This document shows, one piece after another, positions 1 through 50,439 of a DNA stretch of 50,439 nucleotides; position 1 is the first letter of the stretch; the number at the start of each line of letters is the position of its first letter. The notes under the pieces were generated by a model. The model ran no database searches. It saw only the letters and a list, made by a program, of their open reading frames with translations, and was not told where the DNA came from. The stretch comes from Candidatus Woesearchaeota archaeon CG07_land_8_20_14_0_80_44_23 (lineage in GTDB: Archaea > Nanobdellota > Nanobdellia > Woesearchaeales > 0-14-0-80-44-23): positions 1 to 50,439 of the forward strand of contig PEXD01000070.1 of the NCBI GenBank assembly GCA_002779235.1, written 5' to 3'. A program made the translations under genes and the position numbers.

Positions 1-47
1 AAAATTCAAAAAGATTAAATATTAAGGAAGAAACACTGTCAGCAGGG

Positions 48-1037
48 GTGGTGTCAATGGAACATTTTTCAAAAAAGTTCTCTGTGGCTGACTTGAAAGA
101 GGGCATGGTAGTTGATGATATATTCTTCGTGAAGTTCAAGAAGGGGATGGCCGAGTATGCCAAGGGATTCTCATTCGAGCTGACGCTCTCGGATGCGAGC
201 GGAAAGAACATAGAATACAAGTATTGGGGCGGCAAAAGCGAGAGGGAAGTCAAGGCGCTCTATGGTTCCATAAAGGCGGACTCCATTGTGAAGGTGCAGG
301 GCAAGGTCTCAACATACAAGGACAGGCTCCAGCTCGCTACAAACGAACCCATGACAATAACTGTGCTGAAGCCGAGTCAGTATGACTCATCTGAATTTGT
401 GAAGGGGCCGAGAAAGAATATTGACAAGATGTACGAGCGGCTGCTCTCCCTTGCCTTGTCTGTGAAAAACCAGGGGTTGAGGGCTGTCCTGAAAAGCACG
501 TTTGAGGATAAGGAGATTTCGGAAAAGTTCAGGCTTCATCCCGGAACAATTGAGATACACCACAACTGGATAAGCGGGCTTCTTGAGCACACACTTGAGG
601 TTGCAGAGCTGTGCCTTAAATGCCAGGAGCTTTATCCTGACCTGGACAGGGACCTCCTGATTGCTGGCTCCCTTCTTCACGATATCGGAAAGCTTGAAGA
701 GATTGAGGTTACCTCAAGGATAAGGGGCACCACAAAAGGGCAGCTTTACAGCCACCTGATTCTGAGCACTATTTTTGTGGAGAAGAAATGCGAAGAAGTT
801 GGGCTTGATGAAAAGACAAAGGAGAAACTCCTTCACATAATCATAAGCCACCACGGAAAGCTTGAGTATGGGGCTCCAAAGGAGCCGATGTTCCCTGAGG
901 CAGTTGCAGTATACTATGCCGATGAATTGAGCTCAAAGCTTGCAGAAATGACAGAGTTCATAAACAGCTCAAAGACAGATACAGAGGACGACTTCATGTT
1001 TCACAAGCGCTCCCAGAAAAACATATTCCTGAGATAA
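48..1037 (+). CDS. OB-fold + HD-domain 3'-5' exoribonuclease (YhaM/Cbf1-like)
   Basis: 329-aa ORF with an N-terminal OB-like region and HD-domain motifs (HHNW, LLHDIGK, SHHG). The start is GTG 48 or ATG 57; a GGGGTGGTG SD-like run precedes ATG 57. An AT-rich TATA-like box lies at about 13-27. Confidence 0.7.
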   Translation: MVSMEHFSKKFSVADLKEGMVVDDIFFVKFKKGMAEYAKGFSFELTLSDASGKNIEYKYWGGKSEREVKALYGSIKADSIVKVQGKVSTYKDRLQLATNEPMTITVLKPSQYDSSEFVKGPRKNIDKMYERLLSLALSVKNQGLRAVLKSTFEDKEISEKFRLHPGTIEIHHNWISGLLEHTLEVAELCLKCQELYPDLDRDLLIAGSLLHDIGKLEEIEVTSRIRGTTKGQLYSHLILSTIFVEKKCEEVGLDEKTKEKLLHIIISHHGKLEYGAPKEPMFPEAVAVYYADELSSKLAEMTEFINSSKTDTEDDFMFHKRSQKNIFLR

Positions 1038-1073
1038 AAAACATATTTTATTATTTATTTTATTATTCTGTCT

Positions 1074-2027
1074 CTATCTTAGCATTCCCTTGATTATTGC
1101 ATCCACTGCCTCTTTTCGCGATAAGCCGTGGCTCAAAAGGGTTTCAAGCTGCTTCTTGTCCACAGAGCCTATTGCAGCCTCATGAGTGACTCTTGCAGTC
1201 TCATCTGAAACAGAAACAATTGGAGTTGCCTTTGCTTTTGCATTTCCGGATACAATCTCAATGCAGTCCACATGCCCTCTCACATACGGAGCGTTTCCTT
1301 CTGTTACATTGTAGACTTCGCTGGTTGCATTATCCTTTATCCCGGCTCTTGTCTTTATCACGCTTCTTGCATTTCTTCCAGAGAGTATTGCCTCTTCTCT
1401 TATCTTTATTTTATCATTGCTTTTCCCGAATACCTTCGCATTCATCTCAACAATGCTGTCTTTTCCGCAGTCAGCATGATAGTTGATGTCAAGTTTTCCC
1501 ACTCTTCCAATAACTAATGAGAATAATGTATTGAATGATGCTTTTTCCCCAACAAACACTTTTATCTTGGGAACAACCTCAATTCCACCAAATGTTCCGT
1601 GGAAATGGGTTTCATTATATGTTAAGGACGCCCCTTTTCCAATATGAAACTCTCCGTCCATAAGATGCTTTACTTTCACTGCATTTGGGAATGTGCAGTG
1701 GGCGAGTATCTCTGCAGATGAATTTTCCTGAAGGTAAGCCCTCATTTTTATCATCTGAATCCCGCTTTTTGGGATAATTCCAAAGCACAGATGAATCGGG
1801 TTTTTGAGATGAACTCCCTTAAGGACAGTCATCTTTACGTCAACGCCGTTTTTTGTCTGCTTTGCATCAACAACAAGTCCTTCCACTGGATTCATTGAGA
1901 GGATTTTGTTCTCCTTTACAAACAGGAAAGCAGTGTTCTTGTTCTTCATGAAGTTGGGGTTTCCCCCTGCTTTCTTGTATGCGTTCATTAAAAGCGCAAA
2001 ATCATTCAGGTAGTCCAATTGAGCCAC
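1074..2027 (-). CDS. sufB: SufB/SufD-family Fe-S assembly scaffold (compact, 317 aa)
   Basis: The C-terminal signature ARVTHEAAIGSVDKKQLETLLSHGLSRKEAVDAIIKGML is typical of SufB/SufD. It overlaps the sufC stop by 26 nt. It is the only SufB/D-type gene in the window. Confidence 0.8.
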   Translation of the reverse strand: MAQLDYLNDFALLMNAYKKAGGNPNFMKNKNTAFLFVKENKILSMNPVEGLVVDAKQTKNGVDVKMTVLKGVHLKNPIHLCFGIIPKSGIQMIKMRAYLQENSSAEILAHCTFPNAVKVKHLMDGEFHIGKGASLTYNETHFHGTFGGIEVVPKIKVFVGEKASFNTLFSLVIGRVGKLDINYHADCGKDSIVEMNAKVFGKSNDKIKIREEAILSGRNARSVIKTRAGIKDNATSEVYNVTEGNAPYVRGHVDCIEIVSGNAKAKATPIVSVSDETARVTHEAAIGSVDKKQLETLLSHGLSRKEAVDAIIKGMLR

Positions 2028-2757
2028 CTCCGAAATCAGGATTTAATTTTTTAGTTATATCCCCTATGCTACATGGTGCGCATTTTCTTTTAAAATAATT
2101 GGAGATTTCAATGCTTTTACCCACCCTTGCAACACAACCGCCGCACATCAGCATTGTCCTATCTGCATGCCTTGCAACTTCTTCCCTGTGAGTTATTAGT
2201 ATGACGCTTGTGCCCGCTTTTTTCATCATCTTCATAACCTTGATTAAATCCTCAAGCGAAACAAAATCAATTCCTGAGTCAGGCTCGTCAAGTATTGCAA
2301 GCTTCGGCTTAAGAGTGAGCATTGATGCAAGCTCAACCCTTTTTCTTTCCCCTCCGCTAAGAGTTGAGTTGATTTCCCGGTCCAGGTATTTGTCAGGGGG
2401 AAGCATTACAAGCGAGAGAGCTTTCTCAGGCGGAATCTTTGCGTTTATTGAAAGGTAATCCCGAACAGTCAGCCCCTCAAACCTTGCAGGCTCCTGCCAG
2501 GCGAGAGAGATTCCCATCCTCGCTCTTTCAGTGATTCCCTTTTTTGAGATGTCTTTCCTGCAGAATATTATTTTTCCAGAGTCCTGCCTTTTTATTCCCA
2601 TAAGAATTGATGCAAGAGTGGACTTGCCTGAACCATTTGGGCCTACAATGCAGAAAATCTCTGATTTTTTTATCTCAAGCGATACTCCTTTCAGTATCTC
2701 GTTCTCTTCCCTTTCGAACTTAATATTTTCAGCGTAAAAAAGCGTGTTTTTTGCCAT
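2002..2757 (-). CDS. sufC: SufC-type ABC ATPase of Fe-S assembly
   Basis: Walker A GPNGSGKST, ABC signature LSGGERKR, Walker B ILDEPDSGID and H-loop ITH. It sits adjacent to the SufBD gene. The C-terminal tail is unusually Cys-rich (CGGC, CAPC). Confidence 0.9.
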   Translation of the reverse strand: MAKNTLFYAENIKFEREENEILKGVSLEIKKSEIFCIVGPNGSGKSTLASILMGIKRQDSGKIIFCRKDISKKGITERARMGISLAWQEPARFEGLTVRDYLSINAKIPPEKALSLVMLPPDKYLDREINSTLSGGERKRVELASMLTLKPKLAILDEPDSGIDFVSLEDLIKVMKMMKKAGTSVILITHREEVARHADRTMLMCGGCVARVGKSIEISNYFKRKCAPCSIGDITKKLNPDFGGGSIGLPE

Positions 2758-2796
2758 TTTTATCTGTGCCTGACAATGATTAAGCAGAGAGGAGGG

Positions 2797-4452
2797 TTAT
2801 TTTCTGTTCAGATTTCCTTCTGCATGCGCCTTTTCCTCTGCCTTAACCCAGTCACCGTATTTCTCCTCAACAAATTCCTTCTCTTTTTGGATGCGCTCAT
2901 GCTTTTCCTGAAGCTCTTTTGGAATTACTCTCTTGTTTTTTGAGTAATAATCGTATACTGCTTCCACGAGCGCGTCGCTGGCCAGCACTGAGCAGTGTAT
3001 CTTTATTGGCGGAAGCCCGCCTAAAGAGTCTATTATCTCACTCTTGTTTATTTTATATGCCTCTTCAAGTGTTTTTCCTTTTGCAAGGTCAGTTATAACG
3101 CTGCTTGTTGCAATTGCAGCAACGCAGCCGAAGGTCTCAAATTTGATGTCAGTGATTATTTCTTCTCCCTTCTTGTTTTTTCCGACTTTTATATAGAGCC
3201 ACATTACGTCGCCGCAATTGTGAAGTGCAAATGCTTCAGAAGTGAAAGAATGCGCATCTTGAACTTCCAGATTATAAACTTTTCCTGCGTATGGCTGAGT
3301 CGCAATTCCTGTTATTGGCATGTAAAGATAATTGTTATCAAACCACGCCTTTTCAGATGGATATGACTTTGGCTTATACTTGATATTAAGAATCGAACAT
3401 AATCTTATCAATGAATCTCTTTGCCCCACATGAATTCTATAAGCTCTTTTATGTTTAATGCCTCTGACCTTTCTTTCCGGCTCTTTATAGATAGAAGGAG
3501 CAATCTTCTGTCTCAGAAGCAATATTTTTAGTTGTTGAGCTAGATTATAAGAAATTGTAGAATATCCTGCCCTCGCTCCGTCTCTATTTAAATTGACATA
3601 ACCATCACCTTTCCATAGCCCATAAATCAGGGATTTTTGCTTTTCAACAGGGAGATTCATAATAAAATCAGGAATCGCTTTATTTGCTGCTCCATTTCCA
3701 AACAATTTTTTGAAAAATCTTGCCAGTTTCGCGCTATACAGAGTTACTACAGCCGTTTTTCTTTTAGGAATTTCTCTGACAATCGCATCTAAACCAAACA
3801 GTTTTTTTGATATTTTTGTTATGTCTTCGACAATATCCTTCTCTTTTATATTTAGCGTGAATGAAATAAAAGTGCTGGAGGGTTTATCCTGAATGTTTCC
3901 TTCTGCCAAAAAATAGCCGAATAATCTCAACAAATCAGAATTAACAGGTATTTTTTCAGGGAGTTCTTTGCTCTTGAAGTCCCATTTTGGCTTTGGAATG
4001 TCAATCTTTATGTATTGCACATTTTTTTCTGCCTTTAGAATCGGATACAAGACAATATCTCCTTTTTTTAGCTGATAAGCATGATACCAGGCAGATGTTA
4101 ATTTTTTTCTGTATCTTGTTCTTAAAAAATTGTCTCCTTTAGGAATTTTTATTGCTAATACAAGATGTTCTGGCGTTAGATTAATTGTTCCCAATTTGTT
4201 TTTAATACATATTATTTCCGCTTTGTAATTCCTCTTTACAATTCTATTTACATTATGATATTGTCCGTCGTAAGATAAAACTTTATTCTTCTGTGAAATT
4301 TCATCAATGTCTTTTAAGTCATTGTTGATATGAATCTTTTGATTTGGCGGTAAGCATACGACATTACCCACTTTTCCCGTGCCATCAGGATTTTCCATCC
4401 TGCCATAATTATGCGGGCTCTTGAAGTGTTCCATAACTTTTTCTGTATACAT
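2797..4452 (-). CDS. iscU: IscU/NifU-type Fe-S scaffold precursor interrupted by an intein
   Basis: The exteins (aa 1-32 + 413-551) read MYTEKVMEHFKSPHNYGRMENPDGTGKVGNVV | CGDVMWLYIKV...FGCVAAIATSS...IKIHCSVLASDA. This is a contiguous IscU with its three conserved Cys residues. Confidence 0.9.
   Translation of the reverse strand: MYTEKVMEHFKSPHNYGRMENPDGTGKVGNVVCLPPNQKIHINNDLKDIDEISQKNKVLSYDGQYHNVNRIVKRNYKAEIICIKNKLGTINLTPEHLVLAIKIPKGDNFLRTRYRKKLTSAWYHAYQLKKGDIVLYPILKAEKNVQYIKIDIPKPKWDFKSKELPEKIPVNSDLLRLFGYFLAEGNIQDKPSSTFISFTLNIKEKDIVEDITKISKKLFGLDAIVREIPKRKTAVVTLYSAKLARFFKKLFGNGAANKAIPDFIMNLPVEKQKSLIYGLWKGDGYVNLNRDGARAGYSTISYNLAQQLKILLLRQKIAPSIYKEPERKVRGIKHKRAYRIHVGQRDSLIRLCSILNIKYKPKSYPSEKAWFDNNYLYMPITGIATQPYAGKVYNLEVQDAHSFTSEAFALHNCGDVMWLYIKVGKNKKGEEIITDIKFETFGCVAAIATSSVITDLAKGKTLEEAYKINKSEIIDSLGGLPPIKIHCSVLASDALVEAVYDYYSKNKRVIPKELQEKHERIQKEKEFVEEKYGDWVKAEEKAHAEGNLNRK
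3217..4356 (-). mobile_element. Full-length intein (380 aa) with LAGLIDADG homing-endonuclease domain
   Basis: It starts with Cys (CLPPNQ). Block B is LTPEHLV. It has two LAGLIDADG motifs (LFGYFLAEGNI, LIYGLWKGDGYV). It ends ...FALHN and is followed by a +1 Cys. The insert is visibly more AT-rich than the exteins. Confidence 0.85.
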
Positions 4453-4478
4453 CTTAATCCTCCTTTTTTCATTATCTA

Positions 4479-5690
4479 TTAATTTTTAAATGGGGAGATT
4501 CTTCTCAGCTGCTCTATAATTCTTGGAACTGCTTCCAGGACATGCTGAATATCTTCTTCTGTTGTGAATCTGCCTATTGTCAGGCGCAATGAGCCGTGGG
4601 CTTCCTTGGGCTGAAGTCCGCAGGCGAGCAGGACATGGGAGGGCTCAAGCTTTGGCGAGGAGCATGCAGAAGCGGTTGAGGCAGCAATCCCTTCTGCATC
4701 CAGAGACATCATGATTGACTCTCCTTCTACAAAATCGAACCTGAGATTTGCATTGTTAGGCAATCTGTCCTTTGGGTGGCCATTCAGATGAGAGTTTGGA
4801 ACCCTTTCAAGAATGCCCTTTATCAAAATGTCTCTCAGCCCTTTCTGGCGCTCTGACTCATCTTTCATTTCTGCAAGGCAAATCTCAACCGCCTTTGCGA
4901 ATCCAACAATTGCAGCAACATTGACTGTGGAGGACCTCAAACCAAACTCATGCCCTCCCCCATGCAGAATCGGCTCTATTTCAGTGCCTTCTTTCACATA
5001 GAGAAGGGCTGCGCCCTTTGGCCCGTACATTTTGTGGGAAGATGCTGTAAGCAAATCAATGTGCATATCATTCACATTTATGGGAATCTTTCCAAATGTC
5101 TGGGCTGCATCTGTGTGGAAATAAACCCCTTTTTCCCTGCATATCTTTCCAATCTCTGAAATCGGCTCTATTGTTCCAATCTCATTATTGGCGTGCATCA
5201 CTGAAACCAGGATTGTATTTTTCTTTATTGCTTTTTTGACATCTTCTGGATTTACCATGCCATACTTATCGACAGGCAGCATTGTTATTTCAAAGCCCTG
5301 GCTTTCAAGCCATTTTGCGCTGTTAAGCACGCAGTCATGCTCTATTGAGGATATTATTATGTGATTTCCTCTTTCCTTGTTCGCAAATGCGATTCCCTTT
5401 AAAGCCAGATTGTTGCTCTCTGTGGCTGATGCAGTAAATATTATCTCTTTTTGCTTTGCGCCCAGCGCATTTGCAATTGTGGCTCTGCTGCTCTCAAGCG
5501 CCTCATAGGCTTCCCTGCCAAAGCTGTGCAGTGAAGAGGAATTTCCGAACTTTTCAGTGAGATAGGGAAGCGTTGCTTTCTCTACTCTGGGATCAACAGG
5601 AGTAGTAGCAGCATAATCCATGTATGTTCTTTTGAAACTCACACTGCTGGAGTTCCTGTTTGATTTTTTTTCTGAATTTTTCATTTGCAT
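4479..5690 (-). CDS. iscS: Cysteine desulfurase (IscS/NifS class V aminotransferase)
   Basis: PLP-lysine motif SSHKMYGPKG, active-site loop SACSS, and MDYAATTP near the N-terminus. GGAGGT lies just upstream, so the third-codon ATG (5684) is the best-spaced start. It overlaps the stop of the upstream HTH gene. Confidence 0.9.
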   Translation of the reverse strand: MQMKNSEKKSNRNSSSVSFKRTYMDYAATTPVDPRVEKATLPYLTEKFGNSSSLHSFGREAYEALESSRATIANALGAKQKEIIFTASATESNNLALKGIAFANKERGNHIIISSIEHDCVLNSAKWLESQGFEITMLPVDKYGMVNPEDVKKAIKKNTILVSVMHANNEIGTIEPISEIGKICREKGVYFHTDAAQTFGKIPINVNDMHIDLLTASSHKMYGPKGAALLYVKEGTEIEPILHGGGHEFGLRSSTVNVAAIVGFAKAVEICLAEMKDESERQKGLRDILIKGILERVPNSHLNGHPKDRLPNNANLRFDFVEGESIMMSLDAEGIAASTASACSSPKLEPSHVLLACGLQPKEAHGSLRLTIGRFTTEEDIQHVLEAVPRIIEQLRRISPFKN

Positions 5691-6052
5691 ACCTCCTCGC
5701 AGACTTTGCAGCCCTTTGGCTTTTTATCATCAATCTTGTGGAATTTGCAGAGCAGCATTCTGCTTCTGAACATATAGCATAAAGCACAGATCTGTTGAAT
5801 AACCACATATTCTTTTTTTGACGTTGCAATCTCCTTGGCGGCTTTTCTTATTTCATTTTTAAGTTCTTTGCTGAATTTCATGTCACTTCCGCGCTTATTT
5901 TTAAAATACTGGGAAACAGCCGCCTCTGTTATTCCAAGCTTCTCTGCAGCCATTCTCTGGTTCAGGTGCATATCCTCAACCATGCTTCTGGCAATCTCTT
6001 TTCGGAATGCTGGCAAGGCGTGCCATACCACCAATTCGCAAGGAACCTTCAT
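5681..6052 (-). CDS. Small HTH transcription regulator with a 6-Cys C-terminal domain
   Basis: The N-terminal HTH reads NQRMAAEKLGITEAAVSQYFKNKRG. The C-terminus ICALCYMFRSRMLLCKFHKIDDKKPKGCKVCEEVCK contains 6 Cys. It is the first gene of the Fe-S operon. Confidence 0.65.
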   Translation of the reverse strand: MKVPCELVVWHALPAFRKEIARSMVEDMHLNQRMAAEKLGITEAAVSQYFKNKRGSDMKFSKELKNEIRKAAKEIATSKKEYVVIQQICALCYMFRSRMLLCKFHKIDDKKPKGCKVCEEVCK

Positions 6053-6077
6053 TTTAGAATACTTAACAATTGTTAAA

Positions 6078-6086
6078 TTATATAAA
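6078..6086 (-). promoter_or_regulatory. TATA box (TTTATATAA on minus strand) for the HTH/Fe-S operon
   Basis: The box is centred about 30 nt upstream of the ATG at 6052. The same box type recurs at about -26 of many genes in this window. Confidence 0.5.
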
Positions 6087-6118
6087 TCTTTCGGAATTTC
6101 TGATAAAAGTATAGAGTG

Positions 6119-6628
6119 CTAGGGCTGTTTTTTGCATATCTGCAAATAAGGCAGCACCTTTCCCGAATCAGGTTCATACACATAAAAGTCAGCCGGCTCT
6201 CCTGATTTTGTGTAGCCGGAAAATGAGCAAAGCGAGAACGGGGCTGAGATTATCAGGTGGAAGAGCCCGTTTCCTGAAAAAAATCTCAGGTCTGCAGAGG
6301 AGGGCCTTCCAGAGGGGCCGGGGTGGCTGTGCACGCTCCCGATTGCCTCTGGCAAAGGGAAGAATACGCTTCTGATAAGCGCTGAATTGCTGTCAGAGGC
6401 ATAGTGCTGGTAGATTATCGCCTCAATGTAAAGCACTCTGTTCTTCACACTGCCTGAGAGAAGCGCCACAAACTCTTTGGAAACATTTGCCTTTGCAAAG
6501 TCAACTGCGTTTTCAAGCACTGGCTTGTGGATTATGACCTTGTCAAAATCATACCTGTCAAGCCCAAGCATCTTTGAAACGGCATTTTCTATCTTTGAGT
6601 CAGCCATGGGGCGTCTATTGCTGTCCAT
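6119..6628 (-). CDS. JAB/MPN (JAMM) domain metalloprotein
   Basis: JAMM motif HSHPGPSGRPSSAD. The ORF-track N-terminus (to 6745) overlaps nop5, so the internal ATGs at 6628 or 6607 are more plausible starts. Confidence 0.7.
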   Translation of the reverse strand: MDSNRRPMADSKIENAVSKMLGLDRYDFDKVIIHKPVLENAVDFAKANVSKEFVALLSGSVKNRVLYIEAIIYQHYASDSNSALIRSVFFPLPEAIGSVHSHPGPSGRPSSADLRFFSGNGLFHLIISAPFSLCSFSGYTKSGEPADFYVYEPDSGKVLPYLQICKKQP

Positions 6629-6659
6629 ATTAAAAATCTTATGAATAATGTGCATTTCA

Positions 6660-6677
6660 TTAAAAAGTTTTAAAAAG
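6660..6677. promoter_or_regulatory. Divergent promoter region, two TTAAAAAG boxes
   Basis: TTAAAAAG occurs twice, 10 nt apart. The second copy is centred about 27 nt upstream of the nop5 ATG (6700). The first, on the opposite strand, faces the JAB gene. Confidence 0.4.
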
Positions 6678-6699
6678 TCCCCTGAAAACATTAAGCGCA

Positions 6700-7659
6700 A
6701 TGGCAAGGCATTACATATTTTCAAGCTGCATCGGGAGCTTTGCATTTAGCCCTGAGTTCGCTGTTGAGGAATTCCTGCCTGCTGTGAACTGCAGGAAGAA
6801 TTCAGAATTGATATTAGAGGGCTCTGCAACTGATGAGGACAAAAAGCTTTACAAAAGGTTTCCCGGCTCAGTGATAGTCAGGGCAGCTGGAAAGGTAAAT
6901 GAATTTGAGTCAAGCTCTGAAAAAGTTCTTGTTACGGGCTCACTTTCTGCGATAAAGGACAAAAAATATATGAACCTGTTCAGGAATGCGGACATAGCAA
7001 TTGCTAAGAAGGCGCTTTCAGAAATAATTTCTCCAGACCTGCTTATAATACAGGCGGTAAATGCCATTACAGAACTATCAAAATCAGCCAATCTTCTCTC
7101 AAAGCGGCTGCGCGAGTGGTATGAGCTTTACAACCCCGAGATTTCAAGGAAAATCGAAGACCATTATGCCTTCGCAAGGATTGTCTCTGAAAAAACAAAA
7201 ACAGAAATCCTTGCTGAGCTCGGAATAAACAAGGAAGATTCAATGGGCGGAAATATTTCAGCTGAAGAAACTGAGTCAATAATTTCTTTATCAAAAGAGA
7301 TATGCAATTTATTTTCTGAAATTGAAAGGCAGGGGCAGTTCCTTGATTCTGCCATGAGAAAGTGCTGCCCGAAGCTTACTGAAGCGGTTGGGTATATGAT
7401 AGGCGGAAAGCTTGTGTATCTTGCAGGCGGATTAAAGAATCTTGCTGAAATGCCTTCTTCAAAAGTCCAGGTGCTGGGGGCAGAAAAAGCGCTTTTCAGG
7501 CACTTGAAAACAGGGGCAAAGCCCCCAAAATACGGCGTGATATCCCAGCACCAGGAGATTGCTGCTGCTGGAAAGGATGACAAGGGAAAGGCGGCAAGGA
7601 AGATTGCGGCAAGGGCGAGCATAGCTGCAAGGATTGATTTTTTCAGAAAGGGGAAATGA
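6700..7659 (+). CDS. nop5: Nop5 (Nop56/58) C/D-box RNP core protein
   Basis: NOSIC/Nop-domain motifs LREWYELYNPE and LGAEKALFRHLKTGAKPPKYGVISQH. Its stop overlaps the fibrillarin start. Confidence 0.9.
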   Translation: MARHYIFSSCIGSFAFSPEFAVEEFLPAVNCRKNSELILEGSATDEDKKLYKRFPGSVIVRAAGKVNEFESSSEKVLVTGSLSAIKDKKYMNLFRNADIAIAKKALSEIISPDLLIIQAVNAITELSKSANLLSKRLREWYELYNPEISRKIEDHYAFARIVSEKTKTEILAELGINKEDSMGGNISAEETESIISLSKEICNLFSEIERQGQFLDSAMRKCCPKLTEAVGYMIGGKLVYLAGGLKNLAEMPSSKVQVLGAEKALFRHLKTGAKPPKYGVISQHQEIAAAGKDDKGKAARKIAARASIAARIDFFRKGK

Positions 7660-8336
7660 AGATGCAGGTAAAAAATTCAAAGTTCTATGAGGTTTTTGAG
7701 ACAGAAGGAAGAACCAGGAAAATTCTTACAAAAAATCTTGTTCCTGGAAAGAGCGTTTACGGAGAGCATCTTGTTAGTTCAGGCAATTTTGAATATAGGG
7801 AATGGGACCCTACAAGGAGCAAGCTTTGTGCATTCATAATGAAAGGCGCTGACCAAATTTGCTTAAAGCCGAATGATATTGTGCTTTATCTTGGGGCTGC
7901 ATCTGGGACAACAGCCAGCCATGTTTCTGACATTGTTGGAAAAGACGGATTTGTTTTTGCAGTTGATTTTGCCCAGAGAGTTGTAAGAGATTTGATTTTC
8001 CTCTCAGAAGCAAGGCCCAACATTGCGCCTATACTCGCAGACGCCAATCATCCTGAATCATACGCTTATCTCGTCACAGGAGTTGATTTTCTCTACCAGG
8101 ATATCGCGCAGCCGAACCAGGCTGAGATATTCCTGAAGAACATTGATATTTTCCTTAAGCATGGCGGGTTTGCAATGCTTGCGCTGAAGGCGAGAAGCGT
8201 AGATGTGACCAGGAAGCCGAAAGAGATATTTGAGATAGTGAGAAGGCAGCTTTCCGAGAGATTGACAGTAATTGATGCGAGGGAGCTTGGCCCCTTTGAA
8301 AGGGACCACTGCATGTTCCTCTGCAAGAAAAAATGA
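7656..8336 (+). CDS. flpA: Fibrillarin rRNA/tRNA 2'-O-methyltransferase
   Basis: YREWDPTRSKLCA and SAM-binding LYLGAASGTTASHVSDIV. It forms the classic nop5-flpA pair. Confidence 0.92.
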   Translation: MKMQVKNSKFYEVFETEGRTRKILTKNLVPGKSVYGEHLVSSGNFEYREWDPTRSKLCAFIMKGADQICLKPNDIVLYLGAASGTTASHVSDIVGKDGFVFAVDFAQRVVRDLIFLSEARPNIAPILADANHPESYAYLVTGVDFLYQDIAQPNQAEIFLKNIDIFLKHGGFAMLALKARSVDVTRKPKEIFEIVRRQLSERLTVIDARELGPFERDHCMFLCKKK

Positions 8337-8364
8337 GTTGTCTAAAACTTTGCGGGGTGGTGAG

Positions 8365-9120
8365 ATGATATTCGGGCTGGCCATTATTGTGATTGCAATA
8401 CTTGCTGCGGCAATAATCCTTTCAATCTTTCTCAAGGTTGCAAGAATTTTTGTTGGGATAATCTTTGCTGCTGCAACCCTCATTATTGTCGGGCTTTTGG
8501 TGTCTGGCTTTTTTGTCCTGAGGGATTTCCAGGATTTTACCGCGCATTCAGCCGACTCCCAATATTATCTGAGGCAGGGCGATAATATCGTTGCGGGCTT
8601 CACGCAGCCCAATGAAACAGGCGCCTTCTCGCTGATGGGGGCAGCAGAGCTTAATAATGCCACTGCCTCATTTGCAAAAAAGGACTATCCTGCCCTAAAG
8701 GGAAGCCATTATAAATTATTCATAGTTGATTATTCCAAGCTAAAAAGCGGCAATGCTGGAAATGTGAGCGTTGAATTTGCTGGCAAGAACTTTTCAGGGG
8801 AATTTGCAGTCGGGCTTCTCGGCTCTGAAGAGCCAAAGGCATACCTTTTCAAGTTGTTCTCCAAGCCTGAAATCGCTTTGATTGATGCAAATTTTCTGGA
8901 CAGCTCTGAGATGAAATCCCAGTTCTTTATGTCATATCTCTCCTCTGCAATGAAGGCAGACCCGCTGTTCATGATAAAGGGCATCAGCAGCGGCAGCATC
9001 AAGGTCTATCCTGAAACTCCTATGTTCTTTGCAATAAGAATAATGCCCATATCTCTGGCAAAGGGTTTTGTTTCAGAAGCTTTAAAAAAGGGCAGCTCAA
9101 CTCTGAGCAAGGTGGTTTGA
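8365..9120 (+). CDS. Hypothetical membrane protein (2 N-terminal TM helices)
   Basis: The ATG at 8365 is preceded by GGGGTGGTGAG. The N-terminus MIFGLAIIVIAILAAAIILSIFL... is hydrophobic. I recognise no family. Confidence 0.5.
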   Translation: MIFGLAIIVIAILAAAIILSIFLKVARIFVGIIFAAATLIIVGLLVSGFFVLRDFQDFTAHSADSQYYLRQGDNIVAGFTQPNETGAFSLMGAAELNNATASFAKKDYPALKGSHYKLFIVDYSKLKSGNAGNVSVEFAGKNFSGEFAVGLLGSEEPKAYLFKLFSKPEIALIDANFLDSSEMKSQFFMSYLSSAMKADPLFMIKGISSGSIKVYPETPMFFAIRIMPISLAKGFVSEALKKGSSTLSKVV

Positions 9121-9357
9121 ATGAAAGTTACAAAAGAGGTTACACAAGATACTCTGCTTGCAGATGTCCTGAAAATTCCGGGAGCAGAAGAGATTCTTCA
9201 CAAATACAATCTGCCCTGCATGGGCTGCCCAATGATGGGCTTTGAAATTGGCATGCTGAAGATTGGCGACACTGCAAGGGCCTACGGAATTGACGACAAA
9301 AAGCTTATTGAGGACTTAAACAAGCTCGCCGGGAAACCTGCAAAAAAGAAGAAGTGA
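9121..9357 (+). CDS. DUF1858 / hybrid-cluster-protein-associated redox disulfide domain protein
   Basis: 78 aa with the LPCMGCP motif and a fold pattern typical of DUF1858. Its ATG directly abuts the previous stop. Confidence 0.6.
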   Translation: MKVTKEVTQDTLLADVLKIPGAEEILHKYNLPCMGCPMMGFEIGMLKIGDTARAYGIDDKKLIEDLNKLAGKPAKKKK

Positions 9358-9380
9358 GCACTGGACTTTTCTTGGGAACC

Positions 9381-9388
9381 TTTTTAAA
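9381..9388 (+). promoter_or_regulatory. TATA box (TTTTTAAA) for the Hel308 C-terminal-half gene
   Basis: The box is centred about 26 nt upstream of the ATG at 9411. This spacing matches the other putative leaderless genes here. Confidence 0.45.
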
Positions 9389-9410
9389 CCTCTGATTTCT
9401 ACTTTTTCCC

Positions 9411-11078
9411 ATGGCAAGGAAGGCAAGGAAGAAAAAAAAATCTGAATTCTCTGAAGAGCCGGAAGGGCTTGAGAGGGTTGAGAGGATAGAGTGCAGGACA
9501 GACGAGCCCTCAATTGACATCATTCTGGATACTTTGAAGAAGGGAAAGCAGGCGCTGGTTTTTGTCAATACAAAGCCGAGGGCTGAAAAGGCAGCAGAGG
9601 AAATCTCAAAGGCAGTTGCCCTGAAAGGGGATGAAAAGCCCTACTTTGAAGGCATCTCAAAGTCAGCGCTCTCTGCTCTTGAGAGGCCCACGAAGCAGTG
9701 CGAGCGCCTGGCGCTCTGCCTGAAAAAGGGAGTTGCATTCCACCATGCCGGGCTGGCGCAGAAGCAGCGCGAACTGATTGAGAATTCTTTCAGGGAGGGA
9801 AAATTGAAGGTTATATGCTGCACCCCAACCCTTGCATACGGACTGGATTTGCCTGCATTCAGGGTGATTGTAAAGGACCTGAAAAGATTCGGGAGCAGGG
9901 GAATGGACTGGATTCCTGTGCTTGAAATCCAGCAGATGTTCGGAAGGGCTGGAAGGCCGTCTTATGACAAGGAAGGCGAGGCAATATGCATCGCAAAGGA
10001 TATTATTGATGGCAAGGAGATAAGAAGCAGGTTCATATCGGGAAAGCCAGAAGAGATTTACTCAAAGCTGGCTGTTGAGCCGGTGCTGAGAACCTATCTT
10101 CTGAGCTTAATCTCTGCTGGATTTGTAGACAGCAGGGAGTCAATATTCTCATTTTTCAGGAAGACCTTCTGGGCGCACCAGTTCCAGAGCATGGAGTCCC
10201 TGTATGCGATAATTGAAAATATGCTCTCTGCGCTTGCAGAATGGCGCTTTGTCTCTCTTCCTGAAAGCATAGAGCACACTGAGCAGAATGATTTTGTCTC
10301 TGCAGATGAGATTGGAAAAAACAGCTCTGGAATAATTAGGGCCACTCCAGTGGGAAAAAGGGTTGCCGAGCTCTACCTTGACCCCCTGACTGCTCACCAC
10401 CTGATTGAGTGCCTCAATGAATCGGGAAAAAAAGCCCATTCAGGCTTTTCATATCTCCAGATGATAAGCGACACGCTGGAAATGTATCCCCTGCTTAATG
10501 TTAAGACAAAGGAATATGAGGATGTTGAGGATTTTCTCCTTGAGAACAGGGAGTTTCTCCTGGAAAAGGAGCCCGATGCATACGACCTTGAATATGAGGA
10601 TTTCCTGAAATCAATCAAGACAGCAATGCTTTTCTCTGACTGGACTGATGAGAAAGATGAGGATTTTTTATTGGATAAGTATAATGTCAGACCGGGCGAG
10701 CTTTCTGTAAAGAGGAGGATTGCCGACTGGCTGCTATACTCAAGTGAGGAGCTTTGCGAGCTTCTGGGAATGAGAAAGACCAGGCCTGAGCTTGAGAAGC
10801 TGAGGATATGCATTGATTATGGCGCTAAAGAGGAACTCCTGCCGCTGCTCAGGCTGAAGGGAATAGGAAGGATAAGGGCAAGAATCCTTTACAACAACAG
10901 GATAAGGGACCTGGGCGATGTGAAAAAGGCCGAGCTTTCAACTCTCTCCCAGCTTATAGGAAAGACCCTCGCCCTTGACATAAAATCCCAGCTCGGCGAA
11001 GAGCTTTCAGAAGAAAAAGTAAAAGTCAGGGAGAACAAGAGGAAAGGTCAGATTAATCTGGAAGATTTTTCCGGCTGA
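9411..11078 (+). CDS. Ski2/Hel308-type helicase, C-terminal half only (RecA2 + WH + ratchet + HhH)
   Basis: Motif IV ALVFVNT, VAFHHAGL, motif V CTPTLAYGLDLPA and motif VI QMFGRAGRP, followed by the ratchet domain and a C-terminal HhH (LRLKGIGRIRA). The ORF contains no Walker A or DEAH domain. Confidence 0.85.
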   Translation: MARKARKKKKSEFSEEPEGLERVERIECRTDEPSIDIILDTLKKGKQALVFVNTKPRAEKAAEEISKAVALKGDEKPYFEGISKSALSALERPTKQCERLALCLKKGVAFHHAGLAQKQRELIENSFREGKLKVICCTPTLAYGLDLPAFRVIVKDLKRFGSRGMDWIPVLEIQQMFGRAGRPSYDKEGEAICIAKDIIDGKEIRSRFISGKPEEIYSKLAVEPVLRTYLLSLISAGFVDSRESIFSFFRKTFWAHQFQSMESLYAIIENMLSALAEWRFVSLPESIEHTEQNDFVSADEIGKNSSGIIRATPVGKRVAELYLDPLTAHHLIECLNESGKKAHSGFSYLQMISDTLEMYPLLNVKTKEYEDVEDFLLENREFLLEKEPDAYDLEYEDFLKSIKTAMLFSDWTDEKDEDFLLDKYNVRPGELSVKRRIADWLLYSSEELCELLGMRKTRPELEKLRICIDYGAKEELLPLLRLKGIGRIRARILYNNRIRDLGDVKKAELSTLSQLIGKTLALDIKSQLGEELSEEKVKVRENKRKGQINLEDFSG

Positions 11079-11980
11079 TGCTTCTCCTTTCTTTTTTCAG
11101 CCCTTTCTCCCCTAAACCGCTCAAAGTCGTTCCTGAATTTCGGCTTTTCCGCCTTTGGCTTCCACGGTTCAATTTTTCTTATCCCGATAATATCCCTCCT
11201 GACATATTTCACAGGGTTTGGCCTTATCCTTTTCTGAAGGGAAATTCTCTGCTCCCTGTTCCTGACGCTCTTTTCATAATTTTCCTTAAGAATTTTCTTC
11301 AGCCCGCTTATCTCCTCAAATGAGAGCTCCCTGTATTTTCCAGGCAGCATGTGCTCCATCAATATGCTGCCTATCCTTATCCTGGCCAGGCTAAGGACTT
11401 TGTAGCCCAGGGCAGTGAACATCCTCTTTATCTGCGCCTTCCTTCCCTCATGCATTGTTATGTCAAGACGCATCCTGCTGTCGAGAATTTCAACCTTGGC
11501 AGGCCAGCTCATTCCGTCCTCGAGCATCACGCCGTGCCTGAGCTGCTCAATGTCCTTTTCAGAAATGCTCTTGTCAATCTCTAAGATGTATTCCTTCTCA
11601 GTTTCATATCTCGGATGGGTTATCAGCTCTGTAATTGCGCCGTCATTTGTGAGAAAAACCAATCCCTCTGAATCATAGTCAAGCCGCCCTGCCGGATACA
11701 CCCTTTCCTTCAGCTTGAAATAGTCAGATATGCTTTTTCCCTCCTTCAGGCGTTCCATGCTGCATATGACACTTTTAGGCTTGTTGAATATGATATAAAC
11801 TTTTTTTTCAGGGACAATCCTTTTCCCGTTTACCTCAATCTTATCTGTCTCAGAGTCTGCCTTATCCCCAAGCACTGCTTTCCTGCTATTTACAAGCACT
11901 CTCCCGTCCATGATAATGCCCTCTGCCTTTCTTCTGGACATCAGCCCGGCGTTAGCTATTATCTTCTGTATTCGCTCCAT
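11048..11980 (-). CDS. RsuA/RluB-family pseudouridine synthase with S4 domain and basic C-tail
   Basis: S4 domain MERIQKIIANAGLMSRRKAE and catalytic motif AGRLDYDSEGLVFLTNDG. The start is set at the internal ATG 11980 because a TATA box sits at 12002-12011. Confidence 0.8.
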   Translation of the reverse strand: MERIQKIIANAGLMSRRKAEGIIMDGRVLVNSRKAVLGDKADSETDKIEVNGKRIVPEKKVYIIFNKPKSVICSMERLKEGKSISDYFKLKERVYPAGRLDYDSEGLVFLTNDGAITELITHPRYETEKEYILEIDKSISEKDIEQLRHGVMLEDGMSWPAKVEILDSRMRLDITMHEGRKAQIKRMFTALGYKVLSLARIRIGSILMEHMLPGKYRELSFEEISGLKKILKENYEKSVRNREQRISLQKRIRPNPVKYVRRDIIGIRKIEPWKPKAEKPKFRNDFERFRGERAEKRKEKHQPEKSSRLI

Positions 11981-12001
11981 GGATATTTTAATTTTGGAAA
12001 G

Positions 12002-12011
12002 TTTATATAAA
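12002..12011 (-). promoter_or_regulatory. TATA box (TTTATATAAA)
   Basis: The box is centred about 26 nt upstream of the ATG at 11980, in the 67-nt gap after the EndoIII-like gene. Confidence 0.5.
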
Positions 12012-12047
12012 GGTTTGCCTGCGGTGGGCTCTGTCCTAAATCTTCGC

Positions 12048-12725
12048 TTAATTGCGCTTGCAGAATTTGGAGAGGGGGCAGCCCTGACATTTGGGCTTTT
12101 TGGTGCAGTGCCTTTTTGCATGCTCAACTATCAGGGCGTGGAACTCCTGGCAGAGTTTTGCGTCCTTCCTGAGATTTTTCTCAAAGAATTTCCTTATATT
12201 TTCATATTCCTCCTTTTCTTTGACAAGCCCGAGGCGCGAGAATATCCTTCTTGTATAAGCATCAACAACAAATATGGGCATGCCGCAGGCATACAACAGC
12301 ATTGAATCAGCTGTCTCTTTTCCTATCCCCCACACAGAGAGCAGCTCCTGCCTCGAAGGAGTCCTTCCACTTAACGAGATGTAAAACCTTGAGAATTCCA
12401 GAAGCTTTTTCGCCTTCTGGTTGAAGTAGCCGCAGGGCCTTATTGCAGAGAGGAGCTTTTCCTTTTTCAGCGACAATATTTTTTCAGGAGAGAGTGCACC
12501 AATTCTTTTCAGATTGATTAGCGCCTTCTGAACATTTGACCAGGCAGTGTTTTGCGTCAGTATTGCTCCAAGGCAGATTTCAAACTGTTCCTCCTTGTTT
12601 CTGGGGGCTCCAGCATGATATTCGCAGAGAAGCGTCTTATTGCTTATGACTGGCCACCAGCCCTGGCAGCCGTATTCAGCAAGCATTGTCCTGTATATAT
12701 GCACAAGTTTTTCTTTGTCTCCCAT
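12048..12725 (-). CDS. Endonuclease III-related HhH-GPD DNA glycosylase with 4-Cys cluster loop
   Basis: ILTQNTAWSNV, HhH motif VWGIGKETADSML, catalytic-region VVDAYTRR, and C-terminal CTKKPKCQGCPLSKFC. Confidence 0.8.
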   Translation of the reverse strand: MGDKEKLVHIYRTMLAEYGCQGWWPVISNKTLLCEYHAGAPRNKEEQFEICLGAILTQNTAWSNVQKALINLKRIGALSPEKILSLKKEKLLSAIRPCGYFNQKAKKLLEFSRFYISLSGRTPSRQELLSVWGIGKETADSMLLYACGMPIFVVDAYTRRIFSRLGLVKEKEEYENIRKFFEKNLRKDAKLCQEFHALIVEHAKRHCTKKPKCQGCPLSKFCKRN

Positions 12726-12783
12726 CGTCAGTGCACTACATCATATTTATTTAAATGATTTTCTCTGCCAAGAAGGTTAATTT

Positions 12784-12793
12784 TTTATATAAA
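12784..12793 (+). promoter_or_regulatory. TATA box (TTTATATAAA)
   Basis: The box is centred about 24 nt upstream of the ATG at 12812 (MRILILTMF...). Confidence 0.5.
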
Positions 12794-12811
12794 CCTGCAT
12801 TTTTCAGCATC

Positions 12812-14134
12812 ATGAGGATACTTATCTTAACTATGTTCAAGGAGGGGCTCGGCGGTGGCGCTGGAAGGGTGCCCTTTGATATGGCGAGGGCGCTTTCGCG
12901 CAAAAACGATGTGGCGCTAATCTGTCCCGGAGATAGGACGGGAATCCTCTCAAGGGAGGGGCGCCTCACGATATTCTCCATAAAGGCGAACATACGCGGG
13001 AATCTCTCTGCAGTAAAATGGAGCAAAAAAACTCTCTCAAGGTTCAATTCATTCATAAAAAATTTCAATCCTGATGTAATTCATGCGAATGATTTCATTG
13101 ACATAGACATCTATGGCATGCTTTATGCAATAGAGCATGACATCCCATTCTTCTACACAGGGCACGTGCTTCCTTCAAAATGCCTCGAATTTTCCATGCC
13201 CAACATACTTGCGCCTGCGTCAAGATGGCTTGAAAGGACTACTCTGAAGCGCTACCTGACTGAATTTTTCAGGCACTGCGACGGGATAGTTGCGCTCAAC
13301 AGGCATTCATACATGGACCATGCCAGGTTCTGTGACAGGAAAAAAGTTTACATAATTCCCAATGGCAAGGACATCAAAAGGTATGAAAAGATACCAATAG
13401 CCCGGCTTAAGGGCAGGAAGACCCTGCTTTTTATCGGCTTCCTGAGCGACAGGAAGAACCAGGCATTCCTTGTCGAGGCAATGAGATACCTTCCAAGGGA
13501 ATACAAGCTGGTGCTTATCGGCTCAGAGCTTCATCTTGGCTATCTGAGAAAGTTGAAGCGCATGTGCTCTGAATATGGGCTTGAGAATGTGGAGTTCACC
13601 GGGGAGGTTGAGTACAAGAAAATTCCCTCCTGCATAGCCACGTCGCATCTTTTTGTATCTGCATCGCTGATGGAAGTCCAGAGCCTGGTTGTGCTTGAGG
13701 CAATGGCCTCCGGAAGGGCTGTTGTCGGCTTGAAAAATGAGACAATCTCAGAACTGATTGACGGAAAGAATGGCATTGCCCTTTCCAGGAATACCAGCCC
13801 AAGAAGGTTTGCCGGTGCTGTGAGAAAGGTTCTGGAGCAGAATGAAGATTCCTATCGCAGAATGTGCATAAGGGCGAGGGAATCTGTGCGGAATTTTGAC
13901 TGGGATGTTGTTGAGAAGAAGCTTAAGAAGATGTATGCAGAGAGCGCCAGGAACTACAAGCATGAGGAAGCAGGGGAGCTGATGGAATTTTACAAGAAAG
14001 TCAATCTTTCCTTTTCAGCAATTGTCAACAGCGTGCTCTCGCTGGAGAAGAGCGCAATGGTGCAGATTGCGCATGCGAAAAGAAACAGGTATTTGCTCAG
14101 GATAAGAAAAGCCATTTCACAGAAATATAGATAA
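12812..14134 (+). CDS. Glycosyltransferase family 4 (GT-B, GT1-type)
   Basis: MRILILT...GGGAGRV N-terminus and the EX7E region EVQSLVVLEAMASGRAVVG. The start is moved from 12755 to 12812 on promoter evidence. Confidence 0.8.
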   Translation: MRILILTMFKEGLGGGAGRVPFDMARALSRKNDVALICPGDRTGILSREGRLTIFSIKANIRGNLSAVKWSKKTLSRFNSFIKNFNPDVIHANDFIDIDIYGMLYAIEHDIPFFYTGHVLPSKCLEFSMPNILAPASRWLERTTLKRYLTEFFRHCDGIVALNRHSYMDHARFCDRKKVYIIPNGKDIKRYEKIPIARLKGRKTLLFIGFLSDRKNQAFLVEAMRYLPREYKLVLIGSELHLGYLRKLKRMCSEYGLENVEFTGEVEYKKIPSCIATSHLFVSASLMEVQSLVVLEAMASGRAVVGLKNETISELIDGKNGIALSRNTSPRRFAGAVRKVLEQNEDSYRRMCIRARESVRNFDWDVVEKKLKKMYAESARNYKHEEAGELMEFYKKVNLSFSAIVNSVLSLEKSAMVQIAHAKRNRYLLRIRKAISQKYR

Positions 14135-14189
14135 AAACTTTTATATACCCTGAAATTCTGCTAGTGGTTGGAAAAAGAGTTTTGAAAAA

Positions 14190-15380
14190 ATGAAGCTTTA
14201 CAGCTATTCTAGGCTTGAGACATTTGAGCAGTGCCATCTGAAGTTCAAGTTCGCCTACATAGACAAGATAGAGACCGAGGTTGAGGAGTCAGTGGAGGCA
14301 TTCCTCGGCTCGAGGGTGCACGAGGCGCTTGATAAGCTCTACCGCGACCTTATGTTTGAGAAGCTTGACTCGCTTCAGGAGCTGTTGGATTTCTATAATT
14401 CTGAGTGGGAGAAGAACTGGAATGAGGGCATACTGATTGTCAGGGCCGGGAAGGGCTACAGCCAGGAAAACTATAGGAAGATGGGCGAGCGCTTCATCTC
14501 TGATTATTACAGGCATTATCACCCTTTTAACCAGTCAAGGACAATTGCCCTTGAGACAAAGGAGCACATAAACCTTGACGACGGCAAGGAATACCACATC
14601 CACATAAGGATAGACCGCCTCTCAATGTCTCCTGAAGGCGCCTATGAGATACATGACTACAAGACAAGCAGCTCAATCAAGACCCAGGAGGAGGCTGACT
14701 GCGATAGGCAGCTCGCAATATATGCCTACGGCATAAAGAAGATGTTTCCCGATGCCAAGAAAATCTCCCTTGTCTGGCACTATCTTGCTTTTGACAGGGA
14801 GATACATTCCGAGAGGACAGACGAGCAGCTTGAGGACCTCAGGAAGGATGTCCTGGAGCTGATACATGAGGTTGAGGCGTGCAGGGAATTCCCCCCTAAA
14901 ATGTCAGCGCTCTGCAGCTGGTGCGAGTTCAGGCCTGTCTGCCCGAATTTCAAGCATCTCTACGAGCTTGAGAAAAAGCCAGCGGAAGAATACAAGGATG
15001 ACAACGGCGTAAAGCTTGCCAATGAATATGCAGAGGTCTCTGAAAATGTCAAGGAGCTCTCTGAAAAGGCAGATGAGCTGAAGGCAAGGCTCAAGGATTT
15101 CGCGGCAAGAAATAATGTTAACATAGTTTACGGCTCTGATGTCAAGGTCTTTGTCAAGAGCTACCCGCGCCTTTCATTTCCGAAGAGGGAGGATGAAAGG
15201 AGGGCTGACTTCATAAACACAATAAAGGCGCTCGGGCTGTGGGACAGGCTTGCAGAACCAAACACTTTTGAACTCTCCAAGCTCATTGAGTCCGGAAAGC
15301 TTCATCCTGAGATACAAAAGATGCTGGAGAATTATGCTGAAAAGGGCGAGACAATCTATGTCCGCTTGATGAAAAAATAA
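14190..15380 (+). CDS. PD-(D/E)XK nuclease, Cas4/RecB-like with Fe-S Cys motif
   Basis: N-terminal YSRLETFEQCHLKF, nuclease core IDRL...YEIHDYKT, and C-terminal CSWCEFRPVCP (Cas4-type Cys arrangement). No CRISPR or cas genes are nearby. Confidence 0.7.
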   Translation: MKLYSYSRLETFEQCHLKFKFAYIDKIETEVEESVEAFLGSRVHEALDKLYRDLMFEKLDSLQELLDFYNSEWEKNWNEGILIVRAGKGYSQENYRKMGERFISDYYRHYHPFNQSRTIALETKEHINLDDGKEYHIHIRIDRLSMSPEGAYEIHDYKTSSSIKTQEEADCDRQLAIYAYGIKKMFPDAKKISLVWHYLAFDREIHSERTDEQLEDLRKDVLELIHEVEACREFPPKMSALCSWCEFRPVCPNFKHLYELEKKPAEEYKDDNGVKLANEYAEVSENVKELSEKADELKARLKDFAARNNVNIVYGSDVKVFVKSYPRLSFPKREDERRADFINTIKALGLWDRLAEPNTFELSKLIESGKLHPEIQKMLENYAEKGETIYVRLMKK

Positions 15381-15405
15381 ATTTAGGATTAAAAGAGGGG
15401 GATAG

Positions 15406-15966
15406 ATGAAAGATGAAAATGGTGGCTCATATGAAGAGCCAAAAAACATAAGGAAGGGTGACCTGGTAAAGGTCGACTACACAGAATCCCTTATGGACGG
15501 CACAATCATTGACACATCCGTCGGCTTCATGGCTGACCACTGCGGAATCCTTGATGACGAGCGCGAGTACAAGCCCCTTGAATTCATAGTCGGCTCAGGC
15601 AGCACAATTCCGGGGCTTGAGGAGGCGCTGATAGGAATGTCTGTGGGAGAGACAAGGACCTTTGCAATACCTGCGAGGAATGCATTCGGCGAGCGCGATA
15701 ATTCCAAGGTGAAGGAGGTTCCGAAGGAGCTCGCAGGCAGGAAAAATTTTATTGCAGGCGAGCATCTCGTCATAACAGACGGCAAGAGCGCCATAAGCTG
15801 CCATGTAGATGAGGTAAGGGAAAATTCAGTCATTCTTGACACGAACCACCCCCTGGCAGGGAGGGATATTGTGATGAACATCAAGGTTCTGGCGATAAAC
15901 GGAAAGCCGAATGGCGAGGAGAAGGGCAGCAGGAAACAAAAAGAATCTGATTCAAAAACTTTATAA
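15406..15966 (+). CDS. FKBP-type peptidyl-prolyl isomerase (SlyD-like with IF insert)
   Basis: [21 protein letters not shown] and [35 protein letters not shown] lies upstream of the ATG. Confidence 0.85.
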
Positions 15967-15989
15967 ATGGGCCCCCTTTCCTGGCGATT

Positions 15990-16355
15990 ATGCCTTATTT
16001 TAAAGATAAAACGCGTGCAGCGAAAAAGCGTGTAGTGAACAGTGAAAATCCTGAAGAGGAGTTCCACCACCTCAAGCTTCCAAGGGAAAAGGAGACATTC
16101 GGAATAGTCGAGCAGCGCCTCGGCGCCTCAAGGATAAGGGTGAGGTGCCTTGACGGCAAGACAAGGGTGTGCAGGATTCCCGGAAGGCTCAAGCGAAAGC
16201 TCTGGGTAAGGGAAGGAGACACTGTTGTTGTCGAGCCGTGGGAGTTCGGCGGCGACGAGAAGGGCGACATAATATTCAAGTATAGGCGCACGCAGGTCAA
16301 CTACCTGAAGAGGCAGGGCTACCTCAAGGACCTTGCGAATTTTGAAGAGTTCTAA
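15990..16355 (+). CDS. eif1a: Translation initiation factor aIF-1A
   Basis: The S1-like OB core reads [48 protein letters not shown]. Confidence 0.92.
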
Positions 16356-16840
16356 TTACTCCTTCTTAGAAGAATTATTGCAAGCCCTATTGCCCCTATT
16401 GTTATGCATGAATCGGCAATGTTGAATACTGGCCAGATGCCCAAGTCTATGAAGTCAACCACAAAGCCGTAGACAATCCTGTCATAGAGATTGCCCAGGA
16501 TGCCTCCTGCAATAAGCCCCACAAAAATGGAGAGGCAGCGGTCTTTTGAAATCTTTTCTGAGAAAAATAATATCGCGCCCAGGGCAATTACAGATGCCCA
16601 GATTAGCAGAATATTCCTGCCGGGAAGCATGCTGAATGCAGCCCCTGAGTTTCCCGTAAGGTTGAAATAAACAAATCTTCCAATTAATGGGAAGGAGGTG
16701 CCTAAGAAGAAATTCCTGAGCAGAATGTGCTTCACAATCCTGTCAAGGAATAGTGACAAGGCAAGGGCTATTGAGAATATGCAGAAAAAATTCCTGCCTG
16801 TTGCCTTCTTCGATTTCTTTGCAGTCCTTTTCTTGGCCAA
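16352..16840 (-). CDS. lspA: Lipoprotein signal peptidase (signal peptidase II)
   Basis: [30 protein letters not shown] and [12 protein letters not shown] match the conserved LspA blocks, including the catalytic Asp residues. Confidence 0.85.
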
Positions 16841-16841
16841 T

Positions 16842-17207
16842 TTACCAGCTCCTCTCCTTCATCCTCATCTCAATGTTTGAGATTCTCTGGCTGAGGTTCT
16901 GTATCGACATCTGTATGGAGTCAAGCTTCGCCGAGATTACTTCCATATTCTTCTGCAACATGTACAGCTGACTGTCCATTCCTCCATACTGCTGCTGGCT
17001 TCCATACTGGTATGCTGCCTGCTGCTGGAATGCCGATGGCTGGGGGACTCCCTGCTGGAATCCCGCTGACGTGTCCTGCGAGGGATACTGCCCAGGGTAG
17101 CCATACTGCTGTGAAGCAGAAGAATTCTCGTTCGGAAGCCCCAGGTTCATCTTTGAAAGCCCAAGGGGGTCTTCTGCCTTCTTTTTCCTGAAAGAAAATA
17201 ATCCCAT
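16842..17207 (-). CDS. Hypothetical protein: Q/Y/G-rich low-complexity region + C-terminal coiled coil
   Basis: 121 aa. Residues about 30-80 are dominated by Q, Y, G, S and P (QQYGYPGQYPSQ...QQQAAYQYGSQQQYGG). The C-terminal heptad-like segment reads LDSIQMSIQNLSQRISNIEMRMKE. Confidence 0.45.
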   Translation of the reverse strand: MGLFSFRKKKAEDPLGLSKMNLGLPNENSSASQQYGYPGQYPSQDTSAGFQQGVPQPSAFQQQAAYQYGSQQQYGGMDSQLYMLQKNMEVISAKLDSIQMSIQNLSQRISNIEMRMKERSW

Positions 17208-17231
17208 ATTATCGCCTCTTTTTTATTTCTT

Positions 17232-17909
17232 TTACTTCTTCTTTATCTTCTTTATTTTGCCTGCAATCTTTTCAATGAGATGCCTGCTGTGATGTGACAG
17301 GGATGAGCCGGCTTTCCTGCCCTTTCTTATTGCCTTTCCGGCAACGTCAAAATCCCAGAGCACTCCCGGCATGTCCTTCATCCTGTTTCCCCACTTCTCA
17401 AAGAAGCATAGTGTCTCTATGGAATACCGGCTTGGGCTGTCAGGGCTCTCGTCAGGATGCCCTATCGGGACAATTGCCTCTATTCTCGTGCTGTCCGGGT
17501 TTTCCAGCACCCTCTGGACTGCGTTCTCGTCAAACGCGCCTATCCAGCAGGCGCCTAATCCAAGCGAATAGGCTGCAAGCAGCATGTTCTCAACAGCTGC
17601 TGCGCAGTTTTGTATGGCATAAAGGCGCTCCCCCCTTATGCCGTAGAACTTCCTCATCTTGTCCATGTCCGAGCACACAGCTATGAGAACAGGCGCCTTC
17701 CCCATCCAGTACTGCTGGGCAGATGCCTCTGCTATGGCCTTCCTCTTTGCCTCGTCTGTCACTATTATTAGCCGCCAGTTCTGCAGGTTTCCTGAGGATG
17801 GGGCGCTCATGCCGGCCTCTATAATTCTCACTACATCTCCCCAGGCAACGGGCTCGTCAGTGAATTTCCTTATGCTTCTCCTTTCAATCATCGCCTCGAA
17901 AAGATCCAT
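17232..17909 (-). CDS. Nitroreductase-family flavoprotein
   Basis: MIERRSIRKFTDEPV and SAPSSGNLQNWRLIIV. The start is set at ATG 17909 because a TATA-like AAATTTATTAAG box lies about 28 nt upstream. Confidence 0.8.
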   Translation of the reverse strand: MDLFEAMIERRSIRKFTDEPVAWGDVVRIIEAGMSAPSSGNLQNWRLIIVTDEAKRKAIAEASAQQYWMGKAPVLIAVCSDMDKMRKFYGIRGERLYAIQNCAAAVENMLLAAYSLGLGACWIGAFDENAVQRVLENPDSTRIEAIVPIGHPDESPDSPSRYSIETLCFFEKWGNRMKDMPGVLWDFDVAGKAIRKGRKAGSSLSHHSRHLIEKIAGKIKKIKKK

Positions 17910-17997
17910 GGATGGGCAGAAACTTTCCCGCTTAATAAATTTAACTGAAAAGCAAATGGCAGAAAAGGGAGTCCTGCCCATTTTTATTGTCGAGCCA

Positions 17998-18147
17998 GAA
18001 ATATTTTAATAATTTAAATTACTTTTATAATGAAAATATTTTAATGTAAAAGTATAAAACTTCTTAGGTAACTGAAATATTTTTATTCTTTAATAATAAA
18101 GATAAGTTAGGAAATCGTTATATTAAACAATAGCAAAATATTTAAAT
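17998..18147. repeat. Four dispersed copies of a GAAA(A)TATTTT(A)AT motif in an extremely AT-rich spacer
   Basis: The copies start at 17998, 18032, 18074 and 18134. They lie inside the ~295-nt gap between the divergent nitroreductase and RHH genes. Confidence 0.5.
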
Positions 18148-18204
18148 AAGAAAGATTATGTAAATCACATAAATAATAAAAAAATCATAGCAGCGTCGTG
18201 AAGA

Positions 18205-18378
18205 ATGAAGAAGGTCAACATCGGCTTGAAGGACGAAATCCACTCTCAGGCGAAGATAATTTCTGTGCTCAAGAAAACGACGCTGCAGGAGTACCTTCAG
18301 GAAGCGATTGAGGCCGCGGTCAGGAAAGACCATGCTCTCCTGGGAAAGATAAGAGGTGAGAAGGAAGAGAGCGCTTAG
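18205..18378 (+). CDS. Ribbon-helix-helix (CopG/Arc-like) small DNA-binding protein, 57 aa
   Basis: My own translation is MKKVNIGLKDEIHSQAKIISVLKKTTLQEYLQEAIEAAVRKDHALLGKIRGEKEESA*, which shows a beta-strand/helix/helix pattern. A TATA-like ATAAATAATAAA box lies about 30 nt upstream. It is below the ORF-track length cutoff. Confidence 0.6.
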   Translation: MKKVNIGLKDEIHSQAKIISVLKKTTLQEYLQEAIEAAVRKDHALLGKIRGEKEESA

Positions 18379-18388
18379 TTTTCATGCT

Positions 18389-18485
18389 CAAGGGGCTGTG
18401 CGTGTAGGTATTGAAGTTGATACTTCTATAACTGATGTTGACACCCCCAATCTCGACATCAAATACCTAGCAAATCAGCCCCTTG
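18389..18485. other. 97-nt long imperfect hairpin (candidate structured RNA or DNA palindrome)
   Basis: The outer arms CAAGGGGCTG (18389-18398) and CAGCCCCTTG (18476-18485) pair perfectly. The inner arms are TAGGTATT/AATACCTA, extended by GAAGTTGA/TCGACATC with one mismatch and one G:U. There is a 6x6 internal loop and a 31-nt apical loop. Confidence 0.5.
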
Positions 18486-18566
18486 CCCCCTTTTCTGGTG
18501 CAGAATCATAATTTAGAAAAAGTTATAAACCCCCTGAGATAATGTGCCTGCAGTGGGGTATTAATC

Positions 18567-19322
18567 ATGGAAGATTTCAGCGGGCTTGATTCTGTAGTGA
18601 AAAAGTTTTACAACGACGAGAAATGTGCTGCTCTCAGGGAGGAATTCTCGAAGAACAAGCATGTGATAGGCATAGCAGGAAACATCGGCGTGGGCAAGTC
18701 CACGCTTGCAAACATTCTTGGCGGGCTGCTCAACTGCCCTGTCTACAAGGAGCTGGACAAGAAAAATCCCTACCTTGATAAGTTCTACAAGAATCCCAAA
18801 GAGTGGGCATACAAGAGCCAGATTTTCTTCCTTGAGGCAAAATCCGAGAAGATGAATGAGATAACAGGCGGGAGCTCCTCTGCGATAGTGGATAGGACAA
18901 TCTATGAGGATATTGGGGTTTTTGCCCGCGCCCAAAAGGAGTTCGGCTACATGAGCAAAGAGGAATGGGCTGATTATGAAAGGCGGAGCAGAGAGATTAC
19001 AGAAAACCTTCCCTATCCTGATATGATATTATATCTCAGGGGGAATCCGAATCCCACTCTCATGGAAAGGATAAATGAGAGGAAAAGGCCTGAGGAGATG
19101 AACGGCTCTACCCTTGATGTTGAATACCTTCACCTCCTGAACGGGTTTTACGAGCTTATGGTATATTCGCTGAGAAAAGAAGGAAAGACAAAGATTGGAG
19201 TTATAGAAACGGACTATTCAAAGCAGGAGATACTGTCTCATTGTGAGAAGAATTCAGTTATAGAAAAAGTCACTGGCAATGCAATAGACCGCCTCTACAA
19301 ATTCTTATGCGCAAAAGAGTAA
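18567..19322 (+). CDS. Deoxynucleoside kinase family protein
   Basis: P-loop GNIGVGKSTL, a DRTIYED (ERS-type) motif and an Arg-rich lid (ERINERKRPEE). Confidence 0.8.
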   Translation: MEDFSGLDSVVKKFYNDEKCAALREEFSKNKHVIGIAGNIGVGKSTLANILGGLLNCPVYKELDKKNPYLDKFYKNPKEWAYKSQIFFLEAKSEKMNEITGGSSSAIVDRTIYEDIGVFARAQKEFGYMSKEEWADYERRSREITENLPYPDMILYLRGNPNPTLMERINERKRPEEMNGSTLDVEYLHLLNGFYELMVYSLRKEGKTKIGVIETDYSKQEILSHCEKNSVIEKVTGNAIDRLYKFLCAKE

Positions 19323-19378
19323 TGCCGGCATAGAAAACCTTTTAATAAAAGCGCTTTTCCCTTGTCAGGGGAATTGAG

Positions 19379-20422
19379 ATGGCATTGACAAAAGAGGAGA
19401 TTGAGGAGATAAGGGCATATCTTGACAAGTCCGAGAGGCCCATCTACTTCTTTGACGACGATCCTGACGGGCTCTGCTCCTTCCTGCTTTTCTACCGGGC
19501 TAACGGGAGGGGCAAAGGCGTGATTGTAAAGTCGAGCCCTGAGGTCAAGGAGGAGTATGCCGCAAAGGTTAATGAGTATGACTCTGACATGGTTTTCGTG
19601 CTTGACAAGCCGTTATTAAGCCCTGATTTTGTGGAGAACTGCAACAAGCCTATTGTCTGGCTGGACCACCACGCCCCTGCAGGCATTCCAGGAGTCAAGT
19701 ATTACAATCCGCGGCTGAATGATATCCGCGACAGCAGGCCAACCTCCTTCTGGTGCTACAAGATAATTGAAGAGGATTTGTGGATGGCAATGGTGGGCAT
19801 GATTGGGGACTGGTTCATAGATGAGCGGCTTGCAGAGAAATTCTCGGAAGAATACCCTGATCTGCTGCCTAAAAAGCTGAGCGACCCTGCAGAGATACTC
19901 TTCAATACAAAGCTTGGCGAGCTGAGCAGGATTTTCTCGTTCGCCCTTAAGGGCAGGACAAGCGAAGTTATGAAGTGCATAAAGATACTCACAAGGATAA
20001 AGAGCCCTTATGAGATACTCAATCAGGAGAGCCCGGCAGGCAATTTTATCTACAAAAGATATTTCTCTGTCAAGGATGAGTATGACTCGCTGATAAATGA
20101 CATTCTCAAGAAGCACTCAAAGGACAATCCTATAGTTTACCTCTACCCAAGCAAGAAGATGAGCTTCACAGGGGAGCTGAGCAACGAGTTGCTTTACAGG
20201 TTCCCTGACCGCATCAACATAATAGGCAGGGAGAAGAACGGCTATGTGAAGTGCAGCCTCCGCTCATCCAGGGGCAACCTTCCAGAGCAGATAAAAAAGG
20301 CGCTCGTGGGGCTTGACGGCTATGGGGGCGGGCACGAGAATGCCTGCGGGCTTTGTGTCAGGGAGAGGGAGTTTGACACCTTCCTTGAGCGCCTGAAAAA
20401 AGAAACAGGAATCAGGAATTGA
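19379..20422 (+). CDS. DHH/DHHA1 phosphoesterase (RecJ/NrnA-like)
   Basis: FFDDDPDGLCS, DHH motif WLDHHAP, GMIGDWF, and DHHA1 motif GGGHENACG. Confidence 0.75.
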   Translation: MALTKEEIEEIRAYLDKSERPIYFFDDDPDGLCSFLLFYRANGRGKGVIVKSSPEVKEEYAAKVNEYDSDMVFVLDKPLLSPDFVENCNKPIVWLDHHAPAGIPGVKYYNPRLNDIRDSRPTSFWCYKIIEEDLWMAMVGMIGDWFIDERLAEKFSEEYPDLLPKKLSDPAEILFNTKLGELSRIFSFALKGRTSEVMKCIKILTRIKSPYEILNQESPAGNFIYKRYFSVKDEYDSLINDILKKHSKDNPIVYLYPSKKMSFTGELSNELLYRFPDRINIIGREKNGYVKCSLRSSRGNLPEQIKKALVGLDGYGGGHENACGLCVREREFDTFLERLKKETGIRN

Positions 20423-20891
20423 TTCTTCTGTTTTTTAGGTAAGGAATCAGCCCGAGGCAGCCTATTGCTGCTGAGAGCATGAACCCTGCAACTGGATTGG
20501 CATGCTTTTCCTTTCCACAGCCAACACCAGGAAGTATATGGGCTGCCACAAACAGAGAGGGGGTTATTTCTCCCTGCGATTCGGGGCTTATCTCAATCTC
20601 TGCATTGGAATCTGCGCATGATTTTTTTGCAGTGGCGTTTACAACTGCCCTCGCTTTTGCAGGTATCAGGACATTTTCCTGCGAAAATGAGACAGCTCCA
20701 GAGTTTTCTTTTATGAAAAAATTCATTTCCCTGCCTTCAATGTTGAATATTGTTAACTGCATCGGACTGCCCCCTGCTGTGAGCGAGAGCGCATCAGGGG
20801 AAACCGCCACTGAAACTGCAAATGCTTTGGTTGCAGCAAGAAGCGAAATTAAAGCTGCAATGAAAAAAATGAAGTGCTTTATCCTGCTCAC
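20412..20891 (-). CDS. Secreted protein with N-terminal signal peptide and C-terminal TM anchor
   Basis: The signal-like N-terminus is MSRIKHFIFFIAALISLLAATKAFA. The C-terminus ends in a hydrophobic helix plus basic tail (FMLSAAIGCLGLIPYLKNRR). A 4-nt overlap links it to the upstream LTD gene. Confidence 0.5.
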   Translation of the reverse strand: MSRIKHFIFFIAALISLLAATKAFAVSVAVSPDALSLTAGGSPMQLTIFNIEGREMNFFIKENSGAVSFSQENVLIPAKARAVVNATAKKSCADSNAEIEISPESQGEITPSLFVAAHILPGVGCGKEKHANPVAGFMLSAAIGCLGLIPYLKNRRINS

Positions 20892-22198
20892 CTGCCCCTT
20901 GCAGTTATCATTATTGTGCCGCTGTAGTTTCCCTTAATTGAGCCGGCGGGAATGGTTAGCCGGAGCGTAAGAGGGGCTTTTTCTTCAGGGAAAAGCATCG
21001 GCCCTTCTTTCGGCTCCTGCGAGAGCGCCTGCAGCCCTTCAGGTATTTCTGAGAATGCAAACCCTGCAATTTCCGGGCCCAATGAGCTGTTTGCCCCTGA
21101 AAACCCGCCTGAGAATATGCTTGTTGAAATGTTCCTGTTGCCTATGTTTGAGAGAGTCGGCTTCCCTTCTGTTGCAGTGTCATAATCTCCTATTATCTCA
21201 AATGAGGAGCCGGCGGGCAGCTGCGGCAGCAGGATTTTGGGAGAATCAACTGACAGGGCTATGAGGGGCTCATACTCAAAAGTTATGCTTGCCTCTTCAG
21301 AGGATGAGCATGCCCTTGCATATGCTGTGTAATTGCCAGGCGCATCATGGTAATGCATTGAGAAGTTTGATATTATGCTTCCATTTTCAAGGTAAAATGA
21401 GAAATTCCTTTCAATGCTGCCTGACTGGATTCTTCCGCAGAATGATGTGTTCTTGCTTGAATTTATCCTTATGAGCAATGCCTTTTCCCCGCCTGGAACT
21501 GGTATCACCTGTATTCCCGGCTTGCTGGGATTCTCGTCTGCAAGCTCAAGTGAAATTATTGCGGGCTGTTTGTCCACTGAAAATGAGAGTTCGATGCTTC
21601 CCGCAGGCGTCTGCTCTTCAGAAGCGCTCATGCTGTTCTGCGGCTCAGGATTCTCCCTGATTATGAAATCTGCGCTGTTGTCGCCAGTGTCAATATAGTT
21701 GCCTGAATATGGCATTAGCTTTCCCGGCTTTCTCTCAAAGCTCTGCCCCTGCTTCGGATTTGTGAGGGGAGTGCCTTCATAGAATCCTGCGCTTATGTTT
21801 GCCGGATTTCCCCAGCCCACTGCGTCGAGGGTTTCATTGCCTTTCATAAGCGCGACTCCTGCGTCAGAGTTTGAGATTATCATCGCTTCCTCATAATCTG
21901 CATTTGGCCAGGAAGAATTATCTTTTAGTGAAGACCATCCAGAATCAGCTATCAGGTAGAAGCCGTATGCAGGAATCACAGAGCCGTTGGGCATTGTCGC
22001 ATCGTGGCTTGAGGACTCTGTTGCAATGTAAAGCCCGCTTATGTCAACTGGAAAGCCCTCTGTGTTGTAGAGCTCCACTGCCTCCCCGCCGCTGTCTGTG
22101 CCAATTGGGTCTGCTATGACTTCGCTTATCAGGACTTTTGCAGTTGCGGCAGATGAAATCAGAAGTGCTGCCAGCAGCAAAAATAAAATTGTTTTCAT
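20888..22198 (-). CDS. Secreted lamin-tail-domain (LTD) protein
   Basis: Signal peptide MKTILFLLLAALLISSAATA. LTD motifs ISEVIADPIGTDSGGEAVELYN ... GVALMKGNETLDAVGWG. The start is set at ATG 22198 because AGGTGAT lies 4 nt upstream. Confidence 0.75.
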   Translation of the reverse strand: MKTILFLLLAALLISSAATAKVLISEVIADPIGTDSGGEAVELYNTEGFPVDISGLYIATESSSHDATMPNGSVIPAYGFYLIADSGWSSLKDNSSWPNADYEEAMIISNSDAGVALMKGNETLDAVGWGNPANISAGFYEGTPLTNPKQGQSFERKPGKLMPYSGNYIDTGDNSADFIIRENPEPQNSMSASEEQTPAGSIELSFSVDKQPAIISLELADENPSKPGIQVIPVPGGEKALLIRINSSKNTSFCGRIQSGSIERNFSFYLENGSIISNFSMHYHDAPGNYTAYARACSSSEEASITFEYEPLIALSVDSPKILLPQLPAGSSFEIIGDYDTATEGKPTLSNIGNRNISTSIFSGGFSGANSSLGPEIAGFAFSEIPEGLQALSQEPKEGPMLFPEEKAPLTLRLTIPAGSIKGNYSGTIMITARGR

Positions 22199-22319
22199 TT
22201 TATCACCTTTTATAGCAGGATTCATGAAAAAATCTCTTTATAACATTTGCCAGAAAAAAACAGAGATTTTTCCGTATAAATCGGAAAAATAATTAAATGC
22301 GATATGAATAACACCTCTC

Positions 22320-23318
22320 ATGAAAGAAGCTTTGTTCTACAAAAAGATTTTTGGAAAAAAGGTTTCATGTGAACTCTGCCCCAGGCACTGCATAATCTTG
22401 GACGGCAAGTTCGGCTTCTGCAGGGCGAGGAAGAACATCGGGGGAAAGCTTTTCTCGATGGTTTATGGAAAGCCCGCTTCAGTCCATGTCGACCCGATAG
22501 AGAAGAAGCCCCTCTTTCATTTCCTGCCCGGCTCAAGCTCGCTCTCGCTGGGCACAACCGGATGCAACTTTGCCTGCGACAACTGCCAGAACTATGAGAT
22601 TTCGCAGGCGGAATTCTCTGATTACAATGAAGAAGAAATCCCCGCTGAAAAGATAGTTGCGCTTGCGAAAGAGAACATGTGCAAAAGCATCTCATTCACC
22701 TACAACGAGCCCACCATATTTTTTGAGTACATGCTGGACATTGCAAAGCTTGCAAGGAAAGAAAAAATAAAAAATGTAATTGTGAGCAACGGCTACATTG
22801 AGAAAAAGCCGCTTTCTGCGCTTTCAAAATACATTGACGCTGCAAACATAGATTTGAAGGGGGACGCTGGCTTTTATAAGAGAGTGTGCAAGGCAGAGGA
22901 AGCGCCGGTTCTGGAAACATTAAAGGCATTGAAAAAGGCAGGGGTCTGGCTTGAGCTGACAAATCTTCTCATCACTGGGATGAATGATTCAGAAAAAGAT
23001 ATTGAGAAGCTCTGCATCTGGATTGAAAAAAATCTTGGAAGGAGCGTTCCGCTGCACTTCTCAAGGTTCTTCCCTGTGTATAAGATGCTGGATGTTAAAG
23101 TCACCCCTGAATCCTCGCTTGAAAGGGCTTATTCAATTGCAAAGAGGCACCTTGACTTTGTCTATACAGGCAACATAATGAACGGGCATGAGGACACCTC
23201 CTGCATGAAATGCGGCAGGGCAGTTGTCAGGCGCTCCGGCTTTTTTGTCGAGGAAAACCAGATTGAGAAAGGAAAGTGCAGGTTCTGCAAAACAAAAATT
23301 CCTGGTGTCTGGGAGTAA
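22320..23318 (+). CDS. amrS: AmmeMemoRadiSam-system radical SAM enzyme (AmrS, PFL-activase-like)
   Basis: N-terminal Cys motif CELCPRHC...FCRARKN and the radical SAM motif GCNFACDNCQN. Length and C-terminal Cys pattern fit AmrS. Confidence 0.75.
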   Translation: MKEALFYKKIFGKKVSCELCPRHCIILDGKFGFCRARKNIGGKLFSMVYGKPASVHVDPIEKKPLFHFLPGSSSLSLGTTGCNFACDNCQNYEISQAEFSDYNEEEIPAEKIVALAKENMCKSISFTYNEPTIFFEYMLDIAKLARKEKIKNVIVSNGYIEKKPLSALSKYIDAANIDLKGDAGFYKRVCKAEEAPVLETLKALKKAGVWLELTNLLITGMNDSEKDIEKLCIWIEKNLGRSVPLHFSRFFPVYKMLDVKVTPESSLERAYSIAKRHLDFVYTGNIMNGHEDTSCMKCGRAVVRRSGFFVEENQIEKGKCRFCKTKIPGVWE

Positions 23319-23392
23319 CTGCTTCCGGAGCTGCCGGAATAAATGCGCAAATTTTTTTATAAGTTTATAAAGCGGAAAAGCAATTTTCAGCC

Positions 23393-23689
23393 ATGAAATT
23401 ATGCACATTTGCTGTGCTCGCGGCATTGCTGTTCCTCACTGCAGAGCCCTGCATCGCAGCCAGGAAATCTGAAAGTCCTGCTGCGACAGGCATAACTCTT
23501 AGTTTTGGCGTGGGGGCGCAAGATCAGAATTTGATTTCAGGCAGTGCAGTGCTTTATTCTGCGCTGGGAAAGAAGCGGACTGCAGCAGCAGCGCTTGTTG
23601 CCGTCTTCGCAGTATCTCTCCTGGCTGCGCTGGCAAAAAATAGATTTCAAGAAAATAAAAAATATGAAAATCATAAAAATAAATTTTAG
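23393..23689 (+). CDS. Small secreted/membrane protein, hypothetical
   Basis: 98 aa with an N-terminal signal-like helix and a second hydrophobic helix. A TATA-like AAGTTTATAAAG box lies about 26 nt upstream of the ATG. Confidence 0.4.
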   Translation: MKLCTFAVLAALLFLTAEPCIAARKSESPAATGITLSFGVGAQDQNLISGSAVLYSALGKKRTAAAALVAVFAVSLLAALAKNRFQENKKYENHKNKF

Positions 23690-25611
23690 TTGAGTTCCAA
23701 TTCTTTAACCCTCTCCCAGCTGTTCTCATTGACAACCACAATCTTTGAGTCAGTCAGGATGTACATGTAGTCGTTGATGTAAAGGGCCCTCCTGACACTG
23801 CTTTCGCTTATGCTCTTCAGCAGTTCCACCTTGTCATTCTTATAGCTGAATATGTATCCGCCCTGCGAGCCGGGAAGGAAGAACACTTCATGCTTTTTGT
23901 CTATGAGGAATGCGTGGTGGGTGTTGAGTATGTCGCTCCAGTATTCTGAGAGAACATACTTGTCAAGCTCTTTCGGGTTTGCAACATCGCTCACATCAAA
24001 GAGCGAGACCTTCACCTGGCTGCTCTCCTTTCCGATTCCTATGATTGTTGAGTCGTCAATAGGGTGCAGGTAGGCGCTGTATCCCGGAATCTTGAGCTCG
24101 CCCTTTATTTCCGGCTTCTCAGGATTTGAAAGGTCCATTATAAAGAAGGGGTCTGTCTGCCTGAATGTAACCACATAGCCCTTGTCGCCTATGAACCTGA
24201 CTGAGTATATTCTCTCTGTTTCTCCAAACTTTTCTGTCTCGCCAATTACTTTCAAATCGCTGTTCAGAACATATACAGCATTCTCTGAGCTGTCCCAGCT
24301 TCCGATTGTAACTGCTGTTCTCAGGTTTCCCTCAAATTCATCCATTGCAAACTGGTTGAGGAGCTGTCCCGGAATTTCCCCAGATGCCTTTATCTCCAGG
24401 CTGTCTAGCTCTATCTTTGCAATTCTCGTCCTCTGAAGCTCTTTTCTGTGCTTCACAAAGAAATCATTCATCCTGTTTTCCATAGTGAGCATTTCATCTT
24501 TCGGAAGCGATGGTATATATTCTTGCAGGACAGTTTGAAGTTCTGTCATCTTCGCATACTCTGAAATGTCATAGGTTGCAAGCGCCCTCACCTTGTCAAC
24601 AATCTTTGCAGGGAAGATGTCGCTGTTTTCAAGGATGAATGCGCTGTAAATCTCATACTCTGACTTTGTGTATGAAACTGCAAGGAAAATGTTCTTTTCT
24701 GATATGTAGACAGTTGTCTGCGAGCTTGGGGCGAGCACTGACGCCTTGTTTTCAAGATTGCCTGTCTTTGGGTCTATCTCAAAGATGAAGTAGTCAGTGT
24801 TCAATGTCATGCTGCCTTGGGGGTAATATGTGTCAGTGCATCTGACAACAACTCCGTCCATCGGAGCAATCTCACAGGGCGTATACTGGCTGACATACTT
24901 TGTCAGCACAAGATACAGTTTACCATTGTAGAGCCTTGCTGTGAGCAGTGAGGAATCGTTCAGGGAAAAATGCCACAATTCCCTGTAATCTGAGGTGTCA
25001 TAGCCGATGATTTTTTGAGATGCCAGTACTATCAGGACATTATCAGAAAGAAGGAGCTGCCCTGAGTCGGATATGTTTGCCTTGACTGATAATTCAGATA
25101 AAGGATACGCACCCACCACAAGTGTTCTGCCCTGCTGGTAATAAGGAGGCATCATTCTGCCCTCCCTATACACTGGCCCCCAGTAGTAGTTTTGCGGGGA
25201 ATAATAAATGTTATTCCCGTCTGTCTTCACAATGTCCGGCTCGTCTATTCCTAATACCTGGACATTTGTCTCTGAATAGCGCTCAACATCGGCTGAATCA
25301 GGAGATGGCGCCATTGAAGCAGCAGTTGATGCTGATTCCATTTTTGAGGCACTCATTGCAGCTGAGCTGAAAACAGCAACTCCGCCATATTCATAATATT
25401 GCTGGCTGCTCACTTTTTCAGAGAACTCCTTCTCTGAGCTGAACCTTGCAAAGCCTGTCTCGCCTGCAGGAAAGATTGTGCGGTAGTTGCCTCTGGCTAT
25501 TCCCCATATTGCCAGCCCTGCAGCAGCAACTATGACTGCAAGGAAAACCAGAACTATTATTGCGCTTTCCCCTTTGCTTCCAATTTTTCTTTTTGTTGTT
25601 TTTTGTCTCAT
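23686..25611 (-). CDS. Secreted beta-propeller domain protein (COG4880/PF09826-like)
   Basis: An N-terminal TM helix and the characteristic C-terminal block DPFFIMDLSNPEKPEIKGELKIPGYSAYLHPIDD. AGGTGAT lies 7 nt upstream of the ATG. Confidence 0.75.
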   Translation of the reverse strand: MRQKTTKRKIGSKGESAIIVLVFLAVIVAAAGLAIWGIARGNYRTIFPAGETGFARFSSEKEFSEKVSSQQYYEYGGVAVFSSAAMSASKMESASTAASMAPSPDSADVERYSETNVQVLGIDEPDIVKTDGNNIYYSPQNYYWGPVYREGRMMPPYYQQGRTLVVGAYPLSELSVKANISDSGQLLLSDNVLIVLASQKIIGYDTSDYRELWHFSLNDSSLLTARLYNGKLYLVLTKYVSQYTPCEIAPMDGVVVRCTDTYYPQGSMTLNTDYFIFEIDPKTGNLENKASVLAPSSQTTVYISEKNIFLAVSYTKSEYEIYSAFILENSDIFPAKIVDKVRALATYDISEYAKMTELQTVLQEYIPSLPKDEMLTMENRMNDFFVKHRKELQRTRIAKIELDSLEIKASGEIPGQLLNQFAMDEFEGNLRTAVTIGSWDSSENAVYVLNSDLKVIGETEKFGETERIYSVRFIGDKGYVVTFRQTDPFFIMDLSNPEKPEIKGELKIPGYSAYLHPIDDSTIIGIGKESSQVKVSLFDVSDVANPKELDKYVLSEYWSDILNTHHAFLIDKKHEVFFLPGSQGGYIFSYKNDKVELLKSISESSVRRALYINDYMYILTDSKIVVVNENSWERVKELELN

Positions 25612-25796
25612 AAAAGCATCACCTAAACTGGCTTAAGCCCCTAGTTATAAATACCTTTTTATAGTTCCAAATGGAGTTGAAGTTAACATTATTCATAATG
25701 ATTTTTCAGGTAAAAATTGACTGGGAAAATATCGGATGTTTAGAAAGGTTTTTAAAGCGTGTCGGCTTACTTTTTTTAGGGATTTTGTGACGGAAA

Positions 25797-26441
25797 ATGC
25801 TAGGAAAACAAAGAGCAAAAGAGGAGGGCGCTGAGCCCAAAAAAGAGCTGGACAAAATGCAGGATGAAGAGGATAATGAGGGCTGGGAAAAGAGCGTGCT
25901 GGCAAGGGCCATAATAGAGATTCTGGGTGCGCCCAAGGACTATGTTGAAACAACACTAAACGTAATTGCCGATACAATAAAGAAAAATGAGGATTTGAGG
26001 GTTGAAAAGGAGGAATTCTTTGAGCCAAAAAAACAGGAAAAGCTCTTCAGCGCATTCATGGAGCTGGACATAAGGTTCAGGAGCATAGAAGGGCTTTTCG
26101 GATTCTGCATTGACTTCATGCCCTCTTCAGTTGACATACTTGAGCCGGAGAAGATAGATTATGACTCGGCAGAGCTGACAAGGAATGTGAATGACCTTAT
26201 GGCAAAACTGCACAAGATTGACTCTGCGCTCAAGCAGGTAAATGTCGAGAATGAGTTGCTGCAGCACAATGCAATGCTGCTTCTGAGAAACAACGTGATA
26301 ATAACGCTTGGCGAAAAGAAGATGAATCTTAAGGAGCTTTCATCCAGGACAGGCGTGCCTGAGGAGCAGCTCAAGAATTTTCTTGAGCTCTGGATAAAAG
26401 AGGGCATGCTGAAGTCACAAGATGAGCTTTATTTTGTGTGA
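25797..26441 (+). CDS. Hypothetical protein with C-terminal winged-helix-like segment, coupled to scpB
   Basis: 214 aa with an acidic N-terminus and a central coiled-coil-like stretch. The C-terminus is MNLKELSSRTGVPEEQLKNFLELWIKEGML. Its stop overlaps the scpB ATG (ATGA). Confidence 0.4.
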   Translation: MLGKQRAKEEGAEPKKELDKMQDEEDNEGWEKSVLARAIIEILGAPKDYVETTLNVIADTIKKNEDLRVEKEEFFEPKKQEKLFSAFMELDIRFRSIEGLFGFCIDFMPSSVDILEPEKIDYDSAELTRNVNDLMAKLHKIDSALKQVNVENELLQHNAMLLLRNNVIITLGEKKMNLKELSSRTGVPEEQLKNFLELWIKEGMLKSQDELYFV

Positions 26442-27544
26442 CGAAAATGGCTGCTGAGAACGCTGGCAAGGAGCTGGAAGCGAGAAGGAAGATAGAAGCG
26501 CTTCTTTTCTCTTCAGGCAGGAAGATGAGTGCTGCAGAGCTCGCCAAGATTTCAAAGGAGAGCGAGGCAACAGTCAAAAAGGAGATGGAGCTGCTGAGGC
26601 AGGAGTATGACAGCGCAAATTCTCCCATGATGATTGTCCAGGAAGGCGACTCATACAAGATGACAATCAGGGAGAGGTATCTTAGCTATGTCAAAAAGAT
26701 AGTCCCAAAGACAGACATGAACAAGACCATTATTGAGACCCTTGCAATAATTGCGTGGAAGGCGCCAATACTGCAGTCAGATGTCATAAAGATAAGGACA
26801 AACAAGGGCTACGACCACATAGACCAGCTTGAGGAAGCCGGCTTCATCTCCAAGAAAAAGCATGGCAGGTCATACATGATAAATCTTACGCAGAAGTTCT
26901 ATGACTACTTTGACCTTTTAGGCGACTCAGAGCTGAAGAAGGCGTTCAAGAGGATAGATGGGATTGCCAAAAAGTCTCCTAAGAGCGAGAGTGCCAAGAT
27001 AGCTGGAAACCTTGAGGTCTATGGGAACGGCAAGGAAGAGGGCAGCGAGGAAGAGATTAAGGCATATGCCGGCTCAGCCAGTGAAAAGTCGCCGATAAAG
27101 CTCATAATCAGCAAGGCGGCAGTGGAGGAGAAGAATCAGCCTCAGGAAGAAGAAAAAGAAGAAAATATGCCTGAGAAAGCGGCAAAGGATGAAGAGGCAA
27201 AGGAGAATGAGATAATCAGCAGGATGCTTTTGGGAGACAACAAGAAAAAAGAAGGGGCTGAAAAGGAAAATGCTCCTAATGCTCCTGAAGAGGGGCTGGC
27301 AAAGGATGCCATCAAATTTGAGGAAGGCGCTTCGGCCATTGAATTAGCAAAGAAAATTCTTTCAGGGGATTCTCAGAAGAAAAAGCCTAAGCTGGACCTC
27401 TTTGAAGATGAAGAAGAAGAAAAACAAGAGGAAGAGGAGAGCCAGGAAAAGGAAGAAAGCAAGGATTCAAAAACTGAAGATTCAGATGATTCTGAGCTGG
27501 ACAAGATTTTCAGCGAAGAAGAAGAAAAAGAAGATAAGAAGTGA
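26438..27544 (+). CDS. scpB: Segregation and condensation protein B (ScpB) with long acidic/Lys-rich tail
   Basis: RRKIEALLFSSGRKMSAAELAKI and ETLAIIAWKAPILQSDVIKIRTNKGYDHIDQLEEAGFI. The last ~170 aa are E/K-rich low complexity. Confidence 0.85.
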   Translation: MTKMAAENAGKELEARRKIEALLFSSGRKMSAAELAKISKESEATVKKEMELLRQEYDSANSPMMIVQEGDSYKMTIRERYLSYVKKIVPKTDMNKTIIETLAIIAWKAPILQSDVIKIRTNKGYDHIDQLEEAGFISKKKHGRSYMINLTQKFYDYFDLLGDSELKKAFKRIDGIAKKSPKSESAKIAGNLEVYGNGKEEGSEEEIKAYAGSASEKSPIKLIISKAAVEEKNQPQEEEKEENMPEKAAKDEEAKENEIISRMLLGDNKKKEGAEKENAPNAPEEGLAKDAIKFEEGASAIELAKKILSGDSQKKKPKLDLFEDEEEEKQEEEESQEKEESKDSKTEDSDDSELDKIFSEEEEKEDKK

Positions 27545-27759
27545 AAATAATGCTTCTCTTAAAATGCCCTAAATGCGGACACAAGATGAGATGCTCGCCG
27601 AAGGGCAGTATCTCTGGAAAGAAGAAGAGGTGCGTCTACTGCGGCAGGACATTCAGGATTGAGGGAAACATTGTCAAAGAAATCAGCTTGAGAGTTAAAG
27701 CACCGCGTGAGAAAATAAAGAGAGGAAAAATAAATGAGTATAAAATCGAAACTTTATAA
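27541..27759 (+). CDS. Small C4 zinc-ribbon protein (DUF1922-like)
   Basis: CPKCGHKM...[12 protein letters not shown]. The start is probably ATG 27550. The family assignment is from memory of archaeal DUF1922 proteins. Confidence 0.5.
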
Positions 27760-27796
27760 TTTAACTGAAATTAGTAAAAAGATTTCAGAAGGGTGT

Positions 27797-28969
27797 ATGA
27801 GTCTTATCAACTCACTAAGCAAAGAAAAATTAAAAATTGCTTTGATTAGCTATTATTATCAAAAGCCAACAATTTCTGGTGTCGGAATACATGTACAAAA
27901 TCTGGCAAAATACCTAGTAAAGCACAATTGCGAAGTCCATATATTTTGCCATGGTGATGCTGACCAGTATTATAAAGAAAACGGAGTTTATATACATCTC
28001 ATAGGAAAAGTTTTAACACCCATGGCAGAGAATTTTTCCAAAGAGAACTTAGAATATGATCTTTTTGAATCAGAAGTCATAAAAGAAATAATCCGAGAGA
28101 GTTTGAAAAAAAAATTTGATATCATTCATACTCATGGATCTCTTACAAAAGCCGCATTTATTCTAAAGAAAGTTTACAAAATCAAATGGGTTCATACTTT
28201 CCATGCAATAGAGAAGATAAGAATTAAAGAGCTTAGTAAAGAAGAAAAAGAGTTCAAAGATCTCATATCTTGGATCGAGCATACAACTAATTACTGCGAC
28301 GGCGCAATATTTGTTTCAAAAAATTTATTAAAGGAAGGAGAAAAAGAGTACACTCTAAAATCTAAGAAAATTATTCATAATGGGGTAGATCTTAGGCTAT
28401 TCAGTTACCACCCTATAACTAATAAAAATGTGTTATTCATTGGGAGGTTTAGCAAAGATAAAGGCATAGACTTATTGCCAGAATTAATAAAACAGGTAAT
28501 GACAATAAAAGATGCAAGTTTTACTGCAGTCTGCCCTTATACTTTTATAGATGGAGAACGAAAAGAGATTAGAAGCACTATAACTGAGTTAGAAGAAAAA
28601 TATGGAGTGAGATTAAAAGTAATTACTTCGCCTAAGAATCAAGAAAGTTTAATAGAATTATATAAGAAATGCCAAGTTTATATTCAACCCTCAAAATATG
28701 AGTCCTTTGGATTATGTATCTTAGAAGCAATGGCAATAGGTAGACCTGTTATAGCCTTTAGAGTTGGAGGAATTCCGGAAGTCATAGGAGACTCGGGTTT
28801 TGTCGTAACTAATAAAGACGCATTCATTTATAAATTGGATGAACTATTAAATAATCGAGATGAATGCATCCGAATCGGAAAAAAAGCTCATCAAAAAGCC
28901 AAAGAATTTGATTGGGACTTAATCGCAAAAAAAACAATAAAATATTATGAGGAGTTAAAAAATGAATGA
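27797..28969 (+). CDS. Glycosyltransferase family 4 (AT-rich islet)
   Basis: KIALISYYY...GVGIHV N-terminus and the EX7E region [20 protein letters not shown]. An alternative start is 27734. The region is visibly AT-rich. Confidence 0.8.
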
Positions 28970-29594
28970 AGAGTTAATCTATCCGGCAATTTTAATAATC
29001 TCCGGAATTTTAATATCAACTATAGTAATAATCTTTCTTACAAGATTTTCTAATAAAATTACAAAATTCTTTGAGTTATATCCAGAATCAAGAGGAATAC
29101 TTAGCATTTCTCTAAAGATTATATGTTGGTTTATAGGATTAATCATATTCCTTATATTCTTTAGGTGGGCTTTGATAATACTTAATCAAGAGTTTACAAA
29201 AAATTTTGTAGAAAATATTATAACAGCGTCACCTAAATATATTCTAGCAGTAGTTATCATTATATCAGGGTCTTACATCTCAAGATGGATCAGAGAAAGG
29301 TCAAAAGATTACCATTTTGAATTTAAGGAAAGAATGCTTTTAATTATGGATTTAATAATTTATATGACATTTGTATTCACGGCTTTATATTCTGTAGGCA
29401 TTAATATGATCTTTTTCCTGGAGTTTTATAAGGTTCTGTTATGGATCATCGGTGCAATAATTGCATTAATTATTAGCATGACAATTGGAATTCCGTTGGG
29501 AATAAGCATATATGAAAGGATGAAAAAAGAGAAGAAAAAAGTGAGTGACCGCCAGAAGAAAGAGAAGAAAGTTCATGATTCAGAAGAGTGGTAA
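28962..29594 (+). CDS. Hypothetical polytopic membrane protein
   Basis: About 5 hydrophobic helices and a K/E-rich C-tail. It overlaps the GT4 stop by 8 nt and has the same AT-rich composition. Confidence 0.5.
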
Positions 29595-29595
29595 A

Positions 29596-32190
29596 ATGGA
29601 AAAAAATTCACCGGACAAGGAAGTGAGGCAGGATATCAAGCCAAGGCAGATAGAAGACGAGATGACCTCCTGCTACATGGACTATGCAATGTCAGTGATA
29701 ATAGGCAGGGCCCTCCCGGATGTCAGGGACGGGCTGAAGCCCGTGCACAGGCGCGTTCTCTATTCCATGAAGGAGCTCGGGCTCCTCCACAACAAGCCAA
29801 CCATGAAATCGGCAAGAATTGTCGGGGACTGCCTTGGAAAATACCATCCCCACGGGGACATGGCTGTCTATGACACGCTTGTGAGGATGGCCCAGGGCTT
29901 CTCAATGAGGTATCCCCTTGTTGACGGGCAGGGAAACTTCGGGAGCATAGACGGGGACAGCGCAGCTGCGATGAGGTATACTGAGGCGCGCCTTTCCAGT
30001 ATTGCTGAGGAGATGCTCTCTGACCTGGACAAGGAGGCAGTTGACTTTGTCCCGAATTTTGACGGCACTCTTCAGGAGCCATCTGTGCTTCCTGCAAAGC
30101 TTCCGAACCTTCTGATAAACGGCAGCTCTGGAATCGCAGTTGGAATGGCCACAAACATACCTCCCCATAATATTTCTGAGATTGCTGACGCTGTTGTGGC
30201 AGTGGTTGACAATCCTGCCATAACTACAAATGAGCTCTGCGGGATTGTAAAGGGCCCTGACTTCCCGACAGCAGGCATAATCTATGGGAGGAATGGGATA
30301 AGGAGCGCATATGTGCGGGGAATCGGAAAGGTGCTTGTAAGGGCAAGGACTGAGGTAGAGGAGAAAAAGGGGAGGCAGAGGATAATCATAAGGGAGATTC
30401 CATACAATGTCCAGAAGTCGCTGCTTGTTGAGAGCATTGTAGATGTCATAAAGGGCAAGAAGGTTTCAGGCATCTATGACATAAGGGATGAGAGCGACAA
30501 GGATGGCGTGAGGGTCATACTTGAGCTGAGGCAGGATGCAGATGCAGGGGTTGTGCTGAATCAGCTTTACAGGCATACAGGGCTTCAGTCAACCTTCGGA
30601 ATAATAATGCTTGCCATAGTTGATGGCGCACCCCATGTCCTGAATCTCAAGCAGATGATTGAGCACTTCATAAGCCACAGGAAGAATGTCATTGAGAGAA
30701 GGACAGGGTATGACCTGAGGAAGGCAGAGGAAAGGAAGCATATCCTTGACGGGCTTATCATTGCGCTGAAGAACATTGACGATGTTGTGAAGAAGATAAA
30801 GGCGTCCAGGACAGTGGATGCTGCCAGGGAAGTCCTCCAGAAGGATTATGCCCTGAGCGATGCCCAGACGAGGGCTATTTTAGACATGAAGCTCCAGCGC
30901 CTCTCATCACTTGAGCAGGAAAAAGTGGTTGACGAGCACAAAGAGGTTTCCCTCCTGATAAGGCGCCTGAAAGAGATACTTGCCTCACAAGCAGAGATAA
31001 TGAAGATAATAAGGCAGGAGACCATTGAACTCAAGGCAGCATACGGGGATGCGAGGAAAACCGAGATTGTGGATGCGCCAGACTCGGAAATCACTATTGA
31101 AAAAGAGGACATAATTGAAGAGGAGAATGTTGTTATCACGCTGACGAGGAGCGGCTACATCAAGAGGACTTCGCTTTCAGAATACAGGGTTCAGAAGAGG
31201 GGCGGAAAGGGGCTCATAGGCACAGAGACAAAGGATGAGGACTTTGTCACAGCCATAAAAGTAGTGAACACCCACTCATACCTGCTGTTCTTCACAGACA
31301 AGGGAATGCTTTACAGGATAAAGGCCTATGACATACCAGAGTCGCAGAGGGCCTCAAAGGGCAGGCCTGTGGTGAATTTCCTGAAGACGGAACCGGAGGA
31401 GAAGGTTTCTGAGATGATTGAGGTTCCAGAGTTCTCAGGCGGAAAGTTCATAATACTCGCCACGAAAAAGGGGATAATCAAGAGGTCATCGCTTGAGGAA
31501 TACAATTCGCAGAGGTCATCAATAAGGGCGATAATACTTGATGAGGACGATTCTGTTGTGGGAGTTGCCCTGGGAGACGGCTCAAATGAGATAATCCTTG
31601 CAACGAGGAAGGGCTCTGCAGCCAGATTCAGGGAAGATGAGCTGAGGAGCATGGGAAGAGTTACGCAGGGAGTGAGAGGGATACGGCTTGGCAAGGATGA
31701 CTATGTTGTTGAGATGATTGTGGCAGACAAGGAGAAATGCCTTTTGACAGTGACTGAAAAGGGCTTCGGAAAGAGGACCCCAATCTCAGAATACCGCCTT
31801 ACTGGAAGGGCAGTCAAGGGCGTTACAAACATAAAATTGTCTGAGAAGACAGGGAATGTTGTCGGAGTTAAGGAAGTTGAGGAGGGGGATGAGCTCATGC
31901 TGATAACAAAGAGCGGCAGCGCCATAAGGTTCCCTGCTGAGCAGGCATCCCTTGTCAGAAGGCATGCCCAGGGAGTCCACCTGATAAGGCTTGATGAGAA
32001 TGATTTGGTGGTTTCTATAGCCAAGATAAAGAAGGAAAATCTTGAGCTAGAAAGCAGGAAGGCAGAGCCGGGGCCTGCTGACCTGGAGGATTTGCCTGTA
32101 GGCGAGGATGATTCTGAAGAGAACAGTGAAGGGAACAGCAGTAATGCTGAGAATAACGGAAATGGCAGCAGCGTAGAGGATGAGGATTAG
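29596..32190 (+). CDS. gyrA: DNA gyrase subunit A
   Basis: [27 protein letters not shown], active-site [11 protein letters not shown]-terminal beta-pinwheel repeats and an acidic tail. The start is set at ATG 29596, just after the previous stop. Confidence 0.93.
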
Positions 32191-32201
32191 CCCTTCTTCT
32201 T

Positions 32202-33659
32202 CTAATTTCTGCCTTTTGCTTTTTTGCTGGTGCGCCTTGGCTTTTTCTGGTGCTCCTGCTCTGCCTTGAATTTTATTATTGAATAGTTCACAGGATTTTT
32301 TATCCTTGCACAGAGGGCGTCCGGCTTGCACACGCCGATGTCAGTGTAATACATCTTATTTGAGCAATTTGGGGGAAGGATGCTTCTGCCCTGCCTGTGA
32401 TAGCGAAGCTGCCCTATCACATAGTTCTCTCTTAACGGCTCCCTGTTTTTCTTGTTCCATTCAAGAATTGTTTTTTCTATAATCTCCCTGTCCCAGCCAA
32501 CGCTGGAAAGGAAATTTATCAGTATGAAAAGCGCCCTCTTCCTTCCGTCCTCAAGCCCGGCAAGTATGTTCTTTATGCATGGGGGGAACATCTCAATTGG
32601 AATTGATTTTGTGAGTTCGAAGAAATGCTCATTCTTTTTCTTTCCTAACTTTTCCTTGGACTCCTCTTTCTCGCGCTTCTCAAAGTCCCACTCAAATGCC
32701 TTGAGGAACAATGAAGATGCCTCTCCGCCAACCGCATTTTCCCTGTCCAGGAACCTGAATTTTGAGGCACTGACTTGGTCAAGCGCTGCATCCTCCCGCT
32801 TGAACTCAGAAATCTTTTCAGGGTTAACTGGAATGCTGGCAAGCCCTGATTTCTCATTCACTGAATATGCCAGCCGGTAGAGGTGCCTTGAGGATATCAG
32901 GATGGTGTCTATCTCAAGGAATGAGCTGACATTCAGGCGGGGAGGGGGCAGGTCCTTTCCTGATTCCAGCAAGCGCTTGTATTTATCATATGATAATGTT
33001 CTCCACCTGCCCTGCGAGTCAGTGAATCCGTACTCGCTTATCTCAGAGGTGCTTTTCCCTGTCTTTTTGATTATTGCAGAGATATCATTCTTTTCATATT
33101 TCATTATGCGTTCGCCAATCTTTGGCTTTATCATCTCAGCAATGTAAAGGGCTATTTTCCTCGGCGCGTCTGGAAAAAGGCTTTTGACAGGCCTGTCCTC
33201 TATTTTTTCAGGGAATGCCTCAAACGGGACTCCGATGTGAAAGCCCTTGTTTCCCGAAAACTTTATGCTCAAACTTTTTTTAACACCTGCTGCCTTCAGC
33301 TCCTCAATTACAAGCATCGCTGCAATCCTTGAGTATTCAAACTCGTGGCAGTCAATGTCCAGAACCAAATCCCAGCCGGCCCTCAGCGCATCTGCGTCTG
33401 CCTTTTTCTGCTCAAGGTTTAATGAGAGGGGGTTTTTCCAGATTTCCTCTGATGCGTGGAAAGATGTTGCCCCGTCCTTGGCAAACTCAAGAATATCATT
33501 AGGATAAGTAAGAGTATCAGGCCTCTTTCCAAAGCCAGATTCGCCGTATTTTATAGCAATCTCCCTGTTGGGGCAGTTGTAGAGCATCTCTTCCTCTATC
33601 TCGCGCCTTGAGTAATACCTGATTATCTTTTCCCTGTCAAGATTTGATGCTTCTGCCAT
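32202..33659 (-). CDS. priS: DNA primase: PriS catalytic domain fused to a PriL-CTD-like Fe-S module
   Basis: AEP motifs DLVLDID and FSGNKGFHI, and RLAYSVNEKSG. The C-terminal ~130 aa carry FPPCIKNIL...LINFL plus PPNC, GVC and ALC (4 Cys in total), as in PriL-CTD. Confidence 0.8.
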   Translation of the reverse strand: MAEASNLDREKIIRYYSRREIEEEMLYNCPNREIAIKYGESGFGKRPDTLTYPNDILEFAKDGATSFHASEEIWKNPLSLNLEQKKADADALRAGWDLVLDIDCHEFEYSRIAAMLVIEELKAAGVKKSLSIKFSGNKGFHIGVPFEAFPEKIEDRPVKSLFPDAPRKIALYIAEMIKPKIGERIMKYEKNDISAIIKKTGKSTSEISEYGFTDSQGRWRTLSYDKYKRLLESGKDLPPPRLNVSSFLEIDTILISSRHLYRLAYSVNEKSGLASIPVNPEKISEFKREDAALDQVSASKFRFLDRENAVGGEASSLFLKAFEWDFEKREKEESKEKLGKKKNEHFFELTKSIPIEMFPPCIKNILAGLEDGRKRALFILINFLSSVGWDREIIEKTILEWNKKNREPLRENYVIGQLRYHRQGRSILPPNCSNKMYYTDIGVCKPDALCARIKNPVNYSIIKFKAEQEHQKKPRRTSKKAKGRN

Positions 33660-33660
33660 T

Positions 33661-34569
33661 TCACATTGATTCCAGCGCCTTAATCCTTTCCTCTATTGGA
33701 GGATGGGTGCTGAAGAGGTTTGAGAACCAGTTGGGCTTCTTGAACGGGTTTGCAATGTACATGTGCTCCATTGCAGGGCTCGCGTCCTTCAGGATGTTGC
33801 TGTCCTTCTCAATCTTTCTGAGGGCGTTTGCAAGCCCTTTGGGATACCTTGTGAGGAGGGCCCCCTCTGCGTCTGCCAGGAACTCCCTCTTTCTCGAGAT
33901 TGCGAATTTTATAAGCTGGGCTGCAAGCGGCGCAAGTATTGCAAGGACTAACCCAACCAGTACAAATATAATCTGAATCTGATTTCCGCCCTCGCGGTCG
34001 CGCCTGTTGGGCCCGGACCACCACATGCTGCGCAGGAATATATTTGCAAGTATCGCCACAACTCCCACAAGTATTGCAACCAGGGTCATGAATCTTACAT
34101 CATAGTTCTTGACATGGCTCATCTCATGTGATACAACGCCCTCAAGCTCCTCCCTGTTGAGCTTCTCAAGCGCTCCTGTTGTGACTGCTATTGAGGCGTG
34201 CTTCGGGTCCCTTCCTGTTGCAAATGCGTTTATCGACTTGTCGTCAATGACATACACCTTTGGCTTTGGAAGCCCTGATGCTATTGAAAGCCCCTCTACA
34301 ATGTTCACCAGCTGGGGATACTCCTTTTTTGACGCAGGAGTGGCGCGGTTTATCGCAAGCACTGCCTGGTCGCCCATGAAATAGCTGAAAGAAATCATTG
34401 TTACTGAGATTATCACTGCAATTATCACTCCCATGTAGCCCGATTGGAAGAGCGCGCCCAGGGCAAAGCCGAGGGCAGCGACTATTGCGAAGAACAGAAA
34501 TGCGAGCAGGACTGAGTTTCTCTTGTTTGAAGCTATCCTCTCATATATCATTGTCTCACTCCGGCACAC
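33661..34569 (-). CDS. htpX: HtpX-type M48 membrane zinc protease
   Basis: HEMSHVKNYD (HExxH), four TM segments, and a C-terminal STHPPIEERI motif. Confidence 0.9.
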   Translation of the reverse strand: MCRSETMIYERIASNKRNSVLLAFLFFAIVAALGFALGALFQSGYMGVIIAVIISVTMISFSYFMGDQAVLAINRATPASKKEYPQLVNIVEGLSIASGLPKPKVYVIDDKSINAFATGRDPKHASIAVTTGALEKLNREELEGVVSHEMSHVKNYDVRFMTLVAILVGVVAILANIFLRSMWWSGPNRRDREGGNQIQIIFVLVGLVLAILAPLAAQLIKFAISRKREFLADAEGALLTRYPKGLANALRKIEKDSNILKDASPAMEHMYIANPFKKPNWFSNLFSTHPPIEERIKALESM

Positions 34570-35113
34570 TCACCTTGACATCGCGCTTTGCTGATTCCTC
34601 TGCCTTGAAGAACTCCCTCTTCTTGAAGGAGAAAGTGGATGCTATGATGCTTGAAGGAAACCTTTCGGCCATTGTGTTGTATTCCATCACAGTGTCGTTG
34701 TAGAACTGCCTTGCATATGCAATCTTGTTCTCTGTGGCTGAAATCTCCTCCTGAAGCGCCAGGAAATTCTGGTTCGCCTTAAGATTCGGGTATGACTCAG
34801 CAACTGCAAACAGCGTCTTTATTCCCTTTGACAGGTTTGCATCTGCAGATGCCTTCTCCTTTATTGATGATGCCTTGAGCATCGCTGTCCTGGCCTCTGT
34901 TATCTCCTTAAAGAGCCCTCTCTCATACTTTGCATAGCCCTTCACAACTTCCAGAAGCTTGGGTATAAGCTCAGACCTTCTCTTGAGCTGGACATCTATC
35001 TGCGAAAAGGAGTTGTCTATCCTGTTCCTGCGAACTATGAAGCTGTTGTATATTGCTATAAAAATTATGATAAGAAGTGCCAGTATTCCAAGAATTATAA
35101 GCAGTGCTGCCAT
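34556..35113 (-). CDS. lemA: LemA family membrane protein
   Basis: An N-terminal TM helix and the LemA core YNSFIVRRNRIDNSFSQIDVQLKRRSELIPKLLEV. AGGGGTGA SD upstream. It forms a typical lemA-htpX pair. Confidence 0.88.
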   Translation of the reverse strand: MAALLIILGILALLIIIFIAIYNSFIVRRNRIDNSFSQIDVQLKRRSELIPKLLEVVKGYAKYERGLFKEITEARTAMLKASSIKEKASADANLSKGIKTLFAVAESYPNLKANQNFLALQEEISATENKIAYARQFYNDTVMEYNTMAERFPSSIIASTFSFKKREFFKAEESAKRDVKVSVPE

Positions 35114-35209
35114 TTTTTCACCCCTTCCCCCTGATTTGCTGCATCTGGGAATTTCTTAATCGGCTTATAAATCTTTCGAAGCAAAGAGTTCTGAATCAAT
35201 AAAGAATTT

Positions 35210-36607
35210 TTATAGCGGATTGCTGAGCTCTTCCTTGTAGATTGATATCACATTGTGCTTTATCTTCTCAGGCATTGTTATCGCATTGTGGGGCTTCAGG
35301 AAGTTCTTGTATAGCTCGTCCTCCTTTGCCCTGGCCTTTTTCAGGAAATTCTTCTTGAATTCATTGATGAGATAGCCTGTTGCGCCGCGTTTGTATGCCA
35401 GGTAGAATGCGAAAAGCTGCTCATCCTTTCCAAGCCCTGTGAGGTCATATGGCTTTATCCTGTTATCTTTATCCTGGCTGCCCTTTGATGCGAACAGCGT
35501 ATAGAGCGGCTTGCTCTCCTTCCCGAACATGCTCTTTGTGAAGCCCACGCGCTTTGGGTCAATGCCGCATGCCACCAGGAAAGCATACATCCTCGCGCAC
35601 TTGGAGCAGTTGTGGCACCATCTTGAGTCAGCCCCCGCTTTATTGTCTGCAAAGCAGCTGGTCTGGTATTTTGCAAGCCGCTTATACCTGCTGTGGAGTA
35701 TTCTTGTTATTGCAAGCTCGTGCAGCGGCTCCACAACGCTCATTGAGGTGCACCTGTTCCTTGTGCTTATTGCAAGCATTGCCTTCAGGCGCATCATCCA
35801 TGTTGGCGACTGGTCAAACACCGGATTGGAAAAAAAGCCGTCTTTTGTGTAGTACCAGTCAGCACAGCTTCTTTCGTTTCCGAAAACTATGTAGGATGCG
35901 TGATGCTTTTTCATGAATGGTATGAGTGCAAGTGCATATTCTGTCAGTTGTGTGCTTGTCCCAAATTCAGAGGGTTCAATGTTCCAATTCTCCCAGTATC
36001 TTATGTTGCCGAGGCTGTAGTCAAGGTTGAGAATTTTCTTGTTGAATTCCTTCAAAAATTTCTTCTGAAGCTCTTTTTTGTGCTTGTTCTCAAACATGTC
36101 CTCTATGTCCGGCTCGCGGATGTATATTGGGAGAGGGTCAAGCCCTATCTCCCTGCAGACAGCATAGCTCAGCAAGCTGTCCTTACCGAAGGTAAAAGGG
36201 ATTATGCTCTTTTCCTCAACTGAAAAATCCAGGTCCGGCTTGTTTATCCTGTAATTCCTGAACTTGTATTTGACATTTAGGTACTGCTTTAGCACCTGTG
36301 AAACCGGCTTGCCGTCTGTCTCGCTGCAGTAGGATGCAGAGAGAAGATTCACCTCCCTGAAGAATGGCTCGAGAAGGGGGAATGAAGACCTGTATAAAAC
36401 CTCTTTTGAGCCGAGCATGAAGGGCAGCTGCATCCCTATCAGCCCTAAAATGTTGTCTGAGAGGAAGCGCTTTGAATTAAGGGGGAATGATTTCCAGACC
36501 GAGCGCGGGTATTTTAGCCTATATGTCCTGCCGTTTATTAAAATATTTATTCCGTTATGGGTCAGTCTATAACTTAAGTGTATGCGCTCATAGGACTGCT
36601 TATGCAT
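35210..36607 (-). CDS. PP-loop (adenine nucleotide alpha-hydrolase superfamily) ATP pyrophosphatase, unknown specificity
   Basis: 465 aa with a degenerate PP-loop IIPFTFGKDSLLSYA. The C-terminal Cys knuckle SCFADNKAGADSRWCHNCSKCARMY is reminiscent of QueC-type motifs. An AATTTAAAAAC box lies about 26 nt upstream of the ATG. Confidence 0.55.
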   Translation of the reverse strand: MHKQSYERIHLSYRLTHNGINILINGRTYRLKYPRSVWKSFPLNSKRFLSDNILGLIGMQLPFMLGSKEVLYRSSFPLLEPFFREVNLLSASYCSETDGKPVSQVLKQYLNVKYKFRNYRINKPDLDFSVEEKSIIPFTFGKDSLLSYAVCREIGLDPLPIYIREPDIEDMFENKHKKELQKKFLKEFNKKILNLDYSLGNIRYWENWNIEPSEFGTSTQLTEYALALIPFMKKHHASYIVFGNERSCADWYYTKDGFFSNPVFDQSPTWMMRLKAMLAISTRNRCTSMSVVEPLHELAITRILHSRYKRLAKYQTSCFADNKAGADSRWCHNCSKCARMYAFLVACGIDPKRVGFTKSMFGKESKPLYTLFASKGSQDKDNRIKPYDLTGLGKDEQLFAFYLAYKRGATGYLINEFKKNFLKKARAKEDELYKNFLKPHNAITMPEKIKHNVISIYKEELSNPL

Positions 36608-36661
36608 TTTTGATACGTTGCTGATGAATTTAAAAACAACAAAATTTCACTGGAATTCTGT

Positions 36662-36704
36662 GTGCAAAGAAATCGAAGATTTCTTGCACGAAGATTTCTT
36701 GCAC
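36662..36704 (-). terminator. Hairpin with duplicated arm, followed by a T-run on the minus strand
   Basis: GTGCAAAGAAATC (36662-36674) is the inverted partner of GAAGATTTCTTGCAC. That 15-mer is tandemly duplicated (36675-36689 and 36690-36704). On the minus strand the hairpin is followed by TTTTGTTGTTTTT. It lies about 95 nt after the ATP-grasp stop. Confidence 0.45.
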
Positions 36705-36800
36705 ATAAAATTAAAGATTTTGTTGTGCTCAAAAACCACTCGCTGCTGATTTGGCTTGTTCAAACATGCCACTCATCTGTAAGACGTGGTTTTTGACAAA

Positions 36801-37838
36801 TCAAATTTCTATAAGGCGAATCTTTTCCTCAACCCTCTTCTCAGAGTGCTGTCTTTCTATGGCATAATCAAGTATTTTTGTTATCAACTCATTGTAGCTT
36901 ATGCTGTTGGCAGCAGCTGCTCTTGTAAATGCTGTGTCCACAGGTCCGATGTCAGGATTTGGGTTGACCTCAAGGATGTAGGAGTTGTTGTCCTTGTCTA
37001 TCCTTATGTCTATCCTGGCATAGTCCTGGCATTCCATTACCTTGTATGCTGCAAGGGCAAGCCTCTTTATCCTGTTCTCAACATTTTTGGGAAGCTGCGC
37101 CGGGCAGACAGGTATTGTCTTCTGAAACTCCTCTGAATTGGGAATCCATTTTGCCTGGTATGAGCAGATTTTGTAGGCGCTCTCTGAGAAGTTGGTGAAC
37201 TGAAGCTCCTCTATGGGAAGGGCTATTGGGTCCCTGTTCCCAATTATGGAGACATTGACCTCCCTGCCTTCAATAAATTCTTCGGCAAGCGCGTTCTGCT
37301 TGTAAGTTTCTATAACGTATGCTATCCTTTTCCTCAGCTGCTCCTCATCCTTCACAACAGATTCGTTTGTTATCCCTATGCTTGCATCCTCATGTATTGG
37401 CTTGACTATCATTGGGAACTTCAGCGAGAGGTCCAGCTCGTCAGCAGGGCTCTTGAAAATCTGGAACCTTGCAGTCGGAAGCCCCATTGAAAGCAGAATC
37501 TGCTTTGTTTTCGCCTTGTCCAGGCATACTGAGAGCGTCAGAAAGTTGGAGCCGGTGTATGGAATCCCGACCATGTCAAGCATTGCAGGTATGTATGCCT
37601 CTGCAAGTATGTTGCTTCCTATTCCCTCGCCGAGGTTGAAAACCAGGTCAAGCTTGACAGCCCTGAGGTTCTCATAGAGGTTGTCGTCAACATGTATGAG
37701 CTTTACCTCATGCCCGGCAGCCCTTAAAGCATCCTCAACACAATGAACAGTGTTCAGAATATCCTGCTCTGCAATTATGTCAATAGGATTTCCCCTTGCT
37801 ATCTCGCTAACAACATTGTAAATTATTCCAACTTTCAT
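36801..37838 (-). CDS. ATP-grasp ligase, D-Ala-D-Ala ligase-like (paralog 2)
   Basis: 345 aa. It starts MKVGIIYNV and contains DLVFNLGEG, PYTGS, FPMIVKPIHEDASIG, EEFIEGREVNVSIIG, ARIDIRIDKDN and YILEVNPNPDIG. AGGAG SD upstream. Confidence 0.8.
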   Translation of the reverse strand: MKVGIIYNVVSEIARGNPIDIIAEQDILNTVHCVEDALRAAGHEVKLIHVDDNLYENLRAVKLDLVFNLGEGIGSNILAEAYIPAMLDMVGIPYTGSNFLTLSVCLDKAKTKQILLSMGLPTARFQIFKSPADELDLSLKFPMIVKPIHEDASIGITNESVVKDEEQLRKRIAYVIETYKQNALAEEFIEGREVNVSIIGNRDPIALPIEELQFTNFSESAYKICSYQAKWIPNSEEFQKTIPVCPAQLPKNVENRIKRLALAAYKVMECQDYARIDIRIDKDNNSYILEVNPNPDIGPVDTAFTRAAAANSISYNELITKILDYAIERQHSEKRVEEKIRLIEI

Positions 37839-37863
37839 CTGCTATATTCTCCTAATGCTTTTG

Positions 37864-38946
37864 TTATCTTGCCTTCCTGTTGGCCCGCCTTACATATTTC
37901 TTCAGGTCTTTTACTGCAAGCGAGTCCTTGAAATTGTGATTTATTCCTGCTCTTTTCATCGCATAATAAAGCACTGTGTTGATGAGCTGCTCGTACTTCA
38001 GCCCCATTGAATACCACATTGCCGGAAGATTGCTGTGCTCAATCGGGTCAGGGCCTATCCCCGGCAGCGGGTTTATCTCTAGGACATAGGGTCTGTTGTG
38101 CTTGCCGAGGCGCATGTCTATCCTGCACCAGTCGCGCACGTTCAGCGCCCTGTATGTCTGGATTGCGATTTTTTCTATCCTTCTCTTGAGGTAAGGCGAT
38201 ATCCTTGCGGGGCAGGACACAACGTTAATCGGGTTCTCCTTGGTATCCCACACCCACTTCGCCTCGTATGAATATATGGGATTTGCCTCAGGCGGGAGGC
38301 TGTCAAAGACAATCTCAAGGATGGGAAGCGCAATTGGCTCATCATTCCCGATAACCGCAACTGTGAGTTCTCTTCCTGAAAGGAATTCCTCCACAAGAGC
38401 CGGCTGCTCGTATGCGGCTATTATCTCAGAGAGCTTTTTTCTGAGTTCTGCATCGTTCTTCACGACGCAGTCATTCTTTATCCCCTTGCTCGAGCCCTCG
38501 TAAAGCGGCTTGACAATGAGAGGAAAATGGAGCTTTCTCAATAGCTTCTCGTCCGCCTTGTAAAAAACCTGGAATGCCGCCGTCGGAATCCTGTTTTGTA
38601 TGAGCATATCCTTTGTCATCGCCTTGTTCAGCCCTATTGAAAGGGTTGTCGGGTCCGATGCAAGGTAGGGTATCTCCAGGAGCTCAAGCATTGCAGGAAT
38701 CTGCGATTCCCTGCTCCTGCCCCTCAGCCCCTCTGCTATGTTGAAGACGAAGTCGGGCCTCATCTTCTTGAGCTTGATGTATGCCTTCTCATCGGCTTCA
38801 ATCCTTGCGGTCTTGAAGCCCGCCTTTCTTATTGCGCTCTCTATCGCGCTTATGGTGCTTTTCTCGTCGAATTCAGAGTAAAAGTCCCCAGGAAGGCCCT
38901 CTGCGGGCTTTTTCTTGAGGTTATAGGTTATCGCAACAAGTGTCAT
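37864..38946 (-). CDS. ATP-grasp ligase, D-Ala-D-Ala ligase-like (paralog 1)
   Basis: 360 aa, colinear with the downstream paralog: ITYNL, DFVFNIAEG, PYLAS, FPLIVKPLYEGSSKG, EEFLSGRELTVAVIG, CRIDMRLGKHN and YVLEINPLPGIG. Confidence 0.8.
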   Translation of the reverse strand: MTLVAITYNLKKKPAEGLPGDFYSEFDEKSTISAIESAIRKAGFKTARIEADEKAYIKLKKMRPDFVFNIAEGLRGRSRESQIPAMLELLEIPYLASDPTTLSIGLNKAMTKDMLIQNRIPTAAFQVFYKADEKLLRKLHFPLIVKPLYEGSSKGIKNDCVVKNDAELRKKLSEIIAAYEQPALVEEFLSGRELTVAVIGNDEPIALPILEIVFDSLPPEANPIYSYEAKWVWDTKENPINVVSCPARISPYLKRRIEKIAIQTYRALNVRDWCRIDMRLGKHNRPYVLEINPLPGIGPDPIEHSNLPAMWYSMGLKYEQLINTVLYYAMKRAGINHNFKDSLAVKDLKKYVRRANRKAR

Positions 38947-38951
38947 CTTTG

Positions 38952-38990
38952 AAATGGGTCAGAATGAAGTTTTCCCTGAAAGGCACCTCG
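38952..38990. repeat. Conserved non-coding element, copy A (core 1)
   Basis: AAATGGGTCAGAATGAAGTTTTCCCTGAAAGGCACCTCG. The 21-nt block TTTTCCC[T/G]GAAAGGCACCTCG matches copy B at 20 of 21 positions. It begins 6 nt from the ATP-grasp-1 start codon. Confidence 0.7.
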
Positions 38991-39083
38991 TTGGCGTTTG
39001 TTAATCACGTGTTATTTTTCTTTGCTTTTTGTTTTTAGTTTTTTGAAAAAATTGTTTTTTTCAATTCTGAAAGTAAGCATTAT

Positions 39084-39129
39084 CTATTTAAATATTTAAT
39101 TATTTTGAAAAAAATCTCGACGGGAAATT
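39084..39129. repeat. Conserved AT-rich block, copy A (core 2; candidate TATA region)
   Basis: CTATTTAAATATTTAATTATTTTGAAAA...CGACGGGAAATT is colinear with 40613-40660. Confidence 0.5.
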
Positions 39130-39272
39130 AAAATATTTTTTTGGGAAAATTGCATCGGCTCGGAAACAGCAAAATATCTTTGAAGATTTTTCCGTCGAGA
39201 AAAAAACTGCGGAAAAAAATCAGGATTGACAATATTAAAAAAATATTATTGAAAAAAATTATGCAGAAAAAT

Positions 39273-40346
39273 TTAGGGAAGGGGATACTCGTAAGTTTTT
39301 CCTTCGTAGTTCTTTAGGACTATTGTAGTCTTTCCGCTCTTCCTGTCTTTTTTCTCCCCAATAAGGTATGTTGGAAGCAGAGGTATCTTTCCACCGCCGC
39401 CCGGAGCGTCTATGACATAGTGGGGCACTGCCATTCCGCTGGTGAATCCCTGCAGCGAATGGATTATCTCAAGCCCTTTTGAAATCTCTGTCCTGAAGTG
39501 CCTGGTGCCCTTCACAATATCCGCCTGGTAAAGGTAATACGGCTTGACCCTCATGATGAGGAGCTTTTGCACCAGCTCCTTCATTATTTTCGGGTTGTCA
39601 TTCACCCCCTTGAGGAGAACTGACTGGTTTCCAAGGGCAATTCCGGCGTCTGCAAGCATGCTGCACGCATTAATGCTCTCTTTTGTTATCTCCTGAGGAT
39701 GGTTGAAGTGGGTGTTTATGTAGAGGGGATGGTATTTTGCGAGCATCCTGCAAAGTTTTTTTGTTATTCTCTGCGGAAGTGCGCAGGGCATCCTTGTGCC
39801 TATCCTGATTATCTGCACATGCTTTATGGCTCTTATCTGTTTCAAAATGAACTCAAGTTTATCGTTACTCAGCATCAAAGGGTCCCCCCCTGAGAGTATT
39901 ACATCCCTTATCTCCTTGTGGTTTTTTATATAATCAATCCCTTTCATTATCTGTGAAAGCGAGATTTCCCTGTCGGGATGCCCAACTCTTCTCTTTCTCG
40001 TGCAGAACCTGCAGTACATTGAGCACTGGTTTGAGCACAGGAACAGCACCCTGTCAGGGTATCTGTGGATAAGCCCGGGCACTGGGCTTTGTTCCTCCTC
40101 GTGCAGCGGGTCTGAAAGCCCTTCAGTGTCCTTGAGTTCCTGCTCGTCGGCAATGCACTGCTTCCACACTGCGTCACCCTTCTTTTTTATAAGCCCTAAA
40201 TAATAGGGATTAACCCTCAAAGGATATGCTGCGCCCACTTTCTTTATCTCTTCAATCTCCTTTGTTGAAAGATGAAACTTCGTCAGTGCCTTCTCTATAT
40301 TTTTTTCATCATATGACTCTGCCAAAAGTTTTTTCCATGCGTCCAT
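39273..40346 (-). CDS. kamA: KamA-family radical SAM / PLP aminomutase (lysine 2,3-aminomutase-like)
   Basis: CSMYCRFCTRKRR (CxxxCxxC), ILSGGDPL, PYYLYQADIVKGTRHFRT and IDAPGGGGKIP (PLP lysine). It is 357 aa and lacks the long C-terminal domain of clostridial KamA. Confidence 0.88.
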   Translation of the reverse strand: MDAWKKLLAESYDEKNIEKALTKFHLSTKEIEEIKKVGAAYPLRVNPYYLGLIKKKGDAVWKQCIADEQELKDTEGLSDPLHEEEQSPVPGLIHRYPDRVLFLCSNQCSMYCRFCTRKRRVGHPDREISLSQIMKGIDYIKNHKEIRDVILSGGDPLMLSNDKLEFILKQIRAIKHVQIIRIGTRMPCALPQRITKKLCRMLAKYHPLYINTHFNHPQEITKESINACSMLADAGIALGNQSVLLKGVNDNPKIMKELVQKLLIMRVKPYYLYQADIVKGTRHFRTEISKGLEIIHSLQGFTSGMAVPHYVIDAPGGGGKIPLLPTYLIGEKKDRKSGKTTIVLKNYEGKTYEYPLP

Positions 40347-40521
40347 ATTATTTTCATTCCTTTGTTATTAGAAATTCAATTTTTGCAATCACTCTGCATC
40401 CTGCATATGCGTGGTGCGTATAGATTTAACAGTCGGCAAACTCGTCTTGTTCATTTCGCAGCAAATTCTTGCGGCACTGACTTTTCCAAAATTACAAAAA
40501 TTATAAGAAAATATCATCTTA

Positions 40522-40559
40522 AAATGGGTTTAGAAAGATTTTCCCGGAAAGGCACCTCG
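40522..40559. repeat. Conserved non-coding element, copy B (core 1)
   Basis: AAATGGGTTTAGAAAGATTTTCCCGGAAAGGCACCTCG lies about 175 nt upstream of the kamA ATG. It is the paralog of 38952-38990. Confidence 0.7.
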
Positions 40560-40612
40560 CTGACATTGAATTTTTTTTCTTTTAAATTTTTATATAAGCA
40601 GTATATGTGGAA

Positions 40613-40660
40613 CTTATTTAAATAATTAATCATTTTTGAAAATTCACGAGGAAAAAAATT
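40613..40660. repeat. Conserved AT-rich block, copy B (core 2)
   Basis: CTTATTTAAATAATTAATCATTTTTGAAAA...CACGAGGAAAAAAATT is colinear with 39084-39129. Confidence 0.5.
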
Positions 40661-40776
40661 TCTGAAAATTCCGCGTGAAAAAGTGACAGGAAATTCTTAG
40701 AATTTGTTCCGACGAGGATTTTTCAGCGGATTTGCTGGCGAGGTTGAAGAAAATGATTTTTGGTCTTATTATCTTT

Positions 40777-43134
40777 TTATTGGAGCAGCCGCCCCTTGCT
40801 TGCGCCCTTGTATTCCTCATCTATTATTTTCCTTATCGCCTTTGCCTTCTTGTCGCCAATTAGCTTCACTTTTTTCAGCTCTTCCTCTGAAGCCGAGAAA
40901 ACCTTTCCCACTGAGCTGAAGTTGAAGAGAAGCTCTCTGGATAAGTCAGCCCCTATTCCAGGCAGGGATGATACTATGTATTCCTGCTGCGCCTGCTTGC
41001 TGCTCTGGTGCTTTTCCGTGTGCATCTGAAAATCTCTTCCCTCATTTATCTGCTCTCTCCTTGCGATTACAGAGAGCAGCGCAGCTGTCTCCCTGAAGTT
41101 TCTTGTCTGAATTATTGGTATGCCGTAGCTCACAACCACTGTTGCCAGCATTCCCCTTATGGCGTTCGGGTGTATATTCCTTGCGCTATAAATGTCCTCC
41201 TCGCCCTCAATTATCACTATAGGTATCTCATATGATTCCTTCATGCTCTTAAGCTGCGAGAGCAGGCGCCCATCTATTATTGAGTCCACAAAATCAGGAA
41301 CCCTCTTTATCTCGACAGCGACCCTGCTGCTGAGGATGTAGTCGGCAATGTCCAGGTTCTCAAGCACGAGATAGACGCCCTGATTTGAGAGCTCCCTGAG
41401 AAGAAGCGAGCCCTTCTCCCTGCAGTCAACTATCATCTTTATCCTTTCGCCTTCAGGGTTGAACTCAGAAAGTGTTGCATTTTTCCTGGCTGCCTCATTT
41501 TTTTCATTATTACCTGTAGCAATGTATCCCTGGAGGCTGAGGCTTCTCTTGAGCTCCTCAAGGGTGCTCTTCATTCTCTTTTCCTTGTGGAATGCGGACC
41601 ATCGGTAGATCTCGTCCCTCGTGTTCTTTGTCACGAGCATTATCACCCTGCCTGCCTCCTGCCTGCCGGTCCTCCCCCTTCTCTGTATCGTCCTTATGGC
41701 AGAAGGCACTGGCTCGTAGAAAATAACTATGTCAACCTGGGGAATGTCAAGTCCCTCCTCACCAATGGATGTTGCGATGAGGGTGTTGAACTCGCTCTTT
41801 GAGAAGCTTTCAAGCATCGCCTTCTGCTCCTTCTGGCTCATGCCTGTATCCTTCTTCTTGGCTTGCCCTACAAACATCTTCGGGCTCACTCCCGGGATTT
41901 TTGAGAGCTCTGATATTATCTTTGTTGCAGAGTCGCGGTATTGGGTGAATATTATTATCTTGACATTGCGCTTCCTGGAAACCTCTGCCAGGATTATCTC
42001 ATTGAGCTTTCCGATTTTCGGGTGTTCTGCGCCCTTTTCTATTATTATCCTGGATTTTGCAATTGCCGACCTGAAGTTCGGGTCTGCCATGAGGTTTTTT
42101 ACTGCCCTTATCTTTGTGCTCTCGGCATCTGCCTCGAGCTTTTCAAAATATTCCATCAGCTGGTATATGCCCTGGGTTTCCAGCATCTCAAGCGCGTGCT
42201 GCACCTTCATTGCCTGCGCTATTATCGATATGGACTGCATTGCCTCATAGTCCTTCTGCCCTGCTGCGAGGGCTGCGTGAAGGTTGCCCTGGAGAATCAG
42301 CAGCTCCTTCCTTCCTATTGAGAGAGGCACCCTTCCAATGTAGCCGAGCTTGTTGAGGGCCTCTATCTTTGAGGTGAATGAGTCAGTTAGGTATTTCCTG
42401 ACCTGGAGGAAGTCAGGGGGAAGCTCAACTGTCACCCATTCAACATCTATTTTCTGGACATATGGCTTCACATCAGGGTCTGATTCCGAGCGTATCTCAA
42501 CTGCCTCTATGAAAAGGTTGCTGCAGACCTCCTTTATCTTGTCTGCAGTGCTTCCAGGTGATGCTGTAAGCGCGAGAATCCTTGGAAATTTTGCCCTCTT
42601 TTGATAGGCGCCTGCGATGAAAGTGTATGAGTAGTTACCAACTGCTCTGTGCGCCTCGTCAAAGATTAGCAAGCTTACTTCTGAAAGGTCTATCTTGTTT
42701 GAAATGGCATCATTCTCCAGCCCCTGCGGAGTGGATGAGATGAACCTTACTTTTTTCCAGAGCGCCTGCCTCTTTTCAGGGCTCATGAGCCCTGTGAAGA
42801 CAGCTGTCTGCTCTTCGGGTATTGAGAGAAATCTCCTGAATGATTTCAGGTGCTGCTCTGCAAGGGGCTTTGTTGGAGAGAGCATGACAACCTTTGAGTT
42901 TGGGAATGAATTAAGGCGCTGGCATGCAAGCATTAATGCAATTGCTGTCTTGCCCAGCCCTGTTGGCAGCACCACAAGAGTATTTTTCTGCGAAGCAGTT
43001 GAAAATATTGTCTCCTGGTAGAGGCGCGGCTGGAAATCCCTGATGGAAATCTTATCAGAACTGCATGAAGAATTTGCAGCTGCCCCCGAGCCCTGATTTT
43101 CGCCTTCCATCCTTCCCAGAGAGCAGGAGTTCAT
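40777..43134 (-). CDS. hef: Hef (helicase-associated endonuclease for fork-structured DNA; FANCM/XPF-like)
   Basis: Helicase motifs LVVLPTGLGKT, FDEAHRAVG and QRRGRTGR. C-terminal ERCC4 nuclease (IVDCREKGS, LDIADYIL, VEIKR) and an HhH2 tail. Confidence 0.9.
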   Translation of the reverse strand: MNSCSLGRMEGENQGSGAAANSSCSSDKISIRDFQPRLYQETIFSTASQKNTLVVLPTGLGKTAIALMLACQRLNSFPNSKVVMLSPTKPLAEQHLKSFRRFLSIPEEQTAVFTGLMSPEKRQALWKKVRFISSTPQGLENDAISNKIDLSEVSLLIFDEAHRAVGNYSYTFIAGAYQKRAKFPRILALTASPGSTADKIKEVCSNLFIEAVEIRSESDPDVKPYVQKIDVEWVTVELPPDFLQVRKYLTDSFTSKIEALNKLGYIGRVPLSIGRKELLILQGNLHAALAAGQKDYEAMQSISIIAQAMKVQHALEMLETQGIYQLMEYFEKLEADAESTKIRAVKNLMADPNFRSAIAKSRIIIEKGAEHPKIGKLNEIILAEVSRKRNVKIIIFTQYRDSATKIISELSKIPGVSPKMFVGQAKKKDTGMSQKEQKAMLESFSKSEFNTLIATSIGEEGLDIPQVDIVIFYEPVPSAIRTIQRRGRTGRQEAGRVIMLVTKNTRDEIYRWSAFHKEKRMKSTLEELKRSLSLQGYIATGNNEKNEAARKNATLSEFNPEGERIKMIVDCREKGSLLLRELSNQGVYLVLENLDIADYILSSRVAVEIKRVPDFVDSIIDGRLLSQLKSMKESYEIPIVIIEGEEDIYSARNIHPNAIRGMLATVVVSYGIPIIQTRNFRETAALLSVIARREQINEGRDFQMHTEKHQSSKQAQQEYIVSSLPGIGADLSRELLFNFSSVGKVFSASEEELKKVKLIGDKKAKAIRKIIDEEYKGASKGRLLQ

Positions 43135-43190
43135 TTAAAAACATTTTGCAGGAGTGTCCCATTGTCCAGTGAATGAGTATCTTAAAACAA

Positions 43191-43200
43191 TTTATATATT
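43191..43200 (+). promoter_or_regulatory. TATA box (TTTATATATT)
   Basis: The box is centred 26 nt upstream of the ATG at 43221. It sits in the short divergent gap with hef. Confidence 0.5.
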
Positions 43201-43220
43201 CTCCAGCGAATGAGGGGCTT

Positions 43221-43652
43221 ATGAGCCTCCTGATTATTGTTTTGTCTGTCATCGGCATTCTCATATTCCTCTGGCTCGGCTATATCATTGGAAGGAAAAT
43301 TGAGGAGAATGACTGGAAACTCAACAGGCTGCCCATGGTTGTAAAGGAGCGGCTTAAGACCTCAAGGGCTGTTCTTGGAGGGCAGTTCAGCGAGCAATTA
43401 GCCCCTTATCTTCCTGACTTCAAATACAGCCCAACTGAGTGCAGGTTCATGGGAAAGCCAATTGATTTCATCGTCTTCAATGGCATGGATAATGACAGCA
43501 TTGAGCAGGTGATTTTTGTCGAGGTTAAAAGCGGGAAGAACAAAATATTAAACCAGAGGGAGAAATCGCTCAAAAAGGCGGTTGAGGAGAAAAAAGTTTC
43601 TTGGGAAAAGTATGAGATTCCTGAAGGCGTGACTGAAAAGCGCGAAGAATGA
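43221..43652 (+). CDS. Membrane-anchored Hjc-related endonuclease (COG4741-like)
   Basis: N-terminal TM helix MSLLIIVLSVIGILIFLWLGYII. The C-terminal core PIDFIVFNG...VIFVEVKSGKNKILNQREKSLKKAVEE resembles Holliday-junction-resolvase-like nucleases. The family call is from memory. Confidence 0.5.
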   Translation: MSLLIIVLSVIGILIFLWLGYIIGRKIEENDWKLNRLPMVVKERLKTSRAVLGGQFSEQLAPYLPDFKYSPTECRFMGKPIDFIVFNGMDNDSIEQVIFVEVKSGKNKILNQREKSLKKAVEEKKVSWEKYEIPEGVTEKREE

Positions 43653-43676
43653 TTCAGCAATTTTGGTTTATTCTAA

Positions 43677-44414
43677 TTATTTGAATTCGTAGCCGAAGAA
43701 GTAGGCTGCCCAGCCGAGTATTGCGATTAGGAGCCCTCCGAAGATTATGAGAGGTATGCTCACTTTTAATAATATTAGCAGCCCTGCCCCAATAATCCCT
43801 GCGAAGCTGAAGGCATAGAGGGGCCTTGCAGCATAGAGCACCTTGCTTCCGTCAAGCGGAGGAATTGGAAGCATTGAGAATAATGCAATCAGCACGTTAA
43901 ATTTTATTGCAGTATCTATCAGCGGGTTTGGAAACCCAGAGAACATCCTGAAGAACAGCGCAAGGGCTATGTTTGCCAGAGGGCCCATGAGCGCAATGAC
44001 GCCTATTGAGTAATAGTTTATGTTGTACCTGAAATAGCCGAGCCTGTGCCCAGGCATCATCTGTATTGCGAATCCACCCAGTGCTAGGATGTAGAGGTAG
44101 CCGTTTGAGACAAAGCATAAGAAAAGCGCTGCAAGTATCCCGTAGAACCAGAACTTGTATTCGAGCTTGTAGCCAATATGAAGCGAGTATATCTTCTGGA
44201 CTGAGACCTTCACCAGCATTGAAAGCGCGACTATGAGAACTGCGTTGAAGAGGTTCCTCAATCCCAGATTGAAGTCAAATGTTTTTACTCCCCACTGCTG
44301 GAAGGTTAGGATGAATGCTGCAACGAAGATTGTTATCAGAAGCGCCTTGACCTCCTCGCCTGAGAAGCGGAAATGGCTTTTCATCTTCTCCTGTAGGTCG
44401 TAAAGGGTGTACAT
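43677..44414 (-). CDS. M50 (site-2 protease)-like polytopic membrane protein lacking HExxH
   Basis: GPLANIALALFF and FNVLIALFSMLPIPPLDGSKVL match M50 blocks. The expected HExxH position reads VQKIYSLHIGYK. Confidence 0.5.
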   Translation of the reverse strand: MYTLYDLQEKMKSHFRFSGEEVKALLITIFVAAFILTFQQWGVKTFDFNLGLRNLFNAVLIVALSMLVKVSVQKIYSLHIGYKLEYKFWFYGILAALFLCFVSNGYLYILALGGFAIQMMPGHRLGYFRYNINYYSIGVIALMGPLANIALALFFRMFSGFPNPLIDTAIKFNVLIALFSMLPIPPLDGSKVLYAARPLYAFSFAGIIGAGLLILLKVSIPLIIFGGLLIAILGWAAYFFGYEFK

Positions 44415-44497
44415 GCTGCTATTCGAGTTTAAACAATATAAAAATCTTTCTTAAAAGAGGCTTTGTATAGCAAGTGAGAGAGTCCGACGAAGCCTGC

Positions 44498-44911
44498 TTA
44501 TCTAATTTTACTTAAATCACCATTAAGGATTACTGGTTTCATAGCTTCAATTTCATCAGAATAATCCATTTGTGGAACAGGATTAAGCAAAAATACTTTC
44601 TTGTTTAAAACATGAGCAAAAGCAATTTCTATCAAACTGTTTCCGCCAATATAATTCTTGATGTTATTCTTATCTTTGTTAATAACAAGAATTGCATCAG
44701 TTTTTTTGATTTCTTCAAAATAAGCGCAAATAACATCAAACTCTATTTTTTCCCATTTGTTTTCAACATCAATAATGCCATTGGCATACTTTTCGGTGTT
44801 GGCGGGAACAATAACAACATGATTTTGCTTTTCTAATTTTTGCTTAATCTCAAGCATTTCTTTGGCGAAAGCCATACTTCCACAAATTGTAATTTTCATA
44901 GTATTTGACAT
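44498..44911 (-). CDS. Small Rossmann-like protein, nucleoside 2-deoxyribosyltransferase-like (tentative)
   Basis: The pattern MKITICGSMAF...VIVP...DAILVIN...YIGGNSLIEIAFAH...KKVFLL resembles NDT-like folds. The region is AT-rich. Confidence 0.35.
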   Translation of the reverse strand: MSNTMKITICGSMAFAKEMLEIKQKLEKQNHVVIVPANTEKYANGIIDVENKWEKIEFDVICAYFEEIKKTDAILVINKDKNNIKNYIGGNSLIEIAFAHVLNKKVFLLNPVPQMDYSDEIEAMKPVILNGDLSKIR

Positions 44912-44953
44912 TGAAGTTTAATATATAAAGTAATCGTTGCAGGCGGGGACGGG

Positions 44954-45367
44954 CTATAATTCTTTTTCAGAAATAACTTTTATTCCATTTCTTTTTAGCA
45001 GTAGAGTTGTTACACCATCACCTTTAATTAGTGTTTTTGAAAAAGTCCCATCATAAATTTGTCCAGAACCACAAGATGGGCTCTTCTGTTTTAATATCGC
45101 TTCTTTTATATTAAACAATTTAGCGAGTTTTAAAACCTCATCAGCACCATTTTCAAAATTTTTAGTTACATTTTTTCCTGATTTTGTAATAATTTCTTTC
45201 CCTCGCTGTTCTGATGGTTCTCTGGGAGTAGGTAAACCGCCCAATTGTTCTGGGCAAATTGGAATAAGAGTTTCTTTGTTAGCAAGTGAGAGGACTTTTT
45301 CATTTGGTTTACTCTTTCCATCATACCTGCATTTAATTCCTAATAAACAGGCACTGCAAAGTCTCAT
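44954..45367 (-). CDS. DUF523 / TudS-type [4Fe-4S] thiouracil desulfidase family protein
   Basis: MRLCSACLLGIKCRYDGKSKPN, ICPEQLGGLPTPREP and KSPSCGSGQIYDG are typical DUF523 Cys blocks. Confidence 0.75.
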   Translation of the reverse strand: MRLCSACLLGIKCRYDGKSKPNEKVLSLANKETLIPICPEQLGGLPTPREPSEQRGKEIITKSGKNVTKNFENGADEVLKLAKLFNIKEAILKQKSPSCGSGQIYDGTFSKTLIKGDGVTTLLLKRNGIKVISEKEL

Positions 45368-45520
45368 AGAGATAAGTTATTTAGAGAATTTAATAAATGT
45401 TTCTATAGAACTCGACCTAAAGGTTGTGGATTTAAACCCTAGCTCGCTACGCTCGCGTTAAATATTTTGGCTTAGCATAAATTAGCAATTAGTAAGAGAA
45501 TTAACAAAAAGAAATGAAAA

Positions 45521-45718
45521 TTATTCTTTCTTTCCAGTTAATGCTCCTACGATAATCAAAATAATTCCGCCAACTAATAGTGGAATCATATATGCTGCAT
45601 AAGGTGTTGATGTAGTGGTATACAATCCAAATAAGTGGCTTTGTGTGGTTATGAATGCACCCGCAACTATTCCAATAACTAACAAAACAATACCTATAAT
45701 TATTAGAGATTTATTCAT
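45521..45718 (-). CDS. Small two-TM membrane protein, hypothetical
   Basis: 65 aa with two hydrophobic helices and AT-rich codons. Confidence 0.35.
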   Translation of the reverse strand: MNKSLIIIGIVLLVIGIVAGAFITTQSHLFGLYTTTSTPYAAYMIPLLVGGIILIIVGALTGKKE

Positions 45719-45827
45719 TTTGGCACCCCGTAAATATCTAAGGATTAAGTAATATTTAAAACTTATTAGAACTAAACAATAAAAGTTAACACGGATTAAT
45801 TAATATTTAATAAAGAATAATCTGGAT

Positions 45828-47162
45828 TTAAATCCAGATTTTCTGCCCGTTCTGGATTAAGTGGACATTCTTTCCAAGCGAATAGCCCATCTCTGATGCC
45901 AGCTCTGAAAGCGCAGAGGTCATCTGGATGTCGCCGTGGGCAGGCACTATGTGCTGCGGCTTCACCATGCTTATCAGGTCGCGCTGGTCTTCCTTGGATG
46001 CGTGCCCCGAGACATGTATTCCCTTGAATATTCTCACATTCTTCTGCGCCAGCTTGTATTCCAGGATGTCCCTGTTGGCGATGTTTACAGGCGTAGGTAT
46101 CACATTGCAGGAGAATATCACCTGGTCGTCCCTCCTGAGCTTTAAAGGCAGCTCCCCTGTAGCTATCCTTGAAAGCACTGAGTTCGGCTCTCCCTGATTT
46201 CCTGTTGTGACAAGGAGGTACTTGCCGCGCTGGGGCGATGCGTCAATCTTTCGCAATCTCTTTTTTATCTCATTTCCGTATTTCAGGATTTCCGCCTCCT
46301 TTGAGAATTTCACAATATGTATCTTCTCCGCTGCCTCAATGTATTTTGCGAGGCTCCTTCCCATGAATATCACTTTCCTGTTGATCTTCTTGCCCATCTC
46401 AAGCACAGAGCTCAGCCTTGCAATGTGGCTGGAGAACGTGCTCAGTATTATGAGGTTGTCCCTGTTCTCTGTTCCGAGGAGAACATCTCTCATCATTTCC
46501 TTTGCAACTGTTTCAGAGGGAGTTTTTCCTGGCTCCCTCGCCCTTGTGCAGTCCATTATCAGGGCTGCAACCTTCTCCTTCCCAAGCTCCCTGAGCCTTC
46601 TTGTGTTTGTGGTCTTCCCGATAACAGGGAAGGCATCGAACTTGTAATCGTTTGCATAAAGGATTTTCCCCTCTTTTGTGTGCAGCACTACCATCACTGT
46701 CTGTGGCGTAGAGTGTGTTGCATTTATGAACTCAATCTCAATGTTCTTTGTCAGTCGCATCCTTGAGTTCGGATTCAGCGTCTTTATGGGATTTTTTATG
46801 GATTTCTTCTGGTCTCGGAGAATGCCCTTCAGCACTTCTATGGTGTATGGAGTGCCTATTATGGGGGCATTGTAGCTGTTAGCCATGAAAGGCACAGCTC
46901 CAAGATGGTCCAGGTGCGCGTGCGTTGGTATTATCGCCTTGACCTTTCCCTTCCATTCCTTTATCACGCTGTCATCAGGCACAGCCCCTATCCTTGTGAG
47001 GTCTGAAAGCCCGAGCTTTTCCGCCTCCTCGTCCCCGCTGTATGTCACGTACTTTTCAACATGAAGTCCCATGTCAAGGATGACGACTTCGTCGCCTACC
47101 TTGATTGCTGTCATGTTTCTTCCTACTTCGTTGTATCCGCCTACGGCGCATATTTCTATCAT
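45828..47162 (-). CDS. rnj: RNase J (beta-CASP metallo-beta-lactamase ribonuclease, archaeal short form)
   Basis: THAHLDHLGAVP (HxHxDH), beta-CASP blocks, GHASKEDQ and PAHGD. Its 444-aa length is typical of archaeal RNase J. Confidence 0.88.
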   Translation of the reverse strand: MIEICAVGGYNEVGRNMTAIKVGDEVVILDMGLHVEKYVTYSGDEEAEKLGLSDLTRIGAVPDDSVIKEWKGKVKAIIPTHAHLDHLGAVPFMANSYNAPIIGTPYTIEVLKGILRDQKKSIKNPIKTLNPNSRMRLTKNIEIEFINATHSTPQTVMVVLHTKEGKILYANDYKFDAFPVIGKTTNTRRLRELGKEKVAALIMDCTRAREPGKTPSETVAKEMMRDVLLGTENRDNLIILSTFSSHIARLSSVLEMGKKINRKVIFMGRSLAKYIEAAEKIHIVKFSKEAEILKYGNEIKKRLRKIDASPQRGKYLLVTTGNQGEPNSVLSRIATGELPLKLRRDDQVIFSCNVIPTPVNIANRDILEYKLAQKNVRIFKGIHVSGHASKEDQRDLISMVKPQHIVPAHGDIQMTSALSELASEMGYSLGKNVHLIQNGQKIWI

Positions 47163-47486
47163 ATTTTCACTTCCGTAAAATTTCTATTGCTATACCTTAC
47201 CATATCCTGATTTATTGTTCTATTTGTTCTATTTATTTTATTTGTTCTTATTATTTTGTTCATCGTTTCTCCTAACTTGTTTTAGCAAGTATTAGATTAT
47301 ATAATTAACTTTCTTCACACTGCTTTTTCAAAAAGTGTATTCGAGAATTCAAACCAAAGATGTGGCTTTGAAGTCCTTATTTAGAAAGATTAATTATTTC
47401 TAACAATGAGAGGGATAGGCCGCCCCTTTAAAAAGCTATCGAAAATAATGCCAAAGGATTATTTTCATAATCTAAAAAAGAATCAA

Positions 47487-47559
47487 TGGGCCTGCCCGGA
47501 TTCGGACCGGGGACCTCTGCCTCGTGAAGGCAGCGTCATAGCCGCTAGACCACAAGCCC
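47487..47559 (-). tRNA. tRNA-Val (anticodon CAC), 73 nt, no encoded CCA
   Basis: I folded it by hand as GGGCTTG/CAGGCCC acceptor, D arm GTCT..TGAC with GG, anticodon stem CTGCC/GGCAG with loop TTCACGA, variable AGGTC, T stem CCCGG/CCGGG and discriminator A. The T-loop reads TCCGAAT. Confidence 0.85.
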
Positions 47560-47634
47560 AAAAATAGTCTGAGGAAAGGTATCTATTGCTTCTTTAAAAA
47601 TATTCCCATGAGCGCATTTAGAAGACGCTGAAGT

Positions 47635-47705
47635 GTAAAAAAAATAAAAAAAACTAAAAATGAAAAATTGCAAGAAGAGAAAGTTAGCCCGCTAAGACTT
47701 CTTGC
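47635..47705 (-). terminator. Hairpin + long T-run downstream of dacZ
   Basis: GCAAGAAG (47670-47677) pairs with CTTCTTGC (47698-47705), with an inner TTAG/CTAA stem. On the minus strand it is followed by TTTTTCATTTTTAGTTTTTTTTATTTTTTTT. Confidence 0.55.
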
Positions 47706-47743
47706 ACTTTTCAACATGATGCTGTGATTTACGTGTGATTTCA

Positions 47744-49126
47744 TTATGGCATCCTCATTATGAGCTGCCCTTCCTTGAATATCCTTATCTTGCCGCCGCT
47801 CTGGCTGACAACAACTGCAATGCTCTTGGTCGCCTTTGTGATGGCGGCGCAGCATCTGTGGCGTGTCCCAAGCCCAGCGAGCGAGTCGGATATTTCCCTG
47901 TCAACATCCACATTTAGGTATGTTCCAGCAGATATTACTGCGCCGCTTTTGTCTACAATAAATGCTCCGTCAAGCTGCGCAAAATTCTTTATGGTGTCTC
48001 TCAGTGCAGGGTCTGTTATCTTTCTCTGCTCCTCTGGGCAGGACATGAACGGGTTTATAATCATCTGCTTGGTGTAGGGAACAATCTCATTCTTGTCCCC
48101 TATCACGAATGCAGTTCCTATGGGCTTTCCCTCGAATCCCTCCTTTCCAATCTCCATTGCGAGGGTTATTATCGCTTCAAGCACGTCTGAGTTAACTATG
48201 TCAGTGAGGTGCGCCATGCTGATGTTGAAGAATATGCTGTCAACATCAAAGATGAAAAGCATTCCCTTGTAGCCTAGTCCTATGCTTTCGTCTTCAACGC
48301 ACACAACCCGGTCGCCTTTCTTTATGTATTCCCTCTTTATCGCCTCTGTAAGCACATCTTTTATGGGAAGAATCGAGCCCTGAAGCAGCTTTCTCATCTT
48401 GGTGCGGTACGTCACCTTCTTGTAGGCGTTCCTTCTGGTTTTCCTGAATATGACAACCTCAACATCTATGAACTTGTCGTCATCGCTCAAATCTGAGAGG
48501 AGCTGGCTCTGCTTTCTTTCAACCGAAATTATGCAGTTTGCACCGACGTCTCTGCCAATGCTTGTTGCGGCAAGCCCTATTACCTCATCAATGTTTCTGG
48601 GAGTAGTTAGTGTTTCTTCCTCGCTGGCAGAGCTTGTTTCTATTGCATATTGTTCAGCAGGGCTTGCTGTGTTTTTGAGTACTGTGCTGAGAGTGGAGGG
48701 CGAAGAGTTTTGAACTGTCAGGTCAATTGCAGAATTAGTCTGCTCTGTCGCCAAATTCGCATTTGCTTCAGTGGGGGCTGGCCCTGCCTGAGAGCTGACA
48801 AAAGAATCGCTCTCCTCCCCTGTTGGCATGATGTCTGCTTGGCTTTCTGCCGCACCTCCTCTTGGATGCAATTCAGGGCTTTCTGCATTGGAAACCTGCC
48901 CTGTCTGGCTTGGCTCTTTGTTTCTTTGGCTCTCTGTGGAATTGGGAGAAAGGTACATCACAAGCTTCTTCTGGTCGCAGAGCTTCTTCACAGAGTCGAC
49001 AGCCAGCCCGAACATGGAGTTCTTGTTGTACTGCCCGCTTTCGGGCTTGTACATCCTCCCCTTCGGCTTTCTGACTATCTTTATTCCGCCGTCTTCGGTG
49101 AGCGCTGCCTTTTTCAGCTTTAACAT
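47744..49126 (-). CDS. dacZ: Diadenylate cyclase (DacZ-type: PK_C-like domain + DAC domain) with extra N-terminal region
   Basis: C-terminal DAC motifs LDGAFIV and GLGTRHRCCAAIT...VVVSQSGGKIRIF. The preceding PK_C-like block reads IGLAATSIGRDVGANCIISVERK. The first ~190 aa are a small basic domain plus an S/T/Q/E/A-rich linker. The start is ATG 49126 (preferred) or 49198. Confidence 0.8.
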   Translation of the reverse strand: MLKLKKAALTEDGGIKIVRKPKGRMYKPESGQYNKNSMFGLAVDSVKKLCDQKKLVMYLSPNSTESQRNKEPSQTGQVSNAESPELHPRGGAAESQADIMPTGEESDSFVSSQAGPAPTEANANLATEQTNSAIDLTVQNSSPSTLSTVLKNTASPAEQYAIETSSASEEETLTTPRNIDEVIGLAATSIGRDVGANCIISVERKQSQLLSDLSDDDKFIDVEVVIFRKTRRNAYKKVTYRTKMRKLLQGSILPIKDVLTEAIKREYIKKGDRVVCVEDESIGLGYKGMLFIFDVDSIFFNISMAHLTDIVNSDVLEAIITLAMEIGKEGFEGKPIGTAFVIGDKNEIVPYTKQMIINPFMSCPEEQRKITDPALRDTIKNFAQLDGAFIVDKSGAVISAGTYLNVDVDREISDSLAGLGTRHRCCAAITKATKSIAVVVSQSGGKIRIFKEGQLIMRMP

Positions 49127-49131
49127 TCTTT

Positions 49132-49151
49132 CCCCCAATCTCTTTTCCCAA
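49132..49151. repeat. Direct repeat copy 1 (CCCCCAATCTCTTTTCCCAA)
   Basis: This 20-mer lies immediately 5' (minus sense) of ATG 49126. It matches 49223-49243 except for one extra T there. Confidence 0.7.
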
Positions 49152-49222
49152 TTTTTTCTTGTTTTGCTTGCGAGAAAAAGAGAGAGCCAAGAGGCCAAAT
49201 CCCCTTTTCAGGGGAGTTTAGA

Positions 49223-49243
49223 CCCCCAATCTCTTTTTCCCAA
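49223..49243. repeat. Direct repeat copy 2 (CCCCCAATCTCTTTTTCCCAA)
   Basis: It lies 91 nt from copy 1, with the hairpin TCCCC-TTTTCA-GGGGA (49200-49215) between them. Confidence 0.7.
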
Positions 49244-49308
49244 GTACATACTAAAGTGGATTGGTCTTGATTATCTAATGCTACTCTTTCAATATGTTTG
49301 AAAATAAC

Positions 49309-49358
49309 TGGCTCCCTAAGGTTGTGTGGGGTGGAGTAAAGAAGCGGTTAGGGAGCCA
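49309..49358 (-). terminator. 11-bp perfect hairpin downstream of the 49388-49801 gene
   Basis: TGGCTCCCTAA (49309-49319) pairs with TTAGGGAGCCA (49348-49358) around a 28-nt G-rich loop. On the minus strand it lies 30 nt after the stop and is followed by TTATTTTC. Confidence 0.4.
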
Positions 49359-49387
49359 AATGAACAGCATGCTTCTTTTTTCTGCGA

Positions 49388-49801
49388 TTATTTGCCGGGT
49401 TTTATCTCGTGGGCGAGCTTGTCTGCCTCTCTTATCCACATGAGCCCTATGCCCACCATCTCGTTGTTGAACCTCTTCGATATCCTGTATGTTTTCTTGT
49501 AAAGGTCGTAGTCAATGAGCCCCATGCTTTTCATCGGGGTGAGTATCCTGTCGTAAAACTGCCTTTTGTTGTAGGACACCTTGACCTTTTTTCCGATGAA
49601 TGGCGGCTCGTTTATGCTTGTGATGAGCTGCCCCTCGTGGAGCTTGGTGGCGAAGAGGGACATCTCTGTCTTTCCTATCTCCCTGCCGTTGTCCTTCATG
49701 TATTCTATGATGAGCTTTGCAACAATCACCTGCTGCTTTGTGGCGAAGATTACCTCATATATGTCCTCAGGCAGGTTGAACCTGTCGAATAGTATTACCA
49801 T
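49388..49801 (-). CDS. Hypothetical protein (137 aa)
   Basis: A clean ORF with TTTATATAT (minus strand, 49825-49833) centred about 28 nt upstream of the ATG. I recognise no family. Confidence 0.5.
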   Translation of the reverse strand: MVILFDRFNLPEDIYEVIFATKQQVIVAKLIIEYMKDNGREIGKTEMSLFATKLHEGQLITSINEPPFIGKKVKVSYNKRQFYDRILTPMKSMGLIDYDLYKKTYRISKRFNNEMVGIGLMWIREADKLAHEIKPGK

Positions 49802-49993
49802 GCAACTGCTATAAGCACTACTAATATATAAATGTTATTGTTTTGTATACTAATAGAGCAAATACATATATTGGCACACTAGATAAAAATGGGCAAAACC
49901 CTCAAAAAAACACACCTGCGGTAGAAAACGCTGAAAAAACAGCATTTAACCCCAAAAAATGTTTCTGGCACAGCATGATTTCACTGCAAGATT

Positions 49994-50140
49994 TTATTGC
50001 TTGAAATCGTCGCATTCCATTATTTCAATTGCGAAGCCGTTCTCAGAATCAGAATTTGCATATCTCCTGAAATAATCGCAAACTTCTCTCCCTTTGCAAG
50101 AGCTGCAGAGCGAGGCTGATGCTTTCTTTTTCAGAGCCAT
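49994..50140 (-). CDS. Small Cys-containing protein (48 aa), hypothetical
   Basis: MALKKKASASLCSSCKGREVCDYFRRYANSDSENGFAIEIMECDDFKQ. The start is set at the internal ATG 50140 because TTTATATAA (minus strand, 50163-50171) is centred 27 nt upstream. Confidence 0.45.
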   Translation of the reverse strand: MALKKKASASLCSSCKGREVCDYFRRYANSDSENGFAIEIMECDDFKQ

Positions 50141-50208
50141 TGCAGAGTCAATAAAAAAACTATTATATAAATATTTTCTTTTGGAAAAAATTTGAGGACA
50201 AATAAAAA

Positions 50209-50439
50209 AACAAGTGGGCCCGCAGAGCCGCCCTTTTAAAAAAAGCGCGGATGGAAAACAACCCTTTTTTCCTTCCAGAAAAAAGCGCAAAGACGAAGTC
50301 TTGTGCACAAAATCGTTTCGACGATTTTGTTGCGTTGATGGAAAAACTAACTAAAAAATGTGGGCCCGCGGAGATTAATGAACCAACCCTTTTCGCTAAA
50401 GCGAAAAGCATTGATGGAAAAAAGAACTAAAACGAATGG
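50209..50439. repeat. Degenerate repeat array: GTGGGCCCGC boxes, short perfect hairpins, and GATGGAAAA boxes
   Basis: GTGGGCCCGC occurs at 50214 and 50360. GATGGAAAA occurs at 50250, 50337 and 50413. There are two perfect hairpins: ACAAAATCGT-TTCG-ACGATTTTGT (50307-50330) and CTTTTCGC-TAAA-GCGAAAAG (50389-50408). The array runs off the window edge. Confidence 0.6.

Follow-up and report, generated by a model that had tools for sequence, protein, structure and literature searches.

Four co-directional genes on the minus strand of a Woesearchaeota contig may encode a ribosome-independent pathway to a small beta-lysine-containing pseudopeptide, a reading to which we give even odds. Our best guess is that a carboxylate of this pseudopeptide is modified in the final product. 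The genes lie in a stretch of 50,439 nt that was analyzed as a whole and is called the window here. They had been noticed in a preliminary description made from the sequence alone. All four open reading frames were recovered at the coordinates given there. The spacers have the lengths given there as well, with 326 nt between KamA and AGa, 25 nt between the ligase genes AGa and AGb, and 193 nt between AGb and P4. Along the minus strand the order is KamA, AGa, AGb, P4. The features are as follows:

39273-40346, minus strand: KamA-family radical-SAM/PLP aminomutase, 357 aa; predicted lysine 2,3-aminomutase making beta-lysine
38947-39272, minus strand: KamA-AGa spacer; AT-rich promoter-like element at 39085-39112, conserved leader CGAGGTGCCTTTCAGGGAAAA at 38970-38998
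37864-38946, minus strand: AGa, Ddl-like ATP-grasp ligase, 360 aa; KamA-coupled ligase
36801-37838, minus strand: AGb, second Ddl-like ATP-grasp ligase, 345 aa; ancient AGa paralog
36608-36800, minus strand: AGb-P4 spacer; a 15-nt unit is repeated perfectly in tandem (36674-36703), and a partial inverted copy comes after it; repeat family D19
35210-36607, minus strand: P4, QueC-fold PP-loop protein, 465 aa; unnamed family, distant MurL relative, carboxylate adenylation predicted
40518-40642, minus strand: AGa promoter/leader, second copy, located some 170 nt upstream of KamA

Aminomutase and paired ligases

KamA aligned with the clostridial lysine 2,3-aminomutase 2A5H (E = 7.7e-116) and contained every motif quoted in the preliminary description (CSMYCRFCTRKR, SGGDPL, YQAD and IDAPGGGGK). 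As had been proposed, Asp was found at both positions for the lysine epsilon-ammonium group (D293 and D330). The PLP position is a Lys (K337), and R134 and CxxxCxxC were also kept. Lysine-specifying residues were retained in the window KamA and in all ten cluster-linked KamA proteins examined. These conserved residues suggest that, in a first step, L-lysine would be converted to beta-lysine by KamA. Radical_SAM and LAM_C domains were detected with Pfam. The best-scoring NCBIfam equivalog was AblA, yet its score stayed below the cut-off (482 bits, cut-off 525). The glutamate 2,3-aminomutase model gave 447 bits (cut-off 650), and the sole cut-off passed was that of the KamA subfamily model TIGR00238 (310 vs 199).

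AGa and AGb share 40% identity (E = 1e-87), in line with their earlier designation as clear paralogs, and both matched Pfam Dala_Dala_lig_C (AGa with 136 bits). With NCBIfam both fell under every Ddl cut-off; the Ddl subfamily model gave 184 bits for AGa (cut-off 243). Catalytic residues were intact in both proteins, and the pocket residues were clade-specific. In AGa the ATP/Mg residues are kept and the Ddl substrate residues are swapped (H63E, Y216W, L282N), while AGb has the signature S150A, Y216W, G276D, S281T and L282A. Both lack H63, Y216, L282 and the GGxSxE motif of Ddl. With scores below the cut-offs and no D-Ala-binding residues, neither AGa nor AGb is a genuine Ddl, in line with the preliminary description, which called them Ddl-like. 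AGa belongs to the clade of KamA-fused and KamA-adjacent ligases and AGb to a separate clade. Wherever a locus contained at least two ligases, one was of the AGa type and at least one of the AGb type (46 of 46 loci).

In a second step, AGa would take beta-lysine as one substrate and form an amide bond via an acyl-phosphate; the link between KamA and AGa is shown by the fusion of their genes in other genomes. In step 3 AGb, a partner of ancient origin whose pocket differs from that of AGa, would make a second amide bond. This scheme resembles pyrrolysine synthesis, where lysine is isomerised by a radical-SAM enzyme (PylB) and the product is ligated by a Ddl-like ATP-grasp enzyme (PylC). It differs from it in that KamA is a PLP aminomutase and not a PylB-type mutase, and in having no pylD or pylS. 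No PylC chain was found among the PDB sequence matches at E ≤ 1e-5.

P4 and its predicted reaction

P4 matched no Pfam family, and its single NCBIfam match was MurL (E = 2.4e-9; 36 bits, cut-off 700). Likewise, 26 of 26 P4 family members matched MurL alone. No sequence-level match to the QueC families was obtained with Pfam or NCBIfam. An AlphaFold2 model of P4 (pLDDT 93.3) was compared with the PDB by Foldseek, and the best matches to its core were the QueC structures 2pg3 and 3bl5 (probability 1.00, E-values of about 1e-3). The [ST]-F-G-K-[DE]-S loop and four cysteines (C318, C331, C334 and C337) are invariant across the family. The modelled structure thus bears out the earlier assignment of P4 to the PP-loop enzymes and the likeness of its Cys knuckle to that of QueC. 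QueC (7-cyano-7-deazaguanine synthase), which shares the PP-loop and the 4-Cys knuckle, takes a carboxylate via an adenylate to an amide and offers a plausible model for the chemistry of P4. Unlike QueC, P4 is twice as large, carries extra N- and C-terminal domains and has no queuosine or archaeosine gene context around it.

MurL adenylates and then epimerises a terminal residue (PMC5808125, PMC8788868). From the modelled fold and the MurL relationship, P4 is predicted to adenylate a carboxylate. With so low a MurL score and such Foldseek E-values these relatives are distant, and the reaction is an extrapolation from them. In step 4, the free carboxylate of the product would be adenylated by P4. 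The adenylate may then be passed to ammonia to give an amide, in the style of QueC or AsnO, or the terminal residue may be epimerised in the style of MurL. Amidation or cyclisation, as first put forward, is still plausible; epimerisation is equally so, since MurL is the only sequence relative of P4.

Both outcomes have known counterparts. In the MurL system an amino acid is added by a ligase before the terminal carboxylate is ATP-activated; there, however, the partner is a Mur ligase and not an ATP-grasp enzyme, whereas our locus has no nucleotide-sugar context and lies in an archaeal host with no murein genes in the window. In the NAGGN pathway of Sinorhizobium and Pseudomonas, Ngg (GNAT/ligase) acts first and AsnO then amidates the C-terminal carboxylate (PMC8070244). 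The likeness is one of logic, namely N-acylation and peptide bond formation followed by ATP-dependent carboxylate amidation, and it extends to an ATP-grasp::GNAT fusion in one P4-linked locus (L018). The P4 fold is QueC/MurL-like and not that of asparagine synthetase, P4 has no glutaminase domain, and the amino acid is glutamine in NAGGN but would be beta-lysine or the product of a ThrC-like enzyme here.

Distribution of the genes and their leaders

The neighbourhood recurs widely in other genomes, and many uncultured archaea and bacteria carry some version of the cluster. KamA was present in 42 of 80 metagenome loci retrieved with an AGa-clade query. KamA::AGa-type fusions were observed in at least five loci (L015, L017, L074, L126 and L134), and the two genes overlap in Bathyarchaeia and abut in Nezhaarchaeales. 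On a Thioflavicoccus plasmid an AGa-like ligase stands beside KamA and the diamino-acid suppliers SbnA, SbnB and DAB transaminase. The widespread cassette consists of KamA, AGa, AGb and a GNAT, without P4. P4 occurred in only one of 75 KamA/AGa/AGb(-GNAT) metagenome loci and is therefore not needed for the core chemistry. A GNAT takes its place in most other organisms, which makes an alternative tailoring step the best reading of P4. The pathway is thus closer to AblA/AblB-type acylation than the preliminary description assumed. As in the synthesis of Nε-acetyl-beta-lysine by methanogens, the beta-lysine made by a KamA-family lysine 2,3-aminomutase would be acylated next, and in most related cassettes a GNAT stands beside KamA. 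The window differs in having no GNAT but two ATP-grasp ligases and a PP-loop enzyme instead or in addition, and in a KamA below the AblA cut-off.

P4 has contexts of its own. It lay less than 600 bp from an AGa-family ligase in 60 of 79 loci, and its usual partner ligase forms the sister clade of AGa. Its main context is a ThrC-like PLP enzyme with a ligase and a GNAT. A GNAT accompanied it in 39 loci, and its constant companion is an N-acylating enzyme (ATP-grasp, GNAT or DUF1611). Only in DPANN archaea were KamA and AGa joined to P4. At least seven gene orders were counted among Woese-, Iain-, Nano- and Aenigmatarchaeota, and in some of them genes overlap by 4 nt. The order is AGa-P4-KamA in L002, and P4 directly follows the KamA::AGa fusion in L017 and L074.

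In the KamA-AGa spacer, which contains repeat families D6 and D7, an Rfam search gave no match. The AGa promoter/leader is conserved in two relatives (L092 and L095). Its two copies in the window align with 72% identity overall; identity reaches 86% in each of the blocks they share, D6 (29 nt) and D7 (28 nt). The duplication ahead of KamA was seen in this window only, and the motif was confined to contigs of this organism among the 95 loci fetched by then. In relatives the Hef-KamA spacer is shorter and has no such copy. The duplicated sequence suggests that KamA may be co-regulated with AGa. The AGb-P4 spacer was not conserved in L012 or L001, and the claim of conserved elements in the spacers holds for the AGa promoter/leader alone.

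Alternative readings and likely role

That the genes are functionally linked, as first supposed, is supported by the KamA::AGa fusions, the overlaps, the AGa/AGb pairing and the adjacency of P4 to ligases. The preliminary interpretation stands in this respect and in separating the ligases from Ddl, while the idea of a single ancestral unit does not: two modules were combined, and they are linked in DPANN. P4 is unlinked from most cassettes, which weakens the preliminary hypothesis in part, though it is joined to KamA and AGa in DPANN. It is possible, though unlikely, that the modules are independent, with KamA, AGa and AGb making an acylated beta-lysine compound and P4 as a mere neighbour in another pathway, where it might, for example, use ATP to epimerise or amidate a different N-acyl amino acid. 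The 74 of 75 cassettes without P4, its ThrC-like context, the 193-nt spacer and tandem P4 genes without any ligase in some DPANN/CPR loci (L043, L058, L060, L061, L068 and L087) point this way. Against it stand the neighbourhoods of several DPANN phyla, in which P4 is next to KamA, AGa or both in varied orders and with overlapping genes, and the sister-clade relation of the usual P4 partner ligase to AGa.

We consider it very unlikely that the ligases modify a protein and not a small molecule. In such a case AGa might, for example, play the part of EpmA with an ATP-grasp fold, transferring beta-lysine onto a lysine in aIF5A/EF-P or in some other protein, and AGb, GNAT or P4 would elaborate the adduct. 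KamA does belong to the family of EpmB, beta-lysine would likewise pass to a dedicated ligase, and RimK and TTL are ATP-grasp protein ligases. In five loci the place of KamA beside AGa-AGb-GNAT is taken by polyamine genes (deoxyhypusine synthase family, pyruvoyl arginine decarboxylase), and in four loci KamA is followed by an M24 peptidase gene. However, no EF-P homolog was found in about 180 fetched loci, nor an aIF5A or DHS gene in the window. KamA scored below the EpmB cut-off (249 vs 369 bits), and the ligases are not LysRS paralogs but Ddl-like, of a clade known for small-molecule substrates.

A pseudomurein- or murein-stem-like envelope peptide, with a D-residue supplied by P4 as MurL does in Xanthomonas, is highly doubtful. 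The Ddl-like ligases, the MurL relationship and the glycosyltransferases elsewhere in the window fit such a product, but Mur-type ligases, MraY/MurG and a flippase were absent from the window and related loci. The archaeal pseudomurein ATP-grasp model gave 60 bits (cut-off 500), D-Ala-binding residues are missing, and the cassette sits in housekeeping contexts. Ordinary metabolism, with KamA serving lysine fermentation or the Nε-acetyl-beta-lysine osmolyte beside true D-Ala-D-Ala ligases, is scarcely credible: AblA is the best equivalog and automated annotations name the ligases D-alanine-D-alanine ligase, but kamDE, kdd, kce and ablB are absent from the window, the ligases fail the Ddl cut-offs and residues described above, and the KamA::ligase fusions point to a dedicated joint function.

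As stated in the preliminary description, no known partner of beta-lysine chemistry is present, which holds for the 50-kb window (AblB, EpmA, kamDE, kdd, kce and NRPS); Mur genes are absent from the window too. A literature search found no characterised pathway that matches the set, in line with its being called a candidate undescribed pathway, and returned no description of the product. Since polyamine genes replace KamA in five loci, the ligases may not require beta-lysine specifically as their amine substrate. Many source samples seem to be freshwater, groundwater or peat, judged from contig and MAG names only, and lend no support to a role as salt-stress osmolyte. For the beta-lysine pseudopeptide favoured here, we tentatively suggest a role as a cytoplasmic solute or polycation-like metabolite.

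Layout, surroundings and spacers of the locus

Four open reading frames on the minus strand make up the locus. Their coordinates match the placement in the preliminary description, and they are separated by spacers of 326, 25 and 193 nt, respectively.

39273-40346, minus strand: KamA-like radical-SAM/PLP aminomutase (KamA), 357 aa
37864-38946, minus strand: Ddl-like ATP-grasp ligase (AGa), 360 aa
36801-37838, minus strand: second Ddl-like ATP-grasp ligase (AGb), 345 aa
35210-36607, minus strand: QueC-fold PP-loop protein (P4), 465 aa

The closest proteins to those of the window were found in Woesearchaeota MAGs, and the contig is of DPANN (Woesearchaeota) type. The locus is flanked by archaeal housekeeping genes (GyrA, primase, Hef, Nop56/fibrillarin and SUF/NifU/NifS). 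An intein carrying a LAGLIDADG homing-endonuclease domain splits the gene of a NifU-like Fe-S scaffold (2797-4452, minus strand; Pfam NifU_N, Intein_splicing and LAGLIDADG_3). No genes for a Mur ligase, a GNAT acetyltransferase, an EpmA-like protein, an NRPS, KamDE or deoxyhypusine synthase (DHS) were detected within the 50-kb window. At this scale, the absence of beta-lysine partners read from the sequence alone (AblB-type GNAT, EpmA-like protein, kamDE, NRPS) was thus borne out. The gene order Hef-KamA-AGa-AGb-P4-LemA-HtpX-primase-GyrA is retained in relatives (P4 identity 62-74%); loci L092 and L095 contain the whole set, and L001 and L012 the portion covered by their contigs.

Two elements of the KamA-AGa spacer are kept in L092 and L095: an AT-rich promoter-like box and a leader (CGAGGTGCCTTTCNGGGAAA). 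A second copy of this AGa promoter/leader is located upstream of KamA (40518-40642). The second copy occurs in this organism only and is absent from L092 and L095, in which the Hef-KamA spacer has half the length of that in the window. The duplicated leader suggests co-regulation of KamA and AGa. A 42-aa open reading frame (40389-40517, minus strand; MIFSYNFCNFGKVSAARICCEMNKTSLPTVKSIRTTHMQDAE), considered as a possible small gene or carrier peptide, starts exactly at the end of the duplicated leader; since it is absent from L092 and L095, it was rejected as a conserved gene. The AGb-P4 spacer contains a perfect tandem 15-nt direct repeat (36674-36703; two copies of CGAAGATTTCTTGCA) followed by a partial inverted copy, and this repeat may be the binding site of a regulator. 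In L012 and L001, neither the repeat nor the AGb-P4 spacer as a whole is conserved. Of the conserved spacer elements described initially, those between KamA and AGa therefore stand, while those between AGb and P4 do not. A search for known RNAs or riboswitches in the spacers gave no Rfam match at E<=1.

Sequence and fold of the four proteins

KamA contains the radical-SAM motif CxxxCxxC (CSMYCRFC, residues 108-115) and was aligned with clostridial lysine 2,3-aminomutase (2A5H, E 7.7e-116). The PLP lysine (K337 of 2A5H) and the carboxylate-binding Arg134 are kept (IDAPGGGGK and CTRKR). Asp293 and Asp330 of 2A5H, the epsilon-ammonium positions, correspond to Asp in KamA, as had been claimed from the sequence, and in 10 cluster-linked homologs. 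Glutamate 2,3-aminomutase has Lys and Asn at these positions. The KamA subfamily model TIGR00238 was the sole model exceeded (score 310, cut-off 199); the scores for the equivalogs AblA (482, cut-off 525), glutamate aminomutase (447, 650), arginine aminomutase (342, 600) and EpmB (249, 369) were all below their cut-offs.

AGa and AGb are paralogs with 40% identity and are Ddl-like by Pfam. The best Ddl models gave 184 bits for AGa and 189 bits for AGb at a cut-off of 243, and all equivalogs were far under threshold. Both proteins and the partner clade, i.e. the ligases usually paired with P4, were aligned with E. coli DdlB, which provides the residue numbering. AGa, AGb and the partner clade retain all catalytic ATP/Mg residues of the ATP-grasp fold (K97, K144, E180, K215, R255, D257, E270 and N272). 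The D-Ala-binding set, comprising the E15/S150/Y216 triad, H63, S281/L282 and the N-terminal GGxSxE motif, was checked in the same alignment. Here, substitutions were found at H63 (H63E), Y216 (Y216W) and L282 (L282N in AGa, L282A in AGb), as well as S150A in AGb, and the GGxSxE motif has given way to YN...E(F/Q)D. The partner-clade ligase is sister to AGa and has its own pocket signature (T216, F282). The check on Ddl membership thus placed AGa and AGb outside genuine Ddl, by the cut-offs as well as by the substituted D-Ala residues. With the catalytic residues kept and the D-Ala determinants replaced, both are predicted to be active ATP-grasp ligases of a Ddl-like branch, with substrates other than those of Ddl. 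ATP-grasp proteins that are nearer to AGa than genuine Ddl is (32-34% identity to AGa, 160-188 bits) are also encoded on rhizobial symbiosis plasmids, e.g. pNGR234a of Sinorhizobium fredii NGR234 (L096), where the gene adjoins a CapA-family gene.

P4 matched no Pfam family, and neither Pfam nor NCBIfam returned a QueC match. Its sole NCBIfam match is MurL (NF041275; 36 bits, E 2.4e-9, residues 236-451) at a cut-off of 700. MurL was likewise the sole match of all 26 aligned P4-family members (best E 1.1e-12). At 36 bits, P4 was ruled out as a MurL ortholog, as were ten distant full-length family members; from sequence, P4 is classed as a distant homolog of MurL and not a member. The AlphaFold2 model of P4 (pLDDT 93.3, pTM 0.93) was compared by Foldseek. 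The P4 core matched QueC best (2pg3 and 3bl5; probability 1.0, TM 0.65-0.72 on the target), followed by QueC-like YcfA and Cap9, and then by other PP-loop ATPases. The invariant loop of the family, [ST]FGK[DE]S, is one deviation from SGGxDS, and C318, C331, C334 and C337, which do not vary across 26 P4-family sequences, form a Cys knuckle as a putative site for Zn or an Fe-S cluster. The initial description of P4 as a PP-loop enzyme with a QueC-like Cys knuckle is upheld by these data. An exhaustive profile search yielded 1,338 clusters at 50% identity, 188 of them with E<=1e-30; the best 150 of the 1,338 contained no informative domain fusion to a nitrogen donor or partner. P4 relatives occur in at least 288 species-level genomes, mainly of Bathyarchaeia, Thor-, Hermod- and Borrarchaeota and DPANN, and also of a few CPR bacteria.

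Two gene modules and their joining in DPANN archaea

The neighbourhood recurs in other genomes, but as two modules and not as one four-gene unit. The first comprises KamA, AGa, AGb and usually a GNAT. The nearest AGa homologs (53-59% identity) are encoded directly downstream of KamA, with overlapping genes in Bathyarchaeia and abutting genes in Nezhaarchaeales, and no P4 was found near them. In at least five loci (L015, L017, L074 at 45-2138, L126 and L134) KamA is fused to an AGa-type ligase. Scanning metagenome contigs with an AGa-clade alignment gave 80 loci, 42 of which contain KamA and 29 KamA with at least two ligases. A 164-aa GNAT is present in 32 of the 80 (22 with KamA), and Nezhaarchaeales also have a GNAT. 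The genes are typically arranged as AGa>AGb>GNAT>KamA> or as GNAT>KamA>AGa>AGb<. All 46 loci with two or more ligases encode one AGa-type and at least one AGb-type protein, which argues for an ancient duplication and an obligate pair. Among archaea, the cassette is found in Bathyarchaeia, Nezhaarchaeales, Asgard and DPANN lineages; many uncultured bacteria have it as well.

Some loci carry additional or different genes. Five metagenome loci (L116, L117, L120, L122 and L125) lack KamA and have polyamine genes in its place: a DHS-family gene, a gene for pyruvoyl arginine decarboxylase and, as judged by eye alone, an agmatinase-like fragment stand ahead of AGa>AGb>GNAT. Plasmid pTHIMO01 of Thioflavicoccus mobilis (L097, 3650-9131) encodes a DAB transaminase, SbnA, an SbnB-like cyclodeaminase, an AGa-like ATP-grasp protein and a KamA-family protein, i.e. 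one ligase amid three suppliers of diamino acids. Thorarchaeota loci have an extra class-III aminotransferase and a 2,4-diaminopentanoate-dehydrogenase-like gene.

The second module consists of P4 and an AGa-family ligase. P4 was found in one of the 80 AGa-clade metagenome loci; the preliminary description had named an unlinked PP-loop gene as weakening its hypothesis, and this is partly the case. A Ddl-like ligase lies within 600 bp of P4 in 60 of 79 P4 loci. KamA was found within 3 kb in seven of these 79 loci and tandem P4 paralogs in ten. The dominant architecture is a ThrC-like PALP enzyme, P4, ligase and GNAT; the PALP enzyme (NF004996, 382 bits) is present in 47 of 82 P4 loci and the GNAT in 39, with an ATP-grasp::GNAT fusion in L018. 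A DUF1611 protein is encoded downstream of P4 in three DPANN loci. In L036, L043 and L058 (DPANN), tandem P4 paralogs without any ATP-grasp gene are followed by a DUF1611 protein. The DUF1611 family includes the D-glutamate N-acetyltransferase DgcN. A Bathyarchaeia subgroup (L019, L020, L023-L025, L028, L030, L032, L035, L037 and L040) has a GGACT/AIG2-like gamma-glutamyl(amine) cyclotransferase gene after P4>ligase>GNAT; most of these loci continue with an Amidohydro_3 gene on the opposite strand, and eight also have an enolase-superfamily racemase-like gene. These neighbours may reflect lineage synteny or may hint at gamma-glutamyl or D-amino-acid chemistry.

Joining of the two modules is confined to DPANN; at least seven gene orders occur there, and in some of them genes overlap. 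Examples are AGa-P4-KamA (Iainarchaeum, L002), KamA::AGa followed by P4 (L017 and L074) and KamA-AGa-P4 (L090). Several MAGs titled 'uncultured Methanosarcinales archaeon' (L012, L017, L026, L056 and L081) carry DPANN-type P4/KamA loci; these titles may be mis-assignments, as gene content and closest relatives are DPANN-like.

Predicted pathway and relation to known systems

KamA is predicted to form beta-lysine from lysine. The link we infer most firmly is that between KamA and AGa, because the two genes are fused or overlap. The AGa/AGb pair would form two successive amide bonds, AGa acting before AGb. Side evidence from the Thioflavicoccus plasmid cluster, the extra Thorarchaeota genes and the five loci with DHS-family and arginine decarboxylase genes suggests that the ligases act on diamino acids or diamines. 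P4, which in the window takes the slot of the GNAT in most cassettes, most likely adenylates a carboxylate, judging from its PP-loop fold, the AMP-forming MurL and QueC chemistry. Adenylation could lead to epimerisation of a terminal residue, as with MurL, or to amidation. The relationship to MurL and the N-acylating enzyme always found beside P4 favour epimerisation; the QueC fold, the NAGGN precedent and the lack of a stereocentre next to the carboxylate of beta-lysine favour amidation. In the NAGGN pathway, Ngg is followed by amidation by AsnO (PMC8070244).

By analogy, the locus would work like AblA/AblB, NAGGN, MurD2/MurL and PylB/PylC, and it is a member of none of them. In AblA/AblB an AblB-type GNAT adjoins the aminomutase, whereas the window has no GNAT. 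The resemblance to NAGGN is one of logic: AsnO belongs to the asparagine-synthetase family and P4 is not AsnB-like. The bifunctional GNAT-ligase of NAGGN has a counterpart in architecture only in relative L018, and Ngg was not seen among the best 25 of 51 families for that fusion. P4 falls below the curated MurL cut-off and has no adjacent MurD2-type ligase; indeed, neither a MurD2-type Mur ligase nor a murein pathway was found beside P4 in the window or related loci, and a literature search found no newer mechanistic study of MurL. P4 shares the PP-loop fold and Cys knuckle with QueC, but not sequence membership or the queuosine/archaeosine context, genes of which were not found near P4. A check for an already characterised pathway, by a literature search of incomplete coverage, found no published combination of KamA with ATP-grasp ligases. 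An osmolyte role gained no support from habitat, since sample names mostly indicated groundwater, peat and freshwater sediment.

We consider it quite improbable that AGa and AGb are protein ligases placing beta-lysine, or a polyamine where the DHS-family protein and arginine decarboxylase replace KamA, onto an aIF5A/EF-P-type factor. EpmA/EpmB systems have a LysRS-paralog ligase and a linked efp, neither of which is present in the window, and linkage to EF-P was rejected as none of about 180 loci contains an efp homolog. If true, protein ligation would constitute an unrecognised ATP-grasp route by which DPANN and TACK archaea, along with many EpmA-lacking bacteria, make the essential IF5A/EF-P modification.

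The locus, confirmed here as real, is conserved, widespread and so far uncharacterised; it combines known enzyme superfamilies with one unnamed family, P4. In organisms that lack murein, the name 'D-alanine-D-alanine ligase' currently given to AGa/AGb-type ligases by automated annotation is likely to mislead metabolic reconstructions. The KamA::ATP-grasp fusions are ready-made targets for biochemistry. If true, the small-molecule pathway would provide a first functional handle on the Pfam-less P4 family, which would correspond in archaea to the unusual ATP-dependent epimerase MurL, and would reveal an undescribed, widespread family of metabolites, namely beta-lysine or diamine pseudopeptides built by two Ddl-like ligases that form a conserved pair.
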